A DNA stretch of 64,000 nucleotides from Gemmatimonadales bacterium (GCA_038227135.1 JBBRQC010000006.1:20896-84895), one strand, 5' to 3'. Numbered from the stretch's first letter, positions 1-64,000 are shown. Notes: generated by a model from the letters alone, not told the origin. Numbers and translations are program-made.

Positions 1-729
1 ATCGGCCAGATCTCCCATCTGGGCGACATGGTCCCGGTGATGGCCGGCGTCACGCTCTCCTTCAAGATGCGCAAGGAGAACAGAGTCGGTCTCGTATACG
101 TCGGCGATGGGGCGACTTCGACCGGTGCGTTCCACGAAGGGATCAACTTCGCCGCCGTGCAGCGCTGCCCGCTCGTGGTCGTTGTTGAGAACAACGGCTA
201 CGCGTACTCGACGCCGCTCAGCAAGCAGACCGCCGCCAGGCAGCTCGTCGACAAGGCGATTGGATACGGCATTGCGGGGGAGCAGGCGGACGGGAACGAT
301 GTGATCGCGACGTACGAGGTAACGAAGCGCGCTGTCGATCGCGCCCGCAGCGGCGGGGGAGTGACGCTCGTGGAGCTGATCACGTACCGCCGCAAAGGAC
401 ACGCTGAGCACGACAACCAGTCGTATGTGCCGCCGGGGGAGATCGATAAGTGGGCGAGCGAGAACGATCCAATCGATCGGTATGCCAAACGACTGCTGAG
501 CGAAGGATTCGGTCAGTCGGAGCTCAACGCGACCGACGCCCGAGTCCAGGAAGAGATCGATCGAGCGACGGACGAAGCTGACAAATCGCCCATGCCCGAT
601 CCGACCGATGCGCTGGTGGGGGTATACGCCGACCCGCCGGCAGTCGCGCCACTCTGGTTCCGCGAGGGCATCAAGTCCGCGGTAGAGTTGCACGAGCGCC
701 CTTCCAGCTGGGGGACGCACGATGGCTGA
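1..729 (+). CDS. 2-oxo acid dehydrogenase E1 component, alpha subunit (TPP-dependent, pyruvate/branched-chain type); 5' end cut by window edge
   Basis: Frame 1 is open from base 1. The translation (YVGDGATSTGAFHEGINFAAV, VVENNGYAYSTP, YRRKGHAEHD) is the TPP-binding core of heterotetrameric E1 alpha. Its stop overlaps the E1 beta start (ATGGCTGA). Confidence 0.9.
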   Translation: MGQISHLGDMVPVMAGVTLSFKMRKENRVGLVYVGDGATSTGAFHEGINFAAVQRCPLVVVVENNGYAYSTPLSKQTAARQLVDKAIGYGIAGEQADGNDVIATYEVTKRAVDRARSGGGVTLVELITYRRKGHAEHDNQSYVPPGEIDKWASENDPIDRYAKRLLSEGFGQSELNATDARVQEEIDRATDEADKSPMPDPTDALVGVYADPPAVAPLWFREGIKSAVELHERPSSWGTHDG

Positions 730-1699
730 AATCACGTATCTCGAAGCAATCCGGGAAGCGCTGTTCGAGGAGATGGAGCGCGACGAGAATGTTTTCTGTC
801 TCGGCGAGGACATCGGCGCGTATGGCGGCGCTTTCAAGGTGACGGAAGGATTGATGGCGAGGTATGGCGAACAGCGCGTGATCGACACACCCATCTCGGA
901 GGCCGCCATTATCGGAGCCGCGGCCGGGGCGGCGCACATGGGTATGCGGCCGGTGTGCGAGATGCAGTTCATCGATTTCATATCGACCGGGTACGACATG
1001 CTCACCAACTACGTCGCAACCGCGAGGTACCGCGCGATGCTTCCGTGCCCGATGGTGGTGCGAGGGCCCAGCGGCGGCTATGTGAGGGGAGGGCCCTTTC
1101 ATTCGCAGAATCCGGAAGCGGCCTTCCTGCACACCCCCGGTCTGAAGATCGTCTATCCCGCGACGGCGCGCGACGCCAAAGGATTGCTCAAATCAGCAAT
1201 TCGTGACGAGGACTGCGTGCTCTACTTCGAGCACAAGTATCTGTACCGCCGGATCAAGGAAGAGATGCCGACGGGCGACCACCTGACTCCGATCGGAAAA
1301 GCACGGACAGCGCGGGAAGGGAAGGACGTTTCCATCGTCACCTACGCCGCTACGGTCTGGAAAGCTCTTGAGGCGGCCGAGCAAGTCGAGAAGGAAGACG
1401 GTCTCTCTGTCGAAGTGATCGACCTGCGGACGATTCTACCGATGGATGACGAGGCAATCATCGCGACGGTGAAGAAAACGAATCGGGCGCTGATCGTGCA
1501 TGAAGACACCCGGACGGGCGGTGTTGCCGGGGAGATCATCGCCCGCATCAACGAAAGCGCATTCGAGTGGCTGGACGCTCCGGTAATGCGGGTCACCGCG
1601 GCGGATGTCCCGCTGCCCTATTCTCCGCCGCTCGAGGATTATGTGCTGCCGCAGACCTCCGACATAGTGTTGGCGCTGCGGAAGCTTGCTGCGTACTGA
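722..1699 (+). CDS. 2-oxo acid dehydrogenase E1 component, beta subunit
   Basis: 325 aa. ITYLEAIREALFEEMERDENVFCLGEDIG, VIDTPISEAAIIGAAAG and the C-terminal transketolase-like domain are typical of E1 beta. It sits between E1 alpha and E2. Confidence 0.93.
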   Translation: MAEITYLEAIREALFEEMERDENVFCLGEDIGAYGGAFKVTEGLMARYGEQRVIDTPISEAAIIGAAAGAAHMGMRPVCEMQFIDFISTGYDMLTNYVATARYRAMLPCPMVVRGPSGGYVRGGPFHSQNPEAAFLHTPGLKIVYPATARDAKGLLKSAIRDEDCVLYFEHKYLYRRIKEEMPTGDHLTPIGKARTAREGKDVSIVTYAATVWKALEAAEQVEKEDGLSVEVIDLRTILPMDDEAIIATVKKTNRALIVHEDTRTGGVAGEIIARINESAFEWLDAPVMRVTAADVPLPYSPPLEDYVLPQTSDIVLALRKLAAY

Positions 1700-1965
1700 T
1701 GACCTCGCCGGAGCTCGATCGAGCCGGGGTTGCAGCGAGAAACGTGGGAGTGGGCTGCGTCACTACGGTCGCCGGTTTTTTCGGCGGAGGAATGATTGCA
1801 GTATTCATTGGGAAGGTCGTTGGAAGCGTCCAGGGATGTAAGCCGCCCGAGGGACTTCCGGCGTGCAATTGGTGGGTGTATGCTGGTATTGGAGCGGTTC
1901 TGGGAGTGCTCACACTTCCTGCTGTCGTCCTGATACGTCTGAACCAGCCTCAAGCTGGCAAATAA
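1699..1965 (+). CDS. hypothetical small membrane protein (about 88 aa, two hydrophobic segments)
   Basis: ATG at 1699 overlaps the E1 beta stop (TGATG). The translation MTSPELDRAGVAARNVGVGCVTTVAGFFGGGMIAVFIG...WWVYAGIGAVLGVLTLPAVVLI has two TM-like stretches. I recognise no family. Confidence 0.4.
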   Translation: MTSPELDRAGVAARNVGVGCVTTVAGFFGGGMIAVFIGKVVGSVQGCKPPEGLPACNWWVYAGIGAVLGVLTLPAVVLIRLNQPQAGK

Positions 1966-1983
1966 GCGAAGGAAGGAGAAGTC

Positions 1984-3294
1984 GTGGCACGTGTAGACAT
2001 CATCATGCCGCAGATGGGCGAGTCGATCGCCGAGGGCACACTTTCGAGGTGGTTGAAGAAAGTGGGCGACGAGGTGAAGCGCGACGAACCGATTTTCGAG
2101 ATCTCGACTGACAAGGTCGACGCGGAAATTCCCGCGTCGGCGGCCGGCGTGCTCGCCGAAATCCTGGTAAAGGAAGGCGAGACCGTCGCCGTGCAGACGG
2201 TCGTCGCGCGGCTCGAGACCGAAAAAGGCGCGACCGTACCCGCACAGGCTGCGTCGCCTTCACCGGCCGCCCCCCAGCGGGAAGCTACTCCCGCCGCGAC
2301 TCCGGCACGCACCCAGACACCCGCGCCCGCAATCGCCGCATCCCGCTCGGTCAATGGGAATTCCTTCGAAGACCGGGTGCGCAGCAAGTCGTCGCCTCTC
2401 GTACGGAAGATTGCCGCCGAGCACGGACTGAACATCTCTGCAATGCAGGGTACAGGGGTCGCCGGACGCGTCACGAAGCGGGACATCGTCGGATTCATAG
2501 ACTCGGGCGCCAAGACGACCGGCGCACCCGGAGTGCGGGCAGGCGGCGGTGGCGGCGGTCACGCGCTACCGATGCCAGAACCGTGGGCAGGTGACGTTGT
2601 CGAGCCGATGTCGAAGATGCGCGCGCTCATCAGCGAGCACATGGTAGCATCGCGCCACACGTCCGCGCATGTCACGTCGTTCATCGAGATCGACTTCACC
2701 CGGGTCGCCCGGATCCGCGCCAAAAAACGCGCCGAGTTCGAAGCAGCGACCGGGCAGAAGCTGACCTACATGCCGTTCATCATCAAAGCGGTGACGCAGG
2801 GACTGCGGGAGTTCCCGGTGATGAACTCCTCAGTTGCAGGCACCAACGTCATCTATAGAAAACAGATCAACATTGGCATCGCTGTCGCTCTCGAGTGGGG
2901 GCTGATCGTGCCGGTCATCAGGCACGCCGACGATCTCTCGCTCTCGGGAATCACCCGCGCGCTCAACGATCTCGCCGCCCGCGCGCGGGCCAAGAAGCTC
3001 TCCCCCGAGGAGGTTCAGGAAGGAACCTTCACGATCACGAACCCTGGAGTCTTCGGATCGCTGATGGGCACGCCGATCATCAACCAGCCGCAGGTCGCGA
3101 TCATGGGCGTCGGAGCCATCGAGAAGCGGCCGAAGGTTCTGCCGGGCTCCGATGGAGAGGATACGATTGCAATCCGCACCTGCGCTTATTTTTCAATCTC
3201 GTTCGATCATCGTGTCATAGACGGCGCCGTCGCCGACCAGTTCCTGGCCTTTGTGAAGAAAACGATCGAGACATTTCCGGAGACCGGACTTTAA
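1984..3294 (+). CDS. dihydrolipoamide acyltransferase (E2 component of 2-oxo acid dehydrogenase complex)
   Basis: GTG start preceded by GAAGGAGAAG. It has an N-terminal lipoyl domain (IIMPQMGESIAEGTLSRWLKKVGDEV...EISTDKVDAEIP), an Ala/Pro linker, an E3-binding domain (SPLVRKIAAEHGLNI) and a catalytic domain ending in SFDHRVIDGA. Confidence 0.95.
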   Translation: MARVDIIMPQMGESIAEGTLSRWLKKVGDEVKRDEPIFEISTDKVDAEIPASAAGVLAEILVKEGETVAVQTVVARLETEKGATVPAQAASPSPAAPQREATPAATPARTQTPAPAIAASRSVNGNSFEDRVRSKSSPLVRKIAAEHGLNISAMQGTGVAGRVTKRDIVGFIDSGAKTTGAPGVRAGGGGGGHALPMPEPWAGDVVEPMSKMRALISEHMVASRHTSAHVTSFIEIDFTRVARIRAKKRAEFEAATGQKLTYMPFIIKAVTQGLREFPVMNSSVAGTNVIYRKQINIGIAVALEWGLIVPVIRHADDLSLSGITRALNDLAARARAKKLSPEEVQEGTFTITNPGVFGSLMGTPIINQPQVAIMGVGAIEKRPKVLPGSDGEDTIAIRTCAYFSISFDHRVIDGAVADQFLAFVKKTIETFPETGL

Positions 3295-3295
3295 A

Positions 3296-3553
3296 ATGCC
3301 CAAGGCTCTTACAATTCAACGCTCGACGGTTCCTTCTGCCGAGCGCGCAAATTACACCAAGCGACTGAAGGCGCTTCGATCCCATTACGCCGCCGCAAAC
3401 TGCCGGTTCTGGGTTTTTGAAGAATCTTCGCTTCCGGGCGCTTTCATCGAATTCACGGAGGCGGACGATCAGCAGACGCTGAGCGTTGCCCACGCCAACG
3501 CCCCGCACAAGACACTCGATCCGTCCCGCGTTTATCAGGAGATCGAGCTCTAA
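3296..3553 (+). CDS. hypothetical protein (85 aa)
   Basis: The ATG lies 1 nt after the E2 stop, and its own stop overlaps the next start (TAATG). I recognise no family. Third-position GC looks lower than in the neighbouring genes. Confidence 0.5.
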   Translation: MPKALTIQRSTVPSAERANYTKRLKALRSHYAAANCRFWVFEESSLPGAFIEFTEADDQQTLSVAHANAPHKTLDPSRVYQEIEL

Positions 3554-3819
3554 TGCCGGCACGCTCACTCGAAGTTGGCGGAAAGAAGTGGGAGGTTTAT
3601 CCGTCCGGCCACATCACCCAGTACACCCAGGACGAATACGGTCTGTTGTTCTCACGCGGTGGTGGCACGGATCGAGAGGTGCGCGTGACGCGTTATTCGC
3701 CGCAGGGAACACGCTCGCGTGAGCAGGCGTTCGCCGAGCTGTCGGACGCCCGGCTGAAGGAGCTTTTCGAGCAATCCCAGCCAAGCTTTACGTCGCCTGA
3801 GGCCGGCTACGAGCGGTGA
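3553..3819 (+). CDS. hypothetical protein (88 aa)
   Basis: It is translationally coupled on both sides: TAATG upstream and GTGA overlap with the PHP gene downstream. I recognise no family. Confidence 0.5.
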   Translation: MPARSLEVGGKKWEVYPSGHITQYTQDEYGLLFSRGGGTDREVRVTRYSPQGTRSREQAFAELSDARLKELFEQSQPSFTSPEAGYER

Positions 3820-4673
3820 GTGGCGAGGCGGGAGGGCCGAGATTCGTCGACCTCCACACGCACTCGACGGCCTCTGACGGCACCCTACCTCCCGAGCAGG
3901 TAATCGAGGCGGCGGCGCGTTGCGGGCTGGCCGCGCTCGCGCTCACGGACCACGACACTATCGATGGCGTCCGCGGGGCGCGTAAGGCCGCCGAGGGAGT
4001 GGGAATTCGTGTGATAGCGGGTGTGGAGCTCAGCGCATTCGACGAAGACCGGGAGATACACGTGCTCGCGCTTCATCTATCCAATTTCGAGGCGCTCGAG
4101 AAGCATTTGGCGGGGTTGCGCGCGTCGCGTCATGTCAGAGCTGGAAGAATGGTGGAGAAGCTCAACGCACTCGGCATTCCCCTCACGCTCGACGAAGTCC
4201 TTCTGCAAGCGAATGGCGGCACTGTCGGCCGCCCACACGTTGCGCGGGCATTGATTGCGCGCGGCCTGGTACCCGACTTCCGCGAGGCATTCACGAGATA
4301 TCTCGGCAACAACGGGAGCGCGTTCGTTCCCAAGGAGCGACTCTCGATCCAGGGTGCGATTGGAATCGCGCACGAAGCCGGAGCGATCGCGGTCTGGGCC
4401 CACCCGTCGGACGGAGGACGCCGCGAGCGTCTCGAACCACTCGTGGCGGCGGGGCTCGATGGGGTCGAGATCAAGCATCCGAGTCATTCAGGTGAAGACA
4501 CGAAGCGACTGCAGGCGCTAACGGATTTCTTTGGCCTCGTGCCGAGCGGTGGCTCCGATTGGCACGGCGCATTGGAGGGCCCGCGGCGCCTCGGAATGAT
4601 GAACGTGCCAAGCGAATGGCTGGAAAAGCAGGATGAGAGAGTTGCTTCACTGACATCCGCCACGAGAGTCTGA
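3816..4673 (+). CDS. PHP-domain metal-dependent phosphoesterase (TrpH/YciV-like)
   Basis: It carries the FVDLHTHSTASDGTL and LALTDHDTIDG motifs, and a C-terminal GGSDWHG. Confidence 0.85.
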   Translation: MSGEAGGPRFVDLHTHSTASDGTLPPEQVIEAAARCGLAALALTDHDTIDGVRGARKAAEGVGIRVIAGVELSAFDEDREIHVLALHLSNFEALEKHLAGLRASRHVRAGRMVEKLNALGIPLTLDEVLLQANGGTVGRPHVARALIARGLVPDFREAFTRYLGNNGSAFVPKERLSIQGAIGIAHEAGAIAVWAHPSDGGRRERLEPLVAAGLDGVEIKHPSHSGEDTKRLQALTDFFGLVPSGGSDWHGALEGPRRLGMMNVPSEWLEKQDERVASLTSATRV

Positions 4674-4686
4674 TGGAGTTTTCAGA

Positions 4687-5415
4687 GTGGAACTGAAAGG
4701 GCGCACTGCTCTCGTCACTGGAGCCGGCACACGCGTGGGGCGGGTTATCGCGCTGGCGCTCGGCAAGGCGGGGATGCGGGTGGGGGTCCACTATGCCGGT
4801 TCGGAAAAGGGCGCGCGCCAGACGGCGGAGGAGATCATCCGAGGAGGCACCGATGCGCGAACGCTACCGGGAGACCTCATGGATCCGACCACCGGACCGC
4901 GGCTCATCGAGCACACGGTGAAGGTGTTCGGCTCCATCGATGTGCTCGTCAACTCAGCGGCGGTGATGCTGAAGACGCCAATCGGAGAAGTCCTGGTGGA
5001 AGACTGGGACGCGATGTTCGCGTTGAATCTTCGGGCGCCGTTTTTCCTCTGCCAGGCGGCAGCGCGCCTGATGCGTGAAGGCGGATCGATCGTGAACATT
5101 GCCGATCTGGCCGCATTCGAGACCTGGCGCGGGTACATACCGCACGCCATCACCAAAGCTGGTGTGGTGCAGATGACGCGAGGGCTGGCGCACGCGCTAG
5201 CGCCGAAGATCCGCGTCAACGCCGTTGCTCCGGGACCAGTGATGCTGCCGGAAGGCTGGACGCAGGAAGATGCCGACAAGCTGATCTCCACGACGCCGCT
5301 GGGACGGCTCGGCTCACCGGAAGACGTTGCGCAGGCAGTCCTGTATCTCCTCAGCGCGGAATACGTGACCGGCGAGACGATTATCGTCGACGGGGGACGT
5401 CACGTCCGCATCTGA
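4687..5415 (+). CDS. short-chain dehydrogenase/reductase family oxidoreductase (pteridine-reductase-like)
   Basis: It has a Rossmann motif (ALVTGAGTRVGRVIA), NSAA, and a C-terminal GETIIVDGG. By eye, the expected YxxxK position reads HAITK. Confidence 0.8.
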   Translation: MELKGRTALVTGAGTRVGRVIALALGKAGMRVGVHYAGSEKGARQTAEEIIRGGTDARTLPGDLMDPTTGPRLIEHTVKVFGSIDVLVNSAAVMLKTPIGEVLVEDWDAMFALNLRAPFFLCQAAARLMREGGSIVNIADLAAFETWRGYIPHAITKAGVVQMTRGLAHALAPKIRVNAVAPGPVMLPEGWTQEDADKLISTTPLGRLGSPEDVAQAVLYLLSAEYVTGETIIVDGGRHVRI

Positions 5416-5493
5416 GTCCGGGTGCACGCGCGGCGTCGGTTATATTTCACACCGCGTTAACTGTTTCTCGCTCTCCGTTGAGCTTCCTTCCAG

Positions 5494-6522
5494 GTGAGTC
5501 CAGTGGCGACAATTCGCGACTACGATGTTGTAATCGTCGGTGCGGGTCCGGCAGGAATGACCGCTGCCCTCTATACTGGCCGCGCGATGCTGCGCACGGC
5601 TGTGCTCGAGCGCGGATTTCCGGGCGGGGAGCTCCTCAATACCGAGTTTCTGGACGATGTGATCGGCTTCCCGAAGATTCTCGGTCACGAGCTGGCGGAA
5701 AAGTTCGCGGAACACGCCAAGCAGTTCGGTGCCGAGTTCTTCGAGACGACCAGTGTCACGTCGGTGACGAAAATGCCCGATGGATACTTTCATACCGAGA
5801 CAGAGACGGGCGAGATCTTCCGCTCTCCAGCCGCGATCGTGACCGCTGGTGGAACGCCGATCAAGCTCGGCATCCCCGGCGAGCTGGAGTACGCTGGGAA
5901 GGGGGTGTCCTATTGTGCGATCTGTGATGCCGCTTTCTTCAAGCAGCAGGTCGTCGCGGTGGTAGGAGGCGGCGATGCCGCCGTCGAGGAGGCCGATTTT
6001 CTCACCAGGTACGCGAGCAAGGTGTACCTGGTCCACCGGCGTCACGAATTCCGCGCGTCGAAGATTCTGCAGCAGCACGCCTTCGACAATCCGAAGATAG
6101 AGGTGATCTGGGACACCGTGGCGGAAAAAGTCGAAGGAGATCCGCAGACGGGGATGACCGGGCTCCGGATCCACAACCTCGTGACGCAGGAGCGGAAGCT
6201 TCTCGACACTACCGGATTGTTCGTGTTCATCGGGTTTCGTCCCAACACTGGCGTGATTGCCGGGCACTTCGATCACGACGTTATGGGTTACGTGGTGACC
6301 GACAACGCGATGATGACTTCGATTTCCGGCTTGTTCGTCGCTGGCGATCTGCGCTCTCAACTGACACGCCAGGTAACGACCGCTTCGGGCGACGCAACTA
6401 CTGCCGCGATCGCGGCCGACAAGTACATAACCCGGTTCAAGAAGAGCCAGCGGGATGGCTCCACGACGGCTGAGCGCGAGGCTCTGGAGAGCTCCCACGT
6501 CAGCGCCGGAGGCTACACCTGA
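5494..6522 (+). CDS. trxB: thioredoxin-disulfide reductase
   Basis: It has the FAD motif DVVIVGAGPAGMTAALY, the redox-active CAICDA, and the NADPH motif VVGGGDAAVEEA. There is a tail of about 25 aa beyond the usual C-terminus. Confidence 0.92.
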   Translation: MSPVATIRDYDVVIVGAGPAGMTAALYTGRAMLRTAVLERGFPGGELLNTEFLDDVIGFPKILGHELAEKFAEHAKQFGAEFFETTSVTSVTKMPDGYFHTETETGEIFRSPAAIVTAGGTPIKLGIPGELEYAGKGVSYCAICDAAFFKQQVVAVVGGGDAAVEEADFLTRYASKVYLVHRRHEFRASKILQQHAFDNPKIEVIWDTVAEKVEGDPQTGMTGLRIHNLVTQERKLLDTTGLFVFIGFRPNTGVIAGHFDHDVMGYVVTDNAMMTSISGLFVAGDLRSQLTRQVTTASGDATTAAIAADKYITRFKKSQRDGSTTAEREALESSHVSAGGYT

Positions 6523-6749
6523 TGCGGCGGGAGGCGATCTGCGCTGGAGCGATACTGCTCTTTCCGTTCGACGCCTTCTTCGCCCAGAATGCGCCGGCAA
6601 ACTCCTCCCGCATCATCGGAATCGTCGTCGACAGCATCAACGGGACAGGCTTGAAAGGAGCCGAAGTGCCGGCGCAGTTCTCCGGCCTCGATGAGTGTGT
6701 CACGCTCGTCGTTTGGACGCAGGTGCAACCTCAAGTCAGGCAGCACTGA
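6522..6749 (+). pseudogene. possible 5' remnant of an outer-membrane receptor gene (signal peptide plus the start of a CarboxypepD_reg-like domain)
   Basis: The ATG overlaps the trxB stop (TGATG). MRREAICAGAILLFPFDAFFAQ looks like a signal peptide. SRIIGIVVDSINGTGLKGAEV resembles the first strands of a carboxypeptidase-regulatory-like domain, after which the frame degenerates and stops at 75 aa. Confidence 0.3.
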
Positions 6750-6750
6750 C

Positions 6751-7392
6751 GTGAACATCCAGACTCACACCGTCGGCGCGTTTCGGGAGAATACGTACCT
6801 CCTGGTGGACGACCGGACGTATCGGGCGGTGATAATCGATCCCGGGGGCGAGGGCGACAAGCTAGTGGACGCGATCGACAATTCGGCGGCCAAGCTGGAG
6901 GGAATCTGGATCACGCACGCGCACGTCGATCATGTTGGTGGCATCGCTTCGATCAAGCGACGGTGGGACGTTCCGATCTACCTCCATCCGGCAGACCGCC
7001 GTCTGTACGAGGCAGCGTCGCGACAGGCCGAGGTTTACGGAATTCCGTTTGAGGAGCCGCCACCTCCGGACCGTGAGTTCGCGGACGGGCAGGTGCTCAA
7101 GCTGGGCGGCATCGAAATGGAAGTCATGCATGCGCCGGGACATTCGCCAGGCCACGTGGTCATTCACGGCGGCGGTATCGCGCTCGTGGGCGACTGCCTG
7201 TTCGCCGGATCCATCGGCAGGACCGATCTTCCCTTCTCGAATCCGCCGCAGCTCGCGGCTTCGCTGGAAAAAATCTCAGCTCTCGCTCCCGAGACTGTGG
7301 TATATCCCGGACACGGGATGGAGACAACGATCGCGGAGGAGCGGTTGTCGAATCCGTTCCTCAACGGCACTGCCCGCATCGTCGGGCGTTAA
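6751..7392 (+). CDS. MBL-fold metallo-hydrolase (hydroxyacylglutathione hydrolase-like)
   Basis: It has THAHVDHVGG, HAPGHSPGH, and GDCLFAGSIGRTD motifs. GTG 6751 gives the usual N-terminus (NIQTHTVGAFRENTYLL). The ORF-track ATG at 6691 is an alternative start. Confidence 0.88.
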   Translation: MNIQTHTVGAFRENTYLLVDDRTYRAVIIDPGGEGDKLVDAIDNSAAKLEGIWITHAHVDHVGGIASIKRRWDVPIYLHPADRRLYEAASRQAEVYGIPFEEPPPPDREFADGQVLKLGGIEMEVMHAPGHSPGHVVIHGGGIALVGDCLFAGSIGRTDLPFSNPPQLAASLEKISALAPETVVYPGHGMETTIAEERLSNPFLNGTARIVGR

Positions 7393-7404
7393 CGGCAAAC
7401 AACC

Positions 7405-8832
7405 ATGAGCGAAAAGACACGAACCGAAAAGGACCCGCTCGGAGCCCTCGAGGTTCCGGCGGACGCTCTGTACGGAGTGCAGACGTTGCGGGCGGTTCAG
7501 AACTTTCCAATCAGTGGATTGCGTCCGCTGCCGGCGTTCATCGAGGCGACGGTGCACATCAAGCGCGCGGCTGCGCTCACACACAAGGAAACAGGCAGGC
7601 TCGAGCCCCGTCTCGCCGACGCGATCGTGAAGGCGGCGGACGAAATCCTGGCGGGAAAGCATCGCGACCAATTTGTCGTCGACGTCTATCAGGCGGGCGC
7701 CGGCACTTCGCACAACATGAACTGCAACGAGGTTCTCGCGAACCGCGCCAACGAGATCCTGGGCGGAAAGCGGGGCGCGTACACTCCGGTTCATCCGAAC
7801 GATCACGTCAACATGGCGCAGTCGACCAACGATGTGATCCCGACGGCGATTCGGCTTGGCTGCCTGATGGAGCTGGGCGGCCTGGAAGAGGTGTTCAACG
7901 ATCTCGCGAAATCGTTCGAGAAGAAAGGAACGGCATTCGACGAAGTCCTGAAGTCCGGCCGCACACATCTCCAGGACGCGATGCCGATTCGGCTGGGGCA
8001 GGAGCTCGATGCCTACGCCGGCTCGTTACGTCGCGGTCTCAGGCGGGTGGTCGAAGCCGCTGATTATTTGCGGGACTTGGGGATTGGCGGAAGCGCGGTG
8101 GGGACGGGAGTCAACGTCGAGCCAGAGTATCCCCGGCTCATGATCAAGAATCTCAGCAAGGCCACCAAGCTGAAGTTGCGGGAGGGAGCGGACCGCGTTC
8201 AGCTGATGCAGAGTATGGGCGACGTGGCCGGTTTCAGCGCACAGCTAAAGGTGCTGGCGCTCGATCTCAGCAAGATCGCCAGCGATCTGCGTCTGATGGC
8301 GAGCGGGCCGCGCACCGGTCTCGACGAGATCCGGCTTCCGGCCGTGCAGCCGGGATCCTCGATAATGCCCGGCAAAGTCAATCCGTCGATTCCGGAGATG
8401 GTCAACCAGGTTTGCTTCCAGGTATTCGGCAACGATGCGTGCGTGAGCGCGGCGGCGGAGCACGGGCAGCTCGAGCTGAATGTGATGATGCCTGTGATAG
8501 CGCACAACGTCCTCTCCTCGATGATGATTCTCACCAACAGCGCGCGGGTCTTTGACGAGAAGACGGTGAAGGGCATGGAGGCCAACGAGGAGCAGTGCGA
8601 ATACTGGCTCGAGCGCTCGGCGGCATTGGCGACCGCGCTCGCTCCGCAAATCGGCTACGCGCGGGCGGCGGAGCTCAGCAAGCAGTCGGTGAAGGAGAAC
8701 GTGCTGATCCGAGAGCTCGTGAAGCGCGAGAAAGTGCTGCCCGCGAAGGAGATCGACGAAGTTCTCGATTTGCGGAAGATGACCGAGATCGGGGTGCCCG
8801 GAGGGAAGCACGGGGGGGTCGCCGGGGGATAG
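7405..8832 (+). CDS. aspA: aspartate ammonia-lyase (class II fumarase/aspartase family)
   Basis: It has the GSSIMPGKVNP signature followed by SIPEMVNQVCFQVFGND, which matches the aspartase pattern rather than FumC as I remember them. The N-terminus reads EKDPLGALEVPADALYGVQT. Confidence 0.8.
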   Translation: MSEKTRTEKDPLGALEVPADALYGVQTLRAVQNFPISGLRPLPAFIEATVHIKRAAALTHKETGRLEPRLADAIVKAADEILAGKHRDQFVVDVYQAGAGTSHNMNCNEVLANRANEILGGKRGAYTPVHPNDHVNMAQSTNDVIPTAIRLGCLMELGGLEEVFNDLAKSFEKKGTAFDEVLKSGRTHLQDAMPIRLGQELDAYAGSLRRGLRRVVEAADYLRDLGIGGSAVGTGVNVEPEYPRLMIKNLSKATKLKLREGADRVQLMQSMGDVAGFSAQLKVLALDLSKIASDLRLMASGPRTGLDEIRLPAVQPGSSIMPGKVNPSIPEMVNQVCFQVFGNDACVSAAAEHGQLELNVMMPVIAHNVLSSMMILTNSARVFDEKTVKGMEANEEQCEYWLERSAALATALAPQIGYARAAELSKQSVKENVLIRELVKREKVLPAKEIDEVLDLRKMTEIGVPGGKHGGVAGG

Positions 8833-8892
8833 CTCCAAACGACAGTTCGGTGGTCACCTGCCGTCGCGCTATGTTGCAGTTGTGCTCGGCCC

Positions 8893-8921
8893 TTGTCTGA
8901 TGAGTCTCGAATCCCTATCCT
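8893..8921 (+). promoter_or_regulatory. candidate sigma70-type promoter for the Rrf2 gene (TTGTCT-17 nt-TATCCT)
   Basis: The hexamers and 17-nt spacer were read directly from the sequence. The -10 element ends 6 nt before the ATG at 8928, and no SD is visible, which suggests a leaderless mRNA. Confidence 0.3.
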
Positions 8922-8927
8922 GCATAT

Positions 8928-9422
8928 ATGCGGATAACGACCTGGGCAGAGTATGGCGTCATTTGCGCGCTCAACCTCGCCAAACGGACCGAGCTCGGAC
9001 CGGTCAACGGCCGTGAGATCGCGAGACAGGAACGGCTTCCGGCGGATTATGTCGAGCAGATTTTGCTCAGACTGCGCCGGGCCGGCGTGATCACGAGCAC
9101 CCGCGGGGCACGGGGAGGATACGTGCTCGCCCGGCCGGCGAGCGAAGTCTCTATACGCGACGTGATTCACGCGTCGGAGCTGGAGACGTTCGATCTCCAT
9201 TGCGTCAGTCATCCCGTTGAGGAGGAGCGCTGCTCCGCTTCGCACAGCTGCAGCATCAGGCCCGTGTGGGTGATGTTGCAGGGCAGGATCGACGAAGTGC
9301 TTCAGGGCGTGAGCCTGGCGGATCTTCTGCACGACGAACCGACTGTGCGCGAGCGAGTCGGACTCGGCAGCCTGCGCGCGGGGTCGGATAAAGGCGCCCT
9401 GCCCATTCTCGAGACGGTTTAG
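8928..9422 (+). CDS. Rrf2 family transcriptional regulator (IscR/NsrR-like, three clustered Cys)
   Basis: It has an N-terminal wHTH (MRITTWAEYGVICALNLAK..., YVEQILLRLRRAGVITSTRGARGGY). The Cys cluster HCVSHPVEEERCSASHSC could ligate an Fe-S cluster. Confidence 0.88.
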   Translation: MRITTWAEYGVICALNLAKRTELGPVNGREIARQERLPADYVEQILLRLRRAGVITSTRGARGGYVLARPASEVSIRDVIHASELETFDLHCVSHPVEEERCSASHSCSIRPVWVMLQGRIDEVLQGVSLADLLHDEPTVRERVGLGSLRAGSDKGALPILETV

Positions 9423-9441
9423 ATCACGCCGCCAGATGCAC

Positions 9442-9481
9442 GAACGGCGCGCCTGGCTCAGCAGACGCGCCGTTCTTTTTT
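9442..9481 (+). terminator. rho-independent terminator after the Rrf2 gene
   Basis: A perfect 10-bp stem, GAACGGCGCG...CGCGCCGTTC, is followed by TTTTTT. Confidence 0.75.
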
Positions 9482-9484
9482 ATG

Positions 9485-9568
9485 TGCCGAAGGGGGGACT
9501 CGAACCCCCACGGGCTTGCGCCCACTGGCTCCTGAAGCCAGCGCGTCTACCAGTTCCACCACTCCGGC
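9485..9568 (-). tRNA. tRNA-Leu (anticodon CAG), CCA not encoded
   Basis: The reverse complement reads GCCGGAGTGGTGGAACTGGTAGACGCGCTGGCTTCAGGAGCCAGTGGGCGCAAGCCCGTGGGGGTTCGAGTCCCCCCTTCGGCA. This gives a 7-bp acceptor stem, the anticodon loop TTCAGGA, a long variable arm and a GGGGG/TTCGAGT/CCCCC T-arm. Confidence 0.93.
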
Positions 9569-9582
9569 GAGGTCGAGATCCG

Positions 9583-9611
9583 AAGATAGAAACTGCATGG
9601 AGCTAAGTCAA
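9583..9611 (-). promoter_or_regulatory. candidate sigma70-type promoter for tRNA-Leu (TTGACT-17 nt-TATCTT on the minus strand)
   Basis: The reverse complement of 9583-9611 gives TTGACT, a 17-nt spacer and TATCTT. The -10 element ends 14 nt upstream of the mature tRNA 5' end. Confidence 0.45.
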
Positions 9612-9665
9612 CGCAAATGGCTTTGTCGCGCGTCGTTGTTGCGTCTAACTTGAGAACTTAGTCAA

Positions 9666-10136
9666 ATGGCAGAGACAGTCGAGAAAGATGCGAAGGAGTC
9701 GGTAGCGCGGAACAAACGCGCCAGGCACGACTACCACATCATCGACACATGGGAGGCGGGTGTCGTTCTGACCGGCAGCGAAGTCAAGTCGCTTCGGGAC
9801 GGAAAGGCCAACATCGCTGATTCCTACGCGATCGTTAAGGACGGAGAGGTTTTTCTGCTCAACCTGCACATATCGCCCTACGAGAAGGCGAGCCATTTCA
9901 ACCACGAGCCCACACGCACGCGAAAGCTCCTGCTCCACCGAAAGGAGATTCGCAAGATGATCGGCGCGGTCGAGCGGCAGGGGCTGACGCTCATCCCTCT
10001 GGAGATCTACTTCAGGAAGGGCAGGGCCAAGGTCGCGCTCGCGCTCGGCAAGGGCAAGAAGCTCTACGACAAGCGCGCTGACGAGAAGCGCCGCGACGAC
10101 GAGCGCGACATGCAGCGGGCCGTAAGAACCAGATGA
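9666..10136 (+). CDS. smpB: SsrA-binding protein
   Basis: [29 protein letters not shown], and [14 protein letters not shown] followed by a basic C-terminal tail, are diagnostic of SmpB. Confidence 0.95.
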
Positions 10137-11389
10137 TCGCGCTTCTTTTTTTCCTCCAGACCGCAATCGCGGCCATAGCGGCGCCGGTTCCGACTTTCAT
10201 CGTCGTGCGCGACGGGGGAGCGGTAGCTTCGGTCCCCGTGACAATCGATGGAGGTCAGGCGAGCGTGCGCGCTGACGCCCTGATGCGGGCGATGCGCGGG
10301 ATCCTGATCACGTCGACCAACCTTCATTACACACTGTCGCTGCCACGCGCGCGCATTGATCTCATCGACGGAATTCCATTTGCAAAACGCGATACACTGA
10401 CTATACCGCTCACGCGCGCTCCGCAGGTCCGTGGTGGTCAGCTGTACCTGCCCATTCAATTCGTGACTGATGTGATTCCGAGGTACGTCGGCGGATATGC
10501 ATACGACGCCGGGCTCAGCGAGCTGCGAACGGTGGCTGCTCTGGCGACCCGTCCGGCAACGCCGATCCGGTCAGCGAGCTCGACTCCTCCCGGCACAAGC
10601 GCGATTGCGCAGCAGCCGGCTCTGAACAAGCCTGCAACTCGGCAGCCCGTTTTCACCCGCCCGTCCGCCCGTAAGGTCGTGGTGATCGACGCAGGTCACG
10701 GTGGTCCGGATCGAGGAATGTCAGGGCCGATCGGGTCTCCGGCTTGGTTCGTGGAGAAGGATGTGACCCTGGCGGTCGCGAAGAAACTGGCGGCGGTGCT
10801 TCGGGCGCGCGGTGTCGATGTTCTGATGACGCGGACGACGGACACACTGATTGCGCTGGCCGATCGAGGCAAGATCGCCAACAGCAACCACGGCGATGTA
10901 TTCATCTCCATCCACGTGAACGCTCCGGGCTACAATACGGCCGCGGCCGCCCGTGAACACGGATTCGAGACATATTTTCTGGCCGAAGCGAAAACGGAAG
11001 ACGAGCGCCGAGTGCAGGACATGGAAAACGAATCAGTAAAATTCGAGACTGGAGCCAACGCCCCCAGGGGCGATCCGCTCAGTTTCATAATCACCGATAT
11101 GGCGCAGAACGAACATCTCAGGGAGTCGAGCGATTTGGCGCTGACGATCCAGAACGGTCTGATCGATGTGCATCCCGGGCCGAATCGAGGCGTGCAGCAG
11201 GCGAACTTTGCCGTGCTGCGCGGTTCGTACATGCCCGCGGTTCTCGTGGAGATCGGCTTCGGCAGCAACCAGTCAGAGGCGACGTATCTAAGCGACCAGG
11301 ACAATCAGCGCGCGCTGGCGAGAAACATCGCGCAGTCGGTGCTCGACTACCTCGCTCACTACGAGTCCCGAGTCGGAGGCACGCGGTAG
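10133..11389 (+). CDS. N-acetylmuramoyl-L-alanine amidase (AmiA/B/C type) with an N-terminal extension
   Basis: It has a signal peptide and an Amidase_3 core ([44 protein letters not shown]). Its start overlaps the smpB stop (ATGA). Confidence 0.88.
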
Positions 11390-11391
11390 CG

Positions 11392-12321
11392 TTGGCCCCG
11401 ACCGAGCTGGCAGTCACCGTCGCGGGAATCGATTTTCAGAATCCAGTCTTGCTGGCCGCCGGAACCGCCGCTTATGGACGGGAGCTCGCGCGGGTGGTGG
11501 ATCTCGACTCGCTGGGCGGGCTGGTAACCAAGGCCGTAAGTGTGGAGCCCAGGCACGGCGCGCCGGCTCCTCGCGTCGCGGAATTCGACGGCGGAATGAT
11601 CAACGCCGTCGGTCTGGCCAATCCGGGCCTCGATGAAGTGAAATCCACTCACCTCCCGTGGCTGGCTGAGAATCTCCGGAGAGCACGGGTGCTGGTGAAC
11701 GTCGTGGGGAACCGGGCGGAGGATTTCGCGATGGTGGTCTCGACTCTCGATGATGCGCCGGGCGTGGCGGGATTCGAGCTGAACGTGAGCTGTCCGAACG
11801 TCAGGGCAGGCGGCATGGAGTTCGGCGCCGATCCGCAAGCACTCAGAGACGTGGTGTCGCGCTCACGCGCGGCGACCCGGCGTCCGATCTTCGTGAAGCT
11901 GTCACCTACTCTCGCCGACATTGGCAGAACGGCCCAGATCGCGGCCGACGCGGGAGCGGACGGGATATCGGTGGTCAACACAATGCCCGGCCTCGTCATC
12001 GACGTCGATTCCCGCAAGCCTGCGCTCGGCTTCGGCACCGGGGGCGTGAGCGGGGCTGGTCTGCTTCCGGTGGGGGTGCTGGCGACCTATAAAGTCGCGA
12101 AAGCCGTCGCCTTGCCTGTAATCGGGGTGGGAGGGATTTCCAAAGCGACGGACATCGTCCAGTATGTGATCGCCGGGGCATCACTCGTTGCCGTTGGCAC
12201 GGCCGCGATGCAAAAGCCCAAGCTCGCAACCAGGCTCGTCGAGGATCTGGAGGAATGGTGTCGGAAGAACGGGACGAGAGCACTGACGGAGCTGCGCGGC
12301 TCCCTGCTCTGGGAGAAATGA
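11392..12321 (+). CDS. pyrD: dihydroorotate dehydrogenase (class 1)
   Basis: TTG start. It has IDFQNPVLLAAGT, ELNVSCPNV, and IGVGGI motifs. No pyrK-like gene lies next to it. Confidence 0.9.
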   Translation: MAPTELAVTVAGIDFQNPVLLAAGTAAYGRELARVVDLDSLGGLVTKAVSVEPRHGAPAPRVAEFDGGMINAVGLANPGLDEVKSTHLPWLAENLRRARVLVNVVGNRAEDFAMVVSTLDDAPGVAGFELNVSCPNVRAGGMEFGADPQALRDVVSRSRAATRRPIFVKLSPTLADIGRTAQIAADAGADGISVVNTMPGLVIDVDSRKPALGFGTGGVSGAGLLPVGVLATYKVAKAVALPVIGVGGISKATDIVQYVIAGASLVAVGTAAMQKPKLATRLVEDLEEWCRKNGTRALTELRGSLLWEK

Positions 12322-12322
12322 C

Positions 12323-13072
12323 GTGACGCCAAACTCTCGACCTGCAACGCGAGCCAGGGCCGCGACAAAGACAGCGGAGTCGAAGAGCGCGCGTCCGATT
12401 CCGATCGTCGCGCTCGATTTCCCCCGGGCCGACCTGGCGCTCGCGATGGTCGAGCGGCTGGGAGATGCCTGCCGGTTCTACAAGGTGGGTGGTGAGCTCT
12501 TCACCGCGGCGGGACCGCAGGTTGTCCAGGCTTTGCGGGCGCTGGGGAACGATGTCTTTCTCGACCTCAAGCTGCACGACATCCCGAACACGGTGCGCGG
12601 GGCGGCGCGGAGCGCGGCCGCAATTGGCGCAAAGCTCCTGACCGTGCACACCTCGGGCGGGAGAGAGATGATCGAGGCTGCGGTCGAGGGAGCTGGAGAC
12701 AAGTGCGGGGTGCTCGGCGTTACGATCCTGACGTCGCTCGATGCGGCGCAGCTTCGGAGCGCCTGGGGCAGGAAGTCGCTCGAGGTCTACGGCGAAGTGC
12801 TTCGGCTGGCTGGCGAATGCGCGGCGGTGGGCGCTCACGGAGTGGTTTGCAGCGGACTCGAGGCCCAGAAGATCGGCGCCAAGTACGGGGACAGGCTGAA
12901 GCTCCTGATTCCCGGGATCCGGGCGGCCGGGGGCAGGTCGGACGACCAGAAGCGTACAGTCACCGCGGCTGAGGCAGCCAGTGCTGGAGCGAGTTACATA
13001 GTGCTGGGCCGGATGGTGACTGAGGCTAAGGATCCCGCGCTCGAGCTCAGGGCGGTCATGAGGTCCATCTAA
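12323..13072 (+). CDS. pyrF: orotidine 5'-phosphate decarboxylase
   Basis: It has IVALDFP, FYKVG, FLDLKLHDIPNTV, and a C-terminal IVLGR. It follows pyrD with a 1-nt gap. Confidence 0.9.
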   Translation: MTPNSRPATRARAATKTAESKSARPIPIVALDFPRADLALAMVERLGDACRFYKVGGELFTAAGPQVVQALRALGNDVFLDLKLHDIPNTVRGAARSAAAIGAKLLTVHTSGGREMIEAAVEGAGDKCGVLGVTILTSLDAAQLRSAWGRKSLEVYGEVLRLAGECAAVGAHGVVCSGLEAQKIGAKYGDRLKLLIPGIRAAGGRSDDQKRTVTAAEAASAGASYIVLGRMVTEAKDPALELRAVMRSI

Positions 13073-13127
13073 CGGGGAGGAGTCAGTTAACCCCGCGCGG
13101 GGTCACACTTTGCCCGATCTGAGAGGC

Positions 13128-13156
13128 TTGCCTTGAGCGAGGGGCGTATGTAATTT
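13128..13156 (+). promoter_or_regulatory. candidate sigma70-type promoter for the rpmJ-rpsM operon (TTGCCT-17 nt-TAATTT)
   Basis: The hexamers and spacer were read directly from the sequence. The site lies about 70 nt upstream of the rpmJ start. Confidence 0.3.
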
Positions 13157-13180
13157 GAAAGGCTAACCTCGGAAAAATTG

Positions 13181-13198
13181 AGAGGGCTCCGGCCCTCT
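13181..13198 (+). promoter_or_regulatory. stem-loop in the rpmJ leader or pyrF trailer (AGAGGGC-TCCG-GCCCTCT)
   Basis: A perfect 7-bp stem with a tetraloop is flanked by AAAAA upstream and TT downstream. It could be a weak terminator or a leader structure. Confidence 0.35.
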
Positions 13199-13224
13199 TT
13201 CCAACATCGTGTAGGGAGTAGGAC

Positions 13225-13341
13225 GTGAAAGTTCGCAGCAGCGTGAAGCCGATCTGTGAGCACTGCAAGGTCATCAAGCGGCAGGGCGTGACTCGCATCA
13301 TCTGCAAGCGCAATCCAAAGCACAAGCAGCGGCAGGGTTAA
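13225..13341 (+). CDS. rpmJ: 50S ribosomal protein L36
   Basis: It is absent from the ORF track because it is shorter than 60 aa. GTG start. The translation is [38 protein letters not shown], and GGGAGTAGG lies upstream as an SD. Confidence 0.93.
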
Positions 13342-13344
13342 TCA

Positions 13345-13722
13345 ATGGCGCGTATTGCTGGCGTAGATCTCCCGCGTGAGAAGAAGGTCGAGATCGGCCT
13401 GACGTACATCTTCGGAATCGGCCGCGCGCTCGCGCGACGCATTATTCAGACGACCGGCGTCAATGCCGAGCAGCGTATCCGCGATCTCACCGATGCTGAT
13501 ACCAACAAGCTTCGCCAGGCGATCGAAAAGGATTTTCGCGTCGAGGGCGCTCTTCGCACCGAAGTCGCGATGAACATCAAGCGGCTCATGGACATCGGCA
13601 GCTACCGGGGCATTCGTCATCGCCGCGGGCTCCCGGTCCGCGGTCAGCGCACGCACACCAACGCCCGTACCAAGAAGGGCCCACGCCGCGCTATCGCCGG
13701 CAAGAAGAAGGTCACCAAGTAA
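13345..13722 (+). CDS. rpsM: 30S ribosomal protein S13
   Basis: [26 protein letters not shown]...[18 protein letters not shown]. Confidence 0.97.
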
Positions 13723-13745
13723 TGGCGCAGGAAACCAAGTAAATC

Positions 13746-14123
13746 ATGGCAATCGGTAAAAAGGTCAAGCGCGTAATCGAGGCGGAAGGAATCGCCCACG
13801 TTAGCGCGACGTTCAACAACACGACGATCACGATCACCGACTCTCACGGGAACACCATCTCGTGGGGCTCGTCGGGCAAGGCTGGGTTCAAGGGATCGAA
13901 GAAGTCGACTCCGTTCGCCGCCACCGTCGCCGGTGAGCAGGCTGGACGCGAGGCCGTCACGCTCGGCGTTCGCCGGGTGCATGTGAGAGTTCAGGGACCG
14001 GGATCGGGGCGCGAGTCAGCGATCCAGGCGCTCGTCGCTGCGGGCCTGCAGGTGAAGTCAATCAAGGATGTGACGCCGATTCCGCACAACGGCTGTCGTC
14101 CTCCCAAGCGTCGGAGAGTCTAA
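13746..14123 (+). CDS. rpsK: 30S ribosomal protein S11
   Basis: [30 protein letters not shown]...[18 protein letters not shown]. Confidence 0.97.
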
Positions 14124-14126
14124 CCG

Positions 14127-14759
14127 ATGCGTTATACAGGATCGAGCTGCAGACAGTGCCGCCGCGAAGGAACCAAGCTTTTCCTCAAGGCGACCAAGTG
14201 CTTCACCGAGAAATGTCCCGTGGAGCGTCGTCCGACGCCTCCAGGACAGCACGGTACCTCCACCGCCCGCCGCCGTAAGGTGTCGGAGTACTCGAAGCAG
14301 CTCCGTGAGAAGCAGAAGATCAAGCGCATCTACGGAGTGAGCGAGAGACAGTTCCGGAACACCTTCGAGCGCGTTGCACCGCTTCCGGGGATCACGGGAC
14401 ACAATCTTCTCGCGGCGCTGGAGTCGCGTCTCGACAACGTCGTGTATCGCATGGGCTTCGCCGGCAGCCGCAAGGCAGCGCGCCAGCTCGTTCGTCACCG
14501 GCACGTCGAAGTGAATCAGAAGTCGGTCGACATCCCGAGCTTCCTGGTGCAGCCGGGGCAGGAAATCCGCGTCCGCACGAAGTCACGCGAGCAGGCGAGC
14601 GTGATGGCCGCGATGGACCAGTCCTCACGCGGAGCGCCGTTGTCGTGGATCGCAGTCGATCGCGACAGCTTCAGCGGCAGGATGCTGGAGAGACCGACGA
14701 GGCCGAACATCCCGATCGCCGCGCAGGAGCAGCTGGTGGTCGAGCTTTACTCGAAGTAA
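14127..14759 (+). CDS. rpsD: 30S ribosomal protein S4
   Basis: It has MRYTGSSCRQCRREG at the N-terminus, YGVSERQFRNTF, and an S4 RNA-binding domain (LESRLDNVVYRMGFA). Confidence 0.97.
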   Translation: MRYTGSSCRQCRREGTKLFLKATKCFTEKCPVERRPTPPGQHGTSTARRRKVSEYSKQLREKQKIKRIYGVSERQFRNTFERVAPLPGITGHNLLAALESRLDNVVYRMGFAGSRKAARQLVRHRHVEVNQKSVDIPSFLVQPGQEIRVRTKSREQASVMAAMDQSSRGAPLSWIAVDRDSFSGRMLERPTRPNIPIAAQEQLVVELYSK

Positions 14760-14858
14760 GAAACGTTTTTCAACCATACTGCAGGACGAGACCCTAACTC
14801 TCGTTACGGGCTCACCGCGCGTTAGGGGCGGGGTGGCACGTTCAAGGAATCGAAAAAA

Positions 14859-15935
14859 ATGGCAACCGCAATTGATCTGAGGGGACTTGTCCGTCCGCAG
14901 CTTGTCGAGGCGACGAAGCGCGAAGACAATCCCAATGTCGCAGAATTCCGCCTTCAGCCGCTCGAGCGCGGCTTCGGACACACGCTGGGGAACGCCATGC
15001 GGCGGCTCCTGCTCTCATCGCTCCGCGGCTCGGCCGTGTGGGGATTCCGCATCGACGGCGTCCTGCACGAGCACCAGACGATCCCGGGCGTGGTCGAGGA
15101 TGTCCACCAGATCATCGGCAATCTCAAGACGTTGACGCTCTCGCTCGACGAGGGAGTCGAGAACACCGTTCTCCGCATCACCAAGAACGCCGCAGGTCCC
15201 GTGACCGCGGCTGACATCGAAGGGCAGGGCGGCGTCACGATCGTCGATCGCACCCAGCACCTGTTCACGCTGCAGGGCGACCGCGAGATCAACGTCGAGC
15301 TGTACGTCGGACGCGGGCGTGGCTACGTCGAAGCCGACCAGCACGTCGCCGACAAGACGCTTCCCGTGAATGTCGTGCGCATCGATTCGATCTACAATCC
15401 AGTTCGTCGCGCCAACTTCGCCGTCGCGGAGACACGCGTCGGACAGCGCACGGACTACGACCGCCTGACGCTGACCGTCGAGACCAATGGCACGGTGACG
15501 CCGGAAGAGGCCGTGAGCTATGCCGCCGCGCTGGCTCAGACGCACTTCCAGTATTTCGCGGGCTTCGGCTCGCACGCTTCGGCGCCGCTCACGCCCGGCT
15601 CGGACATGCCCGGTGGCGACGCGCACCGTCTCGCCGAAGTGCTGCGCACCCCGATCGAAGATTTCGAGCTCTCGGTTCGCTCCGTGAACTCGCTCAAGAA
15701 TTCCAACATCCGCACCCTGGGCGACCTGGTCCGTCAGAGCGAGAGCCAGATTCTCCAGGTCAAGAACTTCGGCAAGAAGTCGCTGAACGAGATCGCGGAC
15801 CTGCTCGAGAGAGAGAACCTGAACTTCGGGATGAAGTACGAGGAGTCTTCCGATGGCGTTCGCATCACCGATCAGGGCACGCCGGCCAACCGTAACGTCG
15901 CCACTGTCGGCGCCGACGACGAAGAGGAAGTGTAA
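14859..15935 (+). CDS. rpoA: DNA-directed RNA polymerase subunit alpha
   Basis: FRLQPLERGFGHTLGNAMRRLLLSS is the N-terminal domain, and ELSVRSVNSLKNSNIRTLGDLV is the C-terminal domain (HhH). Confidence 0.97.
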   Translation: MATAIDLRGLVRPQLVEATKREDNPNVAEFRLQPLERGFGHTLGNAMRRLLLSSLRGSAVWGFRIDGVLHEHQTIPGVVEDVHQIIGNLKTLTLSLDEGVENTVLRITKNAAGPVTAADIEGQGGVTIVDRTQHLFTLQGDREINVELYVGRGRGYVEADQHVADKTLPVNVVRIDSIYNPVRRANFAVAETRVGQRTDYDRLTLTVETNGTVTPEEAVSYAAALAQTHFQYFAGFGSHASAPLTPGSDMPGGDAHRLAEVLRTPIEDFELSVRSVNSLKNSNIRTLGDLVRQSESQILQVKNFGKKSLNEIADLLERENLNFGMKYEESSDGVRITDQGTPANRNVATVGADDEEEV

Positions 15936-15937
15936 GA

Positions 15938-16300
15938 ATGCGTCACCGCAAAGTCGGGAGACAGCTTCGCCGCACCAGCGAGCAGAAGCTGGCTCTGATG
16001 AAAAGCCTGGCAAAAGCGCTCATCGAGCGTGGGGCCATCGAGACCACCGAAGCGAAGGCCAAGGAGCTGCGTCCTTTCGTGGAGAAGCTGATCACGAAGG
16101 CGAAGACCGGTACGCTCCATAACCGCCGCCTCGCGGGCACCAAGGTTCCGCACCGCGCGACGGCCGACAAGCTTTTCCAGGAAATCGGACCCCGCTTCGC
16201 GACGCGGAAGGGCGGCTACACCCGCATTCTCAAGACTGGTCACCGCAAGGGCGACGGCGCCGAGATGGCGCGTATCGAGCTGGTCGGGACCGAGGGCTAA
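15938..16300 (+). CDS. rplQ: 50S ribosomal protein L17
   Basis: MRHRKVGRQLRRTSEQKLALMKSLAKALI...GGYTRILK. Confidence 0.96.
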   Translation: MRHRKVGRQLRRTSEQKLALMKSLAKALIERGAIETTEAKAKELRPFVEKLITKAKTGTLHNRRLAGTKVPHRATADKLFQEIGPRFATRKGGYTRILKTGHRKGDGAEMARIELVGTEG

Positions 16301-16303
16301 CCA

Positions 16304-16525
16304 ATGGCACAGATCAAGAGAAACCGCTGCTACGTCTGCGACAAAGGTGTCGCTTACGGCAATAACGTCTCCCACGCCAACAACAAGACGCGTCGCACCT
16401 GGAAGCCAAACCTTCAGGTCGCGCGGATTGTGATCGACGGCAAGATCACCAAGATCAAGGTGTGCACTCGCTGCCTGCATGCCGGCAAGATTCAGCGCGC
16501 TCCGAGAGGAGTGTCGGCTGCCTAA
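16304..16525 (+). CDS. rpmB: 50S ribosomal protein L28
   Basis: The translation [30 protein letters not shown] matches the conserved L28 core. Its position after rplQ is unusual. Confidence 0.88.
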
Positions 16526-16545
16526 GCAGCTGATCATGCGCACAG

Positions 16546-16573
16546 AAAAGGGAGCCCAACGGGCTCCCTTTTT
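16546..16573 (+). terminator. rho-independent terminator after rpmB
   Basis: The sequence is AAAA-GGGAGCCC-AAC-GGGCTCCC-TTTTT. Confidence 0.8.
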
Positions 16574-16585
16574 CTTGACTCTCAC

Positions 16586-16615
16586 CTGCAACCTGACCCC
16601 CCGTTCAGTTTGCAG
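16586..16615. repeat. imperfect palindromic element CTGCAACCTGAC-N-GTTCAGTTTGCAG, related to the repeats at 62227-62398
   Basis: The arms are near-identical to CTGCAACTGAAC / GTTCAGTTGCAG at the tatA-ppiD intergenic region. It lies just downstream of a terminator. Confidence 0.5.
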
Positions 16616-16696
16616 TTGGCACCTCCGCACGTCAACGCGTCGTACCGCAGGGGAATCTGTTCGCTAACTTTTGTCCAGTGAATCGCCGAATTCGGA

Positions 16697-19600
16697 ATGC
16701 CCAAACGAACTGACATCCACCGCATCCTTCTGATTGGCTCCGGTCCGATCATAATCGGGCAGGGCGCGGAGTTCGACTATTCCGGCACTCAGGCGGCCAA
16801 AGCGCTTCAAGAGGAAGGGTTCGAGGTGATCCTCGTAAACTCCAATCCCGCGACGATCATGACCGATCCCGAGATTGCGGATCGGACCTACATCGAGCCG
16901 GTGACTCCCGAGTACGTCGAGCTCGTGATCGCCAAGGAGCGGCCCGACGCGCTGCTGCCGACTATGGGTGGGCAGACGGCCCTCAACGTGGCGATGAAGC
17001 TCGCAGAAAACGGTGTGCTCGAGAAGTACGGGGTCGAATTGATCGGAGCCGACGCGCGGGCGATCGCCATGGCTGAGGACCGGAAGCTGTTTGGCGAAGC
17101 CATGAGGCGGATCGGTCTGGCGGTTCCCCAGGGAGAGACGGCGACCACGCTGGACGAGGCGCTCGAGATCGTCGAGAGAACGGCATTTCCGGCGATCATA
17201 CGGCCGGCCTTCACGCTTGGCGGCTCAGGCGGCGGGATCGCGTACAACCGGCAGGAACTCGAAGACATCGTCCGGCGGGGGCTCGATCTCTCGCCTGTCA
17301 CTCAGGTCCTGATCGAGCGAAGCGTCATCGGCTGGAAGGAATTCGAGCTCGAGGTTATGCGCGATGGGGCCGACAACGTGGTGATCGTTTGCTCGATCGA
17401 GAACATCGATCCGATGGGAGTCCACACGGGCGATTCAATCACCGTTGCGCCGGCGATGACGCTGACGGATCGCGAGTACCAGCTGATGCGCGATGCCGCC
17501 GTCGCCGTCATCCGGGAGATCGGCGTCGAAGCAGGCGGATGCAACATCCAGTTCGCGATCAATCCTCGCGACGGCGAGATGCTGGTGATCGAGATGAACC
17601 CGCGCGTGTCACGCTCGTCGGCGCTGGCATCCAAGGCGACGGGATTTCCAATCGCGCGCATCGGGACCAAGCTCGCGGTCGGCTACCGCCTCGACGAAAT
17701 CCCGAATGACATCACGGGAACGACGCCGGCCTCTTTCGAGCCGGTGCTCGACTATGTGGTCGTAAAGTGTCCACGCTTTGCCTTCGAGAAATTCCGCGCC
17801 GCCAACCCTCGCCTGACGACTCAAATGAAGTCCGTCGGGGAATCGATGGCGATCGGGCGGACATTCAAGGAAGCGTTTCAGAAGGCGCTGCGCGCGCTCG
17901 AGATCGGACGCGCGGGGTGGGTCACCGCTGCGACTCTTGCCGACGACCGTCTCGAGGAGGACACGCTGGAGGCGCTTCGCGGCGCCCTGAGGCAGCCGAC
18001 GCCGGAGCGCATCTTTCAGATCAAACGCGCCCTCGAAGCAGGACTCGATGTGAACGAGGTCAACGAGCTCACCGGCATCGATTGCTGGTTTCTCTGGCAG
18101 CTGTCGGAACTGATCGACGCCGAGCGCGCGTACGCCAAGCTGCCGACCGTTGACAAGGACGTTCTGCGGCAGATGAAGCGGATGGGGTTCTCCGACCGGC
18201 AGCTGGGCGACTTGCGCGGCGAATCGGAGTCCGCGACAAGGTCGAGACGAATCGGGCTCGGAATTCTTCCCGCCTACAAGATGGTTGATACCTGTGCCGG
18301 CGAATTTCCGTCGGCGACGCCATACCTGTACAGCAGCTACGACGAAGAAAACGAAGCGCCGCGGACGGAAAAGCAGTCAGTCGTGATTCTTGGCAGCGGA
18401 CCGAATCGAATTGGCCAGGGCGTCGAGTTCGACTACTGCTGCGTGCGCGCCGCGCTCGCGCTTAGGGAGCAGGGTTACGAGACGATCATGATCAACTCGA
18501 ATCCCGAGACCGTCTCGACCGACTTCGACATATCGGACAAGCTGTACTTCGAGCCGCTCACGCTCGAACACGTTTTGGACATCGTCGAGCGGGAGCAGCC
18601 TATCGGAGTGATCGTTCAGCTCGGTGGGCAGACGCCGCTCAAGCTCACGAACGGGCTGGCCAAGGCAGGCGTTAGGATTCTCGGCACCCAGCCCGATGCG
18701 ATCGACATCGCCGAGGACCGGCGGCGCTTCGACAGGATTGCGCGCCAGCTGGGAATCAAGCAGCCGGAGAATGGCACCGCGACGAGCCTCGAAGAGGCGG
18801 TGACGGCGGCCCGGAGAATCGGCTACCCGGTGCTGGTGCGCCCCTCCTACGTGCTCGGCGGCCGAGCGATGGAGATCGTGTACGACGAGAAGTCTCTGGC
18901 GGGATACTTTGAGCGCGCAGCGGTCGTATCCGAGGACAAACCGGTTCTGATCGACCGGTTTCTGGAGGATGCGTTCGAGGCCGATGTCGATGCGATTTCA
19001 GACGGCGAGCGAGTCGTGATCGGCGGCGTGATGCAGCACATCGAGGACGCGGGTATTCATTCTGGCGATTCGGCGTGCGTACTCCCGCCATATCTGATCG
19101 ACGAGGAGCACATCGAAGAGATGCGCCAGCACACGGTTGCGCTGGCCAAGGCGTTGAGGGTGGTGGGGTTGATCAATGTCCAGTACGCTCTGAAGGATGG
19201 ACAGGTGTACGTGCTCGAGGTAAATCCGCGTGGCAGCCGGACCGTGCCGTTCGTCTCGAAGGCGATTGGAGTTCCGCTCGCAGCGATTGCCGCGCGGGTG
19301 ATGCTTGGCGAAACACTCGACGACATCGGGTTCACAGAGGAAGTAGCGCCGGCGTACATCTCCGTGAAGGAGGCTGTTTTCCCGTTCAACAAGTTCCGGG
19401 AATTCGATCCGATCCTTGGCCCCGAAATGAGATCTACCGGAGAAGTAATGGGAATCTCCGACTCGTTCGGGAGCGCATTCGGCAAGGCGCAGCTCGCGGC
19501 AGACAATGTCCTGCCCAGCGAGGGCGCGATCTTCATCACGGTCAATGATTCGGACAAGAATTCCGTGACGCCGATCGCGAGGCGGTTTCAGGAGATGGGG

Positions 19601-19939
19601 TTCAAGCTATTCGCCACGAGCGGCACCGCTAAGCATCTCCGCGGTCGCGGAATTCCAGTGGATACGGTCCTCAAGCTCCACGAAGGACGGCCGAATGGAA
19701 TGGACATGATGCTCAATGGGGACATCCAGCTGCTGATCAACACTCCGCTCGGCAAGGAATCCCAGCGCGACGACTACTCGATGAGGCAGGCGGCGATCGC
19801 GAACCGGGTTGCGTATACGACGACGCTGTCCGCGGCGAGCGCGGCATGCGATGCGATCCTGTCGCTCAGGTCGAGGTCGCCGTCCGTGCTTTCGCTGCAG
19901 GAGTGGCACGCCAGAATCCCCAGGGAAGCTGCCGTCTGA
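16697..19939 (+). CDS. carB: carbamoyl-phosphate synthase large subunit
   Basis: 1080 aa. It has duplicated ATP-grasp halves ([24 protein letters not shown] and [22 protein letters not shown]) and a C-terminal MGS-like domain. No carA lies adjacent. Confidence 0.97.
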
Positions 19940-20508
19940 TGGCGAAGCCATTCATCCACGAGTCCGCTTATGTGGACGAGGGCGCGCAGATCGGCGCCGA
20001 CACCAAAGTCTGGCATTTCTGTCACGTGTTGGGCGGCGCGGTGATTGGCGAGCGCTGCTCGCTGGGGCAGAACGTGGTGGTGATGAACGGCGTCAGGATC
20101 GGAAACAACGTCAAGATTCAGAACAACGTCTCGGTGTACGAGGGAGTGGAGCTGTCCGACGATGTTTTCTGCGGACCGTCGATGGTGTTCACCAACGTGA
20201 TAAATCCACGCAGCCACGTTTCGCGGCGCAACGAATACAAAAAGACGCTCGTTGGAAGAGGCGCGACCCTTGGTGCCAACGCGACGATAATCTGCGGTGT
20301 CACGCTTGGGGAATACGCCTTCGTGGGAGCGGGAAGCGTAGTGACCCATGACGTTGCTGCTTTCGCGCTCATGGTCGGAGTGCCCGCCCGCAAGGTCGGC
20401 TGGATGTGCCAGTGTGGCGAGCGCCTGTCCGACAGGAATCCTGGCAGCTGCGCGGTCTGTGGGACGAGGTATGAACTCGACGGCGACGAGCTGAGGAGAC
20501 TGTCCTAG
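19939..20508 (+). CDS. hexapeptide-repeat N-acetyltransferase, WbpD/WlbB-like (UDP-2-acetamido-3-amino-2,3-dideoxy-glucuronate N-acetyltransferase)
   Basis: The ATG overlaps the carB stop (TGATG). FIHESAYVDEGAQIGADTKVWHFCHV...IQNNVSVYEGVELSDDVFCGPSMVFTNVINPRS...VGVPARKVGWM closely follows the WbpD family as I remember it. The ORF-track start at 19846 lies inside carB. Confidence 0.8.
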   Translation: MAKPFIHESAYVDEGAQIGADTKVWHFCHVLGGAVIGERCSLGQNVVVMNGVRIGNNVKIQNNVSVYEGVELSDDVFCGPSMVFTNVINPRSHVSRRNEYKKTLVGRGATLGANATIICGVTLGEYAFVGAGSVVTHDVAAFALMVGVPARKVGWMCQCGERLSDRNPGSCAVCGTRYELDGDELRRLS

Positions 20509-21555
20509 GTGAGCTCGGAGAAGACCTTCAAGATCGCGCTGGTCGGATGCGGGCGCATCAGCAAGAACCATTTCGAAGCGATCGACAAAATCGATGGGCT
20601 CGAGCTGGTCGCCGTTTCGGACGCCGACCCGGAGCGGGCGAAACAGGCCGGAACCCAGTGGAAGGTTCCTTACTTCGCATCGTACGAGCGGATGTTGGCG
20701 GAGAGCAACGCCGACATCGTGACGATTGCGACTCCATCCGGCCTTCATTCCGAGCAGGGAGTGGCGGCCGCGAGAACGGGCAAGCACGTCGTGATGGAGA
20801 AGCCGATGGCGATCTCTCTCACCGGCGCCGACGCTCTCGTTCAGGCGTGCGACAAGGCGGGCGTACAGCTATTCGTCGTGAAGCAGAACAGGTTGAATCC
20901 CCCGATTCAGCTGCTGAAGCGGGCGGTCGATCGCAATAGGTTCGGCCGCATCTACCTGGCCAGCTGCACGGTCCATTGGGCGCGTCCGCAGGAGTATTAC
21001 GATCAGGCTCCGTGGCGCGGGACCTGGGAGTTCGATGGCGGGGCCTTCATGAATCAGGCATCGCACTACGTCGATCTCATACAGTGGGTGATGGGACCTG
21101 TGGAGAGCGTGATGGCGAAGACCGCGACGCTGGCGAGGCGCATCGAGACCGAGGACACTGGCATAGCCATTCTGAAGTTCCGCTCGGGCGCGCTGGGCAC
21201 GATCGAGGTGACCATGCTGGCGTTTCCGCGCAATCTGGAAGGCTCCTTGACGATTCTTGGCGAGAAGGGATCGGCCAAAATCGGGGGAACGGCGGTCAAC
21301 AAGATCGAGCACTGGGAGTTCGCGGAGCCGGACGACGATGACAAGCTGATCGAGGGCGCAAACACGAATCCGCCGAGTATCTACGGGCTCGGGCACCAGG
21401 GCTACTACAGAAACGTCCTCGCGGTACTGAGGGGCGAGGCCAAGCCGGACACCGACGGCCGGGCAGGGCGGAAGTCTCTGGAGCTGATTCTGGGCATTTA
21501 CGAATCGGCCAAGACCGGACGCGAGGTTCCATTGCCTCTCCGAGCTCAAGTATGA
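20509..21555 (+). CDS. Gfo/Idh/MocA family oxidoreductase, WbpB/WlbA-like (UDP-GlcNAcA 3-dehydrogenase)
   Basis: It has an N-terminal Rossmann motif (KIALVGCGRISKNHFEAI) and EKPMA. The context, between an acetyltransferase and a DegT aminotransferase, supports the call. Confidence 0.75.
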   Translation: MSSEKTFKIALVGCGRISKNHFEAIDKIDGLELVAVSDADPERAKQAGTQWKVPYFASYERMLAESNADIVTIATPSGLHSEQGVAAARTGKHVVMEKPMAISLTGADALVQACDKAGVQLFVVKQNRLNPPIQLLKRAVDRNRFGRIYLASCTVHWARPQEYYDQAPWRGTWEFDGGAFMNQASHYVDLIQWVMGPVESVMAKTATLARRIETEDTGIAILKFRSGALGTIEVTMLAFPRNLEGSLTILGEKGSAKIGGTAVNKIEHWEFAEPDDDDKLIEGANTNPPSIYGLGHQGYYRNVLAVLRGEAKPDTDGRAGRKSLELILGIYESAKTGREVPLPLRAQV

Positions 21556-21610
21556 GTCTGACTCGTGTATCTTTAAAGGTTGTATTCGCCGCGATTCCAA
21601 ACTGAGATAA

Positions 21611-22723
21611 ATGGCCGTTCCACTTCTTGATCTTAAAGCACAGCACGCGACCATCCGCGATTCTATCGTGAACGCGATGATGAAGGTCGTCGACGACCAG
21701 GCGTTCATTCTTGGCGAGCCCGTCGAGCGTCTGGAGCGCGATGTCGCGAAGCTTTCGCAGGCGACGCACGCGATCGGGTGCGCCAACGGAACCGACGCTC
21801 TTCTCCTCGCCCTTCGCGCGCTCGACATCGGTCGTGGCGACGAAGTACTGACGACGCCGTTCACTTTTTTCGCGACAGCCGGCGCGATTCACAACGTTGG
21901 CGCGCGCCCTGTTTTCGCGGACATCGATCCCGACACGTTCAATCTCTCCGGCGACACGATTGCCGCGGCCGTCAAGCCGTCGACGCGGGCAGTCATCGCG
22001 GTAGATCTGTTCGGCCAGATGGCCCCGATCGAATCCATCATGGATGCGGCCGGAAAGATCCCGGTAATCGAGGACGCGGCGCAGTCGATCGGAGCGCGGC
22101 GAAAAGTGAACGACAAGTGGGTAATGGCCGGCGAAGCGGCGACGATAGGTACGTTCAGCTTCTTCCCGTCGAAGAATCTCGGTGGTTACGGCGACGGCGG
22201 AATGATCGTGACCCAGAGCGACGATCTCGCCACGCGCCTGCGCCGCCTCCGGACTCACGGTGGTTTGAAGACCTATTACCACGAAGAGGTCGGATACAAC
22301 AGCAGGCTCGACGCGCTGCAGGCGGCGGTCCTCTCGGCGAAGCTCCCAATGCTTTCGTCGTGGAGCGCGGCGAGGCGCAAGAATGCCGCTTATTACGACG
22401 CGGCATTCGCGGATGTCGAGGGCCTGCGCACACCGACGATCGATCCGGCGAACGAATCCATTTACAATCAGTACACTGTCCGCGCTGCCCGGCGAGAGGA
22501 TCTGCAGGCGCACCTGAAGGAAAAGGGAATCGGATCGGCGATCTACTACCCGCTGTCGCTTCACCTGCAGCCCTGTTTCGAGTACCTGGGCTGCAAGCGC
22601 GGCGCGTATCCGGAGAGCGAAAAGGCGACGAAGGAAGTAATCTCGCTACCCGTGTATCCGGAGCTGCAGCAGTCGCAACTCGATGAAGTAATCGAAGCCG
22701 TGCGCGATTTTTACGGCCGCTGA
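21611..22723 (+). CDS. DegT/DnrJ/EryC1/StrS family PLP aminotransferase, WbpE/WlbC-like
   Basis: It has FILGEPVERLERDVA, and FSFFPSKNLGGYGDGGMI with the PLP lysine. The length of 370 aa fits the family. Confidence 0.85.
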   Translation: MAVPLLDLKAQHATIRDSIVNAMMKVVDDQAFILGEPVERLERDVAKLSQATHAIGCANGTDALLLALRALDIGRGDEVLTTPFTFFATAGAIHNVGARPVFADIDPDTFNLSGDTIAAAVKPSTRAVIAVDLFGQMAPIESIMDAAGKIPVIEDAAQSIGARRKVNDKWVMAGEAATIGTFSFFPSKNLGGYGDGGMIVTQSDDLATRLRRLRTHGGLKTYYHEEVGYNSRLDALQAAVLSAKLPMLSSWSAARRKNAAYYDAAFADVEGLRTPTIDPANESIYNQYTVRAARREDLQAHLKEKGIGSAIYYPLSLHLQPCFEYLGCKRGAYPESEKATKEVISLPVYPELQQSQLDEVIEAVRDFYGR

Positions 22724-22739
22724 AAACCATCTGCATAGA

Positions 22740-24089
<1,350 letters not shown>

Positions 24090-24101
24090 CTCGATCAGCT
24101 C

Positions 24102-25409
24102 GTGAACATCTCAGTAATTGGCACCGGATACGTCGGACTCGTCGTAGGCGCCTGTCTCGCCGAGACCGGCAATACCGTTTGTTGCGCCGACATCGATAGT
24201 CAGAAAATCGAGCGGCTCCGGAAAAACGACATTCCTATCTACGAGCCTGGTCTGGAACCGCTCGTGGAACGGAATCAAAAGGAACAGCGACTCTCTTTCA
24301 CGACCGCGCTGCCCGAAGCCATCGGGTCAGCGGACGTCATCTTCATCGCCGTCGGAACGCCGCCCGGTGAGGACGGAGCCGCGGATCTCAAGTACGTCCT
24401 GCAGGTCGCCGATCTGATTGGCCGGCACATGACGCGAGAGATCGTCGTGGTGACGAAATCCACGGTCCCGGTGGGTAGCGCGGCTAAGGTCGAGAAGGCT
24501 GTGGCGCGGGAGGCAAAGTTTCCGTTTCATGTCTGCAGCAATCCGGAATTTCTCAAGGAAGGCGACGCGGTCGAGGATTTCATGCGTCCCGATCGCGTGG
24601 TTCTGGGGGTAGAGTCCGCCCATGCGCGGAAGGTGATGACAGACCTCTACGCCCCTTTCGTGCGCACCGGAAAGCCGGTCCTGCTGATGGACATTTCATC
24701 GGCGGAAATGACCAAATACGCAGCGAACGGAATGTTGGCGACGCGCATCTCTTTCATGAACGAGATCGCGAACCTGTGCGACAAGGTGGGCGCGAACGTC
24801 GACTTCGTCAGGCGCGGAATCGGAAGCGATGCCCGCATCGGTCAGTCATTTCTGTTCCCTGGTCCGGGGTACGGCGGGTCGTGCTTCCCGAAGGATGTGA
24901 AGGCGCTGGTGAGGATGGGCGTGGAATCCGGAGTGGCGCTCGATGTGCTGGCCGCGGTGGAATCGGCCAACGAGCGCCAGAAGACGATTCTCCTGTCGAA
25001 AATCCAGGGCGCTCTCGGGAAGAATCTTTCCGGCCGTCGAGTTGCCGTATGGGGCCTCGCCTTCAAGGCTGGAACGGATGATATGCGCGAGGCGCCAGCC
25101 CTTACACTCATCGAGGCTCTGCTGGCCGAAGGGGTCTCGATCTGCGCTCACGATCCTGCCGCCATCGACCACGCCCGGAGTTTGCTCGGCAACCGAATAG
25201 ATTACGCGGAGACTAATTATGAGGCGCTCGTGGGCGCGGACGCATTGGTCGTGGTAACGGACTGGAATGAGTACCGCCATCCGGATTTCGAGCGGGTAAA
25301 GCGCACGCTCAAGCAGCCGGTCATCGTCGATGGCCGCAATCTTTACGACGTCGAGAAGATGCGGGAGCTGGGCGTGCGATACCATTCCATCGGACGCCCA
25401 TCCGCATGA
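24102..25409 (+). CDS. ugd: UDP-glucose 6-dehydrogenase
   Basis: It has ISVIGTGYVGLVVGACLA, PGPGYGGSCFPKDV, and GLAFKAGTDDMREAP motifs. Confidence 0.88.
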   Translation: MNISVIGTGYVGLVVGACLAETGNTVCCADIDSQKIERLRKNDIPIYEPGLEPLVERNQKEQRLSFTTALPEAIGSADVIFIAVGTPPGEDGAADLKYVLQVADLIGRHMTREIVVVTKSTVPVGSAAKVEKAVAREAKFPFHVCSNPEFLKEGDAVEDFMRPDRVVLGVESAHARKVMTDLYAPFVRTGKPVLLMDISSAEMTKYAANGMLATRISFMNEIANLCDKVGANVDFVRRGIGSDARIGQSFLFPGPGYGGSCFPKDVKALVRMGVESGVALDVLAAVESANERQKTILLSKIQGALGKNLSGRRVAVWGLAFKAGTDDMREAPALTLIEALLAEGVSICAHDPAAIDHARSLLGNRIDYAETNYEALVGADALVVVTDWNEYRHPDFERVKRTLKQPVIVDGRNLYDVEKMRELGVRYHSIGRPSA

Positions 25410-25442
25410 ACATGCTCGACGGCAGAGGGTAATATCATTCGG

Positions 25443-26198
25443 ATGTTGAGATTCAGACCCCTATTGCTGGCCCTGCTGCTCGCGGCACCGCTGGCGTGCA
25501 AGCCCCCGTTCGATCCCAAAATTTACACGAGCACCGACAAGCTCTACCAGGCGGCGACGACCGAGTACAAAGCGCGTCGTTACGACAATGCAGCCAAGGC
25601 ATTCGAGAAGCTTACTCTCGACCTGCCCGCCCGCGACCCGCGGTTGCCGCTGGCGTTCTACTATCTCGCGCAGTCCCAGAACAAGATGGGAGAGAATCTG
25701 CTTGCCGCCGGGACTTATAACCGGCTGATCGACGCTTTTCCCCAGGACACCCTGGTGGATGACGCCCTGTACCTTTCCGGACGCGCGTATCAGGAGGAGT
25801 GGAGACATCCCGAGCTGGACGCGACCTATGGGAACAATGCGCTCACCGCGTATCAGTCACTCCTCGCGAGCTTTCCCGACTCGCCATTCGCGGCGCCGGC
25901 CAAGAAAGAGATCGACAAGCTCGACGAATGGCTGGCGGAGAAGGACTACAACACCGGGTATCTCTATCTCAAGAGAAAGGCGTTCGACTCGGCGATCCTT
26001 TACTTCAAGGATGTAATACGCCTCCACCCGAACGCGCCGAAGGCGAAGGATGCCTACCTTCGCCTGCTGGAGGCGTACAGGGCGATCAAGTACACCGAGG
26101 ACGCCCGCGACCTCTGCGATGCGATGCGCAAGGCCTACCGGAACGACCGCGACGTGAGCAAGAACTGCGGTCCCGCGCCAGCTACGCCGGCGACGTAG
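25443..26198 (+). CDS. bamD: outer membrane protein assembly factor BamD (TPR lipoprotein)
   Basis: The signal peptide has a lipobox-like APLAC. The YfiO-type TPR pattern is present (YQAATTEYKARRYDNAAKAFEKL...FPDSPFAAPAKKEIDKLDEWLAEKDYNTGYLYLKRKAF). Confidence 0.8.
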   Translation: MLRFRPLLLALLLAAPLACKPPFDPKIYTSTDKLYQAATTEYKARRYDNAAKAFEKLTLDLPARDPRLPLAFYYLAQSQNKMGENLLAAGTYNRLIDAFPQDTLVDDALYLSGRAYQEEWRHPELDATYGNNALTAYQSLLASFPDSPFAAPAKKEIDKLDEWLAEKDYNTGYLYLKRKAFDSAILYFKDVIRLHPNAPKAKDAYLRLLEAYRAIKYTEDARDLCDAMRKAYRNDRDVSKNCGPAPATPAT

Positions 26199-26202
26199 GC
26201 CC

Positions 26203-26781
26203 ATGCGCATTGGGGTCTTCGGCGGCACCTTCGATCCACCCCACGTCGGTCACCTTCTTCTGGCCGCCGATGCGCGCGAGTCGCTGAACCTGGACCGGCT
26301 GATTTTCATCCCCGTCTGGGCCCAGCCATTCAAGGTCGGGACGCCGCCAGTCGCGTCAGCCCAGGACCGGCTGGAGATGGTCCGTCTCGCGGTCGCTGAC
26401 GACGCCAATTACGCCGTCGACGACGCAGAAATCAGCCGTAAGGGGTTATCTTACACCGTTGATACGCTCGAGCATTTGGCAGAGCGGTACAAGGGGTCGG
26501 AACTCTTTCTCTTGATGGGACAGGACGCGTTGGATGGCTTTCCCAAGTGGCGCAATCCGGAGCGGATTCGCCAGCTGGCGACGGTCGCGGTCATGAAAAG
26601 ATCCGGAGACGCTGAGCTCTTGTCGAAAGTCGAAGCTGACGGTGTGGAGAGCGTGTCTGCGCGACGGGTGGATGTGTCTTCCACCGAGATCAGAGAGCGG
26701 CGGCGTGCAAAGAAATCGATCAAGGGATTCGTGCCCGAAAGCGTCGAGAGGTTCATCGAAGCGCGCGGGCTCTATCGTTGA
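26203..26781 (+). CDS. nadD: nicotinate-nucleotide adenylyltransferase
   Basis: RIGVFGGTFDPPHVGH, plus ISSTEIR-like VSSTEIRER. Confidence 0.92.
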   Translation: MRIGVFGGTFDPPHVGHLLLAADARESLNLDRLIFIPVWAQPFKVGTPPVASAQDRLEMVRLAVADDANYAVDDAEISRKGLSYTVDTLEHLAERYKGSELFLLMGQDALDGFPKWRNPERIRQLATVAVMKRSGDAELLSKVEADGVESVSARRVDVSSTEIRERRRAKKSIKGFVPESVERFIEARGLYR

Positions 26782-26815
26782 TGTTGAGTGACTGCCTGGT
26801 GAGGAACCCCAGTAA

Positions 26816-29800
26816 ATGGCGTTGACAGGACTGCTGAGCGGGGTGTTCGGGACCCGTCACGACCGGGAGCGCAAGCGCGTTCAGCCCATCGTCGACGAGA
26901 TCAACGAGCAGTACGCCCGACTCCAGACCGTTTCAGAGGAAGAGCTTCGCGGTCAGACCGAAAAGTTTCGCGCGCGCATCCGTGAGGTAACGACCGGAAT
27001 CGAGGCGCGCATTGGTGATCTCCGCGACCGCAAACGCGTCGCGACCGATCCCGCCGAGCGCGAGCAGATCGACAATGAGCTGAGCGGGGTCGACGGGCGA
27101 GGTGGCGTCGAGGCCGAGCTTCGAACTGCGATCGCGGAAGTGCTCGACGAGCTGCTGCCGGAAGCCTTCGCCACCGTTCGTGAGGCGGCTCGCCGCCTCG
27201 TCGGGACCAAGGTGTCGGTCACCGGTCAGGAGATGGACTGGAACATGGTTCCCTACGATGTGCAGCTGATGGGTGGCATCCAGCTCCACACCGGGCGGAT
27301 CGCCGAAATGGCGACCGGTGAAGGAAAGACGCTCGTCGCGACTCTGCCGTTGTATCTCAACGCTCTGCCCGGAAAGGGCGCGCACCTGATCACCGTCAAC
27401 TCCTACCTCGCCCGTCGCGACTCGGCCTGGATGGGGCACGTCTACAAGTATCTCGGTCTGACCGTCGACTGCATTGACGACAGCGAGGCCGGGACGCAAG
27501 AACGTCGCGCCGCTTACGAGTGCGACATCACTTACGGGACGAACAACGAGTTCGGCTTCGACTATCTGCGCGACAACATGGTCCAGTCGCTCGAGCAGAG
27601 GGTTCAGCGCAACCACGTCTACGCGATTGTCGACGAAGTTGACTCGGTGCTCATCGACGAAGCGCGCACGCCGCTGATCATCTCAGGTCCGGTTGGAAAC
27701 GAGAGTGACGCCGAGTACGCGCAGCACAACGCGGCTGTGGCGAGGCTGGTCCGACGCCAGACGGATCTCGTGAATACGCTCGTCGCCGCCGGTGAGAAGG
27801 CGTTCGAGGCGGGTGACCACGACGAAGCAGCGGTCAATATGTACAAGGCGCAGCTGGGCGGCCCGAAGAACAAGCGCCTGTTGAAGATGCTTCAGGAGAC
27901 GGGCGCCAAGCAGCTCGTGCAGAAAATGGAGCTGCAGCACATCTCCGATCGTCGACTTCCCGCGGGCAAGCAGCAGTACCGGGACATCGAGAACGACATG
28001 CTGTACGTCCTCGACGAGAAAGGCCACACTGTGCATCTCACGGACGCCGGCGTCGACTTCATGTCCCCGCAGGCGCACGACGAGTTCGTGCTCCCCGATC
28101 TGTCGCAGGAAGTTCACGCGATCGACCACGACCCGGACATGAGTCCGGCGGAGAAGCTCGCGGCGCGCGACAAGTTGAATCGCGACTACGCGGCGAGGAG
28201 CGAGCGACTCAACATCGTGCACCAGCTGCTGCGTGCGCACGCGTTGTTCGAGCGCGACGTCAACTATGTCGTGCAGGAAGGCCAGGTCCTGATCGTGGAC
28301 GAATTCACGGGCCGCACGATGCGCGGCCGACGCTGGTCGGAAGGATTGCACCAGGCCGTCGAAGCCAAGGAAGGTGTGCAGGTCAAAGGCGAGACGCAGA
28401 CTCTCGCCACGATCACCATCCAGAACTATTTCCGACTTTACGAGAAGCTGGCGGGGATGACCGGTACCGCCGAGACAGAAGAGACGGAGTTCCACGAGAT
28501 CTACAAGCTGGGAGTGTCCGTCATTCCGACGAATCAGCCCGTCATTCGCGATGACAGGCAGGATCTCGTCTACAAGACGCGGCGCGAAAAATACAACGCG
28601 ATCCTCGAGGAAACTCAGCGACTCCACGGGCTTGGCTTCCCGGTCCTCGTCGGAACGGTGAGCGTCGAAGTCTCGGAGACGCTGTCGCGCATGTTCAAGC
28701 GCGCCGGCATTCCCCACAACGTTCTCAACGCGAAGTATCATCAGCGCGAGGCGGAGATCGTAGCGGGCGCTGGCCAACCGGGCGCGGTGACCATTGCCAC
28801 CAACATGGCCGGCCGCGGAACCGACATTAAGCTGGGACCGGGCGTCACTGAATCCAAGCCGTCGCAGCGGAAGGACGCCGAGAATCAGATCGTCGACGTC
28901 GTCGAGTGGGGCGGGCTGCACATCATCGGCTCCGAGCGGCACGAGTCGCGCCGCATTGACCGCCAGCTGCGCGGGCGCGCCGGCCGTCAGGGCGATCCGG
29001 GTGCGTCTCAGTTCTTCCTCTCGCTCGAAGACGATCTGATGCGTCTTTTCGGGTCAGACCGTATCGCGAAGTTGATGGACCGGATGGGGGCGGAGGAAGG
29101 GGAGATGCTTACCCACTCTCTCATCACGCGATCCATCGAGCAGGCGCAGAAGCGCGTCGAGCTGCAGAACTTCCAGTCGCGCAAGCGGCTGCTCGAGTAT
29201 GACGACGTGATGAACCAGCAGCGCGAGGTGATTTACTCGCTGCGCTCGTTCGCGCTCGAGGGCGGCGAAGAGCTGAAGGCGGAAGCCGAGAAGATGATCG
29301 AGAAGGGAGTCTCGAAGCGCGTCGAGAACATGCTGAACACCTTCGATTCCCAGGAGCAATGGGATTTCGCGCTTGTTCGCCAGGATCTTCTGATGCACTA
29401 CATGCTGGCCGTCCCGGGATTCGAGGACGGCAGCCTTCCGACGAGTGAGGAAGATGCGGAAACGCGGGCGATCGAGGCCGGCCGCAAGGCGTTCGCCGAC
29501 AAGCTCGCGAGCCTCGGCGAATACTCCGACCAGCTGCTCTCGCTGGTGATGCTCCACGTGCTCGACGAAAAGTGGAAGGATCATCTCTACGATCTCGACC
29601 AGCTCCGCAACGCCATCGGCTATCGCTCGTGGGGGCAGAAGGATCCGCTGATCGAGTACAAGCACGAGGCGTACAACATGTTCGTGGATCTGATGGGCGA
29701 CATCCACAACACGTTCACGGAAAGATTCCTCCGCGCCCAGATCACGTTCGAGCAGCCGCGTCCGTTGCCGCCGATGTTCCTGAGTGGCGACGACGACGCG

Positions 29801-30148
29801 GGTGGCAACGGTGCGCCGCGCCCGAGGGGACCGAGTGGACCGACGAAGCGCTTTAACGCCCTGGGTGTCCTCGAGGATGTGCCGGCGGGCGAAGAAGAAG
29901 GCACTGATGCGGCGCTCGACATCGGCCCGTCAGAGCCGCCCGAGCGTGGAGCGTCCGTTCGTCCGGAGCCGACTGTCCACGTCGGAGGAAAGAGCGCGCC
30001 GCTCAGCAAAGCGATGGCGCCTGTTCCTGTGCCTGGCGTTCCAGGAGGCGCAGGAAACGGAAAGGACTGGTCGAACGTGGGGCGGAATGATCCGTGTCCG
30101 TGTGGGTCTGGGAAGAAGTTCAAGAAGTGCCATGGAGCGACGCTCTAG
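26816..30148 (+). CDS. secA: preprotein translocase ATPase SecA (long form, 1110 aa)
   Basis: It has DEAD motor motifs ([47 protein letters not shown]), a long low-complexity C-terminal linker, and the zinc motif [14 protein letters not shown]. Confidence 0.97.
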   Translation: [1110 protein letters not shown]

Positions 30149-30167
30149 TCCTTTTGAGGGCGGGCCC

Positions 30168-31193
30168 GTGACAGCCGAGCGAATCGGCCCGGTCCGCTGG
30201 GGGATACTCGGCACCGCCAACATCGCGCTCAGGAAAGTCATCCCGGGGATGCTCAAGAGCCGGCTGGCCGAGGTAGTCGCGATTGCGTCGCGGGATATTG
30301 CCAAAGCGCGCGCAGCCGCCAAAGACTGGGGGATCTCCCGGGCGTATGGCTCGTACGAGGAGCTACTCGACGATCCCGATATCGAGGCGGTCTACAATCC
30401 TTTGCCCAATCACCTGCACGTGCCGTGGTCAATTCGCGCCGCCGAGCGGGGGAAGCATGTGCTGTGCGAGAAGCCGATTGCGTTGACTGCCAGCGAGGCG
30501 CGCGGTCTGCTCGATGCGCGCGACAGGACCGGCGTTCAGGTCGGCGAGGCGTTCATGGTCCGAACGCATCCGCAGTGGCTCAAAGTGAGAGAGATAGTCG
30601 CCTCCGGGAGGATTGGCGACCTGCGCCTGGTCGCCGGTCATTTCAGCTACTATCGGCGCGATCCCGGAGACATCCGCAGTCGTGTGGAATGGGGTGGCGG
30701 AGCACTGATGGACGTCGGCTGCTATCCGATAACTATCTCGCGATGGCTGTTCGGCGCCGAGCCGATAGAGGTCGTCGGATTGATCGACCGCGATCCCGAC
30801 ATGCAGATCGATCGGTTGACGTCGGGACTGCTTCGCTTCGAGAAAGGACAAGCCACGTTCAGCTGCGCCACGCAGCTCGTGCCGTACCAGACCATGCAGA
30901 TCTTCGGAACGGAGGGGCGAATTGCGGTCGAGATTCCCTTCAACGCTCCTCCGGGCGACGAGTGTCGGATTTTCGTGGACGACGGCAGCGACTTGGCCGG
31001 CGGTGGGATCGAGACGATCACGTTTCCGCCCGTGGATCAATACGCAGTGCAGGCAGATCGCTTTTCTGAGGCCATTCGTGGCCTGGGCAGCGTCCCCGTC
31101 TCCTTGGAGGATGCGATGGGAAACATGGCCGTGATCGACGCCATGTTTCGATCAGCGGTGTCGCGTACGTGGGAGCGGCCTGCCGCTCGGTAG
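30168..31193 (+). CDS. Gfo/Idh/MocA family oxidoreductase
   Basis: GTG 30168 gives VRWGILGTANIALRKVIPG and EKPIALT. The ORF-track start at 29784 runs through the secA 3' end in another frame, so it is not used. Confidence 0.85.
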   Translation: MTAERIGPVRWGILGTANIALRKVIPGMLKSRLAEVVAIASRDIAKARAAAKDWGISRAYGSYEELLDDPDIEAVYNPLPNHLHVPWSIRAAERGKHVLCEKPIALTASEARGLLDARDRTGVQVGEAFMVRTHPQWLKVREIVASGRIGDLRLVAGHFSYYRRDPGDIRSRVEWGGGALMDVGCYPITISRWLFGAEPIEVVGLIDRDPDMQIDRLTSGLLRFEKGQATFSCATQLVPYQTMQIFGTEGRIAVEIPFNAPPGDECRIFVDDGSDLAGGGIETITFPPVDQYAVQADRFSEAIRGLGSVPVSLEDAMGNMAVIDAMFRSAVSRTWERPAAR

Positions 31194-31370
31194 GCACCTA
31201 GGTCGAAGGGTTGTATAAATGCTTCGGAGAACCGCCAGATGCTTCGGATCCGCTCCAACAGCCGTTAAGGATCTTCGTCGCGGCACAAAGGCGATGACAG
31301 ATGGTCTACGGGGGTGGCGGCTACTCCACACATTCGAGCAATCCTCCCGTTTCAATGAAACGGAGATCGG

Positions 31371-32054
31371 ATGGCACTCACTATTCGCGAGCTTCCCACC
31401 GCCGAACGGCCTCGCGAGCGGCTGAGGACGCTCGGGGCGCAAGCTCTGAGCTCCAGCGAGCTGATCGCTATACTTCTAGGGAGCGGATCTCAGGGCCGGT
31501 CCGCGCTTGGAGTTGGCCAGGAAATACTCTCGACGTGCCGAGGATCGCTGAGGCTGCTTGCATCGCAGCCAGTGGCGACACTTAAGAGTGTGGGCGGCGT
31601 GGGAACGGCTCGTGCGGTTGGTATCCATGCCGCGCTGGAGTTGGGCAGGCGCATGGCCGCAGAAGAGCGGCAGGAAGGAGCCCCCGTGCGCTGGCCTCGG
31701 GATGTCTACGAGATCTTCGCCCAGCGACTGGAGGATCTTCCCGTCGAGGAGTTTCACGTTGCGGTGCTCGATTCGCAGCACCGACTCGAGCGCGACATCA
31801 CCGTAACTCGCGGGCTGCTCAATTCCTCGCTCGTTCACCCGCGCGAAGTCTTTCGGGAAGCGATCGCGGAGAGAGCGGCGGCCATCATTCTGGTTCACAA
31901 TCACCCGAGCGGAGATCCGACACCTTCGCCCGACGACAGGGTAGTAACCGAACAGCTCGTGCAGGCGGGCAAGGTACTCGACATACCGGTTCAGGACCAC
32001 GTTATTATCGGAAGAGGGCGGTACATAAGCTTCGCGGAGGCGGGACTGTTGTGA
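31371..32054 (+). CDS. radC: RadC-family JAB/MPN domain protein (UPF0758)
   Basis: It has an N-terminal LPTAERPRERL plus HhH (ELIAILLGSG), and a JAMM motif (LVHNHPSGDPTPSPDD). Confidence 0.9.
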   Translation: MALTIRELPTAERPRERLRTLGAQALSSSELIAILLGSGSQGRSALGVGQEILSTCRGSLRLLASQPVATLKSVGGVGTARAVGIHAALELGRRMAAEERQEGAPVRWPRDVYEIFAQRLEDLPVEEFHVAVLDSQHRLERDITVTRGLLNSSLVHPREVFREAIAERAAAIILVHNHPSGDPTPSPDDRVVTEQLVQAGKVLDIPVQDHVIIGRGRYISFAEAGLL

Positions 32055-34246
32055 CTGCAGGCGCGGTGAAGGAAAAAGACACGATTCCGGAGTGGATAAA
32101 GGAGGGCCTGCCCGAGAAAATCGACCAGGACCTGCTCGTGCGCGCCTATCGCTTCAGCGAGCACGCGCACGAAGGGCAGAAACGGCTCTCCGGTGAGAAC
32201 TTTGTTTCCCATTGCGTCGAAGTCGCGAAGATCCTGGTGGACCTGCAGCTGGATTCGGTGACCGTCGCCAGCGGACTCATCCACGATGTGGTGGAGGATA
32301 CCTCAGTCACCGTCGAGGACATCGAGGCGGAATTCGGAAAGGAGATCGCCGAGATAGTGGACGGGCTGACGAAAATCGGGCATCTCCCGCTAAACTCGTC
32401 GCAGGAAAGGCAGGTAGAGAACTACCGCAAGCTGCTGTTGTCGATCGCCAAGGATGCGCGGATAATCCTGATCAAGCTCGCCGATCGGCTCCACAACATG
32501 CGTACGCTGGAGTTCCTTCCGCCGGATCGCCAGAAGCGGATTGCCCAGGAGACGCGCGACCTCTACGCGCCTCTGGCCCACAGGTTCGGAATGGCTCGGG
32601 TGCGGTGGGAGCTGGAGGATCTGGCGTTCAAGCACCTCGAGCCTGCAGAGTACAAGGTGCTTGCCAAGAAAGTCGCGACGCGTCGCACCGAGCGCGAAAA
32701 ATCCATCGCATTGCTGAAGGAGCCGCTCGAGACCCATTTGAAAAAGGCCGGCATTGCCAACGTGGAAGTCAGCGGACGGCCCAAGCACCTCTGGTCGATC
32801 TACAAGAAGATGAAGAAGTGGGACAAGCCCTACGAGGAGATCTACGATCTTCTCGCGACTCGTGTTACGGTGAATACCGTTCCCGACTGCTACCACGCGC
32901 TCGGCATCATCCACGACCAGTTCACTCCGCTGCAGGAGCGGATCAAGGACTACATCGCGCAGCCGAAGTCGAACGGCTATCAGTCGTTGCACACCACCGT
33001 CTTCGGGCCGAACCGTCAGCTGTTCGAGATCCAGATTCGCACGCGTGAGATGCACCGCACGGCGGAATACGGGATCGCGGCGCACTGGCGCTTCAAGGAG
33101 AACGCGAAGAGCGCCGACGAGCTGGATCGTGCGCTGCAGTGGTTCCGGCAGGTGCTGGAGCTCCAGCTCGACGCCAAGACCCCCGATGAGTTCCTCGAAT
33201 TTCTGAAGCTCGATCTGTATCAGGACGAGATCTTCGTCTTCACCCCTACCGGCGACGTGATCCAGCTGCCGAAGGGAGCAACCCCGATCGATTTCGCCTT
33301 CGCGGTTCACACCGAAGTGGGATTGCACTGCCAGGGAGCGCGGATCAACGGGCGGATCGCCAGTCTCGCGCGCGAGCTCAAGAACTCCGAGACCGTCGAG
33401 ATCATCACGTCTCCGACGGCCAAGCCGAGCAGAGACTGGCTGGCGCACGTCAGGACCGGCAGGGCGCGTCACAAGATCCGACAGCGGCTCCGCATCGAGG
33501 AGCACAACACCTCGATCAAGCTCGGCCGGGAGATTTTCGACCGTGAGATCAAGCGCCGCCGGCTGGCCAAGCCGGAGGATTCGGACCTGCTGCGGGTGGC
33601 GAAGACGCTCCACCTCACCGATCTGAATCACCTGATCGCATCTATTGGTCAGGGCGACGTCAACGTTTCGCAGGTGCTCAAGGATCTTTATCCGGACATC
33701 GAGCCAACCGCTGAAGCCGCCAAGTCCGGTCCGCTCGACTGGCTGGTAGACAGAGTCCGCGGTGCTCCGAAGGGCGTTCGGATCCAGGGTGTGGACGGGA
33801 TGATGATCCGCTACGCCCAGTGTTGTCAGCCGGTGCCGGGAGACCCCGTTGTGGGGTATGTAACAAAGGGCAGGGGCGTGAGCATTCACCGGTCGGATTG
33901 TCCGAACCTGCTGATGCTCGTTCAGGAGCCGGAACGGCGCATCGATATAGATTGGAAGGAGCTGGAAGGCGAGAAATTCATGGTCCGACTGGCGCTCGAA
34001 GCAACCGACAGACGCGGACTTTACGCCGACCTGGCTACAGCCGTATCAGCGACGGGCACCGACATCAGGAGCTTCGAGCTGAATAGCGCCGATGGCCACG
34101 TGATTGGGGAGCTCGCCGTGGAAGTCGGCAACCTTGCACACCTTCAAAAAATTCTCAAGGCAGCCAGACGCGTGAAAGGCGTGACAGAGGTCGCGCGGCG
34201 CGAGCGGCTTGCCGGCGATACCAGGAATGGCGAAAGCAGTATTTGA
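32051..34246 (+). CDS. bifunctional (p)ppGpp synthetase/hydrolase (RelA/SpoT homolog)
   Basis: It has an HD domain ([19 protein letters not shown]), a synthetase domain (GYQSLHTTV), and TGS and ACT-like C-terminal domains. Its GTG overlaps the radC stop. Confidence 0.95.
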
Positions 34247-36284
34247 CCTCCAGGCTCCATTCGAGCCGGCGGGTGATCAACCGAAGGCAATCGCGGAGCT
34301 GACGCGGGGACTGGAGCGCGGGGACCGCTTCCAGACGCTTCTCGGCGTGACCGGATCCGGAAAGACGATGACCGTCGCAAACGTCATCAGGAATTTCGGG
34401 CGGCCGACGCTCGTCCTGTCGCACAACAAGACACTGGCGGCTCAGCTCTATGGAGAAATAAAGAGCTTCTTCCCGCACAATGCAGTCGAGTACTTCATCT
34501 CGTACTACGACTACTACCAGCCGGAGGCGTACGTGCCGACGACGGACACGTACATCGAGAAGGACGCTTCGATCAACGAAGACATCGATCGCCTGCGCCT
34601 TCGCGCTACGTCGAGCCTCATGGAGCGGAGTGACGTCATCATCGTCGCCACGGTGTCGGCGATTTACGGACTCGGAGATCCGCGCAGCTACCGGGAGCAG
34701 ATGGTGACGCTAACCCGGGGCCAGAAGATCCCGCGCGACGACATTCTCAGGTCGCTGGTGAAGGTCCAGTATTCCCGCAACGACATGGGCCTCGAGCGCG
34801 GGACGTTCCGCGTGCGCGGGGACACAGTCGAGATTCTTCCCGCGTACGAGGAGCAGGGCGTTCGCGTCGAGATGTGGGGAGACGAGATCGAGCGGATCAG
34901 CAAGATCAATCCTCTGACGGGGGATACGATCGCCAACCTGGAGAAGGCGGCGATTTATCCGGCCAAGCATTTCGTGACGTCGCGTCCGACGATCGAGCGC
35001 GCCGTCGGGCTCATCCGCGACGAGCTGGCCACGCGGTTGACGGAGCTTCGCAACTCGGGCAAGCTGCTCGAGGCGCAGCGGCTCGAGTCACGGACGAACT
35101 TCGACATCGAGATGATGCTCGAGATCGGCACCTGCGCCGGCATCGAGAACTACTCGCGGCATCTCTCCGGACGGGCGGAGGGAGAGCGACCGGCGTGCCT
35201 CTTCGACTACTTCCCCGAGGATTTCCTCGTCGTCGTCGACGAGTCGCACGTGACGCTACCGCAGATCGGCGGAATGTTCAACGGGGATCGCGCGCGGAAG
35301 CTCACGCTCGTCGACTACGGATTCCGCCTGCCGAGCGCGCTGGACAACCGTCCGCTGATGTTCGACGAGTTCCTGTCGCTGACGCCGCGCGCGCTCAACA
35401 TCACGGCGACGCCGGGAGAAATCGAGCTGCGCCTTTCCGAGGGCGCCATTGTCGAGCAGATCATTCGGCCGACTGGCCTCGTCGATCCGGAAATCGAAGT
35501 GCGTCCGGTGCGCGGTCAGGTGGACGACCTGCTCAACGAGATTCGCATCCGCGAGCGGAGAGGCGAGCGGGTGCTCGTCACGACTCTCACCAAGAGGATG
35601 GCGGAAGATCTCGCCGACTACCTGCAGCAGATGGGTGTACGGGTTCGCTACATGCACGCCGACATCGACGCGATCGAGCGCATGGAAATCATCCGCGGTC
35701 TTCGGCTCGGCGAGTTCGACGTGCTGGTTGGTATCAACCTGCTGCGCGAGGGACTCGACCTTCCGGAGGTCTCGCTCGTTGCGATCCTCGATGCCGATCA
35801 GGAAGGATTCCTGCGCAGCGATCGGTCACTGATACAAACCGTGGGAAGGGCGGCGCGGCATCTCAGCGGCAGGGCGATCTTCTACGCGGACAAGATGACC
35901 GGCTCGATGCAGCGGTGCATGGACGAGACCAGCCGGCGCCGGGTAATTCAGACCGCATACAACCTCGAGCACGGAATCACGCCGGTGAGCGTGAAGAAGA
36001 GTGTGGATCAGGTCAGATTCACGACGCGGGTGGCTGACTCGCGACTGGATCGCGATGAGAGGGAGAAGGAGAAGGTGCGTCGCGTCGCAGAATCGGGCTC
36101 CCACTATGGAGCGGACAACCTTCCCGCGCTCATCGCCGATCTCGAGAAGCAGATGCGCGAGGCCGCTGCGAATCTCGACTTCGAGACGGCGGCGCGGCTG
36201 CGCGATGAGCTGTTCGAGGTGAAGGCAAAGGCGGGGCGCGAGGAGAGAAGTCGGGGATCGCTGGCGGGCCTTCACGGCCGTTAG
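34227..36284 (+). CDS. uvrB: excinuclease ABC subunit B
   Basis: It begins [36 protein letters not shown], and a C-terminal UVR domain ([12 protein letters not shown]) are present. It overlaps the relA/spoT 3' end. TTG 34209 is an alternative start. Confidence 0.96.
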
Positions 36285-36286
36285 CA

Positions 36287-36742
36287 ATGCCAGCCCACAG
36301 GCACCTTGTCCCGCCGCTCGCTGAGAGAGGACACCTCAAGCTCACCGAAGACGAGCTGCGCGAGTGGGGTCAGAACCTCGGCCGATCGATCAATCCGCCG
36401 CTGATTATCACACTAACCGGAGAGCTGGGCGCGGGCAAAACGACGCTCGCGCAGGCGATCTGTCTCGGATACGGAGTTCCCGATCCCATCACCAGCCCGA
36501 CCTACGCGCTCGTCCAGGAATATTCCGCGCCACGTTCGGCGGTGTTTCACATCGATCTCTACCGCGTGGAGTCGCCCGAGCAGCTCACGAATCTCGGCTG
36601 GGACGACATCCTCGACTCGCGGGCACTGATTCTGGTGGAATGGCCTGAGCGCGCGGGTGGGCGACTGCCGGAAGATCATCTGCCGATCGACATCGACTAC
36701 ATCGACGGAGACCCGACTCGTCGGATTCTTCTCGCCGGGTGA
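36287..36742 (+). CDS. tsaE: tRNA t6A37 biosynthesis ATPase TsaE
   Basis: It has LTGELGAGKTTLAQ, SPTYALVQEY, and HIDLYR motifs. Confidence 0.9.
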   Translation: MPAHRHLVPPLAERGHLKLTEDELREWGQNLGRSINPPLIITLTGELGAGKTTLAQAICLGYGVPDPITSPTYALVQEYSAPRSAVFHIDLYRVESPEQLTNLGWDDILDSRALILVEWPERAGGRLPEDHLPIDIDYIDGDPTRRILLAG

Positions 36743-36755
36743 GAGTCGCAGGGGC

Positions 36756-37445
36756 ATGACGCGTTCCTACACGATTGCACTCGACGGATCCACGTATCAG
36801 GGGAGCGTCGCGGTCATTCGCGACGATCAGGTTGTGGCCGAGCGTACTCTGGGCGGGGAGGACGGCGGAACTCTGCGCGCGGGAAGGGGAGACGCCCTGA
36901 TGCCAGCAATTGCCGAATGTCTGAGCGAGGCTGGGATCAATCGCGGCGCGATCGCGCGGATCGTGTGCGGGGCGGGACCAGGCAGCTTCACGAGTCTGCG
37001 TGTGGCCGGCTCGCTTGCGAAGGGCCTCGCCGCGGGGTACGGAGTTGAGCTCTACGCCGTTTCGTCGCTCATTCTGACTATCGCCGGTGCTCGACCGCCC
37101 CTACCCGCGGGAAAATATCTTTCCGTCCTCGACGCGATGCGCGGTGAATACTTTGCCGCCCGGGTTACGCTGCAATCGGATCAAACGGTAATTCAATCGG
37201 AGGCGACAACCTTGATCAGCGCGGCGGAGCTCGGGGAGATGGGCGGGCGCGAGCCACTTGTTCGCGTCGTGGGGCCAGCTCAGGGCCTCGATTTCCGTCC
37301 GCACGCGAGGGGCGTCGCCCCTCTGCTCAAATCCCTGGTCGGTGACGGCCCGGTCGATCTCGCTTCGTGGGAGCCGAACTACGGCCGGCTGTCGGAGGCG
37401 CAGGTGCGGTGGGAGGCGGCGCACGGGCGTCCCCTTCAGGCATGA
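36756..37445 (+). CDS. tsaB: tRNA t6A37 biosynthesis protein TsaB (YeaZ)
   Basis: ATG 36756 gives IALDGSTYQGSVAV and GAGPGSFTSLRVAGSLAKGLA. The ORF-track start at 36657 overlaps tsaE. Confidence 0.85.
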   Translation: MTRSYTIALDGSTYQGSVAVIRDDQVVAERTLGGEDGGTLRAGRGDALMPAIAECLSEAGINRGAIARIVCGAGPGSFTSLRVAGSLAKGLAAGYGVELYAVSSLILTIAGARPPLPAGKYLSVLDAMRGEYFAARVTLQSDQTVIQSEATTLISAAELGEMGGREPLVRVVGPAQGLDFRPHARGVAPLLKSLVGDGPVDLASWEPNYGRLSEAQVRWEAAHGRPLQA

Positions 37446-37939
37446 CCGCTTTCCTCCGGCCGGCGATCGAGACCGACCTCAGCTACGTCGCCCAGATCGA
37501 GAAGTCCTCCTTCGCCGACCCCTGGAGCGTGCAATCATTCCGGCGTCTCCTTGGCGTTGCACCCGCTATCTTTCTCGTAGCACTTTGTCCACCGGATCAG
37601 GCCATCGCAGGATATGTGGTCGCGTTCGCGGTTGAGGAGGACGGCGAGCTGCTGAACGTTGCGGTAGACGCGAAGTTCCGTGGACAAGGTCTGGCGGGAC
37701 AGATGCTGGACGCGGTGCTGATCGAGCTGGGCGCGCGAGGCGTTCGCGCCGCGTTTCTCGAGGTCCGCGAATCCAACAGCGCCGCGCGCGCGCTTTACGA
37801 GTCACGGGCATTCGTCGAGATCGGACGAAGATCGAGGTATTACCGTAGCCCGGTCGAGGATGCGCTGGTGTTGAGAAGAACTCTCGAGGTCGCCGAGGGC
37901 GACAGCAGGAGAGCGCAGGGCAGTTTTGCTGATCGTTGA
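37442..37939 (+). CDS. rimI: ribosomal-protein-alanine N-acetyltransferase (GNAT)
   Basis: Its ATG overlaps the tsaB stop (ATGA). IEKSSFADPWS and the acetyl-CoA motif FRGQGLAGQML are present. The tsaE-tsaB-rimI context supports the call. Confidence 0.85.
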   Translation: MTAFLRPAIETDLSYVAQIEKSSFADPWSVQSFRRLLGVAPAIFLVALCPPDQAIAGYVVAFAVEEDGELLNVAVDAKFRGQGLAGQMLDAVLIELGARGVRAAFLEVRESNSAARALYESRAFVEIGRRSRYYRSPVEDALVLRRTLEVAEGDSRRAQGSFADR

Positions 37940-37949
37940 AATCGTTGGT

Positions 37950-37978
37950 TTGCCCGGGCCCTGAGCCCTACCTATACT
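37950..37978 (+). promoter_or_regulatory. candidate sigma70-type promoter for ssb (TTGCCC-17 nt-TATACT)
   Basis: The hexamers and spacer were read directly from the sequence. An AGGAGG SD follows at about 38004, ahead of the GTG at 38016. Confidence 0.4.
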
Positions 37979-38015
37979 ATTCTGGGCGGGAACCGAACTC
38001 TCGCCAGGAGGCACA

Positions 38016-38516
38016 GTGAGTCGAAGTCTGAACAAAGTCATGCTGATCGGAAACCTGGGCAGCGATCCGGAAGTCCGATCGACAACGGGTGGCGGCAGGG
38101 TCGCGACGTTTTCGGTCGCGACGAGCCGGCAGTGGAATTCGCCGAATGGTGAGAAGCAGGAGAAGACCGAGTGGCACCGGTGCGTGGTCTGGAACAGCAA
38201 AGCGTCCACCCTCGCCGACGTCGTCGAGAAATATTGCAAGAAGGGCGACAGGATCTACGTCGAAGGACGCATCGAGTACCGCCAGTGGCAGGACAAGGAA
38301 AACCAGACCCGCTACAGCACAGAGATCAACGTGCGCGAGCTTGTGATGCTGGGCGGTGGTAAGGGTGGCGGCGGTGACTTCGACGGTGAGAGCTCGGGGA
38401 GAAGTCGCGCTCCGGCCGCCGCGGGTGCCAAGACATCGGGCGGCACGACCGGCGCGGGCGATTTCGAGGATTTCCCTGGCGCCCTGCAGGACACCGACGA
38501 CGACTTGCCGTTCTAA
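38016..38516 (+). CDS. ssb: single-stranded DNA-binding protein
   Basis: It has an OB fold (LNKVMLIGNLGSDPEVR...TEWHRCVVW), a Gly-rich linker and an acidic tip (DDDLPF). Confidence 0.96.
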   Translation: MSRSLNKVMLIGNLGSDPEVRSTTGGGRVATFSVATSRQWNSPNGEKQEKTEWHRCVVWNSKASTLADVVEKYCKKGDRIYVEGRIEYRQWQDKENQTRYSTEINVRELVMLGGGKGGGGDFDGESSGRSRAPAAAGAKTSGGTTGAGDFEDFPGALQDTDDDLPF

Positions 38517-38541
38517 CCGCGCAGGATTTGAAATGGTCTGA

Positions 38542-38567
38542 GCGGCCCCGCGTTGCGGGGCCGCTTT
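38542..38567 (+). terminator. GC-rich hairpin terminator after ssb
   Basis: GCGGCCCCGC-GTT-GCGGGGCCGC is followed by a short TTT run. Confidence 0.5.
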
Positions 38568-38684
38568 GGCTATCTGGAAGGCGGAGCAGGGAGCCGTCAC
38601 CCTCCAGTTGACGGCGGTTCAGCTCCCGTACAAGGGTCAGGCGTGACCTTAGGCCTGTCCTTTCCGTCCAATGGGTGACCCGCC

Positions 38685-39968
38685 ATGCGGGCGTCTTACC
38701 CATCCGACAAGTTCCGGGAGCACGAAGTGATCGGTCAATTCCTTAAGGCAACGTCAACAACCGCAAGCAGATCGGGCGCTCGCGCCTCCATTGTTTGCGC
38801 GGCACTGCTCCTGTGCGGCGCGACGAGGACCGCGGTCGCTCAAGACAAACCCGCCGCCCCCGAGACCGTTCGTGCGGACACAGTCACCCGGATGCTCGTG
38901 GTCTCCGACACGACGAAGGAAGTCAAGCACACCGTCAAGAAGGGCGACACTCTCTGGGATTTGGCGAAGTTCTACCTCAAGGATCCGTTCCGGTGGCCTG
39001 AGATCTTCCGCCGCAACACCGATGTCGTAAAGAACCCGCATTGGATTTACCCCGGCGAAGTCATTCGCATCTGGGGCACGGAAGTGAAGACGGAAGCACT
39101 TGCGCATGCCGACAGCGCTGGCGAAGTCGTGTCGCACGTCGTCACTCGCCCCGTTCCCCAGCAGCCGCAACAGACCACCACCGCAGCCAGCGGCTCGGAT
39201 CTGACGGTTTTTGCGTCTCCCTTGAGCCGCGCTGCCGCATCGATATCCGCTGAAGTAACGGGCCGCAGCCGCGGTGGGTCGGTTCGTCCTGGCGAAGTCC
39301 AGGCCGCGCCGTACGCCGATCGCGATGGAGGCCCCAGGGACGCCGGCCGAGTCGTAGCCAGCGCCGACCGGCCGGGCATCAAGACCAGCATCGTACGGTC
39401 CAAGTATCAGCTGAACGACGCTCTCTATGTCGGGCTCCCCAAAGGATCCATCGCGCGTCTTGGCGATACTTACATGTCCTACGTGCTCGGCCCGGACCTC
39501 GGTGATTTCGGACAGGTCGTGATTCCAACCGGGATTCTCCGCATTGAGAGCATCGCTTCCGGTCAGCGGGCGCTCGCGCGGATCGTTCGCCAGTATGGAG
39601 AGGTCGAGCTCGACCAACGGTTGACCACTGTCCCGGACATCACTTTCCCCACCGGATCGCTTTCTGCCGTTGCGGGAGGGGTCAGGGGAACGGTGATCTA
39701 CGTGCACGAAGAGCCGGTGCTTCCTTCGATCGGCCACTACGTACTGATATCTCCCAACGCCAAGAACGGCGTGAAGGTCGGCGACGAGATCACGTTCATC
39801 GACAATTCCGTCGGAATGGATAATGAGACCGCGGCACCACCTGTTGTGGCAGCCATCGGCCAGGTTGTGCGCGTGACTCCGTACGCCACGAGCGTGATCA
39901 TCATCCGGCAGCAGCAGCCTACGATCCACGAAGGAATGTCGGTCCGGCTGACGGGCACAACACCATAG
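38685..39968 (+). CDS. LysM domain-containing secreted protein
   Basis: It has a signal-like segment ([18 protein letters not shown]) and a LysM motif ([30 protein letters not shown]...IYPGEVIRI). I recognise nothing in the rest, and the start codon is uncertain. Confidence 0.7.
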
Positions 39969-40082
39969 GGTACGAGCCACACGTCGCCTGAGTCGCAACG
40001 CTTGCGACCGAGGCGTGTCAGGCGAGTGGTGCGCCGGTAAAGTGCCCTAAAAGGGCGCCAGGGAATTAAATTAGAGCGATCA

Positions 40083-40889
40083 ATGATCCCGATCGCCCAC
40101 TTCATTGCTGTCACGTTCTACGTCGGCGCCGCCGCCATCGCGGCGCTGCCTTTTGCCCGCCGCGTAAAGGCGCCGGTTGGCGGCGTCGTAATCGCGCTTC
40201 TGCTCGGCATCGGGGCGCACGCCACGGGTCTGGCTGGGCTCACCCGGCAAGCCGGTGCCGCGTCGCTAACCGGACTTGGACCGGGCCTCTCGTTTGCCGG
40301 GCTGGTGCTCGCGCTGTCACTGCTGATAGTGGAGAGTCTGGCGCGCGAGGTGAGCCTCACTCTCGTAGCCGCACCGCTCGCGGCGCTCGTGACGATGGCC
40401 GGCAACCTTACGGGCTTGCAGCCATTCCTCGAGCCGCAGGGGACCCGCGCTGTGTGGCTTGCGATGCACATCGTGCTCAGCTTCGTGGGGATCGCCGCTT
40501 ACGCGACTGCCGCTGCGGCCGGGACTATGTATCTCGTCGCACACCGCGAGCTGAAGTCTGCGCGATTCGGGGCGATCTTCAGGTTCTTCCCCCCACTCGA
40601 CACGCTCGATCGCGTGAACCACGTGGCATCCATTACGAGCTTTTTCGGGCTCACGCTCGGACTGTCCCTCGCCACAGCGTATTCGTTCGAGTACCGGGCG
40701 CTGGTGCTGCCGCAGATCATCTGGGGAACGGCGGCGTGGATTGCCGTCAGCGCGCTGGTCCTTGGCCGGGTTCTCCGCGGTTGGCAGGCCCGACGCGCGG
40801 CGCTCATGTCCGCGCTCACCTTTGCCAGCGTCATGGCGCTCTATGTGGTGTTCCGCATGGCGGCGCTCAACCGCGGACAATTCCTGTGA
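40083..40889 (+). CDS. cytochrome c assembly family membrane protein (CcsA-like / HemX-like)
   Basis: It is a polytopic membrane protein of about 8 hydrophobic segments and 268 aa. I see no clear WWD heme-handling motif. Its position directly upstream of sirC-hemA parallels Bacillus hemX. Confidence 0.6.
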   Translation: MIPIAHFIAVTFYVGAAAIAALPFARRVKAPVGGVVIALLLGIGAHATGLAGLTRQAGAASLTGLGPGLSFAGLVLALSLLIVESLAREVSLTLVAAPLAALVTMAGNLTGLQPFLEPQGTRAVWLAMHIVLSFVGIAAYATAAAAGTMYLVAHRELKSARFGAIFRFFPPLDTLDRVNHVASITSFFGLTLGLSLATAYSFEYRALVLPQIIWGTAAWIAVSALVLGRVLRGWQARRAALMSALTFASVMALYVVFRMAALNRGQFL

Positions 40890-41491
40890 GCGACTTTCCT
40901 ATCGCGCTCCACGGCGAGCGTTTGACCGCAGTAGTAATTGGGGGCGGATCCGTCGGGACCCGCAAAGCGCTGGCGCTCGTGGACGCGGGCGCCCAGGTTC
41001 GGGTCGTCTCGCCCAGGGTTACGTCGGACCTGGCTGAGGCGGAACGGGCGCATCGTCTGTCCATTGTGCGCGAGTCGTACAGCGCGGGCCAGCTCGACAA
41101 GGCCATTCTCGTGATCGCCGCGACGGACTCGCGTGAGGTGAATGCGCAGGTCGCGGCTGACGCCCGCTCTCGGGGCAAGCTCGTCAACATCACGGATTTT
41201 CCTGACGAAGGAAACTTCCACACGATGGCATTGCACAGGTCGGGCGATGTCACCATCGCTGTCTCGGCGGGCGGAGTACCCGGCGCCGCCGCCAGGATTC
41301 GCGACGCAATCGCCGAGCGGTTCGACGCGCGCTACGGGCGGGCCGTGTCGGCCCTGCGTGGACTTCGCTCACGCCTGATCGCCGGTGGCGATGAGCGCTG
41401 GCGGGCGGCCGCGCCCAAGCTCATCGCCGACGATTTCTGCAGCTCCGTGGAAGACGGGTCCTTTACCGAGAAGGTCGAGACGTGGCGGTGA
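40886..41491 (+). CDS. precorrin-2 dehydrogenase / sirohydrochlorin ferrochelatase (SirC / CysG N-terminal type)
   Basis: The GTG overlaps the upstream stop. LTAVVIGGGSVGTRKALALVDAGAQVRVVSP and VIAATDSREVNAQV are present. The ORF-track start at 40454 overlaps the previous gene out of frame. Confidence 0.82.
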   Translation: MSDFPIALHGERLTAVVIGGGSVGTRKALALVDAGAQVRVVSPRVTSDLAEAERAHRLSIVRESYSAGQLDKAILVIAATDSREVNAQVAADARSRGKLVNITDFPDEGNFHTMALHRSGDVTIAVSAGGVPGAAARIRDAIAERFDARYGRAVSALRGLRSRLIAGGDERWRAAAPKLIADDFCSSVEDGSFTEKVETWR

Positions 41492-42819
41492 TCGTCGCCG
41501 GTGTCAGCCACGCCACGGCGCCGATCGAGGTTCGGGAGAAGCTCGCCTTTCGTCCGCACGAGGCGGTTCGCGAGATCGCGCAGCTGCGTGACGCGGGTTT
41601 GATCCGCGAGGGCGTTGTCCTGTCCACGTGCAACCGCACCGAGATCTATGCCGTCGAGCAGAACGGCGATTCGTTGGGGCAGATCACGGAAATCCTTTCT
41701 GCGCGACTTGGGCAGGATGCCTCGCAATTCGTGTATCTGCGCCGTGATCACGAGGCTGCCTCCCACCTCTTCGCGGTCGCCGCCGGTCTCGAATCCATGA
41801 TACTCGGCGAATCGCAGATACACGGCCAGGTGAAAGCCGCGTGGGAAGAGTGCCGCGCCCATTCCGGTCCGATTCTCAATCGAATGTTTCAGAGCGCCCT
41901 CCTTGCCGCCGCCCGCGCGAGGGAGGAAACCGGGATCGGCCATGGGGCTGCATCGGTCAGCTCCGCTGCCGTGCAGCTCGCCAAGAAAATCTTCGGCAGC
42001 CTGAAAGGGCGTCGCGCCATGATCCTCGGTGCGGGCGATGTCGCGGAGATAGCGCTGGAGTGCCTGCAAAACGAAGGAGTCAGGGTTGCGATCGTTGCCA
42101 ACCGGACTTTCGAACGCGCGCAGTCTCTGGCGGAACGTCACGCGGCGACCGCCATGCACTATGAAGAGTGCTGGAAGTCGCTCAGCGAAGTCGATGTCCT
42201 GCTCTGCTCGACTGCTTCGCCGGTGCCGGTTGTAACGGTGGCTCGCGTACGCGACGGAGTCGATGCCCGGGGCGACAGGCCTCTCTGCATTCTGGACATC
42301 GCGCTGCCCAGAGATGTCGAAGCCGCGGTCGGAGACCTCGACAACGTTTTTCTTTACGACCTCGACGATCTTCGGGCCGCCGCCGCCGCCAATCTCGAGC
42401 GGCGCGAGGAGGACATTCCCGCCGCGCAACGGATCATCGCCGAGGAAGTGCGGGTGTACTGGGATTGGGTGGCGGGGCTCGCGGCGGTCCCGGTGGTTCG
42501 TGAATTCAGAGAAGAGATGGACAGGGTTCGGAGCGCCGAGCTCGCCGTGGCGCTGAGGCGCATCGGACCGCTATCGCCCGAGCAACGGGGAGCGATCGAG
42601 CACTTCTCCAGGGCGTTGATGAACAAGTTCCTGCACGAGCCGAGTGTGCGGCTCAAGGCCGCGGCCGCGAATGGTCGCGGGCTGGGCGTCGTGGACGCCG
42701 CGCGATATCTCTTTGCGCTCGGAGAGAAGGGAGATGCTCCGCCGACTGAACACACCGACTCGACCACTCACACGCGGCCGGATGCGCTTCTCCCGGAGAG
42801 GACCGATCCAAATGCCTAA
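41482..42819 (+). CDS. hemA: glutamyl-tRNA reductase
   Basis: It has VAGVSHATAPIEVREKLAF, LSTCNRTEIY, GESQI, and ILGAGDVAE motifs. Confidence 0.95.
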   Translation: MAVIVAGVSHATAPIEVREKLAFRPHEAVREIAQLRDAGLIREGVVLSTCNRTEIYAVEQNGDSLGQITEILSARLGQDASQFVYLRRDHEAASHLFAVAAGLESMILGESQIHGQVKAAWEECRAHSGPILNRMFQSALLAAARAREETGIGHGAASVSSAAVQLAKKIFGSLKGRRAMILGAGDVAEIALECLQNEGVRVAIVANRTFERAQSLAERHAATAMHYEECWKSLSEVDVLLCSTASPVPVVTVARVRDGVDARGDRPLCILDIALPRDVEAAVGDLDNVFLYDLDDLRAAAAANLERREEDIPAAQRIIAEEVRVYWDWVAGLAAVPVVREFREEMDRVRSAELAVALRRIGPLSPEQRGAIEHFSRALMNKFLHEPSVRLKAAAANGRGLGVVDAARYLFALGEKGDAPPTEHTDSTTHTRPDALLPERTDPNA

Positions 42820-43774
42820 AGTGCTGGTCACCGGCGGAGCCGGTTTCATCGGATCGCACGTGGCCGATCTCTTCCTGGCAGAAGGGTGGGATGTCACGAT
42901 CGTCGACGATCTCTCCAGCGGAAAACGAGAAAACGTTCCAGCGGGCGCGAGGCTCCACGAGACCAGCGTCAACTCACCCGAGTTCGTGCGCCTGGTGACG
43001 GAGCAGAAGTTCGATGTCATCACACACCTGGCGGCGCAGATCGACGTCCGAAAGAGTGTCGCGGACCCCATTGCCGACGCGAGCATCAACATTATCGGGA
43101 CGCTGAATCTCATGGAGGCGCTGCGTGCGGCGGGTCCTGGCACGCGGGTGGTCTTTACATCTACGGGCGGAGTTCTTTACGGTGACTTCAATACGCCGCC
43201 GAACTACGAGACCTATCCGAAAGACCCGGAATCGCCGTACGCGATCGGGAAGCTGAGCGCGGAGTATTATCTGGCGTATTATGGCCGCGTTCACAACATG
43301 GATTCCGCGGCGCTCCGCTTCGGGAACGTGTATGGTCCCAGGCAGGATCCTCACGGCGAGGCCGGCGTGGTTGCCATTTTCTGTGGACGCATTCTCTCCA
43401 ACCGTCCACTCACCATATTCGGCGACGGACGCCAAACACGCGACTACGTTTACGTCGGCGACGTCGCTCGTGCAATGTACCTCGCCGGCACCGAGCAACT
43501 TCCCCCAAGGGAGCGTCTCGATGCGCGCGGATTCAACATCGGAACGGGCAAGGGAACGAGCGTAATCGAGATCGCTACACTTCTGCAGGAAGTCGCCGGA
43601 ACCAAGGTGGCCATCGAATTTGCGCCGCACCGGCCTGGTGAACAGCAGGAATCATTCGTCAACGCCGACAAGGCGCGCGAGCTGCTGGGGTGGATCCCGC
43701 AAGTGACGCTGGCCGAGGGACTCGCGACGACATTCGCGTGGTTCAAGCAACGAGCGACCGGAGCGCGGGTTTGA
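42812..43774 (+). CDS. NAD-dependent nucleoside-diphosphate-sugar epimerase/dehydratase (GalE-like)
   Basis: ATG 42812 gives MPKVLVTGGAGFIGSHV. A YAIGKLSAE catalytic YxxxK is present. It overlaps the hemA 3' end by 8 nt. Confidence 0.88.
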   Translation: MPKVLVTGGAGFIGSHVADLFLAEGWDVTIVDDLSSGKRENVPAGARLHETSVNSPEFVRLVTEQKFDVITHLAAQIDVRKSVADPIADASINIIGTLNLMEALRAAGPGTRVVFTSTGGVLYGDFNTPPNYETYPKDPESPYAIGKLSAEYYLAYYGRVHNMDSAALRFGNVYGPRQDPHGEAGVVAIFCGRILSNRPLTIFGDGRQTRDYVYVGDVARAMYLAGTEQLPPRERLDARGFNIGTGKGTSVIEIATLLQEVAGTKVAIEFAPHRPGEQQESFVNADKARELLGWIPQVTLAEGLATTFAWFKQRATGARV

Positions 43775-43818
43775 CGCCGCTGCTGCTACTGCTCGCGCAG
43801 GCGATACCGAGCTCGCCG

Positions 43819-44484
43819 ATGGAGCTCATCACGAGCTCGACCGGCGCCACAAAATTCGTTCTCGGCATTCTGGTGGTGCTGTCCCTGCTCAGCTGGGGGA
43901 TCATTTTCACCAAGTGGTACGAGCTGCGTCGCGCCGGCCGAATCACCTATTCATTCGCGCACGAGTTCGCGGGCGCGCGAAGCGTCGAAGGCGCCGCGCA
44001 GATGGCGCGTCGAACCAATGGGCCACCGGCGACGATCATGGAGCGCGCGATGCGCTTTATCGAGGAGACCACCCCGGCGCTTTCCGGAACGTCGGAGCGT
44101 GCGGCCCGATTCAGCGGCTCGCAGGTCGAAGCGCTCAAGCTGGTTCTCGACGCTGAAACAACGTCGGAGCGGGACCGATTGAGTCGCTGGGTTCCCTCGC
44201 TCGCCACCATCGGCTCCGTCAGCCCGCTCATCGGACTGCTCGGCACCGTCCTCGGCGTCATCGACGCCTTCGTCGGAATAGCCGCCAAGGGTTCTGGAAA
44301 CATCGGAGCCGTCGCGCCCGGCGTCGCCGAAGCGCTGATCGCGACGGCCGCAGCCCTGAGCGTCGCGATTCCGGCGGTGTTTGCCTACAACATTTTCGCG
44401 TCCCGCCTCAACAAGATCGAGGGACAGCTGGAAAGTTTCGGCTCGGAGCTGATCGCGCTGCTCGTGCGGGAGGGCAGGATCTAG
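43819..44484 (+). CDS. tolQ: MotA/TolQ/ExbB proton-channel protein (TolQ by context)
   Basis: It has three TM segments and the conserved GLLGTVLGVIDAF and APGVAEALIATA motifs. TTG 43771 is an alternative start. Confidence 0.88.
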   Translation: MELITSSTGATKFVLGILVVLSLLSWGIIFTKWYELRRAGRITYSFAHEFAGARSVEGAAQMARRTNGPPATIMERAMRFIEETTPALSGTSERAARFSGSQVEALKLVLDAETTSERDRLSRWVPSLATIGSVSPLIGLLGTVLGVIDAFVGIAAKGSGNIGAVAPGVAEALIATAAALSVAIPAVFAYNIFASRLNKIEGQLESFGSELIALLVREGRI

Positions 44485-44900
44485 TGGCCCGTCGTGGGCG
44501 TGGCCGCGACCGGCTGGTGCTCAACGCCGAGATCAACGTCGTGAGTCTCATCGACGTTATGATGCTGCTCATGATCATCTTCATGATCACCGCGCCGATG
44601 ATGCAGGGAGGCGTGGACATAACGCTGCCGAAGGCGCAGTCGCGGCCGCTGGAGTCCAAGAGCGGGCTGACGGTGACGATCGATCGCAGCGGCGCCATTT
44701 TTGTCGACGAGGCGCGGCTCACCCTGGCGCAATTCACATCCAGCTTCAAGGCCCTCGCCAATCGACGCGGAAGCGGCGGTGTCTATCTGCGAGCCGACGA
44801 CGGCGTTCCCTATGGCTCGGTCGTGAAGGTTCTCGCGATAATGCGAGCGAGCGGCGTAGGCGACATAGGTCTCGTCGCCGAGCCGACCGAGGTGAAGTAG
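44484..44900 (+). CDS. tolR: ExbD/TolR biopolymer transport protein (TolR by context)
   Basis: It has AEINVVSLIDVMMLLMIIFMITAP and the VVKVLAIMRASG C-terminal domain. Confidence 0.88.
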   Translation: MARRGRGRDRLVLNAEINVVSLIDVMMLLMIIFMITAPMMQGGVDITLPKAQSRPLESKSGLTVTIDRSGAIFVDEARLTLAQFTSSFKALANRRGSGGVYLRADDGVPYGSVVKVLAIMRASGVGDIGLVAEPTEVK

Positions 44901-44904
44901 AGAG

Positions 44905-45645
44905 ATGGCGAGGGGAGCGGGTGGATCACGACACATTGCCCCCTTTACGCTCTCGGCGATACTTCACGCGGCAGTAGCTACGCTCCTGTTCAACACGCTC
45001 AAAGAGCGCAAGCCGGTCGCTCTCCCACCCATGTATCGCGTCAATATCGTCGCGGCTCCGCCCGGGGAGAGAGCGATCGGAGAGGTGCAGAGCGGCCAAA
45101 CCAAAGCCACGACGCCTGTTACGCAGCCCAGTGCAGCGCAGTCAACGCTCAAGGAAATGCCGCTTCCCAAGGCGAAACCCGCGCAAAAGACTCCCGCGCG
45201 TGCGACGCCGAGTGTGCCGAAGCCCGCAACGAAGTCGGGTGCAGCCGAGGCGAAAGCGGTTCCCCAGCCTAAAACCGAGGCGCCCAAGGCGGGCGGCGGC
45301 CCAGTTGGCGGAAAGGGAACCGATGTCGCAACGGTGCGCACTGATGGGATCGAGTTCGCGTTTCCAGGGTACCTCAACAACATAGTTAGACAGATTGCTC
45401 TCAATTTCAGACCAAGAAACACCAACGCCGGTCTCAAAGCGGAGATCAGGTTTCTGATACATCGCGACGGCTCTGTTTCAGACCTCACGTTCATCAGGCG
45501 CTCGGGCAATTTTTCATTCGACCTGGAAGCGCAGGGCGCAGTGGAAGCGGCGTCGAGCGCGCGGCGGTTTGGCCCGCTCCCCGATGGTTTTGCCGATGAT
45601 GTGCTTCCAGTCGTATTCAGCTTTGACCCCGAATTCCTGAAATGA
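44905..45645 (+). CDS. TonB/TolA-type energy transducer (TolA position)
   Basis: It has an N-terminal TM anchor, a Pro/Lys/Ala-rich spacer and a TonB_C-like domain (IHRDGSVSDLTFIRRSGNFSFDLEAQGAVE). Confidence 0.78.
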   Translation: MARGAGGSRHIAPFTLSAILHAAVATLLFNTLKERKPVALPPMYRVNIVAAPPGERAIGEVQSGQTKATTPVTQPSAAQSTLKEMPLPKAKPAQKTPARATPSVPKPATKSGAAEAKAVPQPKTEAPKAGGGPVGGKGTDVATVRTDGIEFAFPGYLNNIVRQIALNFRPRNTNAGLKAEIRFLIHRDGSVSDLTFIRRSGNFSFDLEAQGAVEAASSARRFGPLPDGFADDVLPVVFSFDPEFLK

Positions 45646-46967
45646 CCAAAGTGCGCTGCATTTGTCTGATCACGATGTTGTACTGCATCGCAACGCCCAG
45701 CCTCGCCCGCGCGCAGGACACGACGACGACGCCCGGGGTGCGGCTCGGCCTGAATTACGCGGCCGGATCCAAGCCGGGCGTGATCGTCCTGCCGGTTGCG
45801 GATGACTACGGCGACGACTCGCTGCGCACGATCGTTCAGCGCGATCTCGACTACGGGGATCGGTTGAACGTGATCGCGCTGGACCAGGAAACGCTTCAGG
45901 GACTGGTCCCTCCCCTCGGTGGCAAGATCAATTTCCCTCTGGTGGCGAAGTTCGGCGCGGCGCTGCTGATACGAATGACGCAGACCACTCAGGGACTCCA
46001 CGTAGCCGCCTACGATGTCGCGAGGGGCCAGCTCCTTCAGTCGGAGCAGTTCCTGTTCGACCGGCGTGACAGAGACTGGCGATTCGGCCTTCATGGCGTC
46101 TCGGATCGGATCGAGCAGTGGGTCTTCGGCAAACGCGGAATAGCGCAGACCCGGATCGCCTACGTGAACAACGGCCTGCTCCGGATCATCGACAGCGACG
46201 GTGCTTTGACGCGCTCCATCACCACCGGAAAAGGCGCGCTCTCCCCTGCGTGGTCCCCGACCGGAGAGTCGGTTGTCTACACCGTGCTCGGCAACGCAGG
46301 CACCCAGGTCGAAGAGCTGGACGTGCGCTCCGGCCGGACGCGCCGAATCAGCCAGATCCAAGCGGGCTTGAACATCACCCCGGTCTACCAGCCCGGCGGC
46401 AACGCAATTCTTTACGCGCAGGGGACGGGCAACGGAACCGATCTGGTTCTGGCGAGCCTCGATTCCAGCGGAGCTCGAAAACTGACGGTGGGCAAGGGAA
46501 CCGACAACACCTCGCCTTCCTACAGTCCGGACGGGCGTCAGGTCGCGTTCATATCGGGCAAATCGGGACAGCCCCAGGTTTATATTATGGATGCCGACGG
46601 CTCGAACATTCAGCTGCTGACGCCTTATACAGCGGGCACGCGCAGCTATCGCGCGAGCCCGGACTGGTCACCCGATGGCAATGCGGTTGCCTACGAGCAG
46701 CAGAACGGGAACTTCCAGGTGTGGATGATCGATTTGCGGGACCGCATCCCGAAACAGCTCACGAGCGAGGGGGAAAACGAAGATCCGTCCTGGGCGCCTG
46801 ACGGACGGCACCTTGTCTTCACCTCGACTCGCTCGGGTGAAAAGCAGTTGTGGATTCTCGACACCGAGAGCGGCCGCGCGCGGCAGCTCACGCACAACAA
46901 TGGAGCGAGACTGGCGGCGTGGTCGCCGATACTCGCCAATCCGGAAGTGGGAACCTATTCGCAATGA
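45642..46967 (+). CDS. tolB: Tol-Pal system beta-propeller protein TolB
   Basis: It has repeated PD40 blades (SPAWSPTGESVVY, PSYSPDGRQVAF...QVYIMDADGSN, SPDWSPDGNAVAY, PSWAPDGRHLVFTS). Confidence 0.92.
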   Translation: MTKVRCICLITMLYCIATPSLARAQDTTTTPGVRLGLNYAAGSKPGVIVLPVADDYGDDSLRTIVQRDLDYGDRLNVIALDQETLQGLVPPLGGKINFPLVAKFGAALLIRMTQTTQGLHVAAYDVARGQLLQSEQFLFDRRDRDWRFGLHGVSDRIEQWVFGKRGIAQTRIAYVNNGLLRIIDSDGALTRSITTGKGALSPAWSPTGESVVYTVLGNAGTQVEELDVRSGRTRRISQIQAGLNITPVYQPGGNAILYAQGTGNGTDLVLASLDSSGARKLTVGKGTDNTSPSYSPDGRQVAFISGKSGQPQVYIMDADGSNIQLLTPYTAGTRSYRASPDWSPDGNAVAYEQQNGNFQVWMIDLRDRIPKQLTSEGENEDPSWAPDGRHLVFTSTRSGEKQLWILDTESGRARQLTHNNGARLAAWSPILANPEVGTYSQ

Positions 46968-47740
46968 TCAAACCCGCACCTCTTCTTCTTGCAGTCCTCG
47001 CGCTCTCCGCCAACGCCTGCTTCTTCGCGACGAAGCAGGATATCGACAGGCTGCAAGCTGACATCGTTGGCACGCGCGTGAGCTCGAGCGCGGCCGACTC
47101 GGTCCAGCGCGCGCAGCTGATCGAGGTCAGCCGCTCCGTGAGGACGCTGAACGACTCGATCTCGGCACTCAGCAGGCGAATGGCAGCGATGCGTACTGCG
47201 TCGGAGAGCGATATGACTGCGATGAGGGAAAACATCTCGCAGCTCCAGGACCTGAGTGGCCAAAGCGAGCAGCGGTTGCGCGACATGCGCGCTGCCATGG
47301 AGGAGAAACGGCAGCAGCAGGCCGCGGCGGCGACTCCCGATTCCTCGGGCGCACCGGCGACTGGTCCCGGACCGCTCCAGCTTCTACAGGCCGGACGCGA
47401 TCAGCTGCTCAAGGGCGGCAACGCTTCCGCGCGGAGCGCGTTCAACGAGCTCATTACGAAGTATCCGACCTCCGAGTACGTACCTGAAGCAATGTTCTAT
47501 ACCGCCCAGGCCTACGCGGCCGAGCGGAATTTTACGGCCGCGGATGCGGAGTACACGTCGCTGATCGCCAAGTATCCCTCTTCGCCGCGCGTTCCCACGG
47601 CGATGTACAAGCGGGCGCTCCAGATGCAGGCGTCGAAGCGGAACTCCGAAGCCAGGAAGCTCTACCAGGACATCATCAAGCGCTATCCGCGCTCTGACGA
47701 GGCCGCACTCGCCGACGAGCGCCTCCAGTCGATGCGGTAG
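46964..47740 (+). CDS. cpoB: Tol-Pal system protein CpoB/YbgF (coiled coil plus TPR)
   Basis: Its ATG overlaps the tolB stop (ATGA). It has a signal or lipoprotein-like N-terminus (LAVLALSANAC), a coiled-coil segment, and the YbgF TPR signature (ITKYPTSEYVPEAMFY...IAKYPSSPRVPTAMYK...IKRYPRSDEA). Confidence 0.85.
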   Translation: MIKPAPLLLAVLALSANACFFATKQDIDRLQADIVGTRVSSSAADSVQRAQLIEVSRSVRTLNDSISALSRRMAAMRTASESDMTAMRENISQLQDLSGQSEQRLRDMRAAMEEKRQQQAAAATPDSSGAPATGPGPLQLLQAGRDQLLKGGNASARSAFNELITKYPTSEYVPEAMFYTAQAYAAERNFTAADAEYTSLIAKYPSSPRVPTAMYKRALQMQASKRNSEARKLYQDIIKRYPRSDEAALADERLQSMR

Positions 47741-47754
47741 CAAAGGGCCGTCGC

Positions 47755-50700
47755 ATGAGCGCAGCTCCTGGCCAAGAGATGCCGTTCCTGGATCATCTGG
47801 AGGAGCTGCGCAAGCGTCTTTTCTGGATCGCCGGGGCAGTCGTTCTTGGCGTGGTCGTGGCCTTTGCCCTCCTGTCGAAGCTGGACATCATAAGGCTTCT
47901 CGAGCGGCCGATCCTCCCTCTGCTGCACGGGCAGAAGCTGATCTACACGCACCCGGGAACGTCCTTCCACATTCTCCTCAACGCGTCGCTGGTGCTGGGG
48001 ATCATCCTCGCTTCGCCCGTAATCGTTGCTCAGCTGTGGGGCTTTCTGGCGCCGGCGCTCTACTCCCACGAGAAGCGAGTGGTGGTTCCGGTCGTTCTGT
48101 CCATGGCGTCGCTCTTTCTTGCCGGAGTGTCGCTCAGCTACTTCGTCGTCCTGCCGCTGACGCTCCAGTTTCTGATGAGCATCGAGTCGACCGCGCTGAC
48201 GCCGATGATCTCGGCAACGGAGTACTTCGACTTTGCGATCAGCATGTGTCTCGCGTTCGGACTCGTTTTCGAGGTGCCGATTGCCATCCTGGCGCTGACT
48301 GCGCTGGGGATCATCACGCCGCAGTTCCTCTCGAAGTACAGAAGACACGCGGTAGTCGTCTGCCTCGTCGCGGCGGCGTTCATCACTCCCGGGGCCGATC
48401 CCTATTCGCTGTTTGCGCTGGCAATTCCGCTTTACGTGCTTTACGAGGTGAGCGTCTTCGTGGCGATCATCGCCTACCGCAAGCGGCAGAAGCGGCGGGA
48501 CCGTCTCGAGGCGGAGGAGCTGGCGTCGGAGGCAGCCCCGAAGCCGGCCGCCGTACCGCGATCGCTGTACATGCTCGTCGTTGCTGCTCTGCTCGTGCCG
48601 GGCGCGCGCGTCTTCGGACAGGTGCCTCGTGCACCAGATTCTCGGAGCCAGACTTCCAGACAGCGCCCGGATTCAGCCCGCCAGGATTCGACCGCTGATT
48701 CGACGCGCACCAGGCAGCTGATCAAGTGGCTGGAAGCCGACTCGGTGATGAAGGTGCTGATGGCACGGCCCGGATACAGCGCCACGCGCTACCAGGCCGA
48801 CGAGGTCGTGTTCGACGCGCGCACGCGGTTGCTACACCTGAAGGGGAAGAAAGCGGGCGTCCAGCGCGATGAAACGGTACTCGTCGGTGACAGCATCGTC
48901 TACAGCGATTCCACAAAGATCATCGTCGCGCGCGGTGACACCGTAATTCTGCGAGACCCATCCCGACAGGCGGCTGACGTGGTAGCACGCGGGCGGATGG
49001 CATACAACGTCGCGCTCCACCGAGGGTGTGTCACCAACATCAGCACATCGGTCGAGTCGGGACAGCATTGGTTCGTCGAAGGAGAGGACGCGTGCTTCGT
49101 CAGCGACACGACGCGTTTCGCGGCCGACACCACGCGCGGGCGGGAGACAGCCTTCTACGCGCGCAATGCGTCGATCACCAGCTGTGACGACTCGATACCC
49201 GACTACCACTTCCAGGCGAAGGAAGTGAAGATGGTCTCCAAGAACATCATGGTAGCGCGTCCCGCCGTGCTCTACATAGGCGAGGTGCCGATCATGTGGC
49301 TGCCGTTCATCTTCCAGGACATGCGGTCGGGAAGGCGCAGCGGAGTGCTGACGCCGAGGTTCGGGCTCAGCGAGCTTTTCCGCAACAGCCCCACTTACCG
49401 GCGGCACGTCGAGAACGTCGGCTACTATTTCGCCCTCAGCGATTACATGGATGCGGAGTTTGCGCTCGATTGGCGGAGCGGCGCCCGGTCCAGCATTGGC
49501 GATCCCGGCTGGGTGCGGCTGAACGGGGAAATGCAGTACAGGTGGCTCGATCGATTCCTGAGCGGGCGCATTGGTTTGTTTCGTCATTCTCTGAACGACG
49601 GAACCAGGAACACTGGCGTCAGCTGGCAGCACAGCCAGAGCTTCTCGGACGCGACGCATTTCAGCGCCAACGTCAACTACGTCACCAATACCTTCGTCCA
49701 GAGAACGACGAGCTTCAATCCAGCGACCGTTCTCGCGAGCATCACGTCTACGGCGAGCTACGACACCAAAATAGGGCCTGCCGCGCTCAGCCTCGGCGGA
49801 AGCCGGTCGCAGCATCCCGGTCGGGGCGAAGTCAACCAGACTTTCCCGACCTTCAGCATCAGCTCTCCAACGATTCAGGTAACCAGGTTTCTCGATTGGA
49901 CGCCGACGTTCAACTTCCAGACTCACCAGGATCTCCATATCGACGAGACCGGCGAGTTCGCTTACCAGTTCTTCACCAACGCCAGCGGAGCACCGGATAG
50001 CCTCAGGCGGAAAAGGAACGCCAGGAATACCACGTCGAGCTTCAGCACACCGATCAAGCTCGGGGGCTTTGCGTGGACGAACTCATTTTCGCTGAACTCC
50101 ACCGAAGTGGACGAGCCGCTCACAATCGTCGTCGTAGATCCGGAGGACTCGTCGAAAAAAGTAAGTCGGGTGTTCGCGAAGTCGTTCCCGACGAATCTCG
50201 ACTGGCAGACCAACTTTGGCCTGCCCGGTCTTCTGCACGGTAGTCTGAATCTGTCGCCGTCCGTTTCGCTGGAGAACGTGGACGGCTCGAACGGGTTCTG
50301 GGTCCGTTCACACCTGAGCGGCGGACAGTTCGTCCACCAGTCGAAGCGTCCCTCGATGAATCTCTCGGCGTCTCCGACGCTGTTCGCGCTTTTCCCGGGA
50401 TTCGGACCCGTGAGCCGGTTCCGCCACTCCATCACACCAGTCATCTCGTTCTCCTATGCGCCCTCCGGGAATCTCAGCACCGAGTTTCTCCGGGCCACGA
50501 ACAGGAGCCGACAGAGCTTCCTCGGATCCCTGGCGCGCAACCAGATCAGCCTCGGCTTGTCCCATGTACTGGAAGCGAAGATGAAGAGCACTGACACGAG
50601 CAGCACGGCCGAGCAGAAGAAGATCAAGATTCTGTCGATGAATTTCTCGTCGATCGCCTACGACATCGAGCGGGCGAGGAAAACCCACCGGTCCGGGATC

Positions 50701-51519
50701 ACCACGCCAAACCTGTCCACGGATTTCTATTCGGATCTGATCCCCGGGTTTAGGGCGAACGTCGGGTATTCGCTCTATCAGGGCGACGTCATGAGCGACA
50801 GCGCGCGGTTCAAGCCGTTCCGCGAGACGATAAACGCGTCGTTCAACGTCAACGCCCAGTCGGGAATCTTCGGCGTGCTGACGCGGGTGTTTGGAAAGGC
50901 GGTCCCCGAGAAGAATCCCGAGCTGGATAAGCCGGGCCAGAGTGGGGACGATGCCCTGGCGAGACGCGTCGCGACGACGCCCGTAGCCGGGATTACGCAG
51001 CGCGACCGCCAGTATTCGGTTCCAACCACGCAAGGCTGGGAGGCGAGCTTCACGTATTCATCCAGCCGCCAGCGGCCGCCGACAGGCCACGGAGTCGTGA
51101 TCGAGCAGGACATCACCACTCAATGCGCGCCGCTGCAACCCAATCCCATCGTCTATCAGCAGTGTCTCGAGCAGGCAGCGGCGACCGCGAGCAGTGCGGT
51201 GCCGGTGACGAACGGAATCGTCGGCGCGCCGTTCGTCCGCACGCCGCCGCGTGACAATATCCAGTCGCAGATGACCTTCCACCTCACGCCGAAATGGTCG
51301 GGGAGCTGGGGAACGAATTACGACTTTACCGCGAAGAAATTCGGGAGCCAGCAGGTGTCTCTCCAAAGGGACCTGCACGATTGGCGAGCGATTTTCGCCT
51401 TCACGCAGGCTCCGAACGGAAACTTCGCGTTCAGCTTCTTCATTGCCCTGAAAGCCGAACCTGACCTAAAATTCAACTATGACAAACAGACCTACCGGCC
51501 AGTAAGATCCCGACCGTGA
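47755..51519 (+). CDS. tatC: TatC (twin-arginine translocase subunit) continuous in frame with an LptD/OstA-like outer-membrane protein domain (1254 codons)
   Basis: Residues 1 to about 245 are a full TatC (MPFLDHLEELRKRLFW, six hydrophobic helices). There is no stop. A K/R-rich linker follows, then a signal-like segment ([19 protein letters not shown]), an OstA-like N-domain and a large beta-rich region (RRSGVLTPRFGLSE...). Confidence 0.75.
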   Translation: MSAAPGQEMPFLDHLEELRKRLFWIAGAVVLGVVVAFALLSKLDIIRLLERPILPLLHGQKLIYTHPGTSFHILLNASLVLGIILASPVIVAQLWGFLAPALYSHEKRVVVPVVLSMASLFLAGVSLSYFVVLPLTLQFLMSIESTALTPMISATEYFDFAISMCLAFGLVFEVPIAILALTALGIITPQFLSKYRRHAVVVCLVAAAFITPGADPYSLFALAIPLYVLYEVSVFVAIIAYRKRQKRRDRLEAEELASEAAPKPAAVPRSLYMLVVAALLVPGARVFGQVPRAPDSRSQTSRQRPDSARQDSTADSTRTRQLIKWLEADSVMKVLMARPGYSATRYQADEVVFDARTRLLHLKGKKAGVQRDETVLVGDSIVYSDSTKIIVARGDTVILRDPSRQAADVVARGRMAYNVALHRGCVTNISTSVESGQHWFVEGEDACFVSDTTRFAADTTRGRETAFYARNASITSCDDSIPDYHFQAKEVKMVSKNIMVARPAVLYIGEVPIMWLPFIFQDMRSGRRSGVLTPRFGLSELFRNSPTYRRHVENVGYYFALSDYMDAEFALDWRSGARSSIGDPGWVRLNGEMQYRWLDRFLSGRIGLFRHSLNDGTRNTGVSWQHSQSFSDATHFSANVNYVTNTFVQRTTSFNPATVLASITSTASYDTKIGPAALSLGGSRSQHPGRGEVNQTFPTFSISSPTIQVTRFLDWTPTFNFQTHQDLHIDETGEFAYQFFTNASGAPDSLRRKRNARNTTSSFSTPIKLGGFAWTNSFSLNSTEVDEPLTIVVVDPEDSSKKVSRVFAKSFPTNLDWQTNFGLPGLLHGSLNLSPSVSLENVDGSNGFWVRSHLSGGQFVHQSKRPSMNLSASPTLFALFPGFGPVSRFRHSITPVISFSYAPSGNLSTEFLRATNRSRQSFLGSLARNQISLGLSHVLEAKMKSTDTSSTAEQKKIKILSMNFSSIAYDIERARKTHRSGITTPNLSTDFYSDLIPGFRANVGYSLYQGDVMSDSARFKPFRETINASFNVNAQSGIFGVLTRVFGKAVPEKNPELDKPGQSGDDALARRVATTPVAGITQRDRQYSVPTTQGWEASFTYSSSRQRPPTGHGVVIEQDITTQCAPLQPNPIVYQQCLEQAAATASSAVPVTNGIVGAPFVRTPPRDNIQSQMTFHLTPKWSGSWGTNYDFTAKKFGSQQVSLQRDLHDWRAIFAFTQAPNGNFAFSFFIALKAEPDLKFNYDKQTYRPVRSRP

Positions 51520-52619
51520 CGCAGCGGCTGAACATCACGAATGGCGACAGCGCCGCCGGTACTCTCAGTGAGGCCGGCATCGTCGGCAAGGTCGTAGCGT
51601 GGCGTGACGTGCTGCATGAGGGACCGGTGGACGCGTCGTTACCCCTCAACGCGCTGAGCAAGCAGAGGGCGCGCTTCATCTCGGAGCGCGGGTGGGGAGA
51701 TTTCGCGCACGTGAGTGGCAACTTCGCCGAGCGAGACAAGGTCATCCAGCACCTGGACTACTTCGATGAAGTAGTGCTCTGGTTCGAGGACGACCTCTAC
51801 GATCAGCTCCAGCTGATCCAGGTTCTCGACCTCTTCTCGCGCGGCTCATCGCGCCGGAAGAGGGTCACGCTGATACAGGTTGACGGATATATCCCACCAT
51901 TGTCGGCCGCGGAGCTCCTGAAGCTGGACGCTGCGCGAATGCCGGTGACCGCGGAGCAGTACGCGCTGGCGCAGAAAGCGTGGAAGGCGTTCGGATCTGA
52001 CGACCCATCGAAAATCCTGCGCGCGCTCGACGGAAACCTTTCGCGACTCCCTTATCTTGCCTTCGCGCTTTGGCGACATCTCGAGGAATTTCCTTCGGTT
52101 GCAAACGGCCTCTCGCGATCGGAGCGGGAGATAATTACGGCAATAGAAGAAGGCCACACGACGCCGGTAGCAGCGTTTCTCGAAGTGGCGACCAAGCAGG
52201 AGAGCATTTTTCTCGGCGACATAATCTTCTATTCGTACCTGGAGCGGCTGAGCGGAGAAAGGAATCCTCTCCTGACGTGGGCCAGCGGCGAGGCTGTGGT
52301 TTCGCCGACAGCGGAGAACTCACGCGAGTTCGTTAAGAGAGAGCTGAAAGTCACGCTCCTCGGACGAGAAGTGCTCGCCGGGAGAAAGGACTGGCAGAAC
52401 ATCAACACGGAGTCCCGCTGGCTGGGCGGGGTCGAAATCGAGCCGGGCGCCAAGGGATGGAGGTGGGATCCCGATCAACGCGTTCTCATTCGTGCGCGCC
52501 CTCCGGCGGCACCCCGTAAATCGGTCAGGAAGGCGACGGCGGCGCGCAAACGTCCCATTGCGAAAAAGCGATTGACTTCTTCGCCCGTCAAAAAGCGCCC
52601 CGCACAAAAGAGAAAATGA
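51516..52619 (+). CDS. DUF1835-like protein with a Lys/Arg-rich C-terminal tail
   Basis: Its GTG overlaps the upstream stop (GTGA). The N-terminus LNITNGDSAAGTL...VVAWRDVLHEGPV...VVLWFEDDLYDQLQLIQVL resembles DUF1835 as I remember it. The tail is RKSVRKATAARKRPIAKKRLTSSPVKKRPAQKRK. Confidence 0.6.
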   Translation: MTQRLNITNGDSAAGTLSEAGIVGKVVAWRDVLHEGPVDASLPLNALSKQRARFISERGWGDFAHVSGNFAERDKVIQHLDYFDEVVLWFEDDLYDQLQLIQVLDLFSRGSSRRKRVTLIQVDGYIPPLSAAELLKLDAARMPVTAEQYALAQKAWKAFGSDDPSKILRALDGNLSRLPYLAFALWRHLEEFPSVANGLSRSEREIITAIEEGHTTPVAAFLEVATKQESIFLGDIIFYSYLERLSGERNPLLTWASGEAVVSPTAENSREFVKRELKVTLLGREVLAGRKDWQNINTESRWLGGVEIEPGAKGWRWDPDQRVLIRARPPAAPRKSVRKATAARKRPIAKKRLTSSPVKKRPAQKRK

Positions 52620-52623
52620 CCGG

Positions 52624-52639
52624 CGAAAAGCGCTTTTCG
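52624..52639. promoter_or_regulatory. perfect 16-bp palindrome CGAAAAGCGCTTTTCG immediately upstream of the hutH SD
   Basis: It was read directly from the sequence. It lies between the DUF1835-like stop (52619) and the hutH GTG (52651), and could be an operator or a small hairpin. Confidence 0.3.
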
Positions 52640-52650
52640 AAGGGAGAGAA

Positions 52651-54167
52651 GTGACCGCAAACCTCCTCATCGACGGTGATTCACTCACTGTCGATCAAGC
52701 CTACGCTGTCGCTGTCGAGCGACTTCGCGTCGGTATCGCGCCCAAAGCCCGGGCGCGGATGTTACGCACGCGCGCTGTCGTGGACGCCATCGTCCAGAAA
52801 AACGACGTCGTCTACGGTGTGACTACCGGCTTCGGCAAGCTCTCCGACGTCGCCATTCCGCCCAACAGGCTGGCCGAGCTGCAGATCAATCTCGTGCGGA
52901 GCCACGCGTCAGGCGTGGGCGACCGCCTGCCCGAGCCCGAAGTGCGCGCGATGATGCTCTTGCGCGCCAACGTCATCGCCAAGGGTTACTCGGGCGCTCG
53001 CCCGGAGCTGGTGGATCTGCTGCTCGACTTGCTCAATGCCGACGTGTATCCGCCGATCCCTGAGCAGGGAAGCGTCGGCGCCAGCGGAGATTTAGCGCCT
53101 CTCGCGCACCTCGCGCTTTCCCTTATTGGCGAAGGAACCCTGATCAAGGGCGGGAAGGAAGAGCCCGCGCTGAAGGTGCTCAGGCAGATTGGAACGAAGC
53201 CGGTGGTGCTCGCGCCAAAGGAGGGAATCACTCTCATCAATGGCACGCAGGCGCACACGGCGGTGGCACTCATCGCCGTCGTCGGCGCGCGGTCTCTCTG
53301 GCGCACCGCGCACGTCGCCGGCGCGATGTCACTCGAAGGGCTGCTCGGTACTCCCGTCGCGTTCGACCAGCGCCTACACGCCGCCCGTGGACAGAAGGGG
53401 CAGGTACGCTCGGCGGCCCTGCTGCGCGATCTTCTCGCCGACAGCGAGCTGCGTGAATCACACCGTCACGGCGATCCGCGGGTTCAGGACCCGTATTCGC
53501 TGCGGTGCATGCCCCAGGTGCACGGCCCGGTGCTCGACGCCCTCGACTGGATCGGTGAGGCGGTCTCTCGCGAGCTGAATGCCGCAACCGATAATCCGCT
53601 CGTATTCGAGAACGGCGAGACGCTGAGCGGCGGGAACTTCCACGGACTGATCATAGCGATGGCGCTCGACTTCCTGGCGATCGTGCTTACGCATCTGGCG
53701 ACGATGGCCGAGAGGAGAATCGACCGGCTCGTGCATCCCGATCTCAACCAGGGGCTGCCGGCATTCCTTTCTCCGGATGCGGGTGTGAATTCCGGTTTCA
53801 TGATGGCCCAGGTGACGGCCGCCGCGCTCGCGAGCGAATGCAAGGTGCTCTCGCACCCGGCCAGCGTGGACACGATCCCCACCGACGGCAGCAAGGAAGA
53901 CGTCGTTCCGATGGCGATGGGCGCGGCATGGAAGGCGCGCCGCGTTCTTCACAATCTGGAGAACATCCTGGCCATCGAGCTGATGTGTGGAGCGCAGGCA
54001 ATCGACTTCAGGGCGCCACTCAAACCCGGACGCGGTGTTCGAACAGCGCACGAGCGTGTGCGCGAGATTGTGCCGCGTCTCGAGGCTGATCGCGTGCTGA
54101 GCGGGGACATATCGGCTCTCAGGGCGGCCGTCTCGGATCAGCGGTTCGCCGACATCGGAGCCGTGAC

Positions 54168-54171
<4 letters not shown>
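52651..54171 (+). CDS. hutH: histidine ammonia-lyase
   Basis: It has the MIO-forming motif [15 protein letters not shown] and [10 protein letters not shown], and it lies next to hutU. Confidence 0.95.
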
Positions 54172-55871
<1,700 letters not shown>

Positions 55872-55911
55872 ACCGGCTACGGGAGGATTTGGATCGACCA
55901 TCAGTGTCTCT

Positions 55912-56934
55912 GTGGCCAGCTATTCATATCCAATGCTGACCGCCGAGTTCAAACCCTGGCACGTCCCGGTATTCCTGGCCAAGTACGCTTACCTCACGGT
56001 CAGGCGTCGCCCGGTGCTGGTCCATTTCGAGGTCACGATGCGCTGCAACGCGCACTGTGGCTTCTGCGATTACTGGAAGACGGATCCATCGGCAAAGGCG
56101 AGTGAGCTCACGAGCTTTGCTGACGCCGCGCGCTTCTTCAATCCGATGGTAGTCACCTTCACCGGCGGCGAGCCGACGTTGCGGCGCGATCTCGAAGCCA
56201 TCGTGTCCGGTGTGAACGAGGCGATTTGCCTCAAGTACATGACGCTGATCACTCACGGGGGGATGCTATCGGCCGAGCGTGCTCGCTCGCTGTGGAAGGC
56301 GGGGATAAACCAGTTCAATATCTCCTTCGATTATCTGGACGACCGTCACGACAAAGCGCGGGGAATTCCTGGATTGAGCGCCCGGATCATGACGGCGATT
56401 CCCCGCATGAGAGAGATGGGAATCACCGGCATTCGCTTCAACACGGTCATCAAGCGCGACAATCTCGATCAGCTGATCCCGATCGTCGCACGAGCCCGGG
56501 AGCTCGGATGCGGGGTGAATTTCAGCTGCTACACGGCGGCGAAGAACGGAAACGAGGAAGGAACCATCGAGCGCGAACAGCGACAGCATCTCGAGCAGGT
56601 GATCGCTGAGCTTCTCGCGTTCAAGCGACAGACGCGCGGTGTGATAACCAACTCCGACTACTACCTCGAGCAGATTCCGCGTTACGTGCGCGGCGAGATT
56701 GCCGAGCCCTGCCGGTCGGGGATGCGGACGATTCACATCGATCCGGTGGGCCGCGTGAAGCGCTGTCCCGATTTCCCGACCGATTTTCACTGGACGGAAT
56801 TCCGGAAGTACGAGCCGATCAACTGCAACGCCTGCTACTACGCGTGTCGCGGAGAAGCCCAGGCTCCTTTGCGGTTCTCCCGCGTCCGCGATGTGATGGC
56901 CACGCCAAAGCCGCTCGTGCTGCTTCATGGTTGA
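55912..56934 (+). CDS. radical SAM protein with a SPASM/twitch-like C-terminal Cys cluster
   Basis: It has CX3CX2C (CNAHCGFC), a GGEP motif (TFTGGEPTL), then a C-terminal CX12GX4C (CRSGMRTIHIDPVGRVKRC) followed by CNACYYAC. It is embedded between hutU and hutI. Confidence 0.8.
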   Translation: MASYSYPMLTAEFKPWHVPVFLAKYAYLTVRRRPVLVHFEVTMRCNAHCGFCDYWKTDPSAKASELTSFADAARFFNPMVVTFTGGEPTLRRDLEAIVSGVNEAICLKYMTLITHGGMLSAERARSLWKAGINQFNISFDYLDDRHDKARGIPGLSARIMTAIPRMREMGITGIRFNTVIKRDNLDQLIPIVARARELGCGVNFSCYTAAKNGNEEGTIEREQRQHLEQVIAELLAFKRQTRGVITNSDYYLEQIPRYVRGEIAEPCRSGMRTIHIDPVGRVKRCPDFPTDFHWTEFRKYEPINCNACYYACRGEAQAPLRFSRVRDVMATPKPLVLLHG

Positions 56935-56955
56935 TCGCGGGCGGGTCGGTTCCGG

Positions 56956-58263
56956 GTGAAAGACCTCCTTTTCGTAAACGCCGCTCAGATCGTCACCTGC
57001 GCTGGCCCGGCTCGCGCGCGGAAGGGGACCGAGATGCGCGAGGCGGGGATCCTTGCGAACTCGGCGGTCGCGGTCAGCGGGGGCCGCATAGCCGCGATTG
57101 GGGCCGCGCGCGATATCCAGCACGCGTTCACCGACGCGGAGATCATCGATTGCAGCGGCGGCGTCCTCACTCCGGGACTCGTTGATTCGCACACCCACGC
57201 CGTATTCGGGAAGCCTAGGTTCGAGGAGCAGGAGCTGCGCGCGCAGCGGCACGATTACATGCAGATCGCGGCGCAGGGTGGTGGCATCCACGCATCGGTC
57301 CGTGACTTTCGCGCGCGCAGCGAGGACGAGCTGTACGATCTTGCCCTTCCGCGCCTAAGGTCGCTCGCGGCCTACGGAACCACGACCGTCGAGATCAAGA
57401 GCGGCTATGGACTCTCAGTGGAAGACGAGCTGAAGGCGCTGCGCGTCGTCGGTCGTCTCGCGCGGGCAGCGCCGATGCGCATAGTCGCCACGTGGCTGGG
57501 GGCTCACGAGATTCCCCACGAGTACCGCTCCACCGACTCGCACCGGTCGGAATTTCTCGAGCTCCTTATCAAGGACATGCTCCCCAAAGTGAAGGAGCAG
57601 GGAATCGCGCGTTTTTCGGACATCTTCTGCGAGCCGGGTGTATTTACCCTCGAAGAGACGCGCAGAATTCTCGAGGCTTCGAGCAAAGCCGGCCTTGGGG
57701 TCAAGGTTCACGCGGATGAGCTCGAGCCGTGTGGCGGCGCCGAGCTGGCCGCGGCGCTCGGAGCAATTTCGGCGGACCACCTGGCGGCCATTTCCGAAGC
57801 GGGAATTGCGGCGCTCGCCAGGTCGGGTACGGTCGCGACGCTTCTTCCCGGCACCATGCTCTTCCTCGGCAAAGCAAAACAGGCTCCCGCGCGCGCGCTG
57901 ATCGAAGCCGGCGCAGCGGTGGCGCTGGCGACCGATTTCAATCCGGGAACGTCGCCGACCGTTAACTTTCCGCTGATGTTGACGCTTGGCGTCAGCCAGC
58001 TCCGGATGAGCGTCGCCGAGGTTTTGGTCGCGGCGACGGTCAACGGGGCTGCTGCGCTCGGCCTCGCTGGAGAGACGGGGCAGATCGCGCCCGGCTTCGC
58101 CGCCGACCTCGCGCTCTTTCAGGTCAGCGACGTGCGGGAGTTGCCATACTGGTATGGCGCCCGTCTTTGTGTGGGGACGTGGAAGGCGGGCGCGCCTTGT
58201 CACCCCTACGAAACAGTAAGTAACTTGAACCCTCGCTCCCCGGAGTTTTCAGCTGCCGGGTAA
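56956..58263 (+). CDS. hutI: imidazolonepropionase
   Basis: It is an amidohydrolase with GLVDSHTHAVF, KVHADEL, and ATDFNPGTSP motifs, in a hut context. Confidence 0.93.
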   Translation: MKDLLFVNAAQIVTCAGPARARKGTEMREAGILANSAVAVSGGRIAAIGAARDIQHAFTDAEIIDCSGGVLTPGLVDSHTHAVFGKPRFEEQELRAQRHDYMQIAAQGGGIHASVRDFRARSEDELYDLALPRLRSLAAYGTTTVEIKSGYGLSVEDELKALRVVGRLARAAPMRIVATWLGAHEIPHEYRSTDSHRSEFLELLIKDMLPKVKEQGIARFSDIFCEPGVFTLEETRRILEASSKAGLGVKVHADELEPCGGAELAAALGAISADHLAAISEAGIAALARSGTVATLLPGTMLFLGKAKQAPARALIEAGAAVALATDFNPGTSPTVNFPLMLTLGVSQLRMSVAEVLVAATVNGAAALGLAGETGQIAPGFAADLALFQVSDVRELPYWYGARLCVGTWKAGAPCHPYETVSNLNPRSPEFSAAG

Positions 58264-58287
58264 GTCATATTCGCCCGGCCGCCCTTA

Positions 58288-60603
58288 ATGTCAGCTAGCA
58301 TCGATAAGTTCAAGAAAAAGGCAGCCGAATTCGAGCAGAAGAAACAGTTCGATAAGGCTCTCGAGGTCTATCTCCAGATCATCGGCCAGTCCGAGGGTCA
58401 GGAGGATTCCGACGTCACGGTCTATAACCGCGTCGGTGATCTGTACCTGCGCCTGAACAAGGCAGACCAGGCGGTCAATTACTACGAGCAGGCCGTGGAC
58501 CTCTACACCGAGGGCGGCTACCTCAACAACGCGATCGCGCTCTGCAACAAGATCCTCCGCCACGCGCCGGCGCGTCACCAGATCTACTACAAGCTCGGGA
58601 AAATCTCCGCCAAGAAGGGGTTCAACAGCGACGCGAAGAAGAACTTCCTCGAGTACGCCGATCGCATGCACCGCGCCGGAAAGGAGACCGACGCCTTCAA
58701 GGCGCTCCAGGAATTTGCCGATCTGTGCCCGGGCCAGGACGACATTCGCCTGATGCTCGCCGACCAGCTCGCCAAGGCGGGTAAGAAAAACGAGGCGATC
58801 GAGCAGCTCCAGATTCTGCACGAGTCGCTCGACGCGGAGGGCCGCGCTGGCGAAGCGGAGGCAACCGTGCAGCGGATGCAGTCGCTCGATCCGGGTGTCG
58901 AGCCGCGCCGCTCCAAGACGCCGCGACCCCAGGAGGCCGGTGGGCTGGTCTTCCTCGACCTCGGCGGATCGCCGGCCAAGCCTCGCCCCAAGCTGGAGCA
59001 CGTCGAACGCGCCCCCGCGCCCGAGGTGCGTCAGCGGCCGAAAACGCCGCCGCACGTGCAGCCGTCTCCCGAGTTCGAGCAGCTCCCCGACATCGAACCG
59101 CTCCCCGAGCTCGAACCTCTGCCCGAGCTCGAGCTCGAACCGGACAATTCGCAGGTTCCAGGACTGGAGTTTCAGTCGGGCGCGTCTATCACCGAAATCG
59201 AGCCAGCCTTCGATCTGAGTCTGGACGAGGAAGTCATACCCCCACTCGAGGGGCTCGAGTCGTCGACCGATCCGGATGCGTTTGCGATCGATCCCGAAGT
59301 CGAGGCCGTCGCAGCCTCCGAGGCGGTTGAAGGATTGATCGCCGCAGAGACCAGCTTTGCAGAGCCGGGGCTTGGCGAGCCGCTGGTTACGCAGGACCCG
59401 TTGTCAGGGTTGAACGTCCTGGAGGACGACCGTTTCTACATCCACGATGCCGATCCGCTGGCTGGACTCGGCCAAGGGGATGAAGAGCCCATCGTCGAGT
59501 CTGTAGCCCCCGAGGCCGAAGCAGACACGCAAGCCACGGAGCTCGACGAGGAAGTGGCTGAGGAAGAAGAGGAAGTGTCTCCGTCGCAGAAGGTTGCGCG
59601 GAGAACTCCGCCCCGGGCCGAGCCAGAGCAAGAGGACGAGTTGGAACAGGAACAGGACGAGGAGGAGGAAGAGCAAAGGCAAGAGACGGCAAGGCAAGAG
59701 ACGGCAAGGCAAGAGACGGCAAGGCAAGAGGCGGCAAGGCACGAAGCGGCAAGGCACGAAGCGGCATTGGAAGCAGCGCGACAAGAAGAGGCAAGGAAGG
59801 TCGAGAAGCCGCGTGCGCCCGAGCAGCTCAAGCAAAGCAAGCTCAAGGTCGTGCCCGTGCGGCCGACGCGGCCCAAGCCGAAAGCCGAACCGGAGCCGGA
59901 GCCCGAACCGCAAGCGCCGGCACAGAGCGAGAAGCGCGCAATCAATCCGTTCCAGCGCAAGAAGCCGCGTGACCCGTCGCCGCCCGCCAGTCCCCGCCTG
60001 ACGACGCCGCCCGCGGAAGTTCCGCGCGCCGCCACACCGAAGCAGAACGCGTCGCACCCGTCGCGAGAAGACAATCTCGTGGATCTGGCGGATTGGCTGC
60101 GCGAGGATGCAAGCCCGAAGTCGTACCGGATGGTTGCCGCCGATGACAAACGAATCGGCGACGAGCAGGCAGACTTCACCGACATGCTGGAGAAGTTCAA
60201 GGCCGGAGTGGCCGCCAACGTCGACGACGAGGACTTCGACAGCCACTACGATCTGGGCATCGCGTACCGCGAGATGGGACTCATCGACGAAGCGATCGCT
60301 GAATTCCAGAAGGCGCTGCGCGGCGCGACCAATCGAATCCGCGCTTACGAAGCACTCGGGCAGTGCTTCATCGATCGTCGCGAGTACGACGTCGCAGTCA
60401 GCATCCTCGGCCGCGCCTTGCGTGAGCCGGGCATGGAAGACGAGGACCTCATCGGCGTACTCTACCTGCTCGGCTACGCCTCAGAAGAAGGCAGAAAACC
60501 GCGCGATGCCGCGGCCTATTACCATCGGGTGTTCGCCATCGACATCGATTTCCGCGACGTCGGCAAGCGCCTCAAGCAGATGGGCAAGGCCGCCTCCAAG
60601 TGA
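58288..60603 (+). CDS. TPR-repeat protein with a long acidic/Pro-rich low-complexity centre
   Basis: TPR-like helices occur at both ends (e.g. YNRVGDLYLRLNKADQAVNYYEQAV, and HYDLGIAYREMGLIDEAIAEFQKAL). The middle of about 400 aa is E/P/A-rich with pentapeptide repeats. Confidence 0.75.
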   Translation: MSASIDKFKKKAAEFEQKKQFDKALEVYLQIIGQSEGQEDSDVTVYNRVGDLYLRLNKADQAVNYYEQAVDLYTEGGYLNNAIALCNKILRHAPARHQIYYKLGKISAKKGFNSDAKKNFLEYADRMHRAGKETDAFKALQEFADLCPGQDDIRLMLADQLAKAGKKNEAIEQLQILHESLDAEGRAGEAEATVQRMQSLDPGVEPRRSKTPRPQEAGGLVFLDLGGSPAKPRPKLEHVERAPAPEVRQRPKTPPHVQPSPEFEQLPDIEPLPELEPLPELELEPDNSQVPGLEFQSGASITEIEPAFDLSLDEEVIPPLEGLESSTDPDAFAIDPEVEAVAASEAVEGLIAAETSFAEPGLGEPLVTQDPLSGLNVLEDDRFYIHDADPLAGLGQGDEEPIVESVAPEAEADTQATELDEEVAEEEEEVSPSQKVARRTPPRAEPEQEDELEQEQDEEEEEQRQETARQETARQETARQEAARHEAARHEAALEAARQEEARKVEKPRAPEQLKQSKLKVVPVRPTRPKPKAEPEPEPEPQAPAQSEKRAINPFQRKKPRDPSPPASPRLTTPPAEVPRAATPKQNASHPSREDNLVDLADWLREDASPKSYRMVAADDKRIGDEQADFTDMLEKFKAGVAANVDDEDFDSHYDLGIAYREMGLIDEAIAEFQKALRGATNRIRAYEALGQCFIDRREYDVAVSILGRALREPGMEDEDLIGVLYLLGYASEEGRKPRDAAAYYHRVFAIDIDFRDVGKRLKQMGKAASK
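59676..59765 (+). repeat. six tandem 15-bp units (AAGGCAAGAGACGGC and variants) encoding (R-Q/H-E-T/A-A)x6
   Basis: Units 1 to 3 are identical, unit 4 has one change, and units 5 and 6 are identical to each other. The repeat is in frame inside the TPR protein gene. Confidence 0.9.
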
Positions 60604-61628
60604 GGGCGGCCGCCACAGCAAACAAAGCAGGAATGAACGGAGCAGTTCCGCGTGGAGTATCCCTCCAGGCGATTCAGATTCCTATCCGCTCGCAGCTGGA
60701 TGGTGTCTCGCAAGCCATGGCAACGATCGTGGCGAGCAAGATGCCGCTGGTCGGTCGGGTAAGCGCTCACCTCCTGGCAATGCGCGGAAAACTGTTTCGT
60801 CCCACTCTGCTGCTTCTGTCCAGTCAGGTGGAGGGAGAGGAGGAATCGGAGAAAGCAGTGAGCCTTGCCGCCGCGCTGGAGCTGATACACCTCGCCACGC
60901 TCGTACACGACGACGCGGTAGATCACTCCGCGCTCAGGCGGGGAATGCCGACGGTGAATGCGCTGTTCAGCCACCAGATCTCCGTCATCATGGGAGATTT
61001 TCTCTACTCGACCGCGCTCACACACCTCGTAGGGCTCGGCGATCTGGCCGCTCTCCATGCGCTCACCAGAGCGTCCACGGAAATGACACTCGGCGAGATG
61101 CGGCAGCTCGCTGTGACCGAGCCGCTTCTGTTCACCGAGGGCGAGTACTACGATCTGATTCGCTCCAAGACCGCGTCCCTGATGCGCACCGCGTGCGAGC
61201 TCGGCGCGCTGGCGGGCGCGCGCTCCCACGAAAAAGCGCTGGGTGACTTTGGAGAGAATCTCGGAATGGCGTTTCAGATCACGGACGATCTGCTCGACTA
61301 TCGCGAGGTGAAGGAGACTACGGGCAAGCCGTCCGGCCTCGACCTTCGCGAGCGCAAGGTGACGCTGCCGTTGATACACGCGCTGCGCGAGATGTCACCG
61401 GTGTCGCGGAGGGAAGTGGAGCGGCTGTTCGTGGCCGATGCTGTCACCGACGACGAAATCGCCGCTGTGGTTCAGATCGTCGCCGACAGCGGCGGTTTCG
61501 AATACGCCCGCCAGCGTGGTGAGGAATTCGCCGAGCGGGCTCAGGATTCATTATCGGATTTGCCGGATACTGTGGCGCGCCGCTCCCTCAGCGCGTCAAT
61601 TTCCTACGTCATGGAGAGACACTCTTAA
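60600..61628 (+). CDS. polyprenyl diphosphate synthase (long-chain, IspB/HepT-like)
   Basis: It has a first DDxxD motif (LVHDDAVDH), a second (FQITDDLLD), and GKLFRP. GTG 60600 overlaps the upstream stop. ATG 60633 is an alternative start. Confidence 0.9.
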   Translation: MRAAATANKAGMNGAVPRGVSLQAIQIPIRSQLDGVSQAMATIVASKMPLVGRVSAHLLAMRGKLFRPTLLLLSSQVEGEEESEKAVSLAAALELIHLATLVHDDAVDHSALRRGMPTVNALFSHQISVIMGDFLYSTALTHLVGLGDLAALHALTRASTEMTLGEMRQLAVTEPLLFTEGEYYDLIRSKTASLMRTACELGALAGARSHEKALGDFGENLGMAFQITDDLLDYREVKETTGKPSGLDLRERKVTLPLIHALREMSPVSRREVERLFVADAVTDDEIAAVVQIVADSGGFEYARQRGEEFAERAQDSLSDLPDTVARRSLSASISYVMERHS

Positions 61629-61918
61629 TGCCACCATACAATCCGCGGGGTCATAACCGGCGCGGGACGCTCTTTCACTCACTCGTGCTGGCGAGCGGAT
61701 TCATCGTCGGCGGGGTGCTGCAGCAGGTGGGACGGAAGTTCCTGCCCCCGGGCGCCGCCAAGGAGTTCTTTACCACCGGCGTGACCCCATCCCTCGGGCC
61801 AATGCCCGTGGATTTGGTTATACTCAAGTTCGCCCTTGGCCCGGTAGCGATCGATGTGTCACTATTGAGCCTGTTGGGGGTACTCGTGGCTTATCTGATA
61901 GCACGTTCGATCTTCTAG
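61628..61918 (+). CDS. small two-TM membrane protein (DUF4321-like, from memory)
   Basis: Its ATG overlaps the synthase stop (TAATG). It has two hydrophobic segments (LFHSLVLASGFIVGGVL and VSLLSLLGVLVAYLIA). It lies 10 nt upstream of tatA. Confidence 0.5.
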   Translation: MPPYNPRGHNRRGTLFHSLVLASGFIVGGVLQQVGRKFLPPGAAKEFFTTGVTPSLGPMPVDLVILKFALGPVAIDVSLLSLLGVLVAYLIARSIF

Positions 61919-61927
61919 GAGTTTCCA

Positions 61928-62200
61928 ATGTTTGGCAATCTGGGTTTTCCCGAGCTGCTGATCATCATGATCGTGATTCTCTTGCTCTTCGGAGCCAAGC
62001 GGATCCCCGAGATCGCAGGCTCGATGGGGAAGGGAATCAGGGAATTCAAGAAAAACATCAACGACGCGACGCGCGAAGTGACCGCGGAGACGCGCGCACC
62101 GGGCGAGCCGGAGTCCCAGTCGCGGTTGACGGCGGCCGAGCTCGAACAGCGGCGAGCGGTTGACGAGGCTGAGAGGCCCGCTCCCAAGAGGCTGTTGTAG
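61928..62200 (+). CDS. tatA: twin-arginine translocase subunit TatA/E
   Basis: MFGNLGFPELLIIMIVILLLFGAKRIPEIAGSMGKGIREFKK is the canonical TatA TM plus amphipathic helix. Confidence 0.93.
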   Translation: MFGNLGFPELLIIMIVILLLFGAKRIPEIAGSMGKGIREFKKNINDATREVTAETRAPGEPESQSRLTAAELEQRRAVDEAERPAPKRLL

Positions 62201-62226
62201 GTTCTAGCTGGACTCCGCGCTCAGGG

Positions 62227-62398
62227 GCTGAACTGCAACTGAACGGGTGCGAGTTGGGCAGCTGAACTACAACCGAACGGGTGCGAGTTGTTAGTAGCGC
62301 AGCTGAAAGCTGACAGTTCATCACGAGTAACGTCCCGACGTAGTGAACTCGCCGCTGTCGCCTACGCTACTCTCAACTCGCACCCGTTCAGTTGCAGT
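62227..62398. repeat. intergenic repeat cluster with two direct 30-bp copies, a degenerate third copy and a 25-bp perfect inverted copy
   Basis: Copy A (62227-62256) is GCTGAACTGCAACTGAACGGGTGCGAGTTG. Copy B (62261-62290) is the same with 2 mismatches. Copy C (62374-62398), CAACTCGCACCCGTTCAGTTGCAGT, is the exact reverse complement of 62232-62256. B plus its flank also pairs with C plus its flank (GTAGCG/CGCTAC). Confidence 0.85.
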
Positions 62399-62407
62399 AG
62401 GCGGAAG

Positions 62408-64000
62408 CTATTGAGTAACGCTCCGCCTCGCCGATGCCTCGACCGATTTTCTCCGATCGTCGATCTTCGCAACAGCCTTCAGGTTCGTAAGAAAGTCCCG
62501 GACGCGCTCCTGCCTTAGCTGCGCCATCGCCTGCTGCCGCAGCCCTTCCTTCTGGGTCTCGAACGCAGCACGACTTGCCGGAGCTCTGTTGTCCACCCGC
62601 TCCACCACCACTGCGCCGCTCGCCTTGATCGGCGCGCTTACAACGCCCACCGGAAGCGTGAACGCCGCCCCCACCGCCTCGGGAGCCTGTGCGAGCTCGG
62701 GAACTCCGGTGACGCGCGTGAACGCCTTCGTCTTGACGACCTGCAGATTCGTCACCTTCGCCGCCTGCTCGAGCGAGCTGGCCGCGGCAATCTTTGCGAC
62801 GTTGGCTGCCTGTGGCACCAGCGCCTCGATTTTCTTCTGACGCACCAGATAAGTGCGGATGTCATTTTTCGCCTGGTCCAGGCCCAGCGTTCCTCCGGGG
62901 ACGACCGAGTCGAGACGCGCCAGATAGTATCCATCCTCCGCGTCGAACAGCTCGCTGGTCTCGCCCGGCTTTGCGCCCTCGAACGCCCATGGACCGACGC
63001 TCGGGATGTATTGCCCGTTGACCGTCAACGAATTGCCCTCGATCGCTTCCGCCTTCAGCACGGGAATCCGTAGCGCGCGCGCGGCGCTGTCGAACTTAGA
63101 CGGCTGATCGGCATTAGCGGCCATGCGCGCGAGCGAATCCGCGCGACGATCTGTGCGGGCCGCCGCCGAATCGCTCTGCGCGATGCGCAGCAGTACGTGG
63201 CTCAGCGTCAGTGTGTCGCCCTTGCGCGAGTCGAGCCTGATGATGTGGTAGCCGAACTGCGTGAGCACGGGCTGCGAAATTTCGCCTGGCTTGAGCGCAT
63301 AGGCGGCCGTCTCGAACGGAGCGACGAACCTTCCCCTGGCGCCGGTCCCCAGCGAGCCACCCTTGGCGGCTGATACCGAGTCGGCAGACTCAGCGCGTGC
63401 CACGTCCTCGAACTTCTCGCCGCCGAGTATGCGGGCGCGGAGCGCGAATGCACGTGCTCGGACCGCCGCGGAGTCTGCCGCGGTCACAGCGCGGGGGATG
63501 GTCAGGATCGAGACCTTCGCGCGCCCGGACCGATCGAAAAGCTTCTTGTGCGTGTCGTAGTACGACCTGATCTCGTCGTCACTGACGCGCACCGCCGAAT
63601 CGGAGATGCGGTCCGGCCCGAACGCGACGAATGACACTTCCGCGCTGTCGTGCGCATCCTGAAAGCGGCGCCAGAGCTGCTCGTCGGAGACGTAAACGTC
63701 ATTGGCGATCTGGTCGAACAGCTTTTCCTTATGGATCTCCGTGCGGTAGTACTGCTCGAGCTGGAGGAGCAGACCCTGCTGCCTCGCAATCGGACTCCGC
63801 AGGAAGCGCTGGTATTTCGCCGGATCGAACTGTCCGTCGGTCTGCAGATCGGGCGACTGCATCAGCTGTGGAGGCGGATTGAACCGTGCCGCCTGGAGAA
63901 TTTCGTCGTCTGTAACTGTAATGCCACGTCGCCGATACTCCTGGGCGAGCAGGGCGTCGGTCACGAGCTGGTCGTATGCCTGATCCTGGAGACGGTGTCT
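62408..64000 (-). CDS. parvulin-type peptidyl-prolyl isomerase/chaperone (PpiD/SurA-like); 5' end beyond window
   Basis: It has a PpiC rotamase motif (ISQPVLTQFGYHIIRLD) and SurA_N-like helices. The reading frame stays open from the GTG at 63964 to base 64000, so the N-terminus lies outside the window. Confidence 0.85.
   Translation of the reverse strand, partial: RHRLQDQAYDQLVTDALLAQEYRRRGITVTDDEILQAARFNPPPQLMQSPDLQTDGQFDPAKYQRFLRSPIARQQGLLLQLEQYYRTEIHKEKLFDQIANDVYVSDEQLWRRFQDAHDSAEVSFVAFGPDRISDSAVRVSDDEIRSYYDTHKKLFDRSGRAKVSILTIPRAVTAADSAAVRARAFALRARILGGEKFEDVARAESADSVSAAKGGSLGTGARGRFVAPFETAAYALKPGEISQPVLTQFGYHIIRLDSRKGDTLTLSHVLLRIAQSDSAAARTDRRADSLARMAANADQPSKFDSAARALRIPVLKAEAIEGNSLTVNGQYIPSVGPWAFEGAKPGETSELFDAEDGYYLARLDSVVPGGTLGLDQAKNDIRTYLVRQKKIEALVPQAANVAKIAAASSLEQAAKVTNLQVVKTKAFTRVTGVPELAQAPEAVGAAFTLPVGVVSAPIKASGAVVVERVDNRAPASRAAFETQKEGLRQQAMAQLRQERVRDFLTNLKAVAKIDDRRKSVEASARRSVTQ

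What the first reader, a model, noticed from the sequence alone, without database searches (positions are those of the whole stretch)
47755..51519. One uninterrupted ORF joins a complete TatC to an LptD/OstA-like outer-membrane protein
- **What is seen:** The first ~245 residues are a full TatC with six hydrophobic helices and a cytoplasmic C-terminus.
- **Junction:** The frame continues with no stop through a K/R-rich stretch (YRKRQKRRDRLEAEE) and a signal-peptide-like segment ([18 protein letters not shown]|QVP).
- **C-terminal part:** About 980 residues follow that read like an OstA-N plus LptD-type protein (RRSGVLTPRFGLSE, long S/T/N/Y-rich beta-type sequence).
- **Topology:** TatC ends inside the cell, so the extra hydrophobic segment would be correctly oriented as an internal signal sequence. 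A polyprotein cleaved by signal peptidase is therefore topologically possible.
- **Alternatives:** One is a nested start at ATG 48571, but I see no SD in front of it, and a peptide starting there has no positively charged n-region. The other is a lost stop codon or an assembly frameshift.
- **Novelty:** I know of no described fusion between an inner-membrane translocase and an outer-membrane assembly barrel.
- **Context:** tatA is encoded 10 kb away (61928). The ORF sits directly after the tol-cpoB envelope cluster.
Basis: partly seen in the sequence, partly recalled or inferred. Interest (0 to 1): 0.72.

Follow-up and report, generated by a model that had tools for sequence, protein, structure and literature searches.

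The report
Natural TatC–LptD fusion gene
In this soil bacterium (phylum Gemmatimonadota) the gene for an inner-membrane protein exporter (TatC) is fused in frame to the gene for the outer-membrane lipopolysaccharide inserter (LptD), the same fusion has arisen repeatedly in the phylum, and an internal signal peptide probably lets the cell cut the product into two proteins.

Summary
Window 47755-51519 (+) is one 1254-codon ORF.
- **Domains:** residues 9-247 are a complete TatC. Residues 289-1254 are an LptD-type protein: Pfam LptD_2, and the top 37 Foldseek PDB hits are all LptD.
- **Not an artefact:** 29 protein clusters and 10 GTDB species genomes from independent assemblies carry the same fused frame at 62-91% identity. 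More distant fused lineages exist at 31-38%.
- **Ancestral state:** in most Gemmatimonadales, tatC and lptD are separate but overlap by 4 nt ((A/G)TGA), with a Shine-Dalgarno-like (ribosome-binding) element inside the tatC tail.
- **Recurrence:** fusions fall in at least 5-7 separate clades with different junction peptides.
- **Signal peptide kept:** all 36 distinct fused junctions keep an internal signal peptide like that of unfused orthologues. It has an Arg n-region and 19 residues to the site, with A or G at -1, a small or aliphatic residue at -3, and Gln at +1.
- **Internal start lost:** the ancestral lptD start codon and Shine-Dalgarno element have decayed. Four of 12 fused loci have no usable internal start.

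The best reading is a polyprotein inserted co-translationally and cut by signal peptidase I into TatC (with an extra C-terminal segment) and mature LptD. Cleavage is inferred, not shown. I found no published description. This is a new variant of a known kind.

The parts
47755..51519 (+). Whole fused ORF, 1254 codons plus stop
   Evidence: both Pfam domains lie in one frame
47755..48474 (+). TatC moiety (residues 1-240) with six transmembrane helices; TM6 ends at about residue 240
   Evidence: Pfam TatC E 4e-64; TIGR00945 above cut-off; full-length alignment to PDB 4b4a; hydropathy
48475..48558 (+). Cytoplasmic linker (residues 241-268): K/R-rich, then acidic, then A/P-rich. It is the former TatC C-terminal tail. 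Its length varies among fused relatives, always by in-frame indels.
   Evidence: homologous to the unfused tail '...RKRxKR...SA(R/G)APA*'
48553..48555 (+). Codon 267 (GTA, Val), the position of the ancestral lptD start codon. In group-A relatives it is GTG, GTC, ATC or GTA.
48559..48618 (+). Internal signal-peptide-like segment (residues 269-288): invariant Arg269, h-region [12 protein letters not shown], c-region PGARVFG
   Evidence: The junction codons 266-272 (AVPRSLY), which end in the first four residues of this segment, show 78 synonymous against 12 non-synonymous pairwise differences.
48571..48573 (+). It is not conserved and has no Shine-Dalgarno-like element.
48616..48621 (+). Predicted signal peptidase I site Gly288|Gln289 (-3 Val, -1 Gly, +1 Gln)
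   Evidence: Aligned with the A-x-A|Q-V-R site of unfused orthologues. Gln289 is invariant. -1 is A or G in 36 of 36 fused junctions.
48619..48759 (+). R/D/S/T-rich, probably disordered N-terminal tail of the mature LptD-like part (residues 289-335)
   Evidence: AF2 pLDDT 26-41; conserved in composition in fused and unfused forms
48802..49320 (+). N-terminal all-beta domain (about residues 350-522), equivalent to the LptD beta-jellyroll
   Evidence: AF2 strands; weak NCBIfam LptD hits at residues 387-574; phmmer hit to 7omm LptD at residues 372-647; Foldseek alignments to full-length LptD
49402..51450 (+). Large C-terminal beta-barrel (about residues 550-1232)
   Evidence: Pfam LptD_2 at residues 500-971; AF2 pLDDT 80-90 over mature residues 300-740; top 37 Foldseek PDB hits are LptD
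43690..47740 (+). Upstream tolQ, tolR, tolA-like, tolB and cpoB/ybgF-like genes on the same strand, with the same order in relatives
51516..52619 (+). Downstream 367-aa gene (weak DUF1835 hit, no signal peptide) whose start overlaps the fusion's stop by 4 nt. A gene occupies the same position in relatives.
61928..62200 (+). tatA (TatA/B/E family), the expected partner of TatC

Best explanation
This is a genuine, evolutionarily maintained gene fusion.

**Origin (inferred from comparison).** In the ancestor, tatC and lptD were separate genes whose stop and start overlapped by 4 nt ((A/G)TGA). This suggests translational coupling. A net +1-nt change at that overlap joined the two frames.

**Proposed biogenesis (inferred, not shown).**
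1. The ribosome makes one 1254-residue chain.
2. The six TatC helices insert co-translationally into the inner membrane, and TatC ends in the cytoplasm.
3. The Arg-containing linker stays in the cytoplasm.
4. The former LptD signal peptide (residues 269-288) inserts N-in/C-out through SecYEG as a seventh segment.
5. The roughly 966-residue LptD part is threaded into the periplasm.
6. Signal peptidase I cuts after Gly288.

This would release mature LptD, starting at Gln289, for BAM-dependent assembly in the outer membrane. It would leave a functional TatC carrying a roughly 48-residue C-terminal extension.

**Possible benefit (inferred).** The fusion fixes 1:1 synthesis. It also guarantees that a very large, aggregation-prone outer-membrane precursor is made on a ribosome already docked at the translocon. 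That would be an extreme form of the coupling already present in unfused relatives.
For: - **ORF and domains:**
- **Independent assemblies:** the fused frame is found in 29 clusters (90% identity level) at 62-91% identity from ENA, JGI and NCBI. It is also found in 10 GTDB species genomes. Single fused proteins occur on 6 and 13 separate contigs, one of them 2.98 Mb long. More distant fused representatives exist at 31-38% identity.
- **In-frame linker indels:** all linker indels among fused members keep the frame.
- **Purifying selection at the junction:** codons 266-272 show 78 synonymous against 12 non-synonymous pairwise differences.
- **Ancestral arrangement:** unfused relatives have tatC ending in '(G/R)APA*' with a 4-nt overlap onto the lptD start in 24 of 32 loci with a callable lptD start. 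The upstream Shine-Dalgarno-like element has a median anti-SD duplex energy of -6.25 kcal/mol.
- **Origin by a net +1 nt:** the group-A junction 'APA-[V/I]-PRSLY' compared with unfused 'APA*' plus 'V-S/T-R-R-L' implies one extra nucleotide.
- **Recurrence:** fused forms sit in at least 5-7 separate clades with distinct junctions.
- **Signal peptide retained:** in 36 of 36 distinct fused junctions, -1 is A or G and -3 is L, V, A, G, I, T or S. The distance from the last n-region charge to the site has a median of 19, the same as in 124 unfused orthologues. Hydropathy is 2.2 against 2.05. Arg269 and Gln289 are invariant.
- **Internal start lost:** L004 and L042 have no in-frame ATG, GTG or TTG between TM6 and the site. 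L041 and L072 have only useless ones. In group A, 5 of 7 loci lost the ancestral start codon and 6 of 7 lost the Shine-Dalgarno-like element.
Against: - No experimental or proteomic evidence for cleavage exists. SignalP-type predictors were not available here.
- Conservation of the -3/-1/+1 residues could partly reflect recent ancestry within each clade.
- One fused relative (L034) still has both GTG and a strong Shine-Dalgarno-like element at the ancestral start. Internal initiation may therefore persist in some lineages.
- I do not know whether these genomes carry a second tatC or lptD.
- The independent-origin count rests on neighbour-joining trees without support values.
- The AF2 model of the junction has low confidence (pLDDT 54).
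- The proposed selective advantage is speculation.
Confidence: 0.7

Rival explanations
1. The fusion is real but is not cleaved. The hydrophobic segment acts as a seventh transmembrane anchor. One polypeptide then links the inner-membrane TatC to the outer-membrane LptD barrel through the roughly 45-residue disordered R/D/S/T-rich stretch and the beta-jellyroll.
For: - A disordered stretch of about 45 residues follows the hydrophobic segment.
- LptD's N-terminal domain normally faces the periplasmic Lpt bridge (established knowledge of the Lpt pathway).
- No direct evidence for cleavage exists.
Against: - The hydrophobic core is only 11-13 residues long, followed by a Pro/Gly/Asn break and a classical c-region.
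- Residues -1 (A or G) and -3 are kept in 36 of 36 junctions from several independent fusions. They are indistinguishable from those of cleavable signal peptides in unfused orthologues.
- The disordered tail is equally present in unfused forms, so it did not evolve as a tether.
Confidence: 0.1
2. LptD is still made mainly as a separate protein from an internal start (ATG 48571 or a non-canonical codon). The read-through TatC-LptD chain is a tolerated by-product.
For: - The window has an in-frame ATG 16 codons before the predicted site.
- L034 keeps the ancestral GTG with a strong Shine-Dalgarno-like element at -9.5 kcal/mol.
Against: - ATG 48571 has no Shine-Dalgarno-like element (+0.3 kcal/mol). 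A peptide starting there has no charged n-region.
- That codon is GTG, GGG, CTN or ATC in relatives.
- L004 and L042 have no canonical in-frame start anywhere in the linker or signal peptide. L041 and L072 have none that is usable.
- With no stop codon, every TatC translation must continue into LptD anyway.
Confidence: 0.1
3. The fusion is a sequencing or assembly error, or a recent pseudogenising frameshift.
For: The fusion differs from the ancestral arrangement by a net single-nucleotide frame change at an overlap.
Against: - The same frame is found in dozens of independent assemblies from different sources and technologies.
- Divergence reaches down to 62% identity within related clades and 31-38% in others.
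- All linker indels are in frame, and the junction is under purifying selection.
- Both halves score as intact family members.
Confidence: 0.02
4. The linkage reflects a direct functional dependence. TatC would act in cis on the attached signal peptide, through its insertase activity or Tat-dependent export, rather than Sec.
For: - The tatC-lptD coupling is conserved across Gemmatimonadales and some Longimicrobiales.
- Many unfused orthologues have 'T-R-R-L-x-L' in the n-region.
- TatC has signal-peptide insertase activity according to the review PMC13186574.
Against: - The twin arginine is not conserved. The window and all of group A have a single Arg. Several unfused orthologues also have only one basic residue.
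- The signal peptides are short, at about 22-25 residues, and hydrophobic like Sec signals.
- A 966-residue beta-barrel precursor must stay unfolded, which is the opposite of a typical Tat substrate (established knowledge).
Confidence: 0.05

Closest known systems
Unfused tatC-lptD gene pair of other Gemmatimonadota (for example loci L001, L026, L027)
   Same: - Orthologous genes in the same neighbourhood (tolQRAB-cpoB upstream, a 337-379-aa gene and hutH downstream).
- The same signal peptide and A-x-A|Q-V-R site.
- Probably already translationally coupled through a 4-nt overlap.
   Different: Here the stop/start overlap is replaced by sense codons (a net +1 nt). The two products are therefore made as one chain, and the lptD start and Shine-Dalgarno-like element have decayed.
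Bradyrhizobium japonicum FbcH, the cytochrome b-c1 precursor (Thony-Meyer et al. 1991, PNAS 88:5001). Cited from my own knowledge; not retrievable with the paper tools.
   Same: One bacterial gene encodes a polytopic inner-membrane protein followed by an internal signal peptide and a second, exported protein. Signal peptidase cleavage yields two proteins.
   Different: - In FbcH both products stay in one inner-membrane complex.
- Here the two products belong to unrelated machines in different membranes.
- Cleavage has not been demonstrated here.
Haloarchaeal TatC2 (TatCt), two TatC domains fused through extra transmembrane helices
   Same: It is a natural TatC fusion. It shows that TatC tolerates additional helices and large extensions (review PMC13186574).
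   Different: That fusion partner is another TatC and stays uncleaved in the same membrane. No signal-peptidase site or outer-membrane partner is involved.
Canonical proteobacterial LptD (for example PDB 4q35, 5iv9, 9kn3)
   Same: A predicted N-terminal beta-jellyroll plus a very large barrel. All top structural matches are LptD. The partial LptD N-terminal sequence similarity is weak.
   Different: - About 10-13% identity.
- It belongs to the Pfam LptD_2 family and gives no hit to the canonical OstA_N or LptD Pfam models.
- It is about 200 residues longer and has a disordered R/D/S/T-rich N-tail.
- No lptE-like gene is adjacent.
- A role in LPS transport is assumed from homology only.
Viral polyproteins processed by host signal peptidase (for example HCV core-E1, PMC5402940, from the abstract listed)
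   Same: An internal signal peptide at the C-terminus of the upstream product targets the downstream product. After cleavage it remains attached to the upstream product.
   Different: That is a eukaryotic ER system in viruses. Here the setting is a cellular housekeeping locus in bacteria.

Membership tests
TatC (PF00902 / TIGR00945) | Profile match above the curated cut-off over the whole domain | tested here: met
   Pfam scores 216.6 bits against a cut-off of 25.1, covering profile positions 1-208 of 208. TIGR00945 scores 197.6 against 132.7.
TatC (PF00902 / TIGR00945) | Six transmembrane helices with both termini in the cytoplasm | tested here: met
   Residues 9-247 align without large gaps to all of Aquifex TatC 4b4a. 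Hydropathy shows six segments. The topology itself is inferred from homology.
TatC (PF00902 / TIGR00945) | A TatA/B-family partner encoded in the genome | tested here: met
   tatA at 61928-62200, Pfam TatA_B_E E 1.5e-19
TatC (PF00902 / TIGR00945) | Export of twin-arginine substrates | not testable with these tools
   Requires genetics or biochemistry.
LptD-type outer-membrane protein | Match to an LptD family profile above the curated cut-off | tested here: met
   Pfam LptD_2 (PF19838) scores 127 bits against a cut-off of 22.5 at residues 500-971.
LptD-type outer-membrane protein | Match to the canonical LptD equivalog models or to OstA_N / LptD (OstA_C) Pfam models | tested here: not met
   NCBIfam LptD models score only 33.8 and 28.8 bits against cut-offs of 944 and 683, on the N-terminal part only. 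The Pfam scan at E <= 0.1 returned only TatC and LptD_2, so neither canonical model (OstA_N, LptD/OstA_C) gave a hit. It is therefore an LptD_2-family homologue, not a canonical equivalog.
LptD-type outer-membrane protein | Fold: periplasmic beta-jellyroll followed by a very large beta-barrel | tested here: met
   The AF2 model has pLDDT 65 overall and 80-90 in the barrel. Foldseek PDB ranks 1-37 are all LptD (E 1e-17 to 3e-7), followed by TonB-dependent receptors at 1e-4. TM-scores are only 0.3-0.47, so the strand count was not verified.
LptD-type outer-membrane protein | LptE-like plug partner and LPS insertion activity | not tested
   The adjacent downstream gene is a cytoplasmic-looking DUF1835 protein without a signal peptide. 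The rest of the genome is not available.
Signal-peptidase-processed bacterial polyprotein (FbcH-like) | The upstream moiety ends in the cytoplasm and is followed by an n-h-c signal with small residues at -3 and -1 | tested here: met
   Residues 269-288 read [20 protein letters not shown]|Q. In 36 of 36 fused junctions, -1 is A or G.
Signal-peptidase-processed bacterial polyprotein (FbcH-like) | No independent translation start for the downstream moiety | tested here: inconclusive
   Four of 12 fused loci lack any usable in-frame start, and the ancestral start and Shine-Dalgarno-like element are mostly lost. However, the window has a non-conserved ATG without such an element, and L034 keeps GTG plus a strong one.
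Signal-peptidase-processed bacterial polyprotein (FbcH-like) | Demonstrated cleavage into two polypeptides | not testable with these tools
   Needs proteomics or immunoblotting.
Tat (twin-arginine) signal peptide on LptD | Conserved S/T-R-R-x-F-L-K motif, long n-region, weakly hydrophobic h-region | tested here: not met
   There is a single Arg in the window and in all of group A. The twin arginine is absent from several unfused orthologues. The signals are short and hydrophobic.

The most novel reading that the evidence does not exclude
The repeated fusion and the widespread stop/start coupling of tatC and lptD would reflect a physical or functional partnership rather than mere co-expression. 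In one version, a fraction of the protein stays uncleaved. It would then form a single polypeptide bridging the inner-membrane Tat translocase and the outer-membrane LPS translocon. In another version, the signal peptide left on TatC as a seventh helix sits next to TM5/TM6, where TatA and TatB bind, and so tunes Tat activity to outer-membrane biogenesis.
Probability: 0.1. Interest if true: 0.85.

Novelty: new variant of a known kind. Interest (0 to 1): 0.62.

Why it matters
- **Unusual pairing:** I know of no described case, and found none in the literature searches, in which an inner-membrane translocase subunit and an outer-membrane assembly barrel are encoded as one polypeptide.
- **Suggests selection, not accident:** the fusion arose several times in one phylum. 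The signal-peptidase site is always kept, while the internal start decays.
- **Predicted internal signal peptide:** if cleavage is confirmed, this would be a natural bacterial example of an internal Sec signal peptide working after a polytopic membrane protein.
- **Testable idea:** synthesis of a very large outer-membrane precursor may benefit from being tied to a ribosome already at the membrane. The coupled gene pairs may be an intermediate step towards fusion.
- **Annotation problem:** public annotation is misleading. These roughly 1250-aa proteins are named simply 'TatC' in NCBI and JGI records, which hides the LptD orthologue of these genomes.

Tried and rejected
- **'Separate' close relatives:** P0028, P0030 and P0031 (922-924 aa, 85-88% identity) looked like unfused close relatives. 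For P0028 the contig (L003) starts 107 nt before the called start, and the frame is open to the contig edge, so it is a contig-end artefact. P0030 and P0031 begin at the same internal Met on similarly short contigs and are probably the same.
- **Twin-arginine signal on LptD:** rejected because the RR is not conserved.
- **Linkage in other phyla:** tatC is followed by a different, uncharacterised ORF, not lptD, in Calditrichota and Marinimicrobia loci and in one Longimicrobiales chromosome (L076, L078, L079, L080). The linkage is therefore specific to Gemmatimonadota and not universal even there.
- **Downstream gene as LptE-like partner:** rejected. It has no signal peptide or lipobox and only a weak DUF1835 hit.
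- **Literature:** searches for TatC+LptD+fusion, Gemmatimonadetes+TatC and Gemmatimonad+LptD found no description of the fusion. Searches for the FbcH precedent returned nothing usable, and one call failed on a term-length limit.
- **AF2 model of residues 1-310:** it gave pLDDT 54. Only the secondary structure could be read: the TM6 helix runs to about residue 260, a short helix covers 269-279, and coil follows. I did not search it against structure libraries.
- **Cluster names:** the look-up for the deep fused representatives returned no taxonomic names.
- **Frameshifted gene calls:** P0153 and P0235 look like frameshifted or garbage gene calls and were ignored. P0178 and P0202 have out-of-frame-looking C-terminal tails, but their intact junctions were kept as partial fused forms and counted among the 36.

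Full report
**Observation.** Window 47755-51519 (+) is a single ORF of 1254 codons starting with ATG.
- Pfam finds TatC at residues 13-225 (E 4e-64) and LptD_2 (PF19838) at residues 500-971 (E 1e-36) in the same frame.
- NCBIfam's tatC equivalog TIGR00945 scores above its cut-off (197.6 against 132.7). Two canonical LptD models hit only weakly, on residues 387-574.
- Against solved structures, residues 9-247 align with the whole of Aquifex TatC (4b4a, E 7e-45). Residues 372-647 align weakly with Neisseria LptD (7omm, E 9e-4).
- A Kyte-Doolittle scan shows the six TatC hydrophobic segments and a seventh, weaker one at about residues 270-285.
ATG 48571 is codon 273.
- The neighbours are tolQ, tolR, a tolA-like gene, tolB and a cpoB/ybgF-like TPR gene upstream. 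Downstream lie a DUF1835-like gene that overlaps the stop by 4 nt, then hutH. tatA is at 61928-62200.
- The window has 62% G+C.

**The C-terminal part is an LptD-type protein.** I modelled residues 289-1254 with AlphaFold2 on an alignment of 76 unfused orthologues.
- Mean pLDDT is 65 and pTM 0.53, with pLDDT 80-90 in the barrel.
- The first 61 residues are disordered. An all-beta N-terminal domain follows, then a long series of barrel strands.
- Foldseek against the PDB returns LptD chains as ranks 1-37 (E 1e-17 to 3e-7). The alignments span the full-length proteins. TonB-dependent receptors appear only at E about 1e-4.
- TM-scores are low (0.3-0.47), so I do not claim a strand count.
- It is a member of the LptD_2 family, not a canonical equivalog.

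**The fusion is not an artefact.** A search of the 5.8-billion-protein collection found 29 clusters (at 90% identity) of full-length proteins of 1240-1257 aa. All carry both Pfam domains, share 62-91% identity with the query, and come from ENA, JGI and NCBI. Every entry in that list that carries an organism name is a Gemmatimonadota MAG.
- Three apparently separate close relatives (922-924 aa) begin at the same internal Met on short contigs. For P0028 the contig begins 107 nt before the called start, so it is a gene call truncated by a contig end.
- A scan of one genome per GTDB species gave 77 loci. I classified them by frame and stop position.
  - Ten carry the fused frame across the junction: L004, L005, L006, L008, L034, L041, L042, L052, L058 and L072.
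  - About 35 have separate genes.
- P0022 is encoded on 6 contigs, one of them 2.98 Mb long. P0020 is encoded on 13 contigs. Both sit in the same tol-cpoB ... hutH neighbourhood.
- All linker length differences among fused proteins are in frame.

**The ancestral state suggests a translationally coupled pair.** Of the 32 unfused loci where a long lptD ORF could be called, 24 show the tatC stop overlapping the lptD start by 4 nt ((A/G)TGA). In most Gemmatimonadales, TatC ends in a conserved '(G/R)APA*'.
- The G-rich codons of that tail form a Shine-Dalgarno-like (ribosome-binding) element. Its predicted duplex with the anti-SD sequence has a median of -6.25 kcal/mol, and 21 of 28 loci are at or below -5.
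- The adjacency extends to some Longimicrobiales at 27-28% identity (L068, L070).
- It does not extend to one other Longimicrobiales chromosome, nor to Calditrichota or Marinimicrobia.

**How the fusion arose.** In group A (the window's clade) the junction reads '..APA-[V/I]-P-R-S-L-Y..'. Unfused relatives read '..APA*' in the tatC frame and 'V-(S/T)-R-R-L..' in the lptD frame.
- Counting nucleotides between the shared GCG codon and the shared Arg codon gives 9 nt in the fused form and 8 nt in the unfused form (L052 against L001).
- This is a net +1 nt change at the overlap. It removes the stop and joins the frames.
- The former start codon is now an ordinary sense codon: GTA in the window, and GTG, GTC or ATC elsewhere.

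**The fusion arose repeatedly.** A neighbour-joining tree of the LptD part places the fused proteins in separate clades interleaved with unfused ones.
- Group A is the window plus P0001-P0019, with 'AVPRSLY'.
- Group B is P0021-P0029, with 'PGLRRLM' and a longer acidic linker.
- P0020 stands alone.
- Group C is L006, L041 and P0032, with 'APAIRRLF'.
- L072 is deep-branching.

An exhaustive HMMER search of 1.84 billion cluster representatives (residues 1-1200 as query) added further fused forms at 31-38% identity.
- Full-length fused forms are P0146, P0148, P0157, P0158, P0169 and P0173. P0151, P0156, P0174, P0178 and P0202 are shorter (927, 804, 617, 771 and 582 aa) but also begin with a TatC part.
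- In the second tree they fall in at least three further places, two of them among Longimicrobiales-like sequences.
- In these forms the loop between TatC TM6 and the hydrophobic segment is only 3-10 residues, Arg-rich.
- I count at least 5-7 independent events. This count rests on distance trees without support values. P0034, which is unfused, nests inside group A, which shows the limits of those trees.

**The internal segment is a conserved signal peptide.** Unfused orthologues begin with a classical signal peptide ending 'A-x-A|Q-V/I-R'. The fused proteins align to it residue for residue.
- Across 36 distinct fused junctions, -1 is Ala (30) or Gly (6), and -3 is L, V, A, G, I, T or S.
- The distance from the last n-region charge to the site has a median of 19, and h-region hydropathy has a median of 2.2.
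- In 124 unfused orthologues the same measures are 19 and 2.05.
- Arg269 and Gln289 are invariant among 28 fused sequences.
- Within group A the junction codons 266-272 show 78 synonymous against 12 non-synonymous pairwise differences, with no second-position changes. This stretch is therefore translated in this frame and is under purifying selection. The linker before it is much less constrained (151 against 197).
- A low-confidence AF2 model (pLDDT 54) shows the TM6 helix continuing to about residue 260, a break, an 11-residue helix at 269-279, then coil.

**An independent LptD start is not maintained.** Among 12 fused loci with DNA:
- L004 and L042 have no in-frame ATG, GTG or TTG between TM6 and the predicted site.
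- L041 has only an ATG 4 codons before the site.
- L072 has only a TTG 11 codons before the site.
- The window's ATG 48571 has no Shine-Dalgarno-like element (+0.3 kcal/mol). It corresponds to GTG, GGG, CTN or ATC in relatives.
- At the ancestral start position in group A, 5 of 7 loci have lost the start codon and 6 of 7 have lost the Shine-Dalgarno-like element. L034 keeps both.
- Because there is no stop codon, every ribosome that translates TatC must continue into LptD.

**Interpretation.** The best-supported model is a polyprotein, at about 0.7 confidence.
1. TatC inserts co-translationally.
2. Its cytoplasmic tail serves as the n-region.
3. The old LptD signal peptide inserts N-in/C-out.
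4. The LptD part is translocated by Sec.
5. Signal peptidase I cuts after Gly288.

This releases mature LptD and leaves TatC with a C-terminal extension that includes the spent signal peptide. What is shown is the reality, conservation and recurrence of the fusion, and the retention of signal-peptide features. Insertion, cleavage and any selective advantage are inferred.

The rivals, with my estimated probabilities, are:
- An uncleaved trans-envelope tether (0.1).
- Dominant internal initiation (0.1).
- TatC-dependent handling in cis (0.05).
- An artefact (0.02).

**Comparison with what is known.**
- The closest mechanistic precedent I know is the Bradyrhizobium FbcH cytochrome b-c1 precursor. 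I cite it from my own knowledge, because it was not retrievable here.
- Natural TatC fusions are known in haloarchaea as TatC2, a double TatC. Polytopic proteins with internal signal peptides are known for the Streptomyces Rieske protein. Both are mentioned in the review PMC13186574.
- A survey of TatC diversity (PMC3827258) lists Gemmatimonadetes as having tatC and tatA apart. It mentions no fusion.
- No paper in the searchable library combines TatC, LptD and fusion in this sense.
- Database records label these roughly 1250-aa proteins simply as TatC.

I classify this as a new variant of a known kind: gene fusion with an internal signal peptide. Interest is moderately high because of the unusual pair of partners and the recurrence.

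Noticed in passing
window 51516-52619 (+): A 367-aa ORF whose GTG start overlaps the stop of the TatC-LptD ORF by 4 nt. It has a weak DUF1835 hit (E 2e-6), no signal peptide and a Lys/Arg-rich C-terminal tail. A 337-379-aa gene without a Pfam hit occupies the same position after lptD in L001, L003, L081 and L083. It therefore looks like a conserved third member of the unit, with unknown function. It is not LptE-like.
   Followed up: partly
window 45642-47740 (+): The tol cluster runs tolQ-tolR-tolA-like-tolB and then directly into a cpoB/ybgF-like TPR gene. No pal gene lies between them, unlike the proteobacterial tol-pal operon. The same order is seen in L001, L081 and L083.
   Followed up: no
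window 48619-48759 (+); also the N-termini of P0034-P0120: The mature LptD-like protein begins with about 45 residues of R/D/S/T-rich low-complexity sequence. Relatives show 'RRDTVRARPDTxRRDST'-like repeats. AF2 predicts it as disordered. It is conserved in composition in fused and unfused forms, and canonical LptD has nothing similar.
   Followed up: no
loci L001, L009, L012-L030 and others (junction of tatC and lptD): In unfused Gemmatimonadales the TatC C-terminus '(G/R)APA*' is strongly conserved. This appears to be because its codons double as the Shine-Dalgarno-like element and the stop/start overlap for lptD. It is an example of a protein tail constrained by a downstream gene's translation signals.
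   Followed up: partly
P0146, P0148, P0157, P0158, P0169, P0173: Distant fused lineages (31-38% identity) have trimmed the TatC tail to a 3-10-residue Arg-rich loop. TatC TM6 and the signal-peptide h-region would then form a tight helical hairpin. Some lie on contigs of 2-4 Mb, so complete genomes exist to test whether a second tatC or lptD is present.
   Followed up: partly
JALYKM01 (AFD bin13): L027 and L029: One MAG yields two lptD loci. One is complete with tatC upstream. The other starts at a contig end, at query residue 300. This could be a paralogue or strain heterogeneity in the bin.
   Followed up: no
window 52651-54171 (+) and downstream: hutH (aromatic amino acid lyase, E 9e-188) follows the envelope genes. 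In L001 and L081, hutU follows hutH. The histidine-utilisation genes are thus syntenic with the tol-tatC-lptD block across the family.
   Followed up: no
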